From NCBI RefSeq assembly GCF_963921235.1, contig NC_086097.1, positions 62,001-126,000 of the forward strand: a stretch of 64,000 nucleotides of DNA, read 5' to 3'. This DNA comes from Mobula hypostoma. Taxonomy: Eukaryota. Of this stretch, positions 1 through 64,000 are shown piece by piece. Made by a program: the position numbers and the translations under genes. A model generated the notes under the pieces. The model saw only the letters and a program-made list of their open reading frames with translations. It did not search any database and was not told where the DNA came from. The number at the start of each line of letters is the position of its first letter. Position 1 is the first letter of the stretch.

Positions 1-24
1 ACAAATAAATGGCAGATGAACTTA

Positions 25-158
25 GTTCCTGCTGAAGGGTTTCGGCCCGAAATGTTGACTGTACTCTTTTTTCAGATGCTGCCAGGCCTGCTGAGGTCCT
101 CCAGCATTTTGTATGTGTTGCTCGGATTTCCAACATCTGCAGATTTTCTCCTTTGTGT
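25..158 (+). mobile_element. Old Penelope-like 3' end (pLTR fragment) with a degenerate hammerhead motif, inserted in a CR1
   Basis: cctgctgaagggtttcggcccgaaatgttgact...catctgcagattttctc. TSD GATGAACTTA at 15-24 and 159-168. Confidence 0.7.
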
Positions 159-739
159 GATGAACTTACTGGGTACTGGGGAAGGCACTAGCAATGTGCC
201 AGAAGTGAGTGTCAGGGAACAGGAATGAGTGCCATTGCTATTATAAAGGAAAGAGTGCTAGTCAAGTTCAAAGGTCTTAAGGTGGATAAGTCACCTGGGC
301 CAGATGGACTACATCCCAGAGTCTTCAGAGAGGTTGATGAAGAGATAATAGATGCATTGGTCATGATCTTTCAAAAAACACTCGATTCTGGCATGGTCCC
401 AGAGGTCTGGAAGATTGCAAATGTCACTCCACTCTTTAAGAAGGGAGGAAGGCAAAAGAAAAGAAATTATAGGCCAGTTAGCATATAATTCCTCAGTGGT
501 TGGGAAAGTGTTGGAGTCTATTATTAAGCATGAGGTTTCGAGGTACTTGGAAACTAATGACAAAATAAGTCAAAGTCAGCATAGTTTCCGTCAAGGGAAA
601 TCTTGACTGACAAATCTGTTAAGAACTTTTCAAGAAAATAATAGGCAGGGTGGAAAAAGGAAAGGCAGAGAATATCATTTACTTGGATTTTCAGGAGTTT
701 GATAAAGTGCTACACATGAATCCGATTATCAAGATAATA

Positions 740-1169
740 GAAACATAAAAAATAGGTGCAGTAGGCCATTCAGCCCTTCGAGATTGCACTGCCATTCAGT
801 ATGATCATGGCTGATCATCCAACTCAGAACCCTGTACCTGCCTTCCCTCCATACCCCCGATCCCTTTAGCCACAAGGGCCATATCTAACTCCCTCTTAAA
901 TATAGCCAATCAACTGGCTTCAGCTGCTTCCTGTGGCAGAGAATTCCACAGATTCACCACTCTCTCTGTGAAGAAGATTTTCCTCATCTCGGTCCTTAAA
1001 AGGCTTCCCCTTTATCCTCAAACTGTGACCCCTCGTTCTGGACTTCCCCAACATTGGGAACAATCTTCCTGCATCTAGCCTGTCCAATCCTTTTAGAATT
1101 TTATGTTTCAATCAAATCCCCCCTCAATCTTCTAAATTCCAGAGAGTGTAAGACTAGTCGATCCAAGTC
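740..1169 (-). mobile_element. 5'-truncated CR1 3' end
   Basis: LKGLDRLDAGRLFP...TRGHSLRI and a TTTCTA(TG)-type tail. GATAATA is repeated at both junctions. Confidence 0.85.
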
Positions 1170-1503
1170 GATAATAACTTACGGTGATACAGAAAGATAC
1201 TGACATGGATAGCTGAATTGCTGACAGGCAGGAGGCAGCGAGTGGGAATAAAAGGAGCCTTTTCTGGTTGGCTGCCAGTGACTAGTGGTGTTCCTCAGGG
1301 GTCAGTACTGGGACTGCGCTTTTCACATTGTTTGTCAATGATTTAGACCATGACATATAAGCAGAATTCAGCCATCAGGTTTGCTCCACCATTCAAGCTG
1401 ATCCTTTTTTTTTCACCTCCTCAACCCCCAGTTCCTGGCCTTCTCCCTGTAACCTTTGATGCCACGTCCCAGAAGGTTAATTTACAGGTTGAGTCTGTGG
1501 TAA

Positions 1504-1690
1504 TTGTCCTGCTTGGTGGTGCAATAATATCAGCGCCGGACTCCGGAGCAAAGGTTCCCGAGTTTGAATCCAGGTCGGGTTGAGCGTCGAGCAGCAACTC
1601 GGCCTCGTAAAAACAAGAATAGCTTGCTATGGAAACACTGTCATGATGGTGCCCCAATAACTCCACTGCTGAGTTAAGGGCTATTCTTCT
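1504..1690 (+). mobile_element. tRNA-derived SINE with (TTC)n tail
   Basis: A-box-like tggtgcaataa, B-box gagtttgaatcc, 3' attcttcttct. TSD TCTGTGGTAA at 1494-1503 and 1691-1700. Confidence 0.75.
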
Positions 1691-1738
1691 TCTGTGGTAA
1701 AGGAGGCAAATGTAATACTGACATTTATTTCAAGGGAA

Positions 1739-3031
1739 CAACAGGAATTCTGCAGATGCTGGAAATTCAAGTAACACACATCAAAGTTGCTGGTAAACAC
1801 AGCAGGCCAGGCAGCATCTATTGGAAGAGTTTCAGTCCACGTTTCAGGCCGAGACCCTTCGTCAGAACTAACTGAAGGAAGAGTTAGTGAGAAATTTGAA
1901 AGTGAGGGGGGAGGGGGAGATCCAAAATGATAGGAGAAGACAGGAGGAGGAGGGGGAGGGATGGAGCCAAGAGTTGGACAGGTGATTGGCAAAGGGGATA
2001 CGAGAGGATCATGGGACAGGAGATCCGGGGAGAAAGACGGGGGGGAGAACAGAGGATAGGCAAGGGGTATAGTCAGAGGGACAGAGGGAGTAAAAGGAGA
2101 GTGAGAGAAAGAATGTATGTATAAATGTAAATAACGGATGGGATACTAGGGGGAGGTGGGGCACTAGCGGAAGTTAGAGAAGTCGATGTTCATGCCATCA
2201 GGTTGGAGGCTACCCAGACGGAATATAAGATGTTGTTCCTCCAACCTGAGTGTGGCTTCATCTTTACAGTAGAGGAGGCTGTGGATGGACATGTCAGAAT
2301 GGGAATGGGACGTGGAATTAAAATGTGTGGCCACTGGGAGATCCTGCTTTCTCTGGTGGACAGTATACCGCGTCCGGTACTCCCGATGTGGCTTTCTATA
2401 TATTAGCGAGACCCGACGCAGACTGGGAGACCGCTTTGCTGAACACCTACGCTCTGTCCGCCAGAGAAAGCAGGATCTCCCAGAGGCCACACATTTTAAT
2501 TCCACGTCCCATTCCCATTCTGACATGTCCATCCACGGCCTCCTCTACTGTAAAGATGAAGCCACACTCAGGTTGGAGGAACAACATCTTATATTCCGTC
2601 TGGGTAGCCTCCAACCTGATGGCATGAACATCGACTTCTCAAACTTCCGCTAGTGCCCCACCTCCCCCTAGTACCCCATCCGTTATTTATTTTTATACAT
2701 ACATTCTTTCTCTCACTCTCCTTTTTCTCCCTCTGTCCCTCTGACTATACCCCTTGCCTATCCTCTGTTCCCCCACCCCCCGTCTTTCTCCCCGGATCTC
2801 CTGTCCCATGATCCTCTCATATCCCCTTTGCCAATCACCTGTCCAACTCTTGGCTCCATCCCTCCCCCTCCTGTCTTCTCCTATCATTTTGGATCTCCCC
2901 CTCCCCCCTCACTTTCAAATCTCTTACTAACTCTTCCTTCAGTTAGTCCTGACGAAGGGTCCCGGCCTGAAATGTCGACTGAAGCTCTTCCAATAGATGC
3001 TGCGTTTACCAGCAACTTTGATGTGTGTTGC
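1739..3031. mobile_element. Foldback (inverted) Penelope-like insertion: GIY-YIG C-terminus plus 3' UTR/pLTR on both strands
   Basis: About 1766-2363 is the reverse complement of about 2453-3031. Both strands encode ...RLEEQHLIFRLGSLQPDGMNIDFSNFR. TSD TTTATTTCAAGGGAA at 1724-1738 and 3032-3046. Confidence 0.92.
2945..2980 (+). ncRNA. Minimal type I hammerhead ribozyme motif (Penelope pLTR), slightly mutated
   Basis: AGTC-CTGACGA-AGGgtcccggCCT-GAAA-TG-TC-GACT. Confidence 0.65.
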
Positions 3032-4182
3032 TTTATTTCAAGGGAAATAGAATATAAAAGCAAGGAGATAATGCTGAGACTTTATAAGACACTAGTCAGG
3101 CCATACCTTAGAAAGGATGTGTTGTCATTGGAGAGAGTCCAGAGCATGTTCACGTAGATGATTCGGGAATGAGGGTTTGGCAGCTTTGGGCCTGTACTCA
3201 CTGGAATTTAGAAGAATACGGGGGGATCTCACTGAAACCTACCAAATATTAAAAGGACTAGATAGGGTCAATGTGGAGATGATGTTTCCTATGATTAGGG
3301 GATCCAGAACTAGAGGGCACAGCCTCAAAATTGAGGGGCAACCCTTTAGAACAGAGGCAAGGAGGAATTTTTTTTAGCCAGAGAGTAGTAAATCTGTGAA
3401 AGGCTCTGCCACAGACTGCAGTGGATGCCAAGTCCGTGCGTATATTTAAGGCGGAAGTTGGTCATTTTCTGATCGGTCAGGGCATCAAAGGATATAGCGA
3501 GAAAGCAGGAATATGGGGGTTGAGTGGGATCTGGGATCAGCCATGATGGAATGGCAGAGCAGACTTGATAAGCTGAATGGCCTAATTCTGCTCCTATATA
3601 TTATGGTCCAATGACATAGGCTCAGTGTGAGAGGGAAAGTTTAAAAGAGATTTGTGAGGCAAATATACAACACAGAGAATGGTGGCTGCTTGAAGCACAC
3701 TGCCAGGAGAAATGGTGAAAGTAGATATGACAGCAACACAGAAGAGACATTTAGATAGGCAGGGAATGAGGAATTTCGACCACGTGCAGGGAGACGGGAT
3801 TAGTTTGGATTGATATTATGGCCATGTAGTCACTTTGGGCTGGAGGTCTTTTCCTGTATAGTACCATTCCATGTTCTGTGATGGTCTCTGCCTCCACCAT
3901 ACATCAGGCAGCATGTAACCCTCTGGGTGAAGAAATTCTTCCACCAAATCCCCTGAAATCTCCTTTGCCTGCAGTTAGAGAAACTTCTGCTCAGGGACGT
4001 TTCTCACCATTCACCCCACATACACCCTTCAACAGTTTGTATATCCGCTTCCCCAATCTTCCTGATGACAGGAAAACAAACCCAACCTATCCATTCTACA
4101 GGCATCACAGAACTATTTCACTAAAACTGGCTGCAAAGGCACAATTCAAAAGAAACATGAAGATTTAAAGAAATGTGATCAC

Positions 4183-4218
4183 CTTTCTAAATTCTTCAAC
4201 TTCATCTTGGCCTTGACT
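4183..4218 (-). CDS. SYNE3: Probable 36-bp nesprin-3 micro-exon (SQGQDEVEEFRK) preceding the KASH exon, which was not found in this window
   Basis: Pyrimidine-rich acceptor ttttgtgattgtctctgcag|AGT, donor AAG|gtgatc, phase 0-0. Length and position fit the short linker ending F-x-K before the KASH domain. Confidence 0.65.
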
Positions 4219-5086
4219 CTGCAGAGACAATCACAAAATAGACGGTGAAAGAAAAAAACTACCAGGTACTGAACATATCGAATGCAGACATAAAGACAGT
4301 CTTTACGTATATTTAAGGCAGAGGCTGATAGATTGTTGATTGGTCGGGGCATGAAGTAATACAGGGAGAAGGCAGGAAAAATTGGGGGCTGAGAGGAAAA
4401 ATGGATCAGCCACGATGAAAAGGTGAAGCAGACTCGATGGGCCAAATGGCCTAACTCTGCTGCTATATCTTCAGTCTTGATGCTCTTATGGAGATGTACA
4501 TGGCGTTTTTTCTCATATACACAGAGAGGTGGGGGCGTTTGGAAGGCACTGTCAGGGGTGGTGGTAGAGGTAAATACAATGGAGGTGTTTAAGAGGCTCT
4601 CAAAAAGGCAAATGAATGTATAGGAAATGGAAATGTATGGACACTGTGTAGGCAAAAGGGATTAGTTGTTACATATTAAATTGCTTCAACACAATATGGT
4701 GGTCAGAAGGACCTTTGCGCTGTGCTGTTCTGCAGTAGCCTTAGGCACACTGATATGCTGGTGTATAGAGTCACAGAGTGGGAGTTGAAGAAACCAAGGA
4801 CAATAAATTTCATCTTTGAAATGCTGATGTTGTGGTAACCACAGCTGGATGTCAAACAATTTACCTATGCAGGGCACCAAGATGGTGAAGAGATACAAAT
4901 AGACATTAGCCTCAAACGCTGGATACTTGACCTCCACAAGAAAAAAATCAAGTTATTCAACTCCGGGAATGAAATTTGAGAACAAAAGCTTTAAGTCAAC
5001 AGTTGCACAAAAGGATCAAGTACACAGAGATCAAAACAGTGACAGTTTTTGAAGTGACTGGATGTGATTTAGGCCACAGCACATAC

Positions 5087-5242
5087 CGGGAGGTCTCCTG
5101 CTTCGCTGAGCTTTGTTTTATACAAAATCCATCGATATCGCAAATCTTCCAGCTGTTTCTCTTCTTCATTCACTCTGGCACACTCAACACCTATCAGCTC
5201 TTCAAAAATCTTCTGACCATGAGGTACATGACAGTTCAGCAC
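5087..5242 (-). CDS. SYNE3: Nesprin-3 coding exon, 52 aa VLNCHVPHGQKIFEEL...LEDLRYRWILYKTKLSEAGDLP
   Basis: Acceptor aattgttttcag|GTG, donor CCG|gtatgt, 156 bp, phase 0-0. Closely matches the recalled nesprin-3 pre-KASH segment VPEGQHLFENL...LEDLRYQWMLYKSKL. Confidence 0.88.
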
Positions 5243-5359
5243 CTGAAAACAATTTGTCATTTATTTGAAAAAAGTAGAAACTCCCATTACTTTGTGCATG
5301 CCCAGAGGCAGCCAAGCTCATCAAGTTCATTTTCATTAAACCATAAACATGCATACCAA

Positions 5360-5810
5360 ACGACCATAAAATATCAGAGCAGTATGTGGCTATTTGACCC
5401 ACTGAGTCTGCTCCACCATTTCATCATGGCTGATCCAATTTTCCTCTCAGCCCCAATCATCTGCTTTCTCCCTGTATCCGTTCATGCCCTGACCAATCAA
5501 GAATCTATTCAACCTCTGCCTGAAATATACATAAAGACTTTGCCTCCACAGCTGCCTGTGATAAAGAATTCCACAGATTCACCACTCACTGACAAAAGAA
5601 ATTCCTCCTTATCTTCATTCTAAATGGATGCCCATCTATTCTCAGGCTGTGTCCTCTGGTAATAGACTCCCACCATAGGAAACATCCTCTCCATATCCAC
5701 TGTATCAAGGCCTCCACTATTCAACAGCTTTCAACGAGGTCACACCTCATTCTTCTGAATTCTAGTAAATAGATACCCAGAGCCATCAAATGCTCTTCAT
5801 ATGCCAAAGC
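5360..5810 (-). mobile_element. Decayed CR1 3' end
   Basis: Reverse complement of the CR1 ORF2 C-terminus and 3' UTR (gaattccacagattcaccac, catcatggctgatcc). Confidence 0.75.
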
Positions 5811-7477
5811 ACTCATTCATAGAAACACAGAAAACCTGCAGCACAATACAGGCCCTTCAGCCCACAGAGTTATGCCGAACGTGTCCCTACCCTAGAAATT
5901 AATAGGCTTACCTATAGCCCTCTACTTTACTAAGCTCCATGTACCTATCTAAAAGTCTCTTAAAAGACCCTATCGTATTCGCCTCCACCACTATTGCCAG
6001 CAGCCCATTCCACGCACTCACCACTCTCTGAGTAAAAAGCTTACCCCTAACATCTCCTCTGTACCTACTACTCAGCACTTTAAACCTGTGCCCTCTTGTG
6101 GTAACCATTTCAGCCCTGGGAAAAAGCCTCTGACTATCCACATGATCAATGCCTCTCATCATCTTATACACCTCTATCAGGTCACCTCTCATCCTTTGTC
6201 ACTCCAAGGAGAAAAGGCCAAGTTCACTCAATCTATTCTCATAAGGCATGCTCCCAATCCAGGCAACATCCTTGTAAATCTCCTCTGCACCCTTTCTATG
6301 GCTTCCACATCCTTCCTGTAGTGAGGTGACCAGAACTGAGCACAGTACTCCAAGTGTGATCTGACCAGGGTCCTATATAGCTACAACATTAGCTCTTGGC
6401 TCATAAATTCAATTCCATGATTGATGACGGCCAATACACCGTACGCCTTCTTAACCACACAGTCAACCTGCGCAGCTGCTTTGAGCGTCCTATGGACTCG
6501 GACCCCAAGATCCCTCTGATCCTCCACACCGCCAAGAGTCTTACCATTAATACTATATTCTGCCATCATATTTCACCTACCAAAATGAACCACTTCACAC
6601 TTATCTGGGTTGAACTCCATCTGCCACTTCTCAGCCCAGTTTTACATCCTAACAATATCCTGCACACTATCCACAACAGCCTTCCACACTATCCACAACA
6701 CCTCCAACCTTTGTGTCATCAGCAAACTTACTAACCCATCCCGGCACTTCCTCATCCAGGTCATTTACAAAAATCACAAAGAGTAAGGGTCCCAGAACAG
6801 ATCCTTGAGGCACTCCACTGGTGACCGACCTCCATGCAGAATATGACCCGTCTACAACCACTCTTTTCTTTCTATAGGCAAACCAGTTCTGGATCCACAA
6901 AGCAATGTCTCCTTGGATCCCATGCCTCCTTACTTTCTCAATAAGCCTTGCATGGGGTACCTAATCAAATGCCTTGCTGAAATCCATAAACACTACATCT
7001 ACTGCTCGTCCATCATCAATGTGTTTAGTCACATCCCCAACAAATTCAATTAGACTCGTAAGGCATGACCTGCCCTTGACAAAGCCATGCTGACTACTCC
7101 TAATCATATTATACCTCTCCAAATGTTCATAAGTTCTGCTTCTCAGGATCTTCTCCAACAACTTACCAACCACTGAAATAAAACTCACTGGTCTATAATT
7201 TCCTGGGCTATCTCTACTCCCTTTCTTGAATAAAGGAATAACATCCGCAACCCTCCAATCCTCCGGAACCTCTCCCGTCCCCATTGATGATGCAAGGATC
7301 ATCACCAGAGGCTCAGCAATCTCATTCCTCACCTCCCACAGTAGCCTGGGGTATATCTCATCCAGTGCCGGCGACTTATCCAACTTGATGCTTTCCAAAA
7401 GCTCGAGCACATCCTCTTTCTTAATATCTACATGCTCAAGCTTTTCAGTCTGCTGCAAGTCATCACAACAATCACCA

Positions 7478-7699
7478 AACAACAGGAATTCTGCAGATGC
7501 TGGAAATTCAAGCAACACACATCAAAGTTGCTGGTGAATGCAGCAGGCCAAGCAGCATCTATAGGAAGAGGCGCAGTCGACGTTTCAGGCCGAGACCCTT
7601 CGTCGACTGACGAAGGGTCTCGGCCTGAAACGTCGACTGCGCCTCTTCCTATAGATGCTGCTTGGCCTGCTGCGTTCACCAGCAACTTTGATGTGTGTT
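7478..7699. mobile_element. 222-bp non-coding Penelope pLTR hairpin element
   Basis: Arms 7514-7604 and 7609-7699 with a GACT loop, plus a 36-nt one-sided tail at 7478-7513. TSD ACAACAATCACCA(A) at 7465-7478 and 7700-7713. Confidence 0.9.
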
Positions 7700-8302
7700 A
7701 CAACAATCACCAAGATCCTTTTCTATAGTGAATACTAAAGTGAAGTATTCATTAAGTACCTCTGCTATTTCCTCCGGTTCCATACATACTTTCCCACTGT
7801 CACACTTGATAGGTCCTATTCTTTCACGTCTTACCCTCTTGCTCTTCACATACTTGTAGAATGCCTTGGGGTTTTCCTTAATCCTGTCCATCAAGGCCTT
7901 CTCATGGCCCCTTCTGGCTCTCCAAATTTCCTTCTTAAGCTCCTTCCTGTTAGCCTTATGATCTTCTAGATCTCTAACATTACCTAGATCTCTGAACCTT
8001 TTGTAAGCTTTTCCTTTCTTCTTGACTAGATTTATTACAGCCTTTGTACACCATGGTTCCTGTACCCTACCATAACTTCTCTATCTCATTGGAATGTACC
8101 TATGCAGAACTCCACACAAATATCCCCTGAATATTTGCCACATTTCTTCCCTACTTATCCCTGAGAACGTCTGTTTCCAATTTAAGCTTCCAATTTCCTG
8201 CATGATAGCCTCATAATTCCCCTCACTCCAATTAAGCACTTTTCTAACTTGTCTGTTCTTATCTCTCTCCAATGCTATTGTAAAGGAGATAGAATTATGA
8301 TC

Positions 8303-10648
8303 ATTATGAGCAATGAGGAAGGGTTAATTAGCAATCTTGTCGTGAGAGGCCACTTGGGTAAGAGTGACCATAATATGGTGGAATTCTTCATTAAGATGAA
8401 GAGCGACATAGTTAATTCAGAAACAAAGGTTCTGAACTTAAAGAAGGGTAACTTTAAGGTATGAGACGTGAATTAGCTAAGATAGACTGGCAAATGACAC
8501 TTAAAGGGTTGACAGTGGATATGCAATGGCAAGCATTTAAAGATTGCATGGATGAACTACAACAATTGTTCAGCCCAGTTTGGCAAAAGAATAAATCAAG
8601 GAAGGTAGTGCACCCGTGGCTGACAAGGGAAATTAGGGATAGTATCAATTCCAAAGAAGAAGCATACAAATTAGCCAGAAAAAGTGGCTCACCTGAGGAC
8701 TGGGAGAAATTCAGAGTCCAGCACAAGAGGCAAAGGGCTTAATTAGGAAGGGGAAAAAAGATTATGAGAGAAAACTGGCAGGGAACATAAAAACTGACTG
8801 TAAAAGCTTTTATACATATGTGAAAAGAAAAAGATTGGTTAAGACAAATGTAGGTCCCCTACAGACAGAAAGAGGTAAATTGATTATGGGGAGCAAGGAC
8901 ATGGCAGATGAATAACTACTTTGGTTCCGTCTTCACTAAGGAGGACATAAATAATCTTCCGGAAATAGTAGGGAACAGAAGGTCCAGTGAGATGGAGGAA
9001 CTGAGGGAAATACATGTTAGTAGGGAAGTGGTGTTAGGTAAATTGAAGGGATTAAAGGCAGATAAATCCCCAGGGCCAGATGGTCTGCATCCCAGAGTGC
9101 TTAAGGAAGTAGCCCAAGAAATAGTGGATGCATTAGTGATAATTTTTCAAAACTCGTTAGATTCTGGACTAGTTCCTGAGGATTGGAGGGTGGCTAATGT
9201 AACCCCACTTTTTAAAAAAGGAGGGAGAGAGAAACCGGGGAATTATAGACCGGTTAGCCTAACATCGGTGGTGGGGAAAATGCTGGAGTCAGTTATCAAA
9301 GATGTGATAACAGCACATTTGGAAAGCGGTGAAATCATCAGACAAAGTCAGCATGGATTTGTGAAAGGAAAATCATGTCTGACGAATCTTACAGAATTTT
9401 TTGAGGATGTAACTAGTAGAGTGGATAGGGGAGAACCAGTGGATGTGGTATATTTGGATTTTCAAAAGGCTTTTGACAAGGTCCCACACAGGAGATTAGT
9501 GTGCAAACTTAAAGCACACGGTATTGGGGGTAAGGTATTGATATGGATAGAGAATTGGTTGGCAGACAGGAAGCAAAGAGTGGGAATAAACGAGACCTTT
9601 TCAGAATGGCAGGCAGTGACTAGTGGGGTACCGCAAGGCTCAGTGCTGGGACCCCAGTTGTTCACAATATATATTAATGACTTAGATGAGGGAATTAAAT
9701 GCAGCATCTCCAAGTTTGTGGATGACACGAAGCTAGGCGGCAGTGTTAGCTGTGAGGAGGATGCTAAGAGGATGCAGGGTGACTTGGATAGGTTAGGTGA
9801 GTGGGCAAATTCATGGCAGATGCAATTTAATGTGGATAAATGTGAGGTTATCCACTTTGGTGGCAAAAACAGGAAAACAGATTATTATCTGAATGGTGGC
9901 CGATTAGGAAAAGGGGTGGTGCAACGAGACCTGGGTGTCATTATACACCAGTCATTGAAAGTGGGCATGCAGGTACAGCAGGCGGTGAAAAAGGCGAATG
10001 GTATGCTGGCATTTATAGCAAGAGGATTCGAGTACAGGAGCAGGGAGGTACTACTGTAGTTGTACAAGGCCTTGGTGAAACCACACCTGGAGTATTGTGT
10101 GCAGTTTTGGTCCCCTAATCTGAGGAAAGACATCCTTGCCATAGAGGGAGTACAAAGAAGGTTCACCAGATTGATTCCTGGGCTGGCAGGACTTTCATAT
10201 GATGAAAGACTGGATCGACTAGGCTTATACTCGTAGGAATTTAGAAGATTGAGGGGCGATCTTATTGAAACGTATAAAATCCTAAAAGGATTAGACAGGC
10301 TAGATGCAGGAAGATTGTTCCCGATGTTGGGGAATTCCAGAACGAGGGGGTCACAGTTTGAGGATAGAGGGGAATCCTTTTAGGATCGAGATTATGAAAA
10401 ACTTCTTCACACAGAGAGTGGTGAATCTGCGGAATTCTCTGCCACAGGAAACAGTTGAGGCCAGTTCATTGGCTATATTTAAGAGGGAGTTAGATATGGC
10501 CCTTGTGGCTAAAGGAATCGGGCGTATGGAGGGAAGGCTAGTACAGGGTTCTGAGTTGGATGATCAGCCATGATCATACTGAATGGCGGTGCAGGCTCAA
10601 AGGGCCGAATGGCCTACTCCCGCACCTATTTTCTATGTTTCTATGTTT
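8303..10648 (+). mobile_element. Relatively young 5'-truncated CR1 LINE (383-aa RT ORF fragment)
   Basis: ORF 8908-10059 contains the RT motifs ([21 protein letters not shown]). (TTTCTATG)n tail at about 10630-10648. Confidence 0.93.
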
Positions 10649-10918
10649 CACTATCTCCAAAATGCTCTACCAACTGAGAGATCTGACACCTGACCACGTT
10701 CATTTCCCAACACCAAATCAAGTACAGCCTCTCCACGTGAAGGCTTATCTACATATTGTGTCAAGAAACCTTCCTGAACACACCTAACAAACTCCACCCC
10801 ATCTAAACCCCTTGCTCTAGGGAGATGCCAATCGATATTTAGGAAATTAAAATCTCCCATTATGACAACTCTGTTATTATTACACCTTTCCAGGATCTGT
10901 TTCCCTATCTGCTCCTCG

Positions 10919-12103
10919 ATAAGGCATATCGATGAGGGTAGTGTAGTAGATGTGATCTAAATGGATTTTAGTAAGGCATTTGACAAGGTTCCACACGGTA
11001 GGCTTATTCAGAAAGTCAGAAAGCATGGGATCCAGGGAAGTTTGGCCAGGTGGATTCAGAATTAGCTTGCCTGTAGAAAGCAGAGGGTCGTGCTGGAGGG
11101 AGTACATTCAGATTGGAGGGTTGTGACTAGTGGTGTCCCACAGGGATCGGATCTGAGACCTCTACTTTTCGTGATTTTTATTAACGACTTGGATGTGGGG
11201 GTAGAAGGGTGGGTTGGCAAGTTTGCAGATGACACAAAGGTTGGTGGTGTTGTGGATAGTGTAGAGGATTGTCGAAGATTGCAGAGAGACATTGATAGGA
11301 TGCAGAAGTGGGCTGAGAAGTGGCAGATGGAGTTCAACCCGGAGAAGTGTGAGGTGGTACACTTTGGAAGGAAAAACTCCAAGGCAGAGTACAAAGTAAA
11401 GGGCAGGATACTTGGTAGTGTGGAGGAGCAGAGGGATCTCGGAGTACATGTCCACAGATCCCTGAAAGTTGCCTCACAGGTAGACAGGGTAGTTAAGAAA
11501 GCTTATGGGGTGTTAGCTTTCATAAGTCGAGGGACAGAGTTTAAAAGTTGCGATGTAATGATGCAGCTCTATAAACTCTGGTTAGGCCACATTTGGAGTA
11601 CTGTGTCCAGTTCTGGTCGCCTCACTATAGGAAGGATGTGGAAGCATTGGAAAGGGTACAGAGGAGATTTACTAGGATGCTGCCTGGTTTGGAGAGTATG
11701 GATTATGATCAGAGATTAAGGGAGCTAGGGCTTTACTCTTTGGAGAGGAGGAGGATGAGAGGAGACATGATAGAGGTGTACAAGATATTAAGAGGAATAG
11801 ATAGAGTGGATAGCCAGCGCCTCTTCCCCAGTGCACCACTGCTCAATACAAGAGGACATGGCTTTAAGGTAAGGGGTGGGAAGTTCAAGGGGAATATTAG
11901 AGGAAGGTTTTTACTCAGAGAGTGGTTGGTGCCTGGAATGCACTACCTGAATCAGTGGTGGAGGCAGATACACTAGTGAAGTTTAAGAGACGACTAGCCA
12001 GGTATATGGAGGAATTTAAGGTGGGGGGTTATATGGGAGGCAGGGGTTGAGGGTCGGCACAACATTGTGGGCCGAAGGGCCTGTAATGTGCTGTACTATT
12101 CTA
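10919..12103 (+). mobile_element. 5'-truncated CR1 LINE (second family)
   Basis: FADDTKVGG and [14 protein letters not shown] motifs; 3' end tgtgctgtactattctat. Confidence 0.9.
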
Positions 12104-14590
12104 TATCCCTGTTACTATTGGGCGGCCTATAAGAAACACCCAGTAAAGGTATTGACCCCTTTTTTTCCTAACCTCCACCCACAGAGACTCCGTTGACAAT
12201 CCCTCCATGGCGTCCACCTTTCTCTGATCAACAATGCCACGCCCCCACATCTTTTGTCTCCTTCCCTGTCCTTTCTGAAACATTCCTGGAAACACTTTTC
12301 TGAACCTCCTTTGAACCCTCTCCACTTTCAGCACAACCTTTCTAAGGGGCCTAAACCTCTTCACAATACTCCAAGTAAAACCTCACTACTGCTTTATAAA
12401 GTTTCAACATTAAATCCTTGCTTTTATATTCTAGCCCTCTTGAAAGGAATGCGAACCTTGCATTTGCCTTTCTCACCTCCAAATTAACCCTTTAGGGGAT
12501 CCTGCACAAGGACTCCCAAATTCCTTTGCACCTAATTTTTTTGTATTTTCTTTCTCTCCACTTAGAAAATGATCAACCCTTTCATTTCTTCTACCAAAGT
12601 GTATGACCATACACTTCCCATCACTGTATTCCATCTGCCATTTCTTTGCACATCCTCCTAATCTGTCCTGTAGCCCCTCTACTTCCTCAAAACTACCTTC
12701 CTCTCTACCTACCTTCATATCATCTGCAAACTTTGCAACAAAGCTATCAATTCCACCACATAACATAAAAGGAATCGGTCCCGACACTGACTCCTGTGAA
12801 ACATCACTAGTAACCGGCAGCCAACCAGAAGAGACTCCCTTTATTCCCACTCTTTGCCTCCTGCCAATCAGCCACTGCTTTATCCATGATGGAATCTATC
12901 TTGTAATACCATAACCTTTCAGCTTGTTAAGCAGCCTCATCTGTGGCAACTTGTCAAAGACAATCTGAAAATCCAAGTATACAACAAAAACCGATTCTCC
13001 TTCGTCTATCCTACTTGTTATTTCTTCAAAAACAGATCTGTCACGCAAGATTTTCCTTTGAAGAAACCATGCTGACTACAGAATATTTTATCTTGTGCTT
13101 CCAAGTACCTTGAGATCTCATCCTTAATAATCGACTCCAACATTTTCCCAATCACTGAGGTCAGACTAACTGGCCTGCAGTTTACTTTCTTCTGCCTCTG
13201 TCCCTTCTTGGGGAGTGGAGTAACATTTGCAATTTTCCAGTCTTCAGGGACTGAAAGCCCCTCTATCCTAAGGCTGTGCCCTCTTCTGAGACTCCCCATC
13301 ATGGGCAACATCCATTCCATATCTGCTCCAAAACTTTCAGCATTTGAAAGGTTTCAATGAGATCCCCCCCCAATCCTTCTAAAATTCCAGTGAGTACAGG
13401 CCCAGTGCCATCAAAAGTTCCTCATCTGATAATCCTTTAATCCCAGAATCACCCTTGTGAATCTCCTCTGAACCATGTCCAATGTCAGCACACCTTTTCT
13501 CAGATAAGTCGTCCAAAATTGTTCATGATACTCAAGATGAGGCCCCACCAGTGCTTTATAAAGCCTCAGCATCACATCCCTGCTCTTGTATTCTAGATGT
13601 CTTGAAATGAATGCTAACATTGCCTTTGCGTTCCTCACCATCAACTCTACCTGCAAGTTAACCTTTCGTGTGTTCTGCACAAAGACTCGTGCTACAAGAA
13701 AATGTGCTAACCTAGATCTGGTCCTGTGCAACTAGTAATCTTACAGTCAAGGATCCGCTTGGAAAGACAGATCACAGAATGACTGAGTTCCTCATACAAA
13801 CAGAGGGTGCAACAGTTGGATCTAAAACTAGTGTATTATGCCTAAACAATGGAGACTACAATGGGATGAGGGAGGAATTGGCTAGTGTAGACTGGGAACA
13901 CAGGTTATGTGGTGGGATGGTTGAGGAAGAGTGGAAGACTTTCAAAGAGATTTTTCATGGTGCTCAACAAAAGTATGTTCCAGTTAAAAGCAAGAACAGT
14001 AAGGGTGGAGAGAGCCAGTGTTGGATAACTAAGGACATAAAAGGAGGCATCAAACTAAAAAACTCATGCGTACAAAGTCGCCAAGAGTAGTGGGAGACTG
14101 AAAGATTGGGAAAACTTTAAACAAAGAACGACTAAGTGAGCAATAAAGAAGGGGAATATAGATTATGAAAATAAACTAGCACAAAATATAAAAACGGATA
14201 GTAAAAGTTTGTATAATTATATAAAATGGAGAAGGGTGGCTAAAGTGGATGTAGGTCCCTCGGATGACGAGAAAGGGGAATTGATATTGGGTAATGAGGA
14301 AATGGCATAGGTTTTGAATGACTATTTTATGTCAGCCTTCATGGTGGAGGACATGTCTAACATGACAAAGTGAAATGTTATGGATGTGATAGGAGGTGAA
14401 GATCTTGATAGAATAGCTATCACTAAAGAGGTAGTTCTGAGCAAACTTGTGGGCCTGAAGATAGATAAGTCCCCTGGTCCTGATGGAATGCCTCCCAGGG
14501 TACTAAAAGAAATAGCAGAAATTATAGTAGAGGTTTTGGAGATAATTTATCAAAATTCTCTGGACTCTGGGCAGGTCCCGGCAGATTAGA
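12104..14590. mobile_element. Mosaic of older CR1 fragments (minus about 12104-13690, plus about 13700-14590)
   Basis: Degenerate RT/APE motifs (FADDMK, WKIANVTP, KSPGPDGM) with many stops. Confidence 0.75.
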
Positions 14591-15454
14591 TTCCATGAGG
14601 GTGATGCCACTGAATGTCAAGGGACAATGGTTAGAGCCTCTCTTGTTGGAGACGATCATTGCCTGGCACTTGCATGGCTTAAATGTTACTTGCCACTTGT
14701 CAGCCCAAGCCTGGATATTGTCTTATACACGCGCCCAAGACGTTTGCACACCGTACAACAGCATAATGCTACTGGCAACATAATAGATAGTGTGCATTGG
14801 GTGGTAGCAGAATGTTCAGAAGCGTCACAGCCTGTGGAAAGAAGCTGTTACCCAGCCTAACAGTCCTAGTTCTTACACTGCGGTACCTTGTGCCTGATGG
14901 TAGGAGGCCTGCACTCTCTCGAATTCAGAAAAATGAAGGGTGAACTCATGGAATACTACTGAATGTTGAAAGGCCTCAATATAGTGGATGAGGAGAGGAT
15001 GTTTCCTATGGTAGGGAGTCTAAGACCAGAGGACACAGCCTCAGAATGGTGGGGTGTCCTTTTAGAATGGAGATGGGAACAAATTTCTCTAACCATAGAG
15101 TGGCTAATCTGTGGAATTCTTTGCCACAGGCAGCTGTGGAAGCAAATCATTGGGTATGTTCAAGGTAGAGGTTGATAGATTGTTGATTAGACAGGGTATG
15201 AAGGGATACAGGAAGAAGGCAGGAGATTGAGACCGAGAGGGAAATGGATCAGCAATGATGAAATGAGGAGAGCCTTATTTGCCTCAATATCAACAGGAAG
15301 TGGAGGCGCTGCTGTGCTTTCTTGACCAAATGGGTGGTACTGAGACACCAGAAGAGATCATTCATAACTTCCACACCAAGAAATTTGGTGCTTCTGACTC
15401 TTGCCACGGAGAAGCCGTTGCTGTGCAGTTGGGAGGCAGAGGCATTGATTAACA

Positions 15455-16260
15455 GGTGATACAGGGAGGTTGTTGCACCCAAAGTGCAGGACACAGGTCA
15501 CAGGGTGACTTTAAGGAGGGGGAAAAGGGATAGGCAGCCAGTGCTTAGTAGCCCCGTAGTTGTTCCCCTCAATAAGACACTGTAAGAGGGGATCACCCAG
15601 CAGAGGAAAGCCTCAGTGGTCAGGTCTCTGGCACCAATTTTGGCTGTGAGGCTCAGAAGGAAAGGGGGAGAAGAGGTGAGCTGAAGTGATAGGAGATTCA
15701 TTAGAGGAATCCGAGGTGCCAGGGTCCGGGACATCAAGGAGGATGAGCAGCCAGAGGTCATTGTCCTTCTCGGTACCAATGATAAAGGTAGGACGAGTGA
15801 TGAGGTTCTGCACAGGGAGTTCAAAGAGTTAGGTGCTAAGTTAAAGGGCAGGACCTCTGGGGTTGTGATCTCAAGATTGCTACCTGTGCCACGTGCTAGT
15901 GAGACCAGAAATAGGAAGATATAACTATTTAATACATGGCTAAGAAGTTGGTGCAGGAGGAAGGGCTTCAGATTTTTGGATCATTGGGCTATCTTCCAGG
16001 AAAGGTGGGACTTGTACAGAAGGGATGATTTGCACATCAACTGGAGGGAATATCCTTGTGGGAAGTCTTGCTGGTGCTGCGGGGTGGGAGTGGGGTTTAA
16101 ACTAGAGTTGCAGGAGGATGGGAAGCAGAGTGCCAGAACAGATAGTGGAGTGGATGTGGGGAAAGATATTGTTAAGCAAGACAGGAATTGAAAGGTTGAG
16201 CGTGGTGGGACTAATGATCTGTACTGCACCTATTTCAGTGCAAGGAGTATTGTAGGAAAG
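15455..16260 (+). mobile_element. CR1 ORF1 remnant (SGNH esterase) running into the start of ORF2
   Basis: GTND, VVISRLLPVP, FRFLDHW, LYRRDDLH, then tatttcagtgcaaggagtatt (YFNARSI-like). Confidence 0.7.
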
Positions 16261-16939
16261 GCACAGCAGTGTCTAGTCAGGACATCTAGTGAGGTCAGTG
16301 TGTGGGTATATTTAAGGTGTAAGTTGATCATTTCCTGATCGGTCAGGGCATCAAAGTGGCAGCTGTATGGGGTTGAGTGGATCTGCGATCAGCCATGGTG
16401 GAATGACAGAACAGAGTCGATGGGCTGAATCGCCTAATTTTGCTCCTATGACTTAAGGTCTTATGGTCAACAAGCTGCAGCTCCAATTGCTTAACATGTT
16501 CTCTAAGCTGAAACTCTGCGTACTTGTTGCAGATGTGGTTATTCAGGAGGTTGAAGTCTCCCACATATTCTACATTTCCCATATCTCACACAAAGAACAC
16601 AACACAGCCCCTGGAGAAATTCTCACTACTCTAACTATGCACTAACCAACGAAGAATGAAGAAACTTACCAGATACTTAGCTTGCCTAAGCCTATTGTCA
16701 CCAAAGCCTGATGACCCGTAGCCTATCCTCTCTAACACTGGTTCACACGATAGCCGCTCCACTTGTCCCTGCCTTATTTTTATTTGCCCTTGCTAATGAA
16801 CCACAATTTGACTGGGCCCTCAGAAAATGCTGGAAGCCGAAAATACTTTTTTTTTTAAGATGTCATGGGTTAAGGTTTTCTTTTGCAGTACCTACTTAAT
16901 TCAAGTTATTAATTAAAGTAAGGGAACATAAATTAGGAG

Positions 16940-19002
16940 CAAATGTTCAGGAAAATGCATGCTAGAAATATGGCAAAAATTTAGGTAAAATTTGCATGGC
17001 GTTCTGCATAGCTATATTCCACTGAGGCACAATAAGGATGGTAAGATAAAAGAACCATGGTGTACAAAGGATGTAGAAAATCTAGTTAGAAGAAAAGAAA
17101 AGCTTATGAAAGGTTCAAGAAATAAGGTACTGTTAGAGCTCTAGAAAATTACAAGGGTGCCAGGAAGGAACTCACGAATGAAATTAGGAGAGCTAGAAGG
17201 GGCCATGAAAAGGCCTTGGTGAGCCAGATTAAGTAAAACCCCAAGGCACTCTACAAGTATGTGAAGAGCAAGAGGATAAGCCGTGTCAGAATAGGAATCA
17301 GAAGTGAGAATGGAAACATGTTCATGGAGCCGGAGGAGGTAGCGGAGGTACTTAATGAATACTCTGCTTCAGTATTCACCAGTGAAAGGGACCTTGTAAA
17401 TTGTGGGGATGACTTACAGTGGACTGAAACGCTTGAGTGTACAGACATTAAGAAAGAGGATGTGCTGGAGCTTTTGAAAGGTATTAAGCTAGATTAAGTC
17501 ACTGGGACCAGACAGGATATACTTCAGGCTACTGTGAGAAGCGAGGGAGGAAATTGCTGAGCTTCTAGCGATGATCTTTGCATCATCAATAGGGACGGGA
17601 GAAGTACCAGAGGATTGGAAGGTTGCAAACGTTGTTCCCTTGTTCTAGAAAGGGAGTAGAGATAACCCAGGAAATTATAGACCAGTGAGTCTTACTTCAG
17701 TGGTGGGCAAATTGTTGAAGATCCTGAGAAGCAAGATTTATGAGCAGTTGGGGAGGCATAATCTGATTAGGACTAGTCAGCATGGCTTTGTCAAGGGCAG
17801 GTCATGCCTTACGAACCTGATTGAATTATCTGAGGATGTAACAAAACACATTGACGAAGGTAGAGCAGTGGATGCAGTGGATATCGATCTCAGTAAGACA
17901 TCTGACAAGGTTCCCCATGCGAGGATCATTCAGAATGTAATGAGGTATAGGATCCAAGGAGACCTTGCTTTGTGAATCCAGAATTGGCTTGCCCACAGAA
18001 GGCAAAGGGTGGTTGTGGATAGTTCATATTTTGTATGGAGGACGGTGACTACTATTTCCTTTTTGTGATTTTTATAAATGACCTGGATGAGCAAGTAGAA
18101 GGGTGGGTTAGTAAGTTTGCTGATGACACAAAAGTTGGGGGTGTTGTGGATAGTCTGGAGGGTTGTTAAAGGTTACAGCATAACATAGATAGTATGCAGA
18201 ACTGGGCTGAGAAGTAGCAGATTAAGTTAAAGCCAGGTAATTGTAAAGTGCTTCATTTCGATAGGTCAAATTTGAAGACAGAATATTAATGGTAAGACTC
18301 TTGGCAATGTGGAGGATCAGCGAGATCTTGGGGCTCGTGTCCATAGGGCACACAAAGCAGCTGCGCAGGTTGACAGTGTTGTTAAGAAGGTGTATGGTGC
18401 GCTGGCATTCATCAACCATGGGATTAAGTTCAAGAGCCAAGAGATAATGTTATAGCTATACAAGACCTTGGTCAGACCCTACTTGGAGTACTGTATTCAG
18501 TTCTAGTCACCTCACTACAGGAAGGATGTAGATACTATAGAGAGAGTGCAGAGGAGATTTACAAGGATGTTGCCTAGATTGGAGCGCATGCCTTATGAGA
18601 ATAGGTTGAGTTAACTTAGCCTTTTTTCCTTGGAGTGATGGAGGATGAGAGGTGTCCTGATAGAGGTATATAAGATGATGAGAGGCATTGATCATGTGGA
18701 TAGCCAGAGGCTTTTTCCCAGGGCTGAAATGGCTAACACAAGGGAGCATAGCTTTAAGGTGCTTGGAAGTAGGTATAAGGGAGATGTCAGAGGTAAGATT
18801 TTCACAGAGAGTGGTGGATGTGTTGAATGCACTGCTAGTGAAGGTAGTATAGGCAGATACAATAGGGTATTATTAGGTACATGGAGCTTAGAAAATTAGA
18901 GGGCTATGTGGTAGGGAAATTCTAGGCAGTTTCTAGAGTAGGTTACATGGTTGACCTAACATTGTGGGCCAAAGGGCCTGTAATGTGCTGCAGATTTCTA
19001 TG
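16940..19002 (+). mobile_element. Decayed 5'-truncated CR1 LINE
   Basis: Colinear RT motifs with stops, ending gtgctgcagatttctatgt. Confidence 0.85.
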
Positions 19003-19057
19003 TATGTATATGTGTGTATATATACACACATATATATGTGCGTGTGTATATATATAT
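18999..19057. repeat. Compound (TA/TG/CA)n microsatellite
   Basis: tatgtatgtatatgtgtgtatatatacacacatatatatgtgcgtgtgtatatatatat. Confidence 0.85.
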
Positions 19058-19888
19058 CTCCCCTTCACCAGGCTCGTATGCAAACAACTCATTAACTGGC
19101 TCTGCTAACGGTCACGAGACTCCGCGGTGAGAAGGTCACCTTTCATAAACAATATACGTCTAGGGTCGGTATGATTTGGGATTTAACCAAGCAGGAACAC
19201 CGTGATGTTCCAATTAAAGAAACCTCTATTTGAGCAAATGCTCTGTAAATATGGCCCATACACAATTATTGGTTGGCAAGAAATAACAGATTGAATCAAA
19301 TTATAAAGAAAGTATATTTACAAATTTCAGCTTTATCGAACAGTTAAGAAAAAGAAAAAATAAATAAAAGGGCTCTTTACAGTTAACCCAGTTCAGATGT
19401 GCACATAAATTTGGAGCTCATCTTGAAGCTGTCGAGTTATTCACGTGCTGGACCCATGGTCTGTGTGAAAACACACAGATTCTGAAAGTCACTCAAAATC
19501 CATCTTGAACAACGGCCACTCTCGCAGGGATATTGGCCCTTCCTCCTTTGAGCCATTCATCTTTACAAATCTCCATGCAAGGGCAAACGCTCCTTCCCAC
19601 TGCATCCTCAACCATCTTCCCTTCTGTCTTCTCCACAGTTCCCGCCAAAAAAATGTGAACCATACTGTCTGTGATAAATTTCACTCTGCCCAGTTGTCTT
19701 TAGAACCCTCTCCCAACTCCCCCATCCTGAATGGCTAACACAATATTCCAGAGTTGAACATCATTGCCCCTTATTTTCTAGCCAAAACCAAACGTAGTCT
19801 ACCCACAGAACACACTGCTTTTACAGAACTGCTAAAATGAAATATCTGCAGCATAACAGTAGAAATCTTAAGATTACAGGGCATTACA
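19058..19888. mobile_element. Possible solo LTR (left end eroded)
   Basis: Non-LINE sequence ending ...cattaca. Its start resembles the fragment at 23521-23590, which begins TGTAAC. Confidence 0.35.
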
Positions 19889-20405
19889 GATATTTTTCTT
19901 CTTGTTATTTATAGCTTTTATTATTATTTATTGCAATGTACTGCTGCCGCAAAACAACAAATTTTATGACATTTGCCACTGATATTAAATCTGAATCTGA
20001 AAGGAGAAATGTTTAAGGGAAGCATGAGGGAACTTATTCAGTCAGAGGATGTAAGGAGTGTGGAACAAACTGCCGACAGGTTTGATTTCAACATTTAAGA
20101 GATATTTAGCTGGAAGCAGTATGGAGGCCTATGGTCTGGGTGCAGGTCAATGAGAAGAGACAGAATAATAGTTCAGCATGGACAAAATGGGTTGAAGGGC
20201 CTGGTTCTGTGCTGTTGTTCTATGACAATAATCAGAATTCACAGAGGAATTGGAATTTGTGGTCAAGGAAATGAGAAAACTTTAGTGTAATTTTGCATAG
20301 TAGGGGAATTAAGAGTTATGGGGGAAAAGGCAGGTAGGTGGAGATGAGCCCATGGCCAGATCAGCCATGATCTTATTGAATGGCGGACCAGGCTTGATGG
20401 GCCAA

Positions 20406-20990
20406 AACAGACAGGATCTCCCAGTGGCCACCCACTTCAACTCTGCTTCCCACTCCCATTCAGATATGTCCATACATGGCCTCCTCTACTGCCATGATGA
20501 GGCTAAACTCAGGTTGGAGGAGCAACACCTCATATACCGTCTAGGTAGCTTCCAGCCCCTTGGTATGAACATAGAATTCTCCAACTTCTGGTAATTCCCT
20601 CCCCCTCCCTTCCCCTATCCCCATGTCACTCTGCCCCCTCCCCCAGCTGCCGACCACCTCCCTCTTGGTTCCGCCTCCTTCTACTACCCATTGTGTTTTC
20701 CCCTATTCGTTCTTCACCTTTCCTGCCTATCACCTCCCTGCCTCCCTTCCCCCACCTCTTTATCTTTCCCCTTTCTGGTTTCTCACCTGGAACCTACCAG
20801 CCTTCTCCTTCCCACCCTCCCCCCACCTTCTTTATAGGGCCTCTGCCCCTTTCCCCTACAGTCCTGACGACGGGTTCCGGCCCAAAACATCCACCGATCT
20901 TTTCCACGGATGCTGCCCGACCTGCTGAGTTCCTCCAGCGTGTTGTGAGTGTTGCTTTGACCCCAGCATCTGCAGATTATTTTGTGTTTA
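20406..20990 (+). mobile_element. Penelope-like element, second family, 5'-truncated (GIY-YIG C-terminus plus pLTR with tail)
   Basis: QDLPVATHFN...RLEEQHLIYRLGSFQPLGMN and a decayed hammerhead motif cagtcctgacgacgggttccggcccaaaac. Confidence 0.85.
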
Positions 20991-21194
20991 CCTTTGCCAA
21001 TAACAGTCCTAGCTCTAAACATTACAAGGATATTGTGCTGCCAAATTATCCACTGTCTTCTGGTGCTCTGGGCAATTCAATGTCCTTATCTCCTTCAGGA
21101 AGAGCTGAAGATACATGTAAGATCATACTGTTTCCCCACACACCAAGTGACTCAGATTTGACCTTCATTTCCGATGCTTGCATAGTTTTTACCT

Positions 21195-21360
21195 TCCTGT
21201 GAGTGCATCTGTACCACTGGTTTTCCTGGTCCCTCTTCTGTCCTAAAGACATGCTGGTTGGTAGGTTAATTGGTCACACAAATTACCCATGGTTAGGTGG
21301 GTGATTCAGTGGAGGATTGATGAGATGGAATAGGTTACAGGGAATTAAATGGGGGAACTG
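21195..21360 (+). mobile_element. V-SINE/HE1-like SINE fragment
   Basis: ggttttcctg...cctaaagacatgctggttggtaggttaattggtcacacaaattaccc resembles the V-domain core. Confidence 0.5.
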
Positions 21361-21491
21361 GATTGAAAACTGGTGAAACTCAATGAAGCTAATAGCCAAT
21401 GTTACATGGAAATAAAATATGAAGTTAGTACACCATCACAAAATGCCCAAGTGAACAGCTGGCCATTGAAATAATGTAAAACTTCATTTAC

Positions 21492-21641
21492 CTTCAAAAC
21501 TTGTCTCCTTCTTTTCCTCTCCCTACCGTTCCTGGCATTGTTGGCAGCCAAGATATTTGTTAATTTTTGATCTTCACCTTTTAGCCAATCTTCAAACTTC
21601 TTCATCAATAGCTTGTAATTAGCAAGGCCTTGATTATTTGC
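21492..21641 (-). CDS. SYNE3: Nesprin-3 coding exon, 50 aa ANNQGLANYKLLMKKFEDWLKGEDQKL...RRRQVLK
   Basis: Acceptor ttctgttgttttatttcag|GCA, donor AAG|gtaaat, 150 bp, phase 0-0. FEDWL is a typical spectrin-repeat helix A motif. Confidence 0.85.
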
Positions 21642-22149
21642 CTGAAATAAAACAACAGAAGTTGTCATTGGCTGAATGGCTTCTTCAATTCTATATCATC
21701 TATTATCTTTTGCTTCTGAGTATGCAGTCAGTCCCACTCCCTGCTGCTCTCTATGGCCCTGAACACTTTTCCTTTGGATAGTGATATGAGTTCTAAACAT
21801 GCTTCCACTGTGATCCTTCATTCAATCCATTCCCAGATCCAAACCGTTCATTAGGTATAAAAGATGTTTCTCCATTCCTCCTGCTTGTTCCATCTTTTCA
21901 GTCAGAATCTTACTTATGTGAGATTTGGCCTCAGTTACGTTCCTAAGCTTCATCCAGAGCCCTCAATTTCTCTCCAGCTAAAGAGTATCTCAAAGCTCGG
22001 AGGGAAGCAATTCCTCATCTCAGTCCAATGATGGTATCTTGAGGCTTTGCCCACAGAGGGGAAACTTCCTCAGGCCTTTGAGTCAAATATTATCATCACC
22101 ACTATGAGCTGTAAAAATAATTCGGAAAATGTGTAGCTTGAGCGATCGA

Positions 22150-23245
22150 ATGATGTGGGTGATCATGGTCTTTCCACGACCATGATTGTTCTTAGCAAAT
22201 TTTTCTACAGAAGTGATTTTCCATTGCCTTCTTCTGCGCAGTGTCTTTACAAGGTGGGTGACTCCAACCATTATCAATACTGTTCAGAGAATTGTCATAG
22301 AAACATAGAAACATAGAAAATAGGTGCAGGAGTAGGCCATTCGACCCTTCGAGCCTGCACCGCCATTTATTATGATCATGGCTGATCATCCAACTCAGAA
22401 CCCAGCCTTCCCTCCATACCCCCTGATCCCTGTAGCCACAAGGGCCATATCTAACTCCCTCTTAAACATAGCCAATGAACTGGCCTCAACAGTTTGCTGT
22501 GGCAGAGAATTCCACAGATTCACCACTCTCTGTGTGAAGAAGTTTTTCCTAATCTCAGTCCTAAAAGGCTTCCCCTCTATCCTCAAACTGTGACCCCTCG
22601 TTCTGGACCTCCCCAACATCGGGAACAATCTTCCTGCATCTAGCCTGTCCAATTCCTTTAGGATCTTATACGTTTCAATCAGATCCCCCCTCAATCTTCT
22701 AAATTCCAACGAGTACAAGCCCAGTTCATCCAGTCTTTCTTCATATGAAAGACCTGCCATCCCAGGAATCAATCTGGTGAACCTTCTTTGTACTCCCTCT
22801 ATGGCAAGGATGTCTTTCCTCAGATTAGGGGACCAAAACTGCACACAATACTCCAGGTGTGGTCTCACCAAGGCCTTGTACAACTGCAGTAGTACCTCCC
22901 TGCTCCTGTACTCGAATCCTCTCGCTATAAATGCCAGCATACCGTTCGCCTTTTTCACCGCCTGCTGTACCTGCATGCCCACTTTCAATGACTGGTGTAT
23001 AATGACACCCAGGTCTCGTTGCACCTCCCCTTTTCCTAATCGGCCACCATTCAGATAATAATCATAATAGGTCAGATGCAGCACCTTCTCATATGACCAT
23101 CAATCTCCTGCTCCCATGGCTTCAAGTGACCCTGATCAGGGGCTAAGCAGGTGCTACACCTTGCCCAAGGGTGACCTGCAGGCTAATGGAGGGAAGGAGA
23201 GCCTTATATCTCCTTTGGTAGATATGGATCTCTACAATGCCACCT
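22150..23245 (-). mobile_element. SINE with RTE/BovB-like 3' part, interrupted by CR1 22297-23060
   Basis: Minus strand gaagaaggcaatggaaaatcacttctg resembles the RTE-type GGCAATGGCAAACCAC motif. The sequence resumes after the CR1. Confidence 0.45.
22297..23060 (-). mobile_element. Young 5'-truncated CR1 (same family as 8303-10648)
   Basis: ORF 22395-23084 gives an uninterrupted ORF2 C-terminus; (CATAGAAA)n tail on the + strand. Confidence 0.93.
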
Positions 23246-23714
23246 GAAAACATCATTGGTGTGAAAGTACTAAAAACATTATGAGGGATGGGATTAAGAT
23301 ACACTTGGAAAGGCAGGAATTAAAGAAAGATAAGACAGCATGGCTCAGTGAGAGGCATAATCCTGTTTGAACAAATTGGTAACAACATGGATTGACAAGG
23401 GCACCTGCAATACTCATCTGATTTCTAAATGGACATTGAACCCATAAAGACTACCTCACTATTTTTTTTTGCACTACTTATTTTAACTTAACTACTTAAC
23501 AGACATATATATACTTGCTGTGTAACTCCCCCCCCCCCAACAAGGCTCATATGAAAACGTGGCTCGTTAGCAGGACCTGCTAACACCCACAGCACTGTCC
23601 AATCTCCTCCACACAGTAGCCTGGGGTCTATCTTGTACGGACCCAGTGACTTATCTAACTAAATGTTTTTCAAAAGCTCCAGCACATCCTTTTTCTTAAT
23701 GTCTATATACTCAA

Positions 23715-25067
23715 TATAATCTTGGGTCTATATGCCCGAGATGTCTATATACCTGAGGTTCCTCAGGATAGTTCAGTCATTCCACACAGACATGAAGGGT
23801 GTCGTTCAGTTCGACGGCTCTTCTTCGGAGGCCTTCAACATCCGCAGCGGTGTGAAGCAGGGCTGTGTGCTTGCCCCCACCCTGTTTGGCATCTTCTTCG
23901 CAGTCATGCTGAAACACGCCTTTGTTTGATGGCGCATCCTGGACATCACGTGGTATCAACTGATGGTATCTACCTCCACACCAGATCGGACGGGAGGCTG
24001 TTCCGTCTGTCCCGGCTAAGGGCAAAAACCAAGGTTCGTGAAGTACTCATCAGGGACATGTTGTTTACAGACGATGCAGCAGTGGCAACACACTCTGAAG
24101 AGTAACTGCAACGCCTCATGGACAGCTTCTCAAGAGCCTGCCAGGACTTCAGCTTGACCATCAGCCTGAAGAAAACCAACGTGTTGGGCCAAGACATTGA
24201 GCACCCCCCTGCCATTACCATCAACAACTACGAGCTGGAGATAGTTCACGAGTTTACATACCTTGGGTCCACCATCACGGACAGCCTCTCCCTAGACCCC
24301 GAGATCAACAGACGGATCGGACAAGCAGCCTCAACATTTGCCAGGCTGACAAAGAGAGTCTGGGAGAACAGAAAGCTGACGACGCACACCAAAGTTGCAG
24401 TCTACAGGGCCTGCGTCCTCAGCACACTGCTTTACGGCAGCGAGACCTGGAGCCTCTCCTCTAGTACAGACAAGAGCGGCGTCTCAACGCCTTCCACCTT
24501 CGCAGCCTGAGGCGCATCCTGGACATCACGTGGACTGACCGAGTCACCAACAATGAGGTCCTGGTCAGCGCCCAGATATCCAGCCTCTTCACACTGCTCC
24601 AACAACGCCGTCTCCACTGGCTGGGCCACGTACACCGCATGTCAGACGGGAGGATCCCAAAGGACCTGCTGTACGGGGAACTGACCTCCGGCAAGAGAGC
24701 ACAAGGGCGGCCCCACCTTTGTTTCAAAGACGTTTGCAAGAGACATGACGTCACTGAAAATGAACGTCAAGAGGTGAGAGGACATCGTAAGCGATCGCTC
24801 TTACTGGAGGCTGGAACTACGCAGAGGTCTAAAAAGAGGAGAAGAGAAGCTGAGGCTTGCTGCTGGAGAAAAGCGCACTCATCGGAAAAACAGCACCAAG
24901 ATAACACTGGAGGACAGCGCCTTCAAGTGCAGACGATGCAGCCGAGACTGTCACCCCCATGTAGGCCTCTACAGCTACAACAGATGCTACTCTAACGCAG
25001 ACTGAAGCAAGACCTTCCAGGCACAAATCTATAGTCTCGCGAGACTTACGGATGCCACCACGACCAA
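23715..25067 (+). mobile_element. 5'-truncated RTE-clade LINE
   Basis: GVKQGCVLAPTLF, DMLFTDD, FTYLGS, LLYGSETW, RIPKDLLYGEL; RTE-like 3' end gtctcgcgagacttacggatgcc. TSD ATACTCAA at 23707-23714 and 25068-25075. Confidence 0.9.
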
Positions 25068-25931
25068 ATACTCAAGCATTTCCAGTCACAGTAAGTCATC
25101 CCCATAATTGCCAAGGTCTATTTCCCTGGTGAATAGTGACGCAAAGTATTCATTAAGTACCTCTGCTACCTCCTCTGCCTCCATGCACAAGTTTCCACTA
25201 TCACACCTGATTGGTCCTATTCTCACACAGCTCATCCTCTTGCTCTTCACGTACTAGTAGATGCCTTGAGGTTATCCTTTATCCTTCTCACCAAGGCCTT
25301 CTCATGGCACCTTCTGGTTCTCATAATTTCATTCTTAAACTCCTTCCTGGCAACCTTGTAATTTTCTAGAGTTTTAACAGTACTTAGTTTCTTGAATCTT
25401 TCATAAGCTTTTCTTTTCCTCTAACTAGATTTTCTACATCCTTTAAACACCATGGTTCTTTTACACTACCATCCTTTCCATGCCTCAATAGAACATACCT
25501 ATACAGAACGCCTTGCAAATATTCCCTGAACATTTGCCACATTTCTGCCGTGTATTTCCTTGAAAACATCTGCTCCCAAGTTTCTGGCTAATAGCATCAT
25601 ATTTCCCCTACCCCAATTAAATGTGTAATGCCATGGTTCATTTTGTTTTACTGTTATGCTGCTGCAAGCTGCTTGTTTGGGTTACTGTTGAAGATAAGAG
25701 ATAGGAGAAATGTGTGCCATCCATTTAGGATGGCCAGATTAAGGGGAGGTTTCACTGGTGAGGGACACTAATGTTGGGCTTGGGGCTTGTGGATCAAGGA
25801 GGATGAAGAGAGAAGACGCTGGAGAAAAGACACAAACACGAGGAAATCTGCAGATGCTGGAATTTCAAGCAACACACATAAAAGTTGCTGGTGAACGCAG
25901 CAGGCCAGGCAGCATCTCTAGGAAGAGGTAC

Positions 25932-25967
25932 AGTTGACGTTTCGGGCCGAGACCCTTCGTCAGGACT
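25932..25967 (-). ncRNA. Minimal hammerhead ribozyme motif (one stem I mismatch)
   Basis: Minus strand AGTC-CTGACGA-agggtctcggccc-GAAA-CG-TC-AACT. Confidence 0.6.
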
Positions 25968-27609
25968 AACTGTAAGAAGAGCTAGTAAGAGATTTGATAG
26001 TGGGAGGGGGAGGGAGAGATCCAAGATGATAGGAGAAGACAGGAGGAGGAGGGATGGAGCCAAGAGCTGGACAGTTGATTGGCAAAAGGGATATGAGAGG
26101 ATCATGGGATAGGAGGCCCAGGAAGAAAGAAAAGAGGGAGGGGGGGGAAAAGCCCTGAGGATGGGCAAGGGGTATAGTGAGAGGGACAGAGGGAGAAAAA
26201 GAGAGAGAAAAAGTATGTGTGTAAATAAATAAATAAATAACAGATGGGGTACGAGGGGGAGGTGGGGCATTAGCAGAAGTTTGAGAAGTCAATGTTCATG
26301 CCATCAGGTTGGAGGCTACCCAGACAGAACATAAGGTGTTGTTCCTCCAACTTGAGTGTGGCTTCATCTTAATATAAGGTGTTGTTCCTCCAACCTGGGT
26401 GTGATATAAGATGGTGTTCCTCCAAACTGAGTGTGTCTCACCCTGTCTCTTGCCACAGCTATCTGGACTATTCCTCTTCTCACCCTGTCTCTTGCAAAAA
26501 TGCCATCCCCTTCTCGCAATTCCTCCGTCTCCACCGCATCTGCTCTCAGGATGAGGTTTTCATTCCAGGACGAGGGAGATGTCCTCCTTTTTTAAAGAAA
26601 GGGGCTTCCCTTCCTCCACTATCAACTCTGCTCTCAAACGCATCTCCCCCATTTCATGCACATCTGCTCTCACTCCATCCTCCCGCCACCCCACCAGGAA
26701 TAGGGTTCCCGTTGTCCTCACCTACCCCCCCACCAGCCTCCAAGTCCAACATATAATTCTCTGTAACTTCCGCCACCTCCAATGCGATCCCACCACTAAG
26801 CACATCTTTCCCTCCCCCTCTCTCTGCTTTCCACAGGGATCTCTCCCTACGCGACTCCCTTGTCCATTCGTCTCCCCCATCCCTCCCCACCGATCTCCCT
26901 CCTGGCACTTATCCTTGTAAGTGGAACAAGTGCTACACATGCCCTTACACTTCCTCCCTCACCACCATTCAGGGCCCCAGACATTCCTTCCAAGTGAGGC
27001 GACACTTCACCTGTGAGTCGGCTGGGGTGATATACTGCATCCGGTGCTCCCGATGTGGCCTTCTATATATTGGTGAGACCCGACGCAGACTGGGAGATCA
27101 TTTCACTGAACACCTACACTCTGTCCACCAGAGAAAGCAGGATCTCCCAGTGGCCACATATTTTAATTCCACGTCCCATTCCCATTCTGATATGTCTATC
27201 CACGGCCTCCTCTACTGTCAAGATGAAGTCACACTCAAGTTGGAGGAACAACACCTTATATTCTGTCTGGGTAGCCTCCAACCTGATGGCATGAACATTG
27301 ACTTCTCAAACTTCCGCTAATGGCCCCACATCTCCCTCGTACCCCATCCGTTATTTATTTATTTATATACACACATACTTTTTCTCTCTCTCTTTTCTCC
27401 CTCTGTCCCTCTCACTATACCCCTTGCCCATCCTCAGGGCTCCCCCCCTCTTTTCTTTCTCCCTAGGCCTCCTGTCCCATGATCCTCTCATATTCCTTTT
27501 GCCAATCAACTGTCCAGCTCTATCCCTCCCCCTCCTGTCTTCTCCTATCATTTTGGATCTCCCCCTCCCCCTCCCACTTTCAAATCCCTTACTATCTCTT
27601 CTTTCAGTT

Positions 27610-27645
27610 AGTCCTGACGAAGGGTCTCAGCCCGAAACGTCGACT
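27610..27645 (+). ncRNA. Minimal type I hammerhead ribozyme motif
   Basis: AGTC-CTGACGA-aGGGtctcagCCC-GAAA-CG-TC-GACT. Confidence 0.7.
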
Positions 27646-29076
27646 GTACCTCTTCCTAGAGATGCTGCCTGGCCTGCTGCGTTCACCAGCAACTTTTATG
27701 TGTGTTGCTGGAGAGAAGACTTTGTAAGATTTGACCCGGAGCTGGGGCTGGAGATTGCCTTTCCCAGACTTACGCAGCCAACCGAACCCGGGTGCTTCAA
27801 ATGTTTTCCCAAACTATCTGCTCCCATCCCTCTCCAGTGCTATAGTAAAGGAGATAAAGTTATGATCACTACTTCCAAAATGCTCTTCCACCGAGAGATC
27901 AGACATCTGACCAGGTTCATTTCCCAATACCAGATCACGTACAGCCTCTCCTCAAGTTGTCAGAAAACCTCGCTGGACACACCTAACAAACTCGACCCTA
28001 TCTAAACCCCCTACTCTAAGGAGATGCCAGTCAATATTAGGAAAGTTAAAATTACCCATCACAACAGCCCTATTATTATTGCACCGTTCCAGAATCTGCC
28101 TCCCTATCTGCTCTTCAATGTCTCCGCTACAATTGGAGGTCTATAAAAATCACCCAGTAGTTATTGCCCCTTTCCTGTTTCTGACTTCCACCCATACTGA
28201 CTCAGTAGGCAATCCCTCCATGACTTCCTCCTTTTCTGTAGCTGAGATACTATCCCTGATGAGCAATGGCACACCCCCACCCCTTTTGCCTCCCTCCCTG
28301 TCCTTTTTGAAACACCTAAAGCCCGGCACACTCAGCAGCCATTCCTGACCCTGAGACATCCAAGTTTCTGTAACGGCCACAATGTCATAGTTCCATGTAT
28401 TGATCCACGCTCTAAGTTCATCCACCTTGTTTATGATGATCCTTGCATTAAAATAGATACATCTTAAACTATCTGGCTGAACGTATTTTTGCTCTAACAT
28501 CTGGTGGGCACTGGAAAGGATCTAAGTAATCTGTAGAAAGTGATAAATTCAGTGAGCTGCATCATGGGCACTACAGATTACCTATCATCCTGGTCGCCTT
28601 CAATGAGCGGTGCCTCAAAAAGGCGGCATCAATCATTAACTACCCCCATCACCCAGGACCATAAGACCAGAAGACATTGGAGCAGAATTAGGTCATTTAG
28701 TCCATCGAGCATGCCCCGCCATTCCATCATGGCTGATCCCGGATCCCACTCAACCCCATATACCTGCCTTACCACCATATCCTTTGATGCCCTGACCGAT
28801 CAGGAAATGATCAACTTCCCAATTAAATATACACACAGACATAGCCTCCACCGCAGTCTGAGGCAGAGCATTCCACAGATTCATTACTCTCTGGCTAAAA
28901 AAAAATTCTCCTTACCTGTTCTAAAAGATCACCCATCAATTTTGAGGCTGTGTCCTCCAGATCTGGATACCCCCACCAGAGGAAATATCCTCTCCATATC
29001 CCCCCCCATCCAGTCCTTTCAACATTTGGCATGTTTCAAAGGAGATCTCCCTGCATTCCTCTAAATTCATAAAAAT

Positions 29077-32000
29077 AGGCAGGAAGACATAGGCAGGAAG
29101 AGGGATGAGGTCCTGAAGTGTGAGTTTCGGGAACTAGGCAGAAGGCTGAGTAACAGGACCTCAAGGGTGGCGTTCTCAGGATTGCTGCCAGTGCTACGTG
29201 ACAGTGATGGTAAGAATTAGAGGAGATGGCAGTTGAATGCGTGGCTGAGGAGTTGGTGCAGGGAGCAGGGTTTTAGATTTTTGGATCACTGGGATCTCCT
29301 CTGGGAAAGGTGGGACCAGTACAGATTGGATGGATTGCACCTGAACTTGAGGGGGAGCAATATCCTTGCAGGTAGGCCTGCTAGCATGGTTCAGGAGGGT
29401 TTAAATTAATTTGCAAGGGGAATGCAGTGAAAGTAGTGCATGGAGTAAAGCCAGATCTAACGTATAGAGAGGCTATGAGGAAAGAGAAGCAGAATAAACA
29501 GTGTAAAGACAGTAAGGTAGAAGGGCTGAAATGTGTGTACCTCAATGCAAGAAGCATCAGGAACACAGGTAATGAACTGACAGCTTGGATACATATATGG
29601 AATTATAAAGTAGTGGTCATTACAGAGACTTGGCTGGCACCAGGGCAGGAATGGATTCTCAATATTCCTGGATTTCAGTGCTTTAAAAGGGATAGAGAGG
29701 GCAGAAAAAGGGGAGGAGGGGTGTCATTACTGGTCAGAGATACTATTACAGCTACAGAAAGGGTGGGTAATGTAGCACAATCCTCTTTGGAGTCAGTATG
29801 GGTGGAAGTCAGGAACAGGAAGGGAGCAGTTACTCTATTGGGGATATTCTATAGGCCCCCTGGTAGCAGCAGAGATACCGAGGCGCAGATTGGGAGGCAG
29901 ATTTTGGAAAGGTGCAAAAACGGGGTTGTTATCACGGGTGACTTTAACTTCCCTAATATTGATTGGCACCTGATTAGTTCCAAGGGTTTAGATGGGGCAG
30001 AGTTTGTTAAGTGTGGCCAGGACGGTTTCTGTCATAATATGTGGACAGGCCGACTAGGGGGAATGCCATACTAGATCTAGTACTAGGTAAAGAACTGTGT
30101 CAGGTCACAGATCTCTCAGTGGGTGAACATCTGGGGGACAGTGACCACTGCTCCCTGGCCTTTAGCATTATCATGGAAAAGGATAGAATCAGAGAGGACA
30201 AGAAAATTTTTAATTGGGGAAGGGCGAATTATGAAGTTACAAGGCTAGAACTTGCAGGTGTGAATTGGGATGATGTTTTTGCAGGGAAATGTACTATGGA
30301 CATGTGGTCAATGTTTAGAGATCTCTTGCAGGATGTTAAGAGATAAATTTGTCCTGGTAAGGAAGATAAAGAATGGTAGGGTGAAGGAACCATGGGTGAC
30401 AAGTGAAGTGGAAAATCCAGTCAGGTGGAAGAAGGCAGTATACATGAGGTTCAGGAAGCAAGAATCAGATGGGTCTATTGAGGAATATAGGGAAGCAAGA
30501 AAGGACTTAAGAAGGGGCTGAGAAGAGCACGAAGGGGGCATGAGAAGGCCTTGGTGAGTAGAGTAAAGGAAAACCCCAAGGTATTCTTCAATTATGTGAA
30601 GAAAAAAAGGATGACAAAAGGTGGGAAGATGTGCCTGGAGGCTGTGGAAGTGAGCGAGGTCCTCAATGAATACTTGTCTTCAGTATTCACCAATGAGAGG
30701 GAACTTGATGATGGTGAGGACAATATGAGTGAGGTTGATGTTCTGGAGCATGTTGATATTAAGGGAGAGGAGGTGTTGGAGTTGTTAAGATACATTAGGA
30801 CGGATAAGTCCCTGGGGCCTGACAGAATATTCCCCAGGCTGCTCCACGAGGCGAGGGAAGAGAATGCTGAGCCTCTGGCTAGGATCTTTATGTCCTTGTT
30901 GTCCACGGGAATGGTACAGGAGGATTGGAGGGAGGCGAATGTTGTCCCCTTGTTCAAAAAAAGGTAGTAGGGATAGTCCGGGTAATTATAGACCAGTGAG
31001 TCTTACATCTGTGGTGGGAAAGCTGTTGGAAAAGATTCTTAGAGATAGGATCTCTGGGCATTTAGAGAATCATGGTCTGAGCAGGGACAGTCAGCATGGC
31101 TTTGTGAAGGGCAGATCGTGTCTAACAAGCCTGATAGAGTTCTTTGAGGAGGTGACCAGGCATATAAATGAGGGTAGAAGAGGGTAGTGCAGTGGATGTG
31201 ATCTATATGGATTTTAGTATTGCATTTGACAAGGTTCCACACAGTAGGCTTATTCAGAAAGTCAGAAGGCATGGGATCCTGGGAAGTTTGGCCAGGTGGA
31301 TTCGCATTAGGGTTAATGCGAGGGTCGTGGTGGAGGGAGTACATTCAGATTGGAGGATTGTGACTGGTGGTGTCCCACAAGGGTCTGTTCTGGGACCTCT
31401 ACTTTTCGTGATTTTTATTAACGACCTGGATGTGGGGGTAGAAGGGTGGGTTGGCAAGTTTGCAGACGACACAAAGGTGGGTGGTGTTGTAGATAGTGTA
31501 GAGGTGCAGAGGGACATTGATAGGATGCAGAAGTGGGCTGAGAAGTGGCAGATGAAGTTCAAACCGGAGAGGTGTGAGGTGGTACACTTTGGAAGGACAA
31601 ACTCCAAGGCAGAGTACAAAGTAAATGGCAGGATACTTGGTAGTGTGGAGGAGCAGAGGGATCTGGGGGTACATGTCCACAGATCCCTGAAAGTTGCCTC
31701 ACAGGTGGATAGGGTAGCTAAGAAAGCTTATGGGGTGTTAGCTTTCATAAGTCGAGGGATAGAGTTTAAGAGTCGCGATGTAATGATGCAGCTCTATGAA
31801 ACTCTGGTTAGGCCACACTCGGAGTACTGTGTCCAGTTCTGGTCGCCTCACTATAGGCAGTGTGGACAGGACCAATGAACTTAACCTGTTCTTTAACAGA
31901 TCTGAAATTGTGGCCCCTGCCCATCCCCCACATGAGCCCTCTGTTGTCGGCCCCTAACCAAAACATATTCCACTCTCCCCTCCTACCCCTCCTCACAGTC

Positions 32001-34070
32001 CCCCACCCTGCTCTCATGTCTATACCCCTTCACCACATGAAACCACCACAGTGGGCTTCACAGCTGAACAGGTGAGAATACAGCTAAAACGTCTCAATCC
32101 ATGCAAGGCTGCAGGACCGGATGGTGTCAGTACCAGGGTGTTCAAAGCCTGTGCCCCTCAGCTATGTGGAGTACTTTGCCATGTAACCAACCTGATCCTG
32201 AGGCTCCGGAGGGTTCCTGAACTGTGGAAGACGTCCTGCCTCGTCCCTGTGCCGAAGACGCCGCGCCCCAGCGGCCTCAGTGACTACAGACCGGTGGCAT
32301 TGACCTCCCACATCATGAAGACCCTGGAGAGACTTGTTCTGGAGCTGCACCGGCCTATGGTCAGGCCGCACTTAGATCCCCTCCAGTTCGCCTACCAGCC
32401 CCGACTAGGAGTTGAGGATGCCATCATCTATCTGCTGAACCTTGTCTACGCCCACCTGGACAAGCCAGCGAGCACTGTGAGGGTCATGCTTTTTGACTTC
32501 TCCAGTGCGTAGAACACCATCCGCCCAGCTCTGCTGGGGGAGAAGCTAACAGCGATGCAGGTGGATGCTTCCCTGGTGTCATGGATTCTTGATTACCAGA
32601 CCACAGTACGTGTGCTTGCAACACCGTGTGTCTGACAGAGTGATCAACAGCACTGGGGCTCCACGAGGGACTGTCTTGTCTCCCTTTCTCTTCACCATTG
32701 ACACCTCGGACTTCAACTACTGCACAGAGTCTTGTCATCTTCAGAAGTTTTCGGATGACTCTGCCATAGTTGAATGCATCAGCAAGGGAGATGAGGCTGA
32801 GTACAGGGCTACGGTAGGAAACATTGTCACATGGTGTGAGCAGAATGATCTGCAGCTTAATGTGAAAAAGACTAAGGAGCTGGTGGTAGACCTGAGGAGA
32901 GCTAAGGTACCGGTGACCCCTGTTCCCATCCAGAGGGTCAGTGTGGACATGGCGAAGGATAACAAATACCTGGGGATACGAATTGACAATAAACTGGACT
33001 GGTCAAAGAACACTGAGGCTGTCTACAAGAAGGGTCAGAGCCATCTCTATTTCCTGAGGAGACTGAGGTCCTTTAACATCTGCCAGACGATGCTGAGGAT
33101 GTTCTACGAGTCTGTGGTGGCCAGTGCTATCATGTTTGCTGTTGTGTGCTGGGGCAGCAGGCTGAGGGTAGTAGACACCAACAGAATCAACAAACTCATT
33201 CGTAAGGCCAGTGATGTTGTGGGGATGGAACTGGACACTCTCACAGTGGTGTCTGAAAAGAGGATGCTGTCTAAGTTGCATGCCATCTTGGTCAATGTCT
33301 CCCATCCACTACATAATGTATTGGGTGGGCACAGGAGTACATTCAGCCAGAGACTCATTCCACGGAGATGCAACACTGAGTGTCATAGGAAGTCATTCCT
33401 GCCTGTGGCCATCAAACTTTACAACTCCTCCCTTGGAGGGTCAGACACCCTGAGCCAATAGGCTGCTCCTGGATTTATTTCATAATTTACTGGCATAATT
33501 TACATATTACTATTTATGGTTTTATTACTATTTATTATTTATGGTGCAACTGTAACCAATTTCCCCTGGGATCAATAAAGTATGACTATGACTATGACTG
33601 TGTGGAAGCACTGGAAAGGGTACAGAGGAGATTTACCAGGAGGCTGCCTGGTTTAGAGAGTATGCGTTATGATCAGAGATTAAGGGAGCTACGCTTTACT
33701 CTTTGGAGAGGAGGATGAGAGGAGACATGATAAAGGTGTACAAGATAATAAGAGGAATAGATAGAGTGGATTGCCAGCGCCTCTTCCCCGGGGCACCACT
33801 GCTCAATACAAGAGGACATGGCTTTAAGGCAAGGGGTGGGAAGTTCAAGGGGGATATTAGAGGAAGGTTTTTTACTCAGAGAGTGGTTGGTACGTGGAAT
33901 GCACTGCCTGAGTCAGTGGTGGAGGCAGATACACTCGTGAAGATTAAGAGACTACTGGACAGGTATATGGAGGAATTTAAGTTGGGGGCTTATATGGGAG
34001 GCAGGGTTTGAGGGTCGGCACAACATTGTGGGCTGAAGGGCCTGTACTGTGCTGTACTGTTCTATGTTCT
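29077..34070 (+). mobile_element. Long CR1 (end of ORF1 esterase, APE, RT, 3' UTR) interrupted by a Rex1/Babar element
   Basis: LKCVYLNARSIRN, ITETW, GDFNFPNIDW, FADDTK, and a TTCTATGTTCTA tail. Confidence 0.92.
31858..33600 (+). mobile_element. Rex1/Babar-type non-LTR retrotransposon, 5'-truncated
   Basis: KAAGPDGV, DYRPVALTSHIMKTLERLV, LDPLQFAY, FDFSSA, QKFSDDSA, KTKELVVD; AATAAA followed by an (ACTATG)n tail; no TSD. Confidence 0.9.
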
Positions 34071-34074
34071 ATAA

Positions 34075-35690
34075 ACTTGGAGGGCACAGTTTTAAGGTGC
34101 TTGGAAGTAGGTACAGAGGGGATGTCAGGGGTAAGTTTTTTATGCAGAGAGTGGTGAGTGTGTGGAATGGGCTGCCGGCAATGGCGGTAGAGACGGATAC
34201 GACAGGGTCTTTTAAGAGACTCCTGGATAGGTACATGGAGCTTAGAAAAATAAAGGGCTACGGGTAACCCTATGTCATTTCTAAAGTAAGTACATGTTTG
34301 GCACAGCATTGTGGGCCGAATAGCCTGCATTGTGCTGTAGGTTTTCTATGTTTCTAAGTGTGACCTGACTCGTGCCTTATAAAGCCTCAGCATAATCTCC
34401 TTGCTTTTACATTCAACTCCCTTTGAAATAAATGCCAAAATTGCATTTGCCTTCTTTATCACAGATGCAACCTGTAAACTTGCAAATTTTCTGGGAGTGT
34501 TGAACAAGGTCTTCTAAGTCCCTGTGCACCTCTGAGGTTTGAACCTTCTCCCCATTTAAATAACAGTCCACACTATTGTTCCTTTTACCAAAAATGTTGT
34601 CATTGGAGAGAGTCCAGAGGAGGTTCCTTTTACCAAAATGCATTATCATACATTTCTCAACATCTATTTTGTAGGTTAAATATGATGGCAGAATACAGTA
34701 TTTTGGTAGGTCAAATATGATGTCAGAATATAGTATTAATGGTAAGACGCTTGGCAGTGTGGAGGATCAGAAGGATCTTGGGGTCTGAGTCCATAGGACA
34801 CTCAAAGCTGCTGCACAGGTTGACTGTGTGGTTAAGAAGGCATACTGTGCATTGGCTTCTTCAACCGTAGGATTGAGTTTAAGAGCCGAGAGGTAATGCT
34901 ACAGCTATATAGGACCACGGTCAGATCCCACTTGGAGTACTGTGCTCAGTTCTGGTCACCTCACTACAGGAAGGACGTGGAAACTATAGAAAGGGTGCAA
35001 AGGAGATTTACAAGGGTGTTGCCAGGATTGGGGAGCATGCCTTATGAGAATAGGTTGAGTGAACTTGGCCTTTTCTCCTTGGAGTGGCGGAAGATGAGAG
35101 GTGACCTGAAAGAGGTGTATAAGAAGATGAGAGGCATTGATTGTGTGGATAGTCAAAGGTTTTTTCCAGGGCTGAAATGGCTAACACGACAGGGCACAAT
35201 TTTAAGGTGCTTGGAAGTAGGTACAGAGAAGATGTAAGTTTTTTTATGCAGAGAGTGGTGAGTGTGTGGAATGGGCTGCCGGCAATGGTGGTGGAGGCGG
35301 ATATGATAGGGTCTTTTAAGAGACTCCTGGATATGTAAATGGAGATAAGAAAAATAGAGGGCTATGGGTAAATATAGGTAATTTCTAAAGTAAGTACGTT
35401 TGGCATAGCATTGTGGGCCAAAGGGCCTGTATTGTGCTGTAGGTTTTCTATGTATTCTCTCTGCTGCTTTTTTGTCTATTCTTCCAGTTTGTCTAAGTCC
35501 TGTTGCAATTGTATTGCTTCCTCAACACTACATACACCTCCACCTATCTTCGTATCATCCATAAACTTTGCCACAAAGCCATCAATTCCATGATCCAAAT
35601 CACTGACAAACAATGTGAAAAGCAGCAGTCCCAATCCTGACCCCTGAGGAACACCACTTGTCATAGGCAGCCAACTAGGTTATGCCCTTT
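34075..35690. mobile_element. Nested CR1 fragments (plus 34075-34357 and 34670-35455 inside a minus-strand fragment)
   Basis: EYCAQFWSPHYRKD on the + strand; GVPQGS and FMDDTK on the - strand. Confidence 0.75.
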
Positions 35691-35707
35691 ACTAATTGCT
35701 ACCAACT

Positions 35708-36126
35708 TACTTCTCCGTGGATTGTCACCTTGTCGTGGTGGAGAAGCTTGTGTGGTCCTGTGATCCTGAGAGCGATGCCATCTGGAGCTAGGCTCCTGGT
35801 AGGGTCACCCATGGCGGTAAGGTCCCTGAGGTCCCTGACAAAGAACAATCCAACCAAGACCTCAACGGTGGAACAGGCGGACGAAGTTACTTGGAACTCA
35901 ACGGCTGTGAAGGCAGATGAAGGCTGCAACAAATCCATCAGCTTCAATCGTCATGGTTTCCATGCCATTGGAATCAGTTGGTTGATTTGTGAAGCATCGT
36001 GTGCTTCTTGGAGTGCAACATCAAGTACACGTTAAACAAATACACACGTCTTCGCTCTGTGGGCCACTTCTTCAGAACGAAGACCATCATCCTCGACCTC
36101 GAGGGATAGCCATGATGACAATGACT
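35708..36126 (+). mobile_element. Short non-autonomous RTE-derived element (5' UTR-like part plus 3' tail)
   Basis: gtcaccttgtcgtggtggagaagcttg...ggtagggtcacccatggcgg resembles RTE/BovB/Expander 5' ends. It ends with an (ATG/ACA)-type short repeat and has no ORF. Confidence 0.5.
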
Positions 36127-36307
36127 AATTGGAAGGAGGCACTGAAGCCTGAAGGTACACACTCAATGATTCAGGATCAGCTTCCTTCCCTCTGCAGCAG
36201 ATTTCTGAATGGACATTGAAGCCATGAACACTACCTCACCACTCTTTTGCACTACTTATTTTAACTTTCATATATATAATTCAGGAATTTGAGTAGGAGA
36301 AGCTAAA

Positions 36308-37339
36308 GTCAGATAGATAGACAGACTTACTTTATTGATCCCGACGGAAATTGGGTTTCGTTACAGTTGCACCAACCAAGAATAGAGTAAAAATATAGCA
36401 ATATAAAACCATAAATAATTAAATAATAATATGTAAATTATGCCAAATGGAAATAAGTCCAGGAGCAGCCTACTGGCTCAGGGTGTATGACCCTCCAAGG
36501 GAGGAGTTGTAAAGTTTGATAGCCACAGGCAGGAATGACTTCCTATGACACTCAGTGTTGCATCTCCGTGGAATGAGTCTCTGGCTGAATGTACTCCTGT
36601 GCCCACCCAGTACATTATGTAGTGGATGGGAGACATTGTCCAAGATGGCATGCAACTTGGACAGCATCCTCTTTTCAGACACCACCGTGAGAGAGTCCAG
36701 TTCCATCCCCACAACATCACTGGCCTTATCAATGAGTTTGTTGATTCTGTAGGTGTCTGCTACCCTCAACCTGCTGCCCCATCACACAACAGCAAACATG
36801 ATCGCACTGGCCACCACAGACTCCTAGTACATCCTCAGCATCATCTGACAGATGTTAAAGGACCTCAGTCTCCTCAGGAAATAGAGACGGCTCTGACCCT
36901 TCTTGTAGACAGCCTCAGTGTTCTTTGACCAGTCCAGTTTATTGTCAATTCGTATCTCCAGGTATTTGTAATCCTCCATCATGTCCACACTGACTCCCTG
37001 GATGGAAACAGGGGTCACCGGTACCTTAGCTCTCCTCAGGTCTACCACCAGCTCCTTAGTCTTTTTCACATTAAGCTGCAGATAATTCTGCTCACACCAC
37101 GTGACAAAGTTTCCTGCCATATCCCTGTACTCAGCCTCATCTCCCTTGCTGATGCATCCAACTACGGCAGAGTCATCCGAAAACTTCTGAAGATGACAAG
37201 ACTCTGTGCAGTAGTTGAAGTCCGAGGTGTAAATGGGAGACAAGACAGTCCCCTGTGGAGCCCCAGTGCTGCTGATCACTCTGTCGGACACACAGTGTTG
37301 CAAGCACACGTACTGTGGTCTGCCAGTGAGGTAATCAAT
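36308..37339 (-). mobile_element. Second Rex1/Babar copy, 5'-truncated
   Basis: ORFs 36824-37309 and 36470-36769 are nearly identical to 32565-33461; different simple-repeat tail. Confidence 0.9.
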
Positions 37340-37635
37340 TGGTTGATATTAACCAATCTCATTGTCTATCCGTATGGCTGCACTTTGTTGCCAGTAGAGA
37401 TTCCTGATTATTCTTCGATCTTTTCCATCGATATTAATATTTTTAAGCATTTTCATGATGACTTGGTGTTTCACTAAGTTGAAGGCTTTTGTGTAGTCAA
37501 TGAAACAGATTATAGGTCTTCTTGTACTTCTATTGACCTTTCGCTAATTTTCCTGAGAATATAAGCAGCATTTGATGTTCCCTTGCCTTCGACAAAGCTG
37601 CACTGTTCTTCACTGATCTCTGGTTTAATTTTCTA
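37340..37635 (-). mobile_element. RTE-clade RT fragment
   Basis: Minus strand reads KIKPEISEEQCSFVEGKGTSNAAYILRKISERSIEVQED..CFIDYTKAF. Confidence 0.7.
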
Positions 37636-37709
37636 AATGCAAAGAAAAATGACACAACCTTTGCTTAATATGAGAAGTCAAAGCCAATATAAAAGCCAAG
37701 GAGAGAGCA

Positions 37710-39820
37710 AACCGAATGCTGAAAGGACGAGATAGAGTTGATGTACAGAAAATGTTTCCTATGGTGAGGGTATTCAGAACCTGAGGGTACAGCCTCAAAA
37801 TTGAGAACAGAGGCAAGGAGGAATTTTTTTTTAAGCTAGAAAGTAGTGAATCTGGGGAATGCTCTGCCACAGACCGTGGTGGAGGCCAAGTCTGTGGGTA
37901 GATTTAAGGCGCAAGCTGATTGTTTCCCAATCAGTCAGGGCATTAAAGGATGTGGCGAGAAAGCAGGTGTATAGAGTTGCATGAGATCTGGGATCAGCCA
38001 TGATGGAATGGTTGAGCAGACTTTATGGGCTGAATGGCCTAATTCTGCTCCTACGTTTTATGGTCTCTTCCTGTTCTGACCTTCACTAGCTCGTGAAATG
38101 GAAGTAAGCAAGAGGTTACCACCATGGAGGTCCTGCTCTTCACTCTCCTTCCTAACTCCCTAAACTTACTGTGCGGGACCTCTACCCCTCTCCTATGACT
38201 CAAGAGAGGTAAAGGGAGAAGGAAGTCAGTGCAGGGTACCCCTGTAGCCATTCCCCTCAGCAACAGGTAATCCCCTTTGGATATTGCAAAGAGGCATGAC
38301 TTATCTGGACAAGGCATCAGCAGCCAGACCAATAGTACTGTGTTGTCTCTGAGCCTCAGAAGGGTAGCGTAAAGTCAAGTGGAGCAATAGTCATAGGGAC
38401 TCGAAAGATAGGGGGACAGATAGGTGATTCTGCAGCAGTAAAAGACGCCAGGATAGTGTGTTGCCTCCCGGGTGCCAGGGTCCAAGACGTCTCTGAGCGT
38501 TTGCAGAATATCCTTGAAGGGAGGGCGAGCAGTTGGAAGTTGTGGTACATGTTGGTACCAATGACAAAGGTAGGGTATCAATGATTTGGATGATAGAATT
38601 GATCGCTTTGTTGCAAAGTTTGCAGACGCTGTGAACATAGGGAAGGGGTAGGTAGTTTTGAGGAAGCAGAGAGGCTATGTAAGGACTCAGACAGATTAAG
38701 AGAATGGGCAAAGAAGTGGCAGATGGAATAGTGTCCGGAAGTTTATGGTCATGCTCTTTCATTGAAGAAATAAAGGGGTGGACTATTTAATAAATGAAGA
38801 GAAAATACAAAAATCTGAGGCACATAGGTACTTGGAAGTCCTTGTGCAGGTTTCCCCAAAGGTTAATTTGCGTGTTGAATCTGTGGTGAGGAAAGCAAAT
38901 GCAATGTTAGCATTCATTTCAAGAGGACTAGAATATAAAAGCAAGGATGTAATTTATAAAGCATTGGTGAGGCCTCACTTGGAGTATTGTGAGCTGTTTT
39001 GGGCCCCTTATCTTAGAAAAATAAGGGTTTAAAGGAGGTTCATGAAAATGATTTTGGGTTTGAATGGCTTGTGATATGAACAGCATTTGTTGGCTCTGGG
39101 TCTGCATTCACCAGAATTTAGAAGAATAAGAGGTGACCTCATTGAAACCTATCGAATGGTGAAAGGCCTTGATAGAGTGAATGCTTCCTGTGATGGGAGA
39201 GTCTATAACCAGGAGATACAGCCTCAGAACAGAGGGACATCCTTTTAGAACGGAGATGGAAAGGAATCTTTTAGCCAGAGAGTGGTGAATCTGTGGAATT
39301 CTTAGCCACAGGCAGCTGTGGAGGCCAAGTCTGTATGTATATTTAAGGCAGAGGTTGATATATTTTTGATTGGTCAGAAGGGATGCGGGGGTGGGGGGAG
39401 GCAGGAGGTTGGGACTGAGAGGAAAAATGGATCAGTCATGAAGAAATTGTGGAGTACACTCGATGGACCAAATGGCCTAATTTTGTTCCTATATCTTAAG
39501 GTCGTACAAAATATTTAAAAAGTTCCTCCGATTTTACTTTGTCCCTGCATTGCCATCTCTCCAGTGTCAATTTCCAGCAGTCCAATATGCATCTTCGCCT
39601 CTCTTTAACTCCTTATATATTTTTTTAAACTTGCAGTGTAGTCTTTTATATTATTGGCTAGCTTACCTCATAATCCATTTTTTCTCTCATCATGGCTTTT
39701 TTAGTTGCCTTCTGTTGGTATTTTAAAACTTTCCAATTCTCTAACTTCCCAAGAATTTTGGCTTTATTTTACGCCCTCTTGTTTGCTTTTCTGTTGTCGT
39801 TGACTTCCCTTATCAGCCTC
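37710..39820. mobile_element. Mosaic of old CR1 fragments (3' ends, ORF1 esterase, RT)
   Basis: VCCLPGARVQDV, VHVGTND, ANAMLAFISRGLEYKS. Confidence 0.7.
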
Positions 39821-42592
39821 ATCCTTCCTTTAGAACATAGAACATAGAATAGTAAAGCACAGTACAGGCCTTTCGGCCCACAATGTTGTGCTGACACTTA
39901 AACCCTGCCTCCCATATAACCCCCCACCTTAAATTCCTCCAGAGACCTCTCCAGTAGTCTCTCAAATTTCATTAGTGTATCTGCCTCCACCACCAACTCA
40001 GGCACTGCATTCCATGCACCAACCACTCTCTGAGTAAAAAACCTTCCTCTAATATCCCCGCTGAACTTCCCACCCCTTACCTTAAAGCCATGTCCTCTTG
40101 TATTGAGCAGTGGTGCCCTGGGAAAGAGTCACTGGCTATCCACTCTATCTATTCCTCTTAATATCTTGTACACCTCTATCATGTCTCCTCTCATCCTCCA
40201 TCCCTCCCAAGAGTAAAGCCCTAACTCCCTTAATCTCTGATCATAATGCATACTCTCGAAACCAGGCAGCATCCTGGTAAATCTCCTCTGTACCCTTTCC
40301 AGTGCTTCCACATCCTTCCGATAGTGAGGTGACCAGAACTGGACACAGTACTCCAAGTGTGGCCTAACCAGAGTTTTAGAGAGCTGCCTCATTACCTTGC
40401 GACTCTTAAACTCTATACCTCGACCTAAATCTAACACCCCATAAGCTTTCTTAACAACCCTATCTAACTGTGAGGCAACTTTCAGGGATCTGTGGACATG
40501 TACCCCGAGATCCCTCTGCTCTTCCACACTACCAAGTATCCTGCCATTTACTTTGTACTCTGCCTTGGAGTATGTCCTTCTAAAGTGTAGGATCTTGATG
40601 TCCTCATTGTCCACGGGAATGGTACCGGAGGATTGGAGGGTGGCGAATGTTGTCCCCTTGTTCAAAAGAGGTAGTAGGGATAGTTCGGGTAATTATAGAC
40701 CAGTTAGCCTTACGTCTATGGTGGGAAAGCTGTTGGAAAAGATTCTTAAGAGATGGGATCGATGGGCATTTAGAGAATCATGGTCTGATCAGGGACAGTC
40801 AGCACGGTTTTGTGAAGGGCAGATGTGTGTCTAACAAGCCTGATAGAGTTCTTTGAGGAGGTGACCAGGCATATAGATGAGGGTAGTGCAGTGAATGTGA
40901 TCTATATGGATTTTAGTAAGGCATTTGACAAGGTTCCACACAGTAGGCTTATTCAGAAAGTCAGAAGGCATGGGATCCAGGGAAGTTTGGCCAGGTGGAT
41001 TCAGAATTGGCTTGCCTGCAGAAGGCAGAGGGTCGTGGTGGAGGGAGTACATTCAGATTGGAGGATTGTGACTACAGGTGTCCCACAAGGATCTGTTCTG
41101 GGACCACTACTTTTTGTGATTTTTATTAACGACCTGGATGTAGGGGTAGAAGGGTGGGTTGGCAAGTTTGCAGATGACACAAAGGTTGGTGTCGTCTGCA
41201 AACTTCTCCATCTGCCACTTCTCAGCCCACTTCTGCATCCTATCAATGTCTCTCTGTAATCTTCGACAATCCTCTACACATCTACACCACCACCAACCTT
41301 CGTGTCGTCTGCAAACTTGCCAACCCACCCTTCTACACCCACATCCAGGTCATTAATAAAAATCATGAAAATCAGAGGTCCCAGAATCGATCATTGTGGG
41401 ACACTGCTAGTCACAATCCTCCAATCCAACTCCCTCCACCAGGACCCTCTGCCTTCTGCAGGAAAGCCAATTCTCAATCAACCTGGCCAAACTTCCCTGG
41501 ATCCCATGCCTTCTAACTTTCTGAATAAGCCTACTGTGTGGAACCTTGTCAAATGCCTTACTAAAATCCATATAGATCACATCCACTGCACTACCCTCAT
41601 CTATATGCCTGGTCACCTCCTCAAAGAACTCTATCAGGCTTGTTAGACACAATCTACCCTTCACAAAGCCATGCTGACTGTCCCTGATCAGACCATGATT
41701 CTCGAAATGCCCAGAGATCCTATCTCCAAGAATCTTTTCCAACAGCTTTCCCACCACAGACATAAGGCTCACTGGTCTATAATTACCCGGACTATCCCTA
41801 CTATCTTTTTTGAACAAGGGGACAACATTCGCCTCCCTCCAATCCTCCGGTACCATTCCCGTGGACAATGAGGACATAAAGATCCTAGCCACAGGCTCAG
41901 CAATCTCTTCCCTCATCTCGTGGAGCAGCCTGGGGAATATTCTGTCAGGCCCCGGGGACTTATCCATCCTAATGTATATTAACAATTCCAACACCTCCTC
42001 TCCCTTAATATCAACATGCTCCAGAACATCAACCTCACTCATATTGTACTCACCATCAACAAGTTCCCTTTCATTGGTGAATACAGAAGACAAGTATTCA
42101 CTGAGGACCTTGCTCACTTCCATAGCCTCCAGGCACATCTTCCCACCCTTATCTCTAATCGGTCCTACCTTCACTCCTGTCATCCTTTTGTTCTTCACAT
42201 GATTGAAGAATGCCTTGGGGTTTTCCTTTACCCTACTCGCCAAGGTCTTCACGTGCCCCCTTCTTTCTCTCCTCAGCCCCTTCTTAAGCTCATTTCATGC
42301 TACACTATATTCCTCAATAGACCTATCCGATCCTTGCTTCCTAAACCTCATGTATGCTGCCTTCTTCCACCCGACTAGATTTTCCACCTCACTTGTCACC
42401 CATGATTCCTTCATCCTACCATTCTTTATCTTCCTCACCAGGACAAATTTATCCCTAACATCCTGCAAGAGATCCCTAAACATCAACCACATATTCATAG
42501 TACATTTCCAGGCAAAAACATCATCCCAATTCACACCTGCAAGTTCTAGCCTGGCAGCCTCATAATTTGCCCTTCCCCAATTAAAAATTTTC

Positions 42593-43648
42593 ATAGAACC
42601 ATAGAAACCACAGCACAGAAACAGGCCCTTTGGCCCTTCTTAGCTGTGCCGAACCATTTTCTGCCTAGTCCCACTGACCTGCACACAGACCATATCCCTC
42701 CAGACACCTCCCATTCATGTATCTGTCCAATTTATTCTTAAATGTTAAAAAAGAACCCGCATTTACCTCGTCTGGCAGCTCATTCCATACGCCCACCACT
42801 CTCTGTGTGAAGAAGCCCCCCCTAATGTTCCCTTTAAACTTTTCCCCCCTCACCCTTAACCGAGGTCCTCTGGTTTTTTTCTCCCCGAGCCTCAGTGGAA
42901 AAAGCCTGCTTGCATTCACTTTATCTATACCCATCACAATTTTATATACCTCTATCAGATCTCCCCTCATTCTTCTACGCTCCAGGGAATAAAGTCCTAA
43001 CCTATTCAACCTTTCTCTGTAACTGAGTTTCTCAAGTCCCGGCAACATCCTTGTAAACCTTCTCTGCACTCTTTCAACCTTATTTATATCCTTCCTGTAA
43101 TTTGGTGACCAAAACTGAACACAATACTCCAGATTCGGCCTCACCAATGCCTTATACAACCTCATCATAACATTCCAGCTCTTATACTCAATACTATGAT
43201 TAATAAAGGCCAATGTACCAAAAGCTCTCTTTACGACCCTATCTGCCTGTGACGACACTTTTAGGGAATTTTGTATCTGTATTCCCAGATCCCTCTGTTC
43301 CACTGCACTCCTCAGTGCCTTACCATTAACCCTGTATGTTCTACATTGGTTTGTCCTTCCAACGTGCAATACCTCACACTTGTCAGTATTAAACTCCATC
43401 TGCCATTTTTCAGCCCATTTTTCCAGCTGGTCCAAGTCCCTCCGCAGGCTCTGAAAACCTTCCTCACTGTCTACTACACCTCCAATCTTTGTATCATCAG
43501 CAAACTTGCTGATCCAATTTACCACATTATCATCCAGATCACTGATATAGATGACAAATAACAATGGACCCAGCAGTGATCCCTGCGGCACACCACTAGT
43601 CACAGGCCTCCACTCAGAGAAGCAATTTTCTACCACCACTCTCTGGCA
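42593..43648 (-). mobile_element. Young 5'-truncated CR1 (third family) with an open RT C-terminal half
   Basis: ORF 42665-43723 is uninterrupted from GVPQGS to the stop; GGTTCTAT tail. Confidence 0.92.
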
Positions 43649-44362
43649 CCTCTCTGATTCTATCCTTTTCCATGATAATGCTGAAGGCCAGGGAGCGGTG
43701 GTCACTGTCCCCCAGATGCTCACCCACTGAGACGTCTGTGACCTGACCCGGTTCGTTACCTAATACTAGATCTAGTATGGCATTCCCCTTAGTCGGCCTG
43801 TCGACATACTGTGACAGGTATACGTCCTGGACACACTTAATAAACTCTGCCCCATTTAAACCCTTGGAACTAATCAGGTGCCAATCAATATTAGGGAAGT
43901 TAAAGTCACCCATGATAACAACTCTTTAATTTTTGTACCTTTCCAAAATCTGCACCTCTGTATCTCTGCTGCTACCAGGGGGCCTATAGGATACTCCCAA
44001 TAAAGTAACTTCTCCCTTCCTGTTCCTGACTTCCAACCATACTGACTCAAAAGAGGATCCTGCTACATTACCCACCCTTTCTGTAGCTTTAATAGCATCC
44101 CTGTGCCACCGCTCCTGCCCTTTCCTCCCCTCTCTATCCGTTTTAAAGCACTGAAATCCAGGAATATTGAGAATCCATTCCTGCCCTGGTGCCAGCCAAG
44201 TCTCTGTCATGGCCATTACATCATAATGCCATGTCTGTATCCAATCTCTCAGTTCATCACCTTTGTTCCTGATGCTTCTTGCATTGAAGTACACACACTT
44301 TAGCCCTTCTACCTTACTACCTTTTCACCCTTTATTCTGTTTCTCTAAGCCTCTCTATATAA

Positions 44363-46338
44363 ACCATAAGACAAAGGAGCAGAAGTCGGCCATTCAACCC
44401 ATCAAGTCTGCTCCGCCATTTTATCATGAGCTGATCCATTCTCCCGTTTAGTCCCACTCCCCCACCTTCTCACCATAACCTTTGATGCCCTGGCTACTCA
44501 GATATCTATCAATCTCCGCCTTAAGTACACCCAATGACTTGGCCTCCACTGCTGCCCGTGGCAACAAATTCCATAGATTCACCACCCTCTGACTAAAAAA
44601 ATTTCTTCGCATTTCTGTTCTGAATGGGAGCTGTTCAATCCTTAAGTCATGCCCTCTTGTACTAGACTCCCCCATCATGGGAAACAACTTTGCCACATCC
44701 ACTCTATCCATTCCTTTCAACATCCAAAATGTTTCTATGAGGTCTCCCCTCATTCTTCAAAACTCCAAGGAATACAGTCCAAGAGCGGACAAACTTTCCT
44801 CATATATTAACCCTCTCATTCCCAGAATTATTCTAGTGAATCTTCTCTGTACCCTCTCCAACGTCAGCACATCCTTTCTTAAATCAGGAAACCAAAACTG
44901 CCCACAGTACTCCAAGTGAGGTCTCACCAGCGCCTTATAGAGCCTCAACATCACATCCCTGCTCCTATACTCTATTCCTCTAGAAATGAATGCCAACATT
45001 GCATTCACCTTCTTCACCACCGACTCAACCTGGAGGTTAACCTTAAGGGTATCCTGTACGAGGACTCCCAAGTCCCGTTGCATCTCAGAACTTTGAATTC
45101 TTTCCCTATTTAAATAATAGTCTGCTCGTTTATTTCTTCCGCCAAAGTGCATAACCATACACTTTCCAACATTGTATTTCATTTGCCACTTCTTTGCCCA
45201 TTCTTCCAATCTATTCAAGTCTCTCTGCAGACTCTCCGTTTCCTCAGCACTACCGGCCCCTCCACCTATCTTCGTATCATCAGCAAACTTAGCCACAAAG
45301 CCATCTATTCCATAATCCAAATCGTTGATGTACAATGTAAAAACAAGCAGCCCCAACATGGACCGCTGTGGAACACCACTGGTAACCGGCAGCCAACCAG
45401 AATAGGATACCTTTATTCCCACTCTCTGTTTCCTGCCAATCAGCCAACGCTCTATCCACGTATGTAACTTTCCCGTAATTCCATGGGCTCTTATCTTGTT
45501 AAGTAGCTTCATGTGTGGCACCTTGTCAAAGGCCTTTTGAAAATCCAAATATACAACATCCACTGCTTCTCCCTTGTCTAACCTACTTGTAATTTCCTCA
45601 AAAAATTGTAATAGGTTTGTCAGGCAGGATTTTCTTTTGAGGAATCCATACTGAGTTCTGCCTATCTTGTCATATGCCTCCAGGTACTCCATAACCTCAT
45701 CCTTGACAATCGACTCCAACAACTTCCTAACCATCGATGTCAAGCTAACAGATCTATAATTTCCTTTTTGCTTCCTTGCCCCCTTCTTAAATAGCAGAGT
45801 GGCATTTGCAATCTTCCAGTCCTCCAGAACCATGCCAGAATCTATTAACTTTTGAAAGATCATCGCTAATGCCTCTGCAATTTCCACAGCTACTTCCTTC
45901 AGAACACGAAGGTGCATTCTATCCGGTCCGGGAGATTTATCTACCTTTAGACTATTCAGCTTCCTGAGTACTTTCTCTGTCGTAATTGTGACTGCGCACA
46001 CATCTCTTCCTTGCCACCCTTGAGTGTCCAGTATACTGCTGATGTCCTCCTCAGTGAAGACTAATGCAAAATACTCGTTCAGTTCCTCCGCCATCTCATC
46101 TCCCTATCTCCCATTACAATTTCTCTAGCATCATTTTCTATCGGTCGTATATCTGCGCTCACCTGTCTTTTCCTCTTTATATACTTGAAAAAGCTTTTAG
46201 TATCCTCTTTGATATTATTTGCTAGCTTCCTTTCATAGTTAATCTTTTCCCTCTTAATGACCTTCTTAGTTTCCTTTAGGAAGCTTTTAAAAACTTCCCA
46301 ATACTCTGTCTTCCCACTAATTTTTGCTTCCTTGTATT
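44363..46338 (-). mobile_element. 5'-truncated CR1 (fourth family), 445-aa RT ORF fragment
   Basis: ORF 44757-46094 with the RT motifs; 3' end tcttatggt. Confidence 0.92.
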
Positions 46339-47231
46339 CCTTATATGTTAGATCTGGCTTTACTCCATGCACTTCTCTCACCGTTCTATTGCTCCGGGTC
46401 CCATCCCCCTTGCAAATTAGTTTAAATCCTCCCGAACCATGCTAGCAAACCTACCTGCAAGGATATTGCTCCCCCTCAAGAATATGAAGAATACTTCTTC
46501 ATATTTGAGTTGTTTCCTTACTGTGCCTTCTGAAGTTTCCCCAGAATCACCTGCCATTGCAGTTCTGCCGTCATCCCTGCAAGTGTCCCCTTCCAGTCAG
46601 TTTAGGCCAGGTCCTCTCTCATGCCTCCACTATAATACTGATACATCTGTTTTTAACCTCCTCAAAATTTCTTTAAAGTCTCCAATACCTCCTCCCTGCT
46701 AATTCACATGTGGTCCAAGACATGGGCTGAAGGCCGTTGGTGTACTGTACTTCTCTGTTGCATGAGGCTCACTGGGATCTTTCTCTCTCCATTTTTCAAA
46801 CTTTTTTCACCACAAATTTACTGCCCTCTGCCTTTCTCCTTCTCTATTCTCAGTTTACTAACGTCCTACCACTGGCAAATTCTACTGCCTCAGTATTGGC
46901 GTCAGGCTCAATGGATCCTGCAATCGACAAAATCCTTGTGAAATAGAATGGGAACTCCAAAAGGCACACATAGTTTGTGCTGCCTGTTAGTGCAAGTCAG
47001 GTTGTATTTTACTGTTTCTAACATATCTTCAGTTCACTGATGCTGGAAAAATGTTTTTTTTTTAAATTTTATTTTTATTTGGATGAGTTCACAATTATCA
47101 TGTACTTTTTTCACACATATAACCTTTTCCATTTTTTAATATGTATAAAACTACAATTATTTATACATTCAACACACATCAAAGTTGCTGGTGAATGCAG
47201 CAGGCCAAGCAGCATCTATAGGAAGAGGCGC

Positions 47232-47267
47232 AGTCGACGTTTCAGGCCGAGACCCTTCGTCAGGACT
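47232..47267 (-). ncRNA. Minimal type I hammerhead ribozyme motif (sense to the host gene)
   Basis: Exact mirror of 47303-47338. Confidence 0.75.
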
Positions 47268-47302
47268 AACTGAAGGAAGAGGGACTCCCTCTTCCTTCAG
47301 TT

Positions 47303-47338
47303 AGTCCTGACGAAGGGTCTCGGCCTGAAACGTCGACT
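47303..47338 (+). ncRNA. Minimal type I hammerhead ribozyme motif
   Basis: Stem I AGTC/GACT, core CTGACGA, stem II AGG/CCT, GAAA, palindromic ACGT in place of stem III, predicted GUC cleavage after 47334. Confidence 0.75.
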
Positions 47339-50300
47339 GCGCCTCTTCCTATAGATGCTGCTTGGCCTGCTGCGTTCACCAGCAACTTTGATGTGTGTTG
47401 CTTGAATTTCCAGCATCTGCAGAATTCCTGTTGTTATTATTTATACATTCTTAAGTACACATTGAGATGATATAAAAGCAAAATAAACATTTAAATAGAT
47501 AATTATGTACTGTGGTAAATCTAACCTATTAGGCTAAGTAATGAAATTAGTTGTTAAGAAAAATGGTAATAATAGTTTCCATACAACCCTTCTGGACCAT
47601 TTCCACTGTTCCAAAATGTTGCATACAAGCCTATATACCAACCATTGTAGGTGTTTATATCCCAATTTGTTCGTGCTTGTTCCTGCCCGCAGACATAATT
47701 ATCCAATCCCTATGTACTTATTTACTTAATTTTTTCATTTTTTTTATCCCTTTTCCAAATCTTTCCCTTTACTTGTGTTAATTCTCTATTTTCCAAAAAA
47801 AACAAACATTTAGACTAGGGGTGCTTACGTTAGCAATATTACTGTGTTGATGAGAAGAGCAATATAAATCATTAGGAGAGTCATCTAAAGTCTGCTCGCA
47901 TTGGGGTTATATATTCAATCCATTTATTCCAGATTTGATAAAATGTTTCTTTTTGAGTTCTCAGGGAGTAGGTCAACTTTTCCATTTTAAATATTTCCAA
48001 GATAATTTCGTACCAATCTTCTAATGTAGGTGGTATGGGATTTAGCCATTTTCTAGTGATTGATTTCTTACTTGCCGCTAAGAGGGCCTGCAGCAACTTT
48101 ATGTCTTCCTTCTGTTCAAGGAACAATACATGCCCCAAATAGAGCGTCTCAAAGTTCAGAGGTATCTGGGACCTAAGTACCTTAACTAATGTTCTATGAA
48201 TACCTTCTCAAAATAGACTTAATTTAGGGCAATCCCAGAAAATATGAAAATGATTTGCCTCCTTGGAGCCGCACCTTCTCCAACACATCACATTTGTATC
48301 TTTATATTTTTCCTGATATGGGGTCTTGAAGTATCTTATAATGTTTTTCCAACAATGTTCTCTCCAAGTCAAAGAATTAGTCGAGGACCATTGAAAGCTG
48401 CAGATTTTCCCCCAAGCCTCCTCTGAAAGTACCAACCCCGCTTCTTTCTCCCACTTCTCTTTAATGTACAGTGTATTTACATTTTTAGCATGGGAGAGTG
48501 AATTATATAGGCGAGAAACTGATTTACTAGGTATTGAACTGCAAGCCGAATTCAGAATCTTGAAAAATTCTAATTCTACTGTTGATAGGTCTGTATATCT
48601 ACAACTCTGGTTAACATAGTTTCGTATTTGAAGGTACCCAAAAAAGTCATTATGTTCTAGGCCATGTTTGTCCTGCAGGATTTGGAAACTTTGTAATACT
48701 CTTTTATCTATAAATGAGAGGTAGGTTGTAAGACCTTTCTTTATCCATAGCTCAAATCTTTTATCTCCTCTGTTGGGAAGGAATTCGGTATCATATGCAC
48801 ACCATCTAAAGAGTTTTAGCATGTTATTAATTCCACATGAATTAACCACCTTCTGCCATACTTTTAATGTAAGATTTATCCAAGCATTATTAAATTTTTC
48901 CAACTGGGCCATCAATCCTTTGTCAGCTATTGAGGCCTGAAGAGGAAAACTGTCAACTAATCCAAATTCTATTTCCTTCCATCTAGCCTTATATTCCCTA
49001 TTACACCAATATAACAGAGGGGTTATCTGTGAGGCATAAAAATAATTTCTCAGGCAAGGAAGAACCATACCTCCTCTTTCCTTCCCTAACTGTAAGGTGT
49101 TATATCGAATTCTAGGTTTCCTTCCTTGCCAAATGAAGCGGGAAATCCATTTGTCCCATTCCCTGAATTGATTATCATCCACCTCCACTGGTAAAGTACG
49201 GAAAAGATATAATAACCGAGGAAGAATATTCATTTTTATAGTATTTATCCTTGAATTTAAACTTAAAAAGGGGATAAGATTCCATCTATGCATATCTGCT
49301 TTTATCTCTGAGATCAATGGCCCATAATTTACCTGTGACAGTGTTGAAAGATCCTTCGGCAGGGTTATTCCTAAATATTTTAATGATTTAGCTTCCCACT
49401 TAAGATCGTATGTATCCTGCAATTTTTTGGATGGTGTATAATTTAGGGACATAACCTGCGTTTTCTTTACATTTATTTTATAACCTGATATTTTCCCAAA
49501 GTCATCCAACAGTGTAAACAATCCTATAAATGATTTTTCTGGTTCACTCAGATAGACCAAAACATCATCTGCGAATAACGCCACTTTCTGTTCAATCCCT
49601 GCCACCTTGATACCTTTTACGATTTCGCTCTGTCTTATTAGTTGGGCAAGTGGTTCAATATATAGCGCAAAAAGGAGAGGAGAAATTGGGCATCCCTGTC
49701 TAGTGCCTCTCTCTAAAATGAAGGAGTCAGAGAGGTCCCCATTTATCTTAATTCGGGCTGTTGGGCTGTCATACAGAGTCTGAATTACTTTAATAAACCT
49801 TTCTTGAAAGCCGAATCTTCCTAACACTCTGTATAGGAATGCCCAACTAACCGAATCAAAAGCTTTCTCAGCGTCCAATCCTACTACCATTGTCTCTGTC
49901 TCGTTCTTATTAACCTGTTCTAATATGTGCAGAGTTCTCCTTATGTTGTCCTGTGTTTGTCTTTGTTGAATAAATCCAGTCTGGTCTAAATGGATTAGGC
50001 CAGGTAAAAGCTTTTCCAATCTGCGCGCTAATATAGATGTAAATAGTTTGTAATCTAAATTAAGAACACTAATTGGCCGATAATTGCCACATTCTAGTTT
50101 ATCTTTACCCTCTTTCGGAATAACTGAAATAATCGCTTCTCTCCAGGAAGGTGGAGTTTCTCCTCTCTGCAAGATCCAATTAAAGGTGTTAAGTAGTAAT
50201 GGGGCTAACTGTGTCTTCAGGGACTTGTACCACTCTGAGGTAAACCCATCAGAACCCGGGGACTTTCCAGCCTTTAACCTAGAGATGGCCACGTTCAGTT

Positions 50301-52012
50301 CTTTGACAGTTACTGGTTCTAATAAACTTTCATTTTGTAAATCTGTAAGTTTAGGTAGATCTAAAAAATTCAATACACTGTCTATATAGGGCTCATTGGG
50401 GGCCCGGGGTTGGGAGTACAGCTCTCGATAATACGTTTCAAAACTCTCTTGAATTTTCCCTATTGTACTCTCCACAAGCTTTGTCTTTGGATTCTTTATT
50501 TTATGAATTGTATTGTCTGCTTGTTGTTTTCGTAATTTATATGCTAATAATCTAGCTGATTTACCTCCTACTTCATAATTCTTTTGTCTCAGGTAAAGAA
50601 AATTTCTTTGAGTTTCCAACGTATAAATATCATCAATTTCACTTTGCAATTTCCTAATTTCCTGTTTTCGATTTGAATTACTTTTGTTGCTATCTCCAAC
50701 TTGAAGTTGTTTTAATTTTCCTTGAAGGTCTGCTAATTTTTGTGCATTGATTTTTTTCATGTGAGTAGTAATGGAAATAATTTTCCCTCTCAGTACAGCT
50801 TTCAATGTATCCCATAAAATCACTGGCGATGTTTCTCCCGTGTCATTAAGGTCTAGATATTCTTTGATTTCTCCCCTTAATCTCTCCATTACTTTTGGGT
50901 TATTAAGTATATGTGAGTTTAGCCTCCATAGTGTTTTCCTCATTTTCCTTTCCAGGATTAGAGACATAGAGACTGGGCTATGATCCGACAGATCAATTGT
51001 TGCAATATTACAGTTTTTTATCCTGAGTCTATCTGTATTAAAGATAAAGAAATAGTCTATCCTTGAATAGGCTGAATGAGGGAAAGAGTAATATGTATAA
51101 TCTTTACTAGTAGGGTGTAATTCCCTCCAGACATCTATAATTCCCAACTCCTCCATCAATGAATTCACTTTCCGAGTCAGAGGTTTATTCTGAGTAACTA
51201 TTCTTGAAGAATCTAATATAGGATTTAATCTAATATTAAAATCTCCTCCACAAATTACTACCCCTCGAGAACTGACCATTAGGTCAAAAATGTGTCTATA
51301 AAATGACCATTCACTACCTGGAGGAGCATAAACATTCAGCAATGTTATTTCTGTACCTTCTATTCTTCCTGTGATTTTTACAAACCGTCCTTCTTTGTCT
51401 CTAGTCTCTGAAATATGTTCATAATTAAGAGTACTTGATATTAAAGTAGCTACCCCTCTTTTGTGACTCAATTTATATGATGAATAAAATACATGCTTAA
51501 AGCCCATTCTTTTTAGTTTTCCATGTTCAGATTGGCTGGAAAAATGGTTTTTATATAGATTCTCCTCCAGAGACTGGACACATGCAACATATGGAGAGCA
51601 CAGACAGATGATGGGATCATGGGCAGCACCTCTGCCTCACTGAATCTAAAGGCAAGAAATAAATTTTGTGCTTCTTGCATGCTCCCAAAACATTTGAGCC
51701 AAAAGATTTCTGCTGTAGATGAAATGGACTAAGTCCAAGTCTGGTCCTCTCACAGGCCACAACCTCTTTGAGCAACACTAAAGAACTGAAGGAACTCAGC
51801 ACTGATGGAGGAAAATCATAGTTGAAATTTCCAGTCGAGACCCTTTCTCCAGATTCCAACCAGAAACTTCGATTGTCCTGAGCTCTTCCAGCATTTTCTA
51901 TGTTGTTACTGATCTAACATCATCAGCTCGTGTGCCTGACCAAGCTGCTGTAGTCACTGTGGAAACAGGTGTATTGGTTTCTCACTTGTTGTGTTTTGGA
52001 TAGTGTTATTAC

Positions 52013-52195
52013 CTGTATCTGCCCCCGTCTCTTAATCAGGAGATCAGTGAAGAATTCTTGCTGCCACGAAGCTTCCCGCAGTTCAGCTCCAAATGCTGCT
52101 GCCTGCTCACTGTTGAAAACCTTGGTCAGCATCCCCTCAAGTACCCGAAATCTGTCAAGTTTGACCTGTAGTTCACTGCTACAAGTCAACTGGTC
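52013..52195 (-). CDS. SYNE3: Nesprin-3 coding exon (spectrin-repeat region), 61 aa DQLTCSSELQ...LLIKRRGQIQ
   Basis: Acceptor ttggctttcggttccttccctcag|GAC, donor CAG|gtaata, 183 bp, phase 0-0, in non-repeat sequence. Helical peptide; SEQAAAFGAELREASW resembles the mammalian nesprin-3 spectrin repeat as I recall it. Confidence 0.75.
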
Positions 52196-52316
52196 CTGAG
52201 GGAAGGAACCGAAAGCCAACATTCAGGTGAAATTACAATTATGATTCCAGCTTCACACTAATTCTGCAAATTAAAATGAACAGCACAGGACAGGCCCTTC
52301 AGCCCACAATTACATT

Positions 52317-55200
52317 AGCGGGAGGGGGGAGTGGGAGAGGGAGAGGCAGCATTGATTGAGATTTGCACAGGTTGGGGAGAAAAGTTTATAAAAGGAGCAT
52401 TTCATGGGGCTTGGCGCATTAGCGGCGGACCAATCAATTTGCGATTCATTAGCAGGAGCAAGTATAAGTAAAGCAGGGTCAAAGCAGAGCAGCCATTGTG
52501 AGAGGGGACCAATGTAGGAGTAGGAACTTGAGGTTTTGGTGAGGAGGCACAGGTAAGTAGCAAGTAGGGCTTTTGAAGTGGTTGAATAAAAAGTCACTAA
52601 ATTACAGCTAATTAAATAAAGAGATGATGCAGGATTAGGTGATGTGCTGCAGCTGCATGATGTGGGAGCTGGTGGACCCGATTATGGTTCCTGGTGACCA
52701 CATCTGTAGCAAGTGTTAGCTGCTCGAGGAACTCAGGCTCAAAGTTGATGACCTGAAATCTGAGCTTCAAACACTGCGGCACGTTGGGGTGGGGGGGGGG
52801 GGCGGGAATGGTGATGTCGAGTTACCTGGATTCCCTGTTTCAGGAGGTAGTCACACCCATCAGATTAGCTGCCTCAAATTTGGTCTGTGGTCAGGGGCAT
52901 GAGGGTGTGAGTGTGAGTGAGGTGGGTACTGGGATCCAAAAGACAGTGCTGGAGTTCTCTGTCGCGTGGATAGAGGTCCCGAAGACTGTGTTGCCTGCCT
53001 GGTGCCTGGGTTTGAGACATCTTATCTGACCTGCAGAGGAACTTGCAGTGGGAAGGGAAAGGTCCAGTTGACGTGATCCATGTGGGTACCAACGACATAG
53101 GTAGAACGAGGAAAGAGGTTCTGCCAAGAGAATTTGAGCAGCTAGGGACTAAGTTAAAAAGCAGGACCTGGATTACTACCTGAGCCACATACAAATTGGC
53201 AGAGGGTCAAGAAGATTAGAGAGTTAAATGTGTGGCTTAAGGATTGGTGTGTGAGAAGTGGTCTTGAATTCATGGGAAATTTGCATTAGTATTGGGGAAG
53301 GAGGGAGCTGTACCAATGGAATGGGCTCCACCTGAAGCGTGATGGGACCTGGATCCTAGTGAATCGTATAACTAGGGCTATAGATAGGGCTTTAAACAAA
53401 ATAGTAGGAGGGTAGGTTCAACAGATTGGAGAAGTAAAGTAAAAAAGAAAAGTCTGGATAAAGAAAAAGAAAAAGCAAAATATAAAAAGGAGAAAGGTAA
53501 GAAAGGAGTGAAGAAAACTCAAGTTCAAAAGAGTAAAACATTACACAAGATTTTAAAAGCAAAATAAATGTAAGGGCACTTTATTTGAATGCCTATAGTA
53601 TTCAGAACAAGGTCAGTAAATTTGTGGCTCAAATCAGTACAAAGGGGTATGATTTAGTGGCCATTACAGGTACGTGGTTGCAGGGTGGAGTGGATTGGGA
53701 ATTAAATATCCAAGGATATCAGGTAATACAGAAGGATAGGCAGGAAGGTAAGAGAGGTGGGGTAGCGCTCTTAATTAAAGATGAGATCAGGGCGATAGTA
53801 AGAGACGATATAATATCTAAGGCGCAGAATGCTGAATCCATCTGGATAGAGATTAGGAATAGTAAAGGGAAAAAAAAAACACTGCTGGGAGTTGTCTATC
53901 GGCCACCAAATAATAACATTACAGTGGCACAGGCAATAAACAGAGAAATATCTGAGGCATGTAAGAATGGAACAGCAGTTATCATAGGGGACTTTAACTT
54001 CCACATAGGTTGGATGAATTAACTTTATTGAGGCAGTCTTGAGGAGGACTTCACAGAATGCATCTGTGACGGCTTTCTTGAACAGCACGTTACTGAATCG
54101 AGAGAGAACGTGCTATCTTAGTTCCGGTCCTGTGCAATGAGACAGGTAAAATTAATGATCTTGTAGTAAGGGATCTTCTTGGAAAGAGTGATCACAGTAT
54201 GATTTAATTTCTCATACAATAGTTCAATCTAAAACCAGTGTATTATAATTAAACAATGGAGACTATAATGGGATGACGGAGGATTTGGCTAGTGTAGACT
54301 GGGAACACAGGCTATATGGTGGGACAGTTGAGGAACAGTAGAAGACTTTTAAAGAGATTTTTCATGGTGCTCAACAAAAGTATATTCCAGTTTAAAGCAA
54401 GGACAGTGAGAGTGGGGAGAGCCAGCCTTGGATAACTATGAAAATAGAAGAAGGCATCAAACTAAAAGCTCGTGCGTACAAAGTCACCATGAGTAGTGGG
54501 AAACTGGAAGATTAGAAAAACTTTAAAAAGCAACTAAGTACCACGAAGCAAGCAATAAAGAAAGGGAAGCTACGATTATAAAAATAAACTGGCAGAACAT
54601 ATAAAAACGGATAGTAAAAGATTGTATAATTATACAAAACGGAGAAGAGTGGCTAAAGTGAATGTAGGTCCCTTGGAGGACAAGAAGGGGGAAATGATAT
54701 TGGGTAATGAGGAAATGGCAGAGGCTTTGGATGACTATTTTCTGTTGGTCTTCACGGTGGAGGACATGCCTAACATGCCAAAGAGAGATGTTATGGATGC
54801 GATGGGAGGTGAGGACCTCAATACAATAGCTATCACTAAAGAGATAGTGCTGAGAAAACTGGGGAGCCTGAAGGTAAATGATCCTGATGGAATGCATCCC
54901 AGGGTACTGAAAGAAATGGCAGAAGTTACAGTAAAGGCTTTGGTGGTGATTTACTAAAATTCTCTGGTCTCTGGGCAGGTCCCAGCAGATTGGAAGACAG
55001 TGAATGTCACGCCACTGTTCAAAAAAAGGATGTAGGGAAAAGGCAGGTAACTATAGGCCGGTTGTTTAACATCTGTAGTTGGGAAAATGCTTGAAGCTGT
55101 CAATAAAGAAGAAATAGTGAAGCATTTGGAAAGAAATGGATCCATCAGGCAGACACAGCATGGATTCAGCAAAGGCAGGTCCTGTTTGACCAACTTACTG
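52317..55200 (+). mobile_element. CR1 retaining 5' UTR and ORF1 (Zn finger, leucine zipper, SGNH esterase) plus the 5' half of ORF2; 3' part lost
   Basis: VMCCSCMMWELVD...HICSKC, VIHVGTNDIG, LNAYSIQNK, GDFNFHI, SQHGF-like. Confidence 0.85.
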
Positions 55201-55552
55201 AAACCAGTAGGAATAACTTCACACACCCCAACACTGAACTGATTCCATAACCAATGGTCTTACTTAGAAGGACTCTAAGTCATGTTCTCGATATTTATTT
55301 CTTGTTTGTTTGTTTGTTTGTTTGTTTATTTATTTATTTATTGTTGTGTTTTTGCTATATTTTGTATTTGCACAGTTTGTTGTCTTTTGCACATTGGTTG
55401 TCTGTCCCTCTGTCATGTGCAGTTTTACATTGATTCGATTGTGTTTCTTTGTGTTTACTGAGAATGCCTGCAAGAAAAGGATTTCTCGGGTAGTATATGG
55501 TGACATATATTCATTTTAATAATAAATTTACTTCGTACTTTTGAGAGTTCAG

Positions 55553-56320
55553 GCCATACGACAAAGGAGCAGAAGTCGGCCATTCAGCCCGTCGAGTCTG
55601 CTCCGCCATTTTATCATGAGCTGATCCATTCTCCCATTTAGTCCCACTCCCCCGCCTTCTCATTATAACCTTTGATGCCCTGGCTACTCAGATACCTATC
55701 AATCTCTGCCTTAAATACACCCAATGACTTGGCCTCCACTGCTGCCCGTGGCAACAAATTCCATAGATTCACCACCCTCTGGCTAAAAAAATTTCTTCGC
55801 ATCTCTGTTCTGAATGGGCACCCTTCAATCCTTAAGTTATGCCCTCTCGTACTAGACTCCCCCATCATGGGAAACAACTTTGCCACATCCACTCTGTCCA
55901 TGCTTTTCAACATTCGAAATGTATCTATGAGGTCTCCCCTCATTCTTCTAAATTCCAAGGAATACAGTCCAAGAGCGGACAAACGTTCCTCATATGTTAA
56001 CCCTCTTATTCCCGGAATCATTCCAGTGAATCTTCTCTGTACCCTCTCCAACGTCAGCACATCCTTCCTTAAATAAGGAGACCAAAACTGCCCACAGTAC
56101 TCCAAGTGAGGTCTCACCAGCACCTTATAGAGCCTCAACATCACATCCCTACTCCTATACTCTATTCCTCTAGAAATGAATGCCAACATTGCATTCACCT
56201 TCTTCACCACCGACTCAACCTGGAGGTTAACCTTAAGGGCATCCTGTATGAGGACTCCCAAGTCCCGCTGCATCTCAGAACTTTGAATTCTTTCCCCATT
56301 TAAATAATAGTCTGCCCAAT
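55553..56320 (-). mobile_element. Young 5'-truncated CR1 (same family as 44363-46338)
   Basis: ORF 55638-56336 gives an open ORF2 C-terminus. Confidence 0.92.
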
Positions 56321-56871
56321 TTTGAGGGTCTTTCATAGAAAAGATGGAATGATGAAATTAATTACAGAATATGAACTGCAAGGACAGTTATGAAAAATAC
56401 TACAGGATACAGATCAGCCGAAAACAAGAGTGGAGAACTGGCAAATGGAGTTTAATCTCGCTAAGTGTGAGTCATGTGTTGGGAAGTCAAATGCAATTAG
56501 AAAACTGCACAATAAATACCAGGACTGTTAGGAACAATAATGTACATAATAGATCTTGGGGCGCAAATCTGTAGGTCTCTGAAAGAAATTAGGAGTTAGG
56601 AAGGGACATGAAAAATCCGCAAGACCATCAGAAATAAGAGCAGAATGAAGCCATTGGCCCATCGAGGGCACTCCACCATTTCATCATGGCTAATTATTTA
56701 TCTGTCAACCCCATTCTCCTGTCTTCTCCGTGTAACCTTTGACACCTTGACGAGTCAAGAACCTATCAATCTCTTTAAATATACCCAATACCCAAAGAGC
56801 ATTAAGGTGCATAAGTCACCAGGACCTGATAGGAGAGATCACAGGTATCGAAAGAAGGAAGACTTGAGACT

Positions 56872-57058
56872 AATCAAGTCAAGTCAAGTCACTTTTTTAT
56901 TGTCATTTGGACTATAACTGCTGGTACAGTACACAGTGAAAACAAGACAACGTTTTTCAGCACCATGGTGCTACATGAATAATACTACACTAGACTACAG
57001 ACCTACCCAGGACTGCATAAAGTGCACAAAACACTGCAGGCATTATAGTAAATAATAA
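56872..57058 (-). mobile_element. 3' end of an L2/Rex-like LINE with a (CTTGA)n tail
   Basis: + strand caagtcaagtcaagtcacttttttattg corresponds to AATAAA followed by a pentamer tail on the minus strand. Confidence 0.55.
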
Positions 57059-57059
57059 A

Positions 57060-60000
57060 CATAGAACATAGAATAGTACCGCACAGTACAGGCCCTTTGG
57101 CCCACAATGTCGTGCCGATCCTCAAACCCTGCCTCCCATATAACCCCCCACCTTAAATTCCTCCATATACCTGTCTAGTAGTCTCTTAAACTTCACTAGT
57201 GTATCTGCCTCCACCACTGATTCAGGTAGTGCATTCCAGGCACCAACCACTCTCTGAGTAAAAACCTTCCTCTAATATTCCCCTTGAACTTCCCACCCCT
57301 TACCTTAAAGCCATGTCCTCTTGTATTGAGCAGTGGTGCCCTGGGGAAGAGGTGCTGGCTATCCACTCTATCTATTCCTCTTAATATCTTGTACACCTCT
57401 ATCATGTCTTCTCTCATCCTCCTTCTCTCCAAAGAGTAAAGCCCAAGCTCCCTTAATCTCTGATCATAATCCATACTCTCCAAACCAGGCAGCATCCTGG
57501 TAAATCTCCTCAGTAATTTCTTCCCTCGCCTCATGGAGCAGCCTGGGGAATATTCCGTCACGCCCTGAAGACTTATCCGTCCTAATGTATTTTAACAACT
57601 CCAACACCTCCTCTCCCTTAATATCAACATGCTCCAGAACATCAACCTCACTCATATTGTCCTCACCATCATCAAGTTCCCTCTCACTGCTGAATACCGA
57701 AGAGAAGTATTAGTTGAGGACCTCGCTCACTTCCACAGAATTCAGGCATATCTTCCCACCTTTATCTCTAATCGGTCCTACTTTCATTCCTGCCATCCTT
57801 TTGTTCTTCACATAATTGAAGAATGCCTTGGGGTTTTCCTTTACCCTTCTCGCCAAGGCCTTCTCATGCCCCCTTCTTGCTCTTCTCAGCCCCTTCTTAA
57901 GCTCCTTTCTTGCTTCCCTATATTCCTCAATAGACCCATCTGATCCCTGCTTCCTAAACCTCATGTATGCTGCCTTCTTCCACCTGACTATATTTTCCAC
58001 CTCACTTGTCACCCATGATTCCTTCACCCTATCATTCTTTATCTTCGATAGCGGGATTCCCTTCTGCTGTCATTAATGATGCCCTCATTCGCATCTCCTC
58101 CATTTCCCGCACTTCGGCTCTCACCCCATCCTCCCGCCACCACAAGGACAGAGTTCCCCTTGTCCTCATCTACCACCCCACTAGCCTCCGGATCCAACAC
58201 ATTATCCTCCGCAACTTCCGCCACCTTCAACAGGACTCTACCACTAAGCACATCTTTCCCTCTCCACCCCTCTCCACCTTCCGTAGGGATCGGTCCTTCC
58301 ATGACTCCCTGGTCCACACGTCCTTCCCCACGGATCTCCCAGCTGGCACTTATTCCTGTAAGTGCAAGTGCTACACCTGTCCCCACACCTCCGCTCTTGC
58401 CACCATTCAGGGCCCCAAACAGTACTTCCAAGTGAGGCAACACTTCACTTGTGAGTCTGTTGGGGTCATCTATTGCATCCGGTGCTCCCGGTGCGGCATC
58501 CTCTACATTGGTGAAACCCGACGCAGATTGGGGGACCGCTTCGTCGAGCACCTCCGCTCCGTCTGCCAAAACAAACAGGATCTCCCAGTAGCCACCCACT
58601 TCAACTCTGCTTCCCACTCGCATTCAGATGTGTCCATATATGGCCTCCTCTACTGCCATGATGAGGCTAAACTCAGGTTGGAGGAGCAACACCTCATATA
58701 CCGTCTAGGTAGTCTCCAGCCCCTTGGTATGAACATAGTATTCTCCAACTTCCAGTAATTTCCTCCCCCTCCCCTCCCCCACCCCTACGTCACTCTGCCC
58801 CCTCCCCCAGCTGCCGACCACCTCCTTCAAGGTCCTGCCTCCTTCTATTACCCATTGTGTTTTCCCTTATTCTTTCTTCACCTTTCCTGCCTATCACCTC
58901 CCTGCCTCCCTTCCCCCACCCCTTTGTCTTTCCCCTTACTGGTTTTTCACCTGGAACCTACCAGCCTCCTCCTTCCCACCCTCCCCCCACCTTCTTTATA
59001 GGGCCTCTGCCCCTTCCCCCTACAGTCCTGACGAAAGGTTTCCGGCCTGAAACTTGGCTCATTATTTCCAAGGATGCTGCCCGACCTGCTGAGTTCCTCC
59101 AGCGTGTTGTGAGTGTTGCATTCTTTATCTTCCTCACCGGGACAAATTTATCCCTAACATCCTGCAAGAGATCTCTAAACATCAACCACATGTCCATAGT
59201 ACATTTCCCTGCAAAAACATCATCCCAATTCACACCCGCAAGTTCTAGCCTTATAGCCTCATAATTTGCCCTTCCCCAATTAAAAATTTTCCTGTCCTCG
59301 CTCATTCTATCCTTTTCCATGATAATTCTAAAGGCCAGGGAGCGGTGGTCACTGTCCCCCAGATGCTCACCCACTGAGAGATCTGTGACCTGACCCGGTT
59401 CATTACCTAGTACTAGATCTAGTATGGCATTCCCCGTAGTCAGCCTGTCCGCGTACCGTGACAGGTATCCGTCCTGGACACACTTAACAAACTCTGCCCC
59501 ATCTAAACCCTTGGAACTAACCAGGTGCCAATCAATATTAGGGAAGTTAAAGTCACTCATGATAACAATCCTGTTATTTTTGCACCTTTCCAAAATCTGC
59601 CTCCCAATCTGCTCCTCTATATCTCTGCTGCTACCAGGGGGCCAATAGAATACCCCTAATAGAGTAACTGCTTCCTTCCTGTTCCTGACTTCCACCCATA
59701 CTGACTCAAAAGAGGATCCTGCTACATTACCCACCCTTTCTGTAGCGGTAATAGTATCCCTGACCAGTAATGACACCCCTCCTCCTGCCCTCTCTACCTC
59801 TTTTAAAGCACTGAAATCCAGGAATATTGAGAATCCATTATATATATTGACGCGCTCAGAAATATCATAAATCCTGGCACCTGGGAGGCAAACTACCATC
59901 CTCGTTTCTTTTTCACGTCCACAGAATCGCCTATCTGTCCCCTAGCTATAGAGACCCCTATTACCGCTACCCTACCTTTCTGAGCCACAGGACCAGCCAG

Positions 60001-60400
60001 TGCCAGAGCCATGGCCACTGTTGCTTCCTCCAGGTAGGTTATCCCCCATCCCCTCCCCGAACAGCACTCAAAATGTTAGTAGTTATTGTTCAGAGGGGCA
60101 GCCACAGGGGTGTTCTTCACTACCTGACGCCCTTCCTTCCCTCTCCTGGCAGTTACCCGCTTAACTGTCTCTTGTGGCCCTGGGGTGACTACCTGCCTCT
60201 AGCTCCTGTCTATCACCTCCTCACTCTCCCTAACAAGCCGAAGGTTATCGAGCTGCAGCTCCAATTCCCTAACTCGGTCTCTAAGGAGCTGTAGCTCAAT
60301 GCACCTGGCACAGATGTGGCCATCAGAGAGGCTGGAAGTCTCCCGGACATCCCACATCTGACACCCAGAACAGAAAACTGGCCTTGCAGTCATAACCACA
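57060..60400 (-). mobile_element. Internally deleted CR1 (ORF1 Zn finger to 3' tail), interrupted by Penelope 58047-59118
   Basis: FCSGCQMWD...HICARCIELQLL (60199-60399), VCLPGA, DFNFPNIDW. The RT core is deleted at about 57510. Confidence 0.88.
58047..59118 (+). mobile_element. Penelope-like element, second family, 5'-truncated, with an intact Zn-finger/GIY-YIG reading frame
   Basis: ORF to 58758: CKCKCYTC, GVIYCIRCSRCGILYIGETRRRLGDRFVEH, LEEQHLI, GMN. TSD CATTCTTTATCTTC at 58033-58046 and 59119-59132. Confidence 0.92.
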
Positions 60401-60470
60401 ACTCTAATGAGCTGAGCTCTGTGAAACGCTCTTTATTTAAACTTTTCTCCCTGACTGTGCATGCAATGGG

Positions 60471-61097
60471 CTGCCGGCAGAGGAGAAGATGGTGGCGCGC
60501 CTGCGCGTGCGCAGCCCTCCAGTGAAAAATGATATTGTATCTGTTAAATAGGGGCCGTGGACAATTCTGATTTGATGGAGAATGGACGTGAAAGCACAGA
60601 GGAACATCTGGTGAAATTTCTGAAACGCTTGTTCGCTGCTGTCGTTACTGCGTGGTCGGGTATCTTTCGGAGGGTAGGCCTCAAAATCCCCGGCCTTGCC
60701 TGCTTTTGGCGACCGAGAAGGAGGTCGGATCGTTCGGACAGAGATGGTGCTCAGTACTCGGTGTCGGAGAGCTGATCAAAGCTCGAAGTTTTCGCATGAC
60801 TCAGAGTCAGATTGTGGTCGGCATGGCAGGGAGGGTTTTCCTTCCTTCTCCCGTCTGCGTGAGATGTGGGACATTTGAGAGACTTTGAACTTTACTGTGC
60901 TCATGGACTTCTTCATCAAGTTATGGTATTGTTGCACTGTTGTAACTATATGTTATAATTATGTGGTTTTGTTAGTTTTTTCAGTCTGGACTGTCCTGTG
61001 TTTTGTGATATCACACCGGAGGAAATATTGTATCATTTCTTAATGCATGCATTACTAAATGACAATAAAAGAGGACTACGTGTCTTCATAATCTAAA
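60471..61097 (+). mobile_element. CpG-rich non-autonomous LINE-derived element (5' UTR-like head, LINE-like 3' end)
   Basis: Starts gagaagatggtggcgcg and ends caataaaagaggactacgtgtcttcataatct; no credible ORF. Confidence 0.5.
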
Positions 61098-62300
61098 TGA
61101 TAGGGTCTTTTAAGAGACTCCTGTATGGATACATGGAGCTGTGAAAATTAGAGGGCTATGGGTAAGCCTAGGTAGTTCTAAGGTAAGGACATGTTTGGCA
61201 CAGCTTTGTGGGTCGAAGGGCCTGTATTGTGCTGTAGGTTTTCTATGTTTCTATGACCTGTGTGAAGCTCTCTCTCTCTCTACGAATCAATTGGTCCACT
61301 GCTAACACCTTATATTCCACCGGCATAGCCTCCAACCTGATGGTATGAACATTAGTTTCTCGAGCCAAAAAAGATGGGTGAGATCTTAAATGGACTTTTT
61401 GCATCCAGCTTTACTCAGGAGACAGACGCAGAGAGAATGTGGTTTTCCTTTAGTGGCCAACTCCCCTTTCTCATACCTCTGTAATTCCCTTTATTTCATT
61501 GAAATACGAATACATCTGACTACAGGTTCTCCTCAAATTTCAGTGTGAATTCAAACACATTATGATCACTTGCCCCCAAGGGTTCTTTTTACCTTCAGCT
61601 CTCTAATCAATTCTGGATCAATCCAAAATAGCTGATCCCCCTAGTGGGGTCAACCACGAACTGCTCCAAAAAGCCATCTCGAAGGCACTCTAGAAATTCT
61701 CCCTCCTGGAATCCAGCACCAATTTGATTTTCCCAGTCTACCTGTATATTAAAATCCCCTGTGACTATTGTAACATTTCCCTTTTGACATACATTTTCTA
61801 TCACCTGTTATAATTTGCAGGCCACATCCTTACTACTGTTTGAAGGTTTGTATACAACTCCCATCAGGGTCTTTTTACCCTTGCAGTTCCTTAGCTTTAT
61901 CCACAATGATTCAACACATAGAGACACAGAAAACCTACAGCACAATACATGCCCTTCGGCCCACAAAGCTGTGCCGAACATATCCCTACCTTAGAAATTA
62001 CTAGGGTTACCCACAGCCCCCTATTTTTCTAAGCTCCATGTACCTATCCAGAAGTCTCAAAAGACCCTATTGTATCCACCTCCACCACCATTGCTGGCAG
62101 CCCATTCCACGCACTCACCACTCTCTGTGTAAAAAACATACCCCTGACATCTCCTCTGTACCTACTCCCAAGCACCGTAAACCTGTGTCCTCTTGTGGCA
62201 GCTATTTCAGCCCTGGGAAAAAACCTCTGACTATCCACACGATCAATGCCTCTCATCAGCTTATACACCGGAACACCTTCCGACCATATGTCACCTCTTT
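61098..62300. mobile_element. CR1 fragments (plus 3' end 61098-61255, minus APE 61440-61915, minus 3' end 61917-62268) and a small Penelope remnant at about 61308-61361
   Basis: GDFNIQVDW, FTQRVVSAWNGLP, agcctccaacctgatggtatgaacatt. Confidence 0.7.
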
Positions 62301-62367
62301 TAATGATTTGATTTCATTTTTACCAACAGAGCAAAGCTGCCCCCTCTACCTTCCTGTTTTCTGGTAA

Positions 62368-64000
62368 ACATAGAAAACATAGAAACGTAGAAAATAGGTG
62401 CAGGAGTAGGCCATTCGGCCCTTCAAGCCTCAACCGCCATTCAGTATGATCATGGCTGATCATCCAACTCAAACCCTGTACCAGCCTTCCCTCCATACCC
62501 CCTGATCCCTTTAGCCACAAGGGCCATATCTAACTCCCTCTTAAATGTAGCCAATGAACTGGCCTCAACTGTTTCCTGTGGCAGAGAATTCCACAGATTC
62601 ACCACTCTCTGTGTGAAGAAGTTTTTCCTAATCTCAGTCCTAAAAGGCATCCCCTTTATCCTCAAAATGTGACGCCTCGTTCTGGACTTCCCCAACATCG
62701 GGAACAATCTTGCTGCATCTAGCCTGTCCGATCCCTTTAGGATTTTATATGTTTCAATCAGATCCCCCCTCAATCTTCTAAATTCCAACGAGTATAAGCC
62801 TAGTTCATCCAGTCTTTCATCATATGAAAGTCCTGCCGTCCCAGGAATCAATCTGGTGAACCTTCTTTGTACTCCCTCTGAGTCTTTCCTCAGATTAGGG
62901 GACCAAAACTGCATACAATACTCCAGGTGTGGTCTCACCAAGGCCATGTACAACTGCAGTAGTACCTCCCTGCTCCTGTACTCGAATCCTCTTGCTATAA
63001 ATGCCAGCATACCATTCGCCTTTTTCACCGCCTGCTGTACCTGCATGCCCACTTTCAATGACTGGTGTATAATGACACCCAGGTCTCGTTGCACCTCCCC
63101 TTTTCCTAATCGGCCACCATTCAGATGATAATCTGTTTTCCTGTTTTTGCCACCAAAGTGGATAACTTCACATTTATCCACATTAAATTGCATCTGCCAT
63201 GAATTTGCCCACTCACCTAATCTATCCAAGTCACCCTGCATCCTCTCAGCATCCTCCTCACAGCTAACAGTGCCGCCCAGCTTCGTGTCATCCGCAAACT
63301 TGGAGATGCAGCATTTAATTCCCTCATCCAAGTCATTAATATATATTGTAAAGAACTAGGGTCCTAGCAATGAGCCTTGCAGTACCCCACTAGTCACTGC
63401 CTGCCATTCTGAAAAGGTCCCGTTTATTCTCACTCTTTGCTTCCTGTCTGCCAACCAATTCTCTATCCACATCAATACCTTACCCCCAATACCGTGTGCT
63501 TTAAATTTGCACACTAATCTCCTGTGTGGGACCTTGTCAAAAGCCTTTTGAAAATCCAAATATACCACATCCACTGGTTCTCCCCTATCGACTCTACTAG
63601 TTACATCCTCAAAAAATTCTGAGGTTCGTCAGACATGATTTTCCTTTCACAAATCCATGCTGACTTTGTCCGATGATTTCACCGCTTTCCAAATGAGCTG
63701 ATATCACATCTTTGATAACTGACTCTAGCAGTTTCCCCACCACCGATGTTAGGCTAACCGGTCTATAATTCCCTGGTAAGCATAATTCTATGCTTCCTTC
63801 AGTTTGTCCTGACGAAGGGTCTCGGCCTGAAACGTCGACTGCGCCTCTTCCTATAGATGCTGCTTGGCCTGCTGCGTTCACCAGCAACTTTGATGTATGT
63901 TGCTTGAATTTCCAGCATCTGCAGAATTCCTGTTGTTTGCCTATAATTCCCTGGTTTCTCTCTCCCTCCTTTTTTAAAAAGCGGGGTTACATTAGCCACC
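62368..64000 (-). mobile_element. Young CR1 (family of 8303-10648), running off the window
   Basis: ORFs 62450-63331 and 63356-63574; (CATAGAAA)n tail. Confidence 0.93.
63778..63940 (+). mobile_element. 163-bp Penelope pLTR mini-insertion with a hammerhead motif (63805-63840)
   Basis: Same subfamily as 47286-47435. TSD CTATAATTCCCTGGT at 63763-63777 and 63941-63955. Confidence 0.9.

Follow-up and report, generated by a model that had tools for sequence, protein, structure and literature searches.

Is a small palindrome that carries a hammerhead ribozyme motif on each of its strands a retroelement in its own right, or the by-product of another element's integration? The palindrome in question is a 265-bp insertion at positions 47171-47435 of the window, by which we mean the whole 64,000-nt stretch of Mobula hypostoma DNA that was analysed. 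The initial annotation, made from the sequence alone, titled it a tiny palindromic retroelement and offered two origins for it: an extreme abortive fold-back from an active Neptune-type Penelope-like element (PLE), or a retrozyme- or MITE-like unit mobilised in trans. Our analysis indicates that the insert very probably arose in a single integration event of an active, very high-copy Neptune/Nematis-type PLE and was dead on arrival.

Architecture of the insertion and its host LINE

The insertion is flanked by a perfect 15-bp target-site duplication (TSD), ATTATTTATACATTC, whose left and right copies lie at 47156-47170 and 47436-47450 (15/15 identity). The empty site is provided by two further copies of the host repeat (L082 and L083), which run uninterrupted through this point and contain a single ATTATTTATACATTC each. 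From left to right, the insert comprises an inverted arm without a tail on the minus strand (47171-47284), a single unpaired base at the centre of the palindrome (47285), a direct arm on the plus strand (47286-47399), and a 36-nt tail at this end only (47400-47435, plus strand). The junction at 47285 can be placed to within about 1-3 nt. Each arm inside the insert measures 114 bp, and the two are 99.1% identical, the mismatch at 1 of 115 positions being a CpG transition; the inverted repeat as called by a repeat search spans 47163-47284 and 47286-47407. Folded as RNA, the insert forms one hairpin of -247.3 kcal/mol (z = -32), a stability that none of 200 shuffled sequences reached. Neither end has poly(A) or a LINE 3' tail. 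The TSD and the two empty-site copies uphold the earlier description of a TSD-flanked 265-bp insertion, and the near-identity of the arms upholds that of a near-perfect palindrome with a 36-nt tail; the insert was also correctly said to lack an open reading frame (ORF).

The host element, delimited by its open frame, Pfam matches and comparison of copies, occupies 47045-51636 on the minus strand. Its ORF2 frame, with APE and RT domains, is open over 1142 aa at 48208-51636 (Pfam RVT_1, 153 bits; Exo_endo_phos, 25.8 bits), and the insert is separated by about 120 bp from the A-rich 3' end of the element, near 47045-47054. As the frame is open and other copies are 98-99% identical, the host is a young LINE, which agrees with the youth that had been claimed for it.

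The arms and tail derive from an abundant PLE

Arm and tail together correspond to the last roughly 150 nt, that is the 3' or pseudo-LTR (pLTR) end, of a young and very abundant PLE. In the coordinates of this end (q), the inverted arm runs from q115 to q1 (q1/4 to q115 when aligned to the direct arm) and has its outer end at the proximal, tail-less start site. The direct arm is q1-q114, the same sequence that is found at both ends of a full unit (L061), and the tail is q115-q150, the stretch between the family's two classes of 3' end. L061 is a 3.63-kb unit that starts with q11-150 and ends with q4-150, giving a pLTR of about 141 bp, and an inverted arm (q4-114) adjoins its 5' end. At a second locus, L060, a 5'-truncated copy runs into a full unit as a partial tandem, such that these two loci together display the pLTRs and partial tandems of EN+ PLEs.

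The parent also encodes the protein architecture of EN+ PLEs, an RT with a C-terminal GIY-YIG domain. In the 1038-aa open frame of L060, RVT_1 matches residues 534-696 (E = 4e-5) and GIY-YIG matches residues 941-1016 (E = 6e-4), with Pfam scores below gathering for both (23.8 vs 29.6 bits and 20.4 vs 22.6 bits, respectively). The nearest Atlas clusters consist of animal RT plus GIY-YIG proteins (score 0.98), and a PDB sequence search with the parent frame gave no match. Upstream of GIY-YIG, L061 and L031 contain a CKRNKCYTC linker (CX4CxxC) that is absent from the L060 copy. A zinc-finger-like CX2-5CxxC linker between RT and EN marks the Neptune/Nematis type in the available text of Craig et al. 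(2021, PMC8557442), and on this linker motif, rather than on a tree, we putatively assign the parent to that type.

The 34-nt hammerhead block of the pLTR has 37,833 exact matches (18,902 + 18,931) in the 3.48-Gb assembly, compared with 0 in the control, and copies of the family are 97-100% identical. Their 3' ends cluster in two classes, at q106-120 or at q147-164; among the simple (non-fold-back) copies in a sample drawn by position, ten have the tail, five lack it and one is unclear. A hairpin in the tail was considered as the cause of the two start sites and rejected, as the fold of L060:4368-4432 has z = -0.94 and was equalled by 31 of 200 shuffles. We also rejected a discrete 148-nt RNA (a solo-pLTR transcript), which had been suggested by 23 of 30 copies starting at q1-4. 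This set came from a DNA search that skips very common words and retrieved nothing with q4-114; it was keyed on a rare word containing q3 = C, and 0 of 20 position-sampled copies start at q1-4. Ascertainment accounts for the excess of such starts, although not fully, and a residual excess is left.

The hammerhead motif belongs to the pLTR

Each arm carries AGTC-CTGACGA-...-GAAA-CG-TC-GACT, and the core pattern CTGANGAN{8,22}GAAANNTH matches at 47307-47334 on the plus strand and at 47236-47263 on the minus strand. In the plus-strand motif (47303-47339), identified by core match and a drawing of the fold, predicted helix I pairs 47302/3-47306 with 47335-47339 and encloses the CUGACGA box (47307-47313), helix II with its loop (47314-47326), GAAA (47327-47330), the C-G of positions 15.2-16.2 (47331-47332) and U-C (47333-47334), with the predicted cut after 47334. 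The minus-strand copy, placed by core match and mirror arithmetic, spans 47231-47267, and its predicted cut follows C 47236. The boxes in each arm, and the GTC at 47332-47334, lie where the initial annotation had put them; its register for helix II is better drawn differently, with A29 bulged and the pairs G30.U41, G31-C40, G32-C39 and U33.G38. Helix II would then have four pairs, with a G.U at 10.1-11.1 in this copy, and helix I five, including one U.G. A C at q41, which would turn the G.U into G-C, was counted by hand in 27 of about 84 homologous cores among those listed; it makes up 16-45% of the depth in the contigs of four runs, which are of uncertain kind. One listed copy has a compensatory A32-U39. 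CA and TG variants of the 15.2-16.2 pair occur among older copies and look like CpG decay.

The core pattern is found seven times in the whole window against an expectation of 0.82 (0 of 100 shuffles reached seven), and genome-wide it has 209,416 matches compared with 35,424 in a reversed control, or approximately 174,000 above control. An Rfam search had been proposed earlier as a check on the motif; the hammerhead models (type I, II, III, HH9 and HH10) gave no match at E <= 10 to either the 601 nt around the insert or a single arm, and a scan of the whole window gave no Rfam match at gathering level. Matches of the hairpin to Rfam miRNA families (42-50 bits) were below gathering and were set aside as hairpin artefacts. 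In a hand count of contig variants, 1 of 36 sites inside the hammerhead block and 10 of 114 in the rest of the pLTR vary at >=10%, numbers too few for significance. Many contigs align over q18-54 only, a pattern that is suggestive of conservation of the block but dependent on the aligner.

The available text of Cervera & De la Pena (2014, PMC4209133) places the minimal hammerheads (min-HHRs) of PLEs in pLTRs and includes pairs of min-HHRs that lie on opposite strands, separated by 100-700 bp. The motif described here shares with these metazoan examples its type I topology, the CUGANGA ... GAAA ... UH boxes, the location in a pLTR, a very high copy number and a helix I of 4-5 bp, and, with A29 drawn as bulged, a putative unpaired base after A9. 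There is no helix III loop: in GAAA-CG-UC, the ACGU is self-complementary, giving no or minimal helix III with a palindromic 15.2-16.2. It differs in helix II, which has 4 bp where 6-8 bp are typical in that text, and in the G.U at 10.1-11.1, which is G-C in related copies. The motif therefore fits the published PLE min-HHR in part, and its ribozyme activity is putative; as far as the available texts go, published PLE hammerheads cleave weakly or need protein (PMC4209133, PMC11167929). The hammerhead core on each strand of the insert is the family's pLTR minimal hammerhead, brought in by each arm. Because the insert is a head-to-head copy of a motif-bearing PLE end, the motif is present once per strand, and what had been titled a retroelement is not a separate element, its pLTR motif having been duplicated by inversion.

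Fold-backs are a common product of the family

This PLE family commonly yields double copies that are joined head to head and extremely 5'-truncated. Of 20 copies sampled by position, 4 are of this type, and the first 100 places contain eight close pairs (within 1 kb) in the (-,+) orientation against 0.33 expected, and none in the (+,-) orientation. A second fold-back, with a different centre, lies in the same window at 7479-7699. In all 16 fold-backs that were dissected, a single arm continues into the tail while its partner stops at q106-120, and an A-tract or LINE 3' sequence was found at the ends of none. Target duplications are 10-16 bp long in the 15 of 16 where they could be read. Centres and arm lengths differ among these copies, as do the junctions (16/16). 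Eleven of the 16 came from the search keyed on a rare word, such that the positions of their inner junctions form an ascertained sample, in which many are near-symmetrical and others are not (q30/q4, q60/q4, q13/q51 and q18/q76); in L010, the partner of q15 at the junction lies 630 nt upstream. Between the arms of single fold-backs there are 12 mismatches in 1251 nt, compared with 449 in 18,838 nt between loci, and 0 of 5000 re-pairings had 12 or fewer. Both arms of a fold-back derive from the same source sequence.

The insertion units of EN+ PLEs, as given in the available text of Craig et al. (PMC8557442), consist of a pLTR, an adjacent inverted 5'-truncated copy, and a tail of 30-40 bp that is often at one end only. 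Here and in the sampled copies, an inverted 5'-truncated copy likewise adjoins the direct copy, a 32-36-nt tail (36 nt in this insert) is present at one end, and 5' truncation is heavy; the parent, with its RT and C-terminal GIY-YIG, partial tandems and pLTR hammerhead motif, matches as well. The insert departs from the canonical unit in scale only. Both copies are truncated inside the pLTR, to 114 and 150 nt, so that the pLTR end alone survives, and the arms stop at almost the same base, leaving a near-perfect palindrome. The insert is a textbook by-product of PLE integration, of a sort already known, and its hammerhead is the family's known pLTR motif.

Alternative origins of the palindrome

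A PLE-derived RNA could instead have been inserted in trans by the genome's LINE machinery and inverted by L1-style twin priming. In L1 twin priming, both target strands prime, which leaves an inverted 5' segment within one TSD while the poly(A) end is kept. Intact-looking LINE ORF2 frames are present, a 15-bp TSD at an AT-rich target fits target-primed reverse transcription by a LINE, and our insert resembles such inversions in having an inverted segment inside one TSD. However, classical twin priming inverts a different, upstream segment and does not duplicate the same one, whereas here a single segment is present twice, and the outer ends, which bear neither poly(A) nor a LINE 3' tail, fall at the PLE family's two 3'-end classes, each at a PLE-specific start site. 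We consider this origin highly improbable. Even less credible is a simple 150-bp PLE insertion that was made palindromic later, by inverted duplication at the DNA level through fork switching or repair. Repair can create palindromes, and the near-identity of the arms would suit such an origin, but the TSD lies outside the full 265 bp, and a clean single target is seen in the empty sites. About one copy in five has the same head-to-head architecture, with the outer end of the second arm always in the tail-less class q106-120, and such recurrent ends are not expected of random duplication.

The least plausible origin, and one already largely refuted, is a self-propagating MITE-like or retrozyme-like hairpin, in which PLE protein would re-insert a transcript of the palindrome in trans, perhaps after its hammerheads had processed it. 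That the insert is short, ORF-less, TSD-flanked and equipped with ribozyme motifs speaks for this origin, and the available text of a preprint (Li et al. 2026, 10.64898/2026.07.22.740005) derives animal non-LTR retrozymes, which are also non-coding, pLTR-related and of hammerhead type I, from the pLTRs of PLEs. Those retrozymes, as described there, are head-to-tail tandems thought to yield circular RNAs, whereas the insert is a single head-to-head pair with a unique junction, and its transcript would be a hairpin of -247 kcal/mol. Clustering of copies by palindrome centre, which the initial annotation had suggested as a check, also tells against the trans-mobilised unit that it had entertained: the 31-nt centre occurs at this single locus in 3.48 Gb, and the different centres and arm lengths of the 16 fold-backs lack the shared junction of a MITE-like or foldback family. 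A centre that occurs nowhere else in the genome means that this hairpin has not spread. The fold-back alternative of the initial annotation, an extreme abortive product of an active Neptune-type PLE, gains support from the PLE parent, the one-sided tail and the same unique centre.

A model for fold-back formation

A route from PLE integration to the palindrome can be proposed by analogy with PAc, the Poseidon element of Anolis carolinensis. The available text of Frangieh et al. (2024, PMC11167929) describes PAc as cutting both strands in vitro and extending each of them, and as having two internal RT start sites, the tail being the stretch between these. In the same manner, the PLE endonuclease would make cuts staggered by 15 bp in the two strands of an AT-rich site. 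Both nicked strands would then prime reverse transcription, which would begin at the two internal start sites of the element: the end of the tail (q150-156) and a point about 35 nt upstream (q114-118). Both cDNAs would be given up near q1, after which a template switch from one to the other, or the snap-back of a single cDNA, would create the head-to-head junction and leave a palindrome with one tail. Snap-back as the sole mechanism of fold-back formation was rejected on the clearly asymmetrical junctions and the L010 join, and we retain both snap-back and the joining of two cDNAs. If this copy were transcribed, its RNA would fold as a 114-bp hairpin and not as a ribozyme. The insert lacks an ORF, and its hairpin form has never been re-copied.

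The insert agrees with PAc integration in vitro in its AT-rich target and in a structure that fits extension of both target strands, and the insertion can be explained without the hammerhead. It differs in coming from another host and an element with a Neptune/Nematis-type linker, and in the strict presence of one tail per fold-back. Since PAc shows no strand preference for either start site in vitro, the one-tail rule is not predicted by PMC11167929. The model takes its two-strand priming from work on a different species and on an element of the Poseidon clade.

The one-tail rule (16/16) and the common source of the arms invite a bolder and rather unlikely reading, in which the PLE complex, perhaps as a dimer, copies one RNA from two fixed start sites, one per nicked strand, such that the fold-back would be the primary, symmetrical product and not an accident. 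If so, the tiny palindromes would be natural 'snapshots' of a PLE integration intermediate. As a side possibility, the perfect hairpins, of which there are thousands, might when transcribed supply small RNAs that silence the 38,000-copy family.

This genome holds an exceptionally large and young PLE family, with about 38,000 exact 34-nt ribozyme blocks. Because its very short fold-backs show both 3'-end classes and the junction in a span of about 250 bp, they can conveniently be read as natural records of how PLEs integrate, with one tail per event, arms from the same source and cuts staggered by 10-16 bp. Annotators should also be prepared for palindromes of this kind to be miscalled as miRNA-like or as a 'novel foldback element'.

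Anatomy of the insert and its host LINE

The insert is a 265-bp block (window positions 47171-47435) with a perfect 15-bp direct repeat, ATTATTTATACATTC, on both sides, the identical copies of which occupy 47156-47170 and 47436-47450. Its inverted arms, 47171-47284 and 47286-47399, are reverse complements with one base between them, and a non-palindromic tail of 36 nt (47400-47435) directly follows the right arm. A single CpG position among 115 distinguishes the two arms, and as RNA the block is predicted to fold into a lone hairpin (-247.3 kcal/mol, z = -32). Both arms contain AGTC-CTGACGA-(13 nt)-GAAA-CG-TC-GACT. Two other copies of the host LINE, L082 and L083, are uninterrupted here and carry a single 15-mer, which shows that the block was truly inserted and that the 15-bp repeat is its target-site duplication (TSD). 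The repeat and arm coordinates and these empty sites bear out the initial annotation, which described a palindromic, TSD-flanked insert with a hammerhead core in each arm; the GTC it identified indeed lies at 47332-47334.

On either side of the insert lies sequence of a minus-strand LINE, whose 3' end is near 47045-47054 and which is 98-99% identical to its other copies. Its ORF2 frame (48208-51636, minus) is open over 1142 aa and matches RVT_1 (153 bits) and Exo_endo_phos (25.8 bits), an APE plus RT arrangement. Two further RT-bearing fragments are found downstream of this frame, at 44757-46103 and 42665-43759, both on the minus strand, and the region around 42665-51636 is a nest of young retroelements.

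The parent is an endonuclease-positive Penelope-like element

Using the right arm and tail as a reference (q1-q150, window 47286-47435), we found many copies in the assembly (3.48 Gb, 200 contigs) that are 97-100% identical (40 of 248 candidates were scored), some of which extend upstream into a longer element. One parent copy, L061, comprises a 3.63-kb unit with q11-150 at its start and q4-150 at its end, giving a pseudo-LTR (pLTR) of about 141 bp, and an inverted q4-114 arm adjoins the 5' end of this unit. A second parent copy, L060, is a partial tandem in which a 5'-truncated copy passes through q4-150 into a second unit. In one parent copy, an open frame of 1038 aa encodes RVT_1 (E = 4e-5) and, at its C-terminal end, GIY-YIG (E = 6e-4); each match scores below the Pfam gathering threshold. 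The ESM-Atlas clusters closest to this protein are animal and combine RVT_1 with GIY-YIG (score 0.98); a PDB sequence search with the parent frame returned no relative. The RT with C-terminal GIY-YIG, the pLTRs and the partial tandems identify the parent as an endonuclease-positive Penelope-like element (PLE). In two copies, L061 and a third parent, L031, CKRNKCYTC stands immediately upstream of the GIY-YIG motif. According to PMC8557442, a CX2-5CxxC linker characterises the Neptune and Nematis clades, and by this linker motif the parent is probably of Neptune/Nematis type.

Within the pLTR, just before the tail, TGTATG at q106-111 (L060:4374-4379) supplies the in-frame start codon of the 1038-aa RT-EN frame; the insert's own copy has TGTGTG at this position. 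A stretch of about 150 nt thus accommodates the ORF start, both RT start sites and the hammerhead, a layout similar to that reported for PAc, the Poseidon element of Anolis carolinensis.

A 34-nt block covering the hammerhead had 18,902 + 18,931 exact matches in the assembly and none for the reversed control, and a looser core pattern had 209,416 matches versus 35,424 for its control. The window holds seven core matches (2949, 7607, 25936 on the minus strand, 27614, 47236 on the minus strand, 47307 and 63809) versus 0.82 expected, all of which are homologous variants. The same or a related PLE accounts for a simple 5'-truncated pLTR copy (q6-q153, with tail and TSD) at 63793-63940, as well as for older pLTR variants with core matches at 2949-2976, 25936-25963 (minus strand) and 27614-27641. 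Contigs of the coded organisms A, B and F (runs X1, X5 and X19), aligned to L060:4150-4550, contain the family at high depth and show opposite-strand joints at many different positions, so that neither the family nor its fold-back products are confined to one assembly.

Fold-backs are one-off products with arms from the same source

Head-to-head fold-backs recur. Among the first 20 places after the insert on its contig, our position-based sample, 13 copies reach more than 100 nt upstream, four are fold-backs and three are simple and short, beginning at q-26, q17 and q18. The first 100 listed places include eight (-,+) pairs within 1 kb, compared with 0.33 under random placement (maximum 3 in 2000 trials), no (+,-) pair and one (+,+) pair; the architecture counts rest on these 100 places and on the 20 copies of the sample. 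We dissected 16 fold-backs: the insert, ten from a similarity-search set, the four from the position-based sample, and a second one in the window; 11 of the 16 came from a similarity search responsive to rare words only. Among the best-scoring copies of this similarity search (L002-L030), 23 of 30 start at q1-4, often after one to four extra bases (C, CC, TC, GTGC). The apparent 5' hot spot at q1-4 appears in 0 of the 20 position-based copies and probably arose, if not in full, because the search responded to a rare word.

The second fold-back in the window is 221 bp long (7479-7699; 7465-7713 with TSDs), with a 14-bp TSD, ACAACAATCACCAA, and its tail on the left, inverted arm. Its centre at q22-24 falls inside the CUGACGA box, so that neither arm keeps helix I. 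TSDs of 10-16 bp, mostly 14-15 bp, flank the 15 of 16 fold-backs in which they were readable. All 16 follow a one-tail rule, whereby the outer end of one arm falls at q106-120, in most cases at 114-118, and the second arm bears the tail, ending at q147-164 or, in one fold-back whose fetched stretch stops there, at q135 at least. Their inner junctions all differ: q1/q-1 in the insert, q22/q24 in 7479-7699 and, for example, q30/q4, q60/q4, q13/q51, q18/q76 and q9/q10 elsewhere. The insert's 31-nt centre, with the middle base left free, matches only its own locus in the whole assembly. This unique centre supports a one-off integration product and refutes the self-propagating hairpin family, the two outcomes that the initial annotation had tied to the palindrome centre. 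For the insert, a MITE-like family is likewise ruled out by the unique junction, and a retrozyme by the lack of a head-to-tail tandem.

Between arms of the same fold-back there are 12 differences over 1251 positions (q20-106), versus 449 over 18,838 for arms from different loci, and none of 5000 random re-pairings of arms had 12 or fewer differences (minimum 15). The insert's arms share a rare C at q3 and have identical states at the family's polymorphic sites. The two arms of an event must therefore share a template or a source locus, unless one arm was copied from the other.

A proposed two-start-site route of integration

The insert's anatomy is that of published PLE insertions (PMC8557442, PMC11167929). 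Passages of PMC8557442 describe PLE insertions as heavily 5'-truncated, with a tail of 30-40 bp often at one end only. The purified Anolis Poseidon PLE protein cuts and extends both target strands, prefers AT-rich sites, and starts RT at two adjacent internal RNA sites, the tail being the stretch between them (PMC11167929). The family studied here has exactly two 3'-end classes, tail-less and tailed, each of which falls on one copy of a short direct repeat: TGTTGCTT at q111-118 (47396-47403) and TGTTGTTT at q144-151 (47429-47436). The short direct repeat was also placed in L060:4378-4420. A tail hairpin behind the two start sites was rejected, its predicted fold not being significant (z = -0.94).

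With the ends, duplications, one-tail rule and shared source of the arms as observed, we infer that both target strands would be nicked 15 bp apart, and that each 3'-OH would prime one cDNA, from the distal site for one and the proximal site for the other. Both cDNAs would end near q1 and then be joined head to head. The joining may occur by snap-back of one cDNA, which would fit the near-symmetrical junctions of many copies, or between two separate cDNAs, which would fit the clearly asymmetrical junctions of some fold-backs. Taken together, the strict one-tail rule, the same-source arms and the family's size and youth hint that the two start sites may be used in a coordinated way within one integration event. 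In every tested respect the insert is of an already known kind; it differs from a textbook PLE insertion in scale only, both copies being reduced to the pLTR end.

The hammerhead motif

Rfam gave the hammerhead proposed in the initial annotation no backing, with no hammerhead model matching at E <= 10 (601 nt around the insert; single arm) and none at gathering in the window. Passages of PMC4209133 describe minimal hammerheads (min-HHRs) in metazoan PLE pLTRs and already report dual min-HHRs on opposite strands, 100-700 bp apart. The candidate motif shares with those described there the type I topology, three core boxes, a short helix I, a missing helix III loop and a palindromic 15.2-16.2 (ACGU), and has four helix II pairs versus the typical six to eight; its fit is partial.

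In the register predicted by ViennaRNA, helix II has A29 bulged, pairs G30.U41, G31-C40, G32-C39 and U33.G38, and a CUCG loop. This register includes the unpaired base after A9 and has G.U at 10.1-11.1, and it places the hammerhead-compatible fold of q1-118 at +2.0 kcal/mol above the minimum, versus +4.5 for the register drawn initially. C at q41, which makes the closing pair G-C, occurs in 27 of about 84 homologous cores among the matches listed (hand count), in two of the three older window variants, and at 16-45% of contig depth in four runs. Among listed cores, A32-U39 is found in one copy and U33-A38 in three, and several others have uncompensated changes, as expected of decayed copies. 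Many contig records align over q18-q54 only, with loose ends exactly at the motif borders, which suggests, for contigs of uncertain kind and with aligner-dependent cut-offs, that conservation among diverged families is highest in the hammerhead block.

According to PMC4209133 and PMC11167929, PLE hammerheads show poor cleavage on their own or depend on the protein of the element, and insertion in vitro does not require them. In the insert, the 114-bp hairpin would be expected to out-compete any putative ribozyme fold. The Rfam miRNA precursor models mir-515, mir-3158, mir-3127 and mir-874 scored 42-50 bits at 47240-47331, below gathering; we regard these as hairpin artefacts, and such scores on a palindrome could mislead automated annotation.
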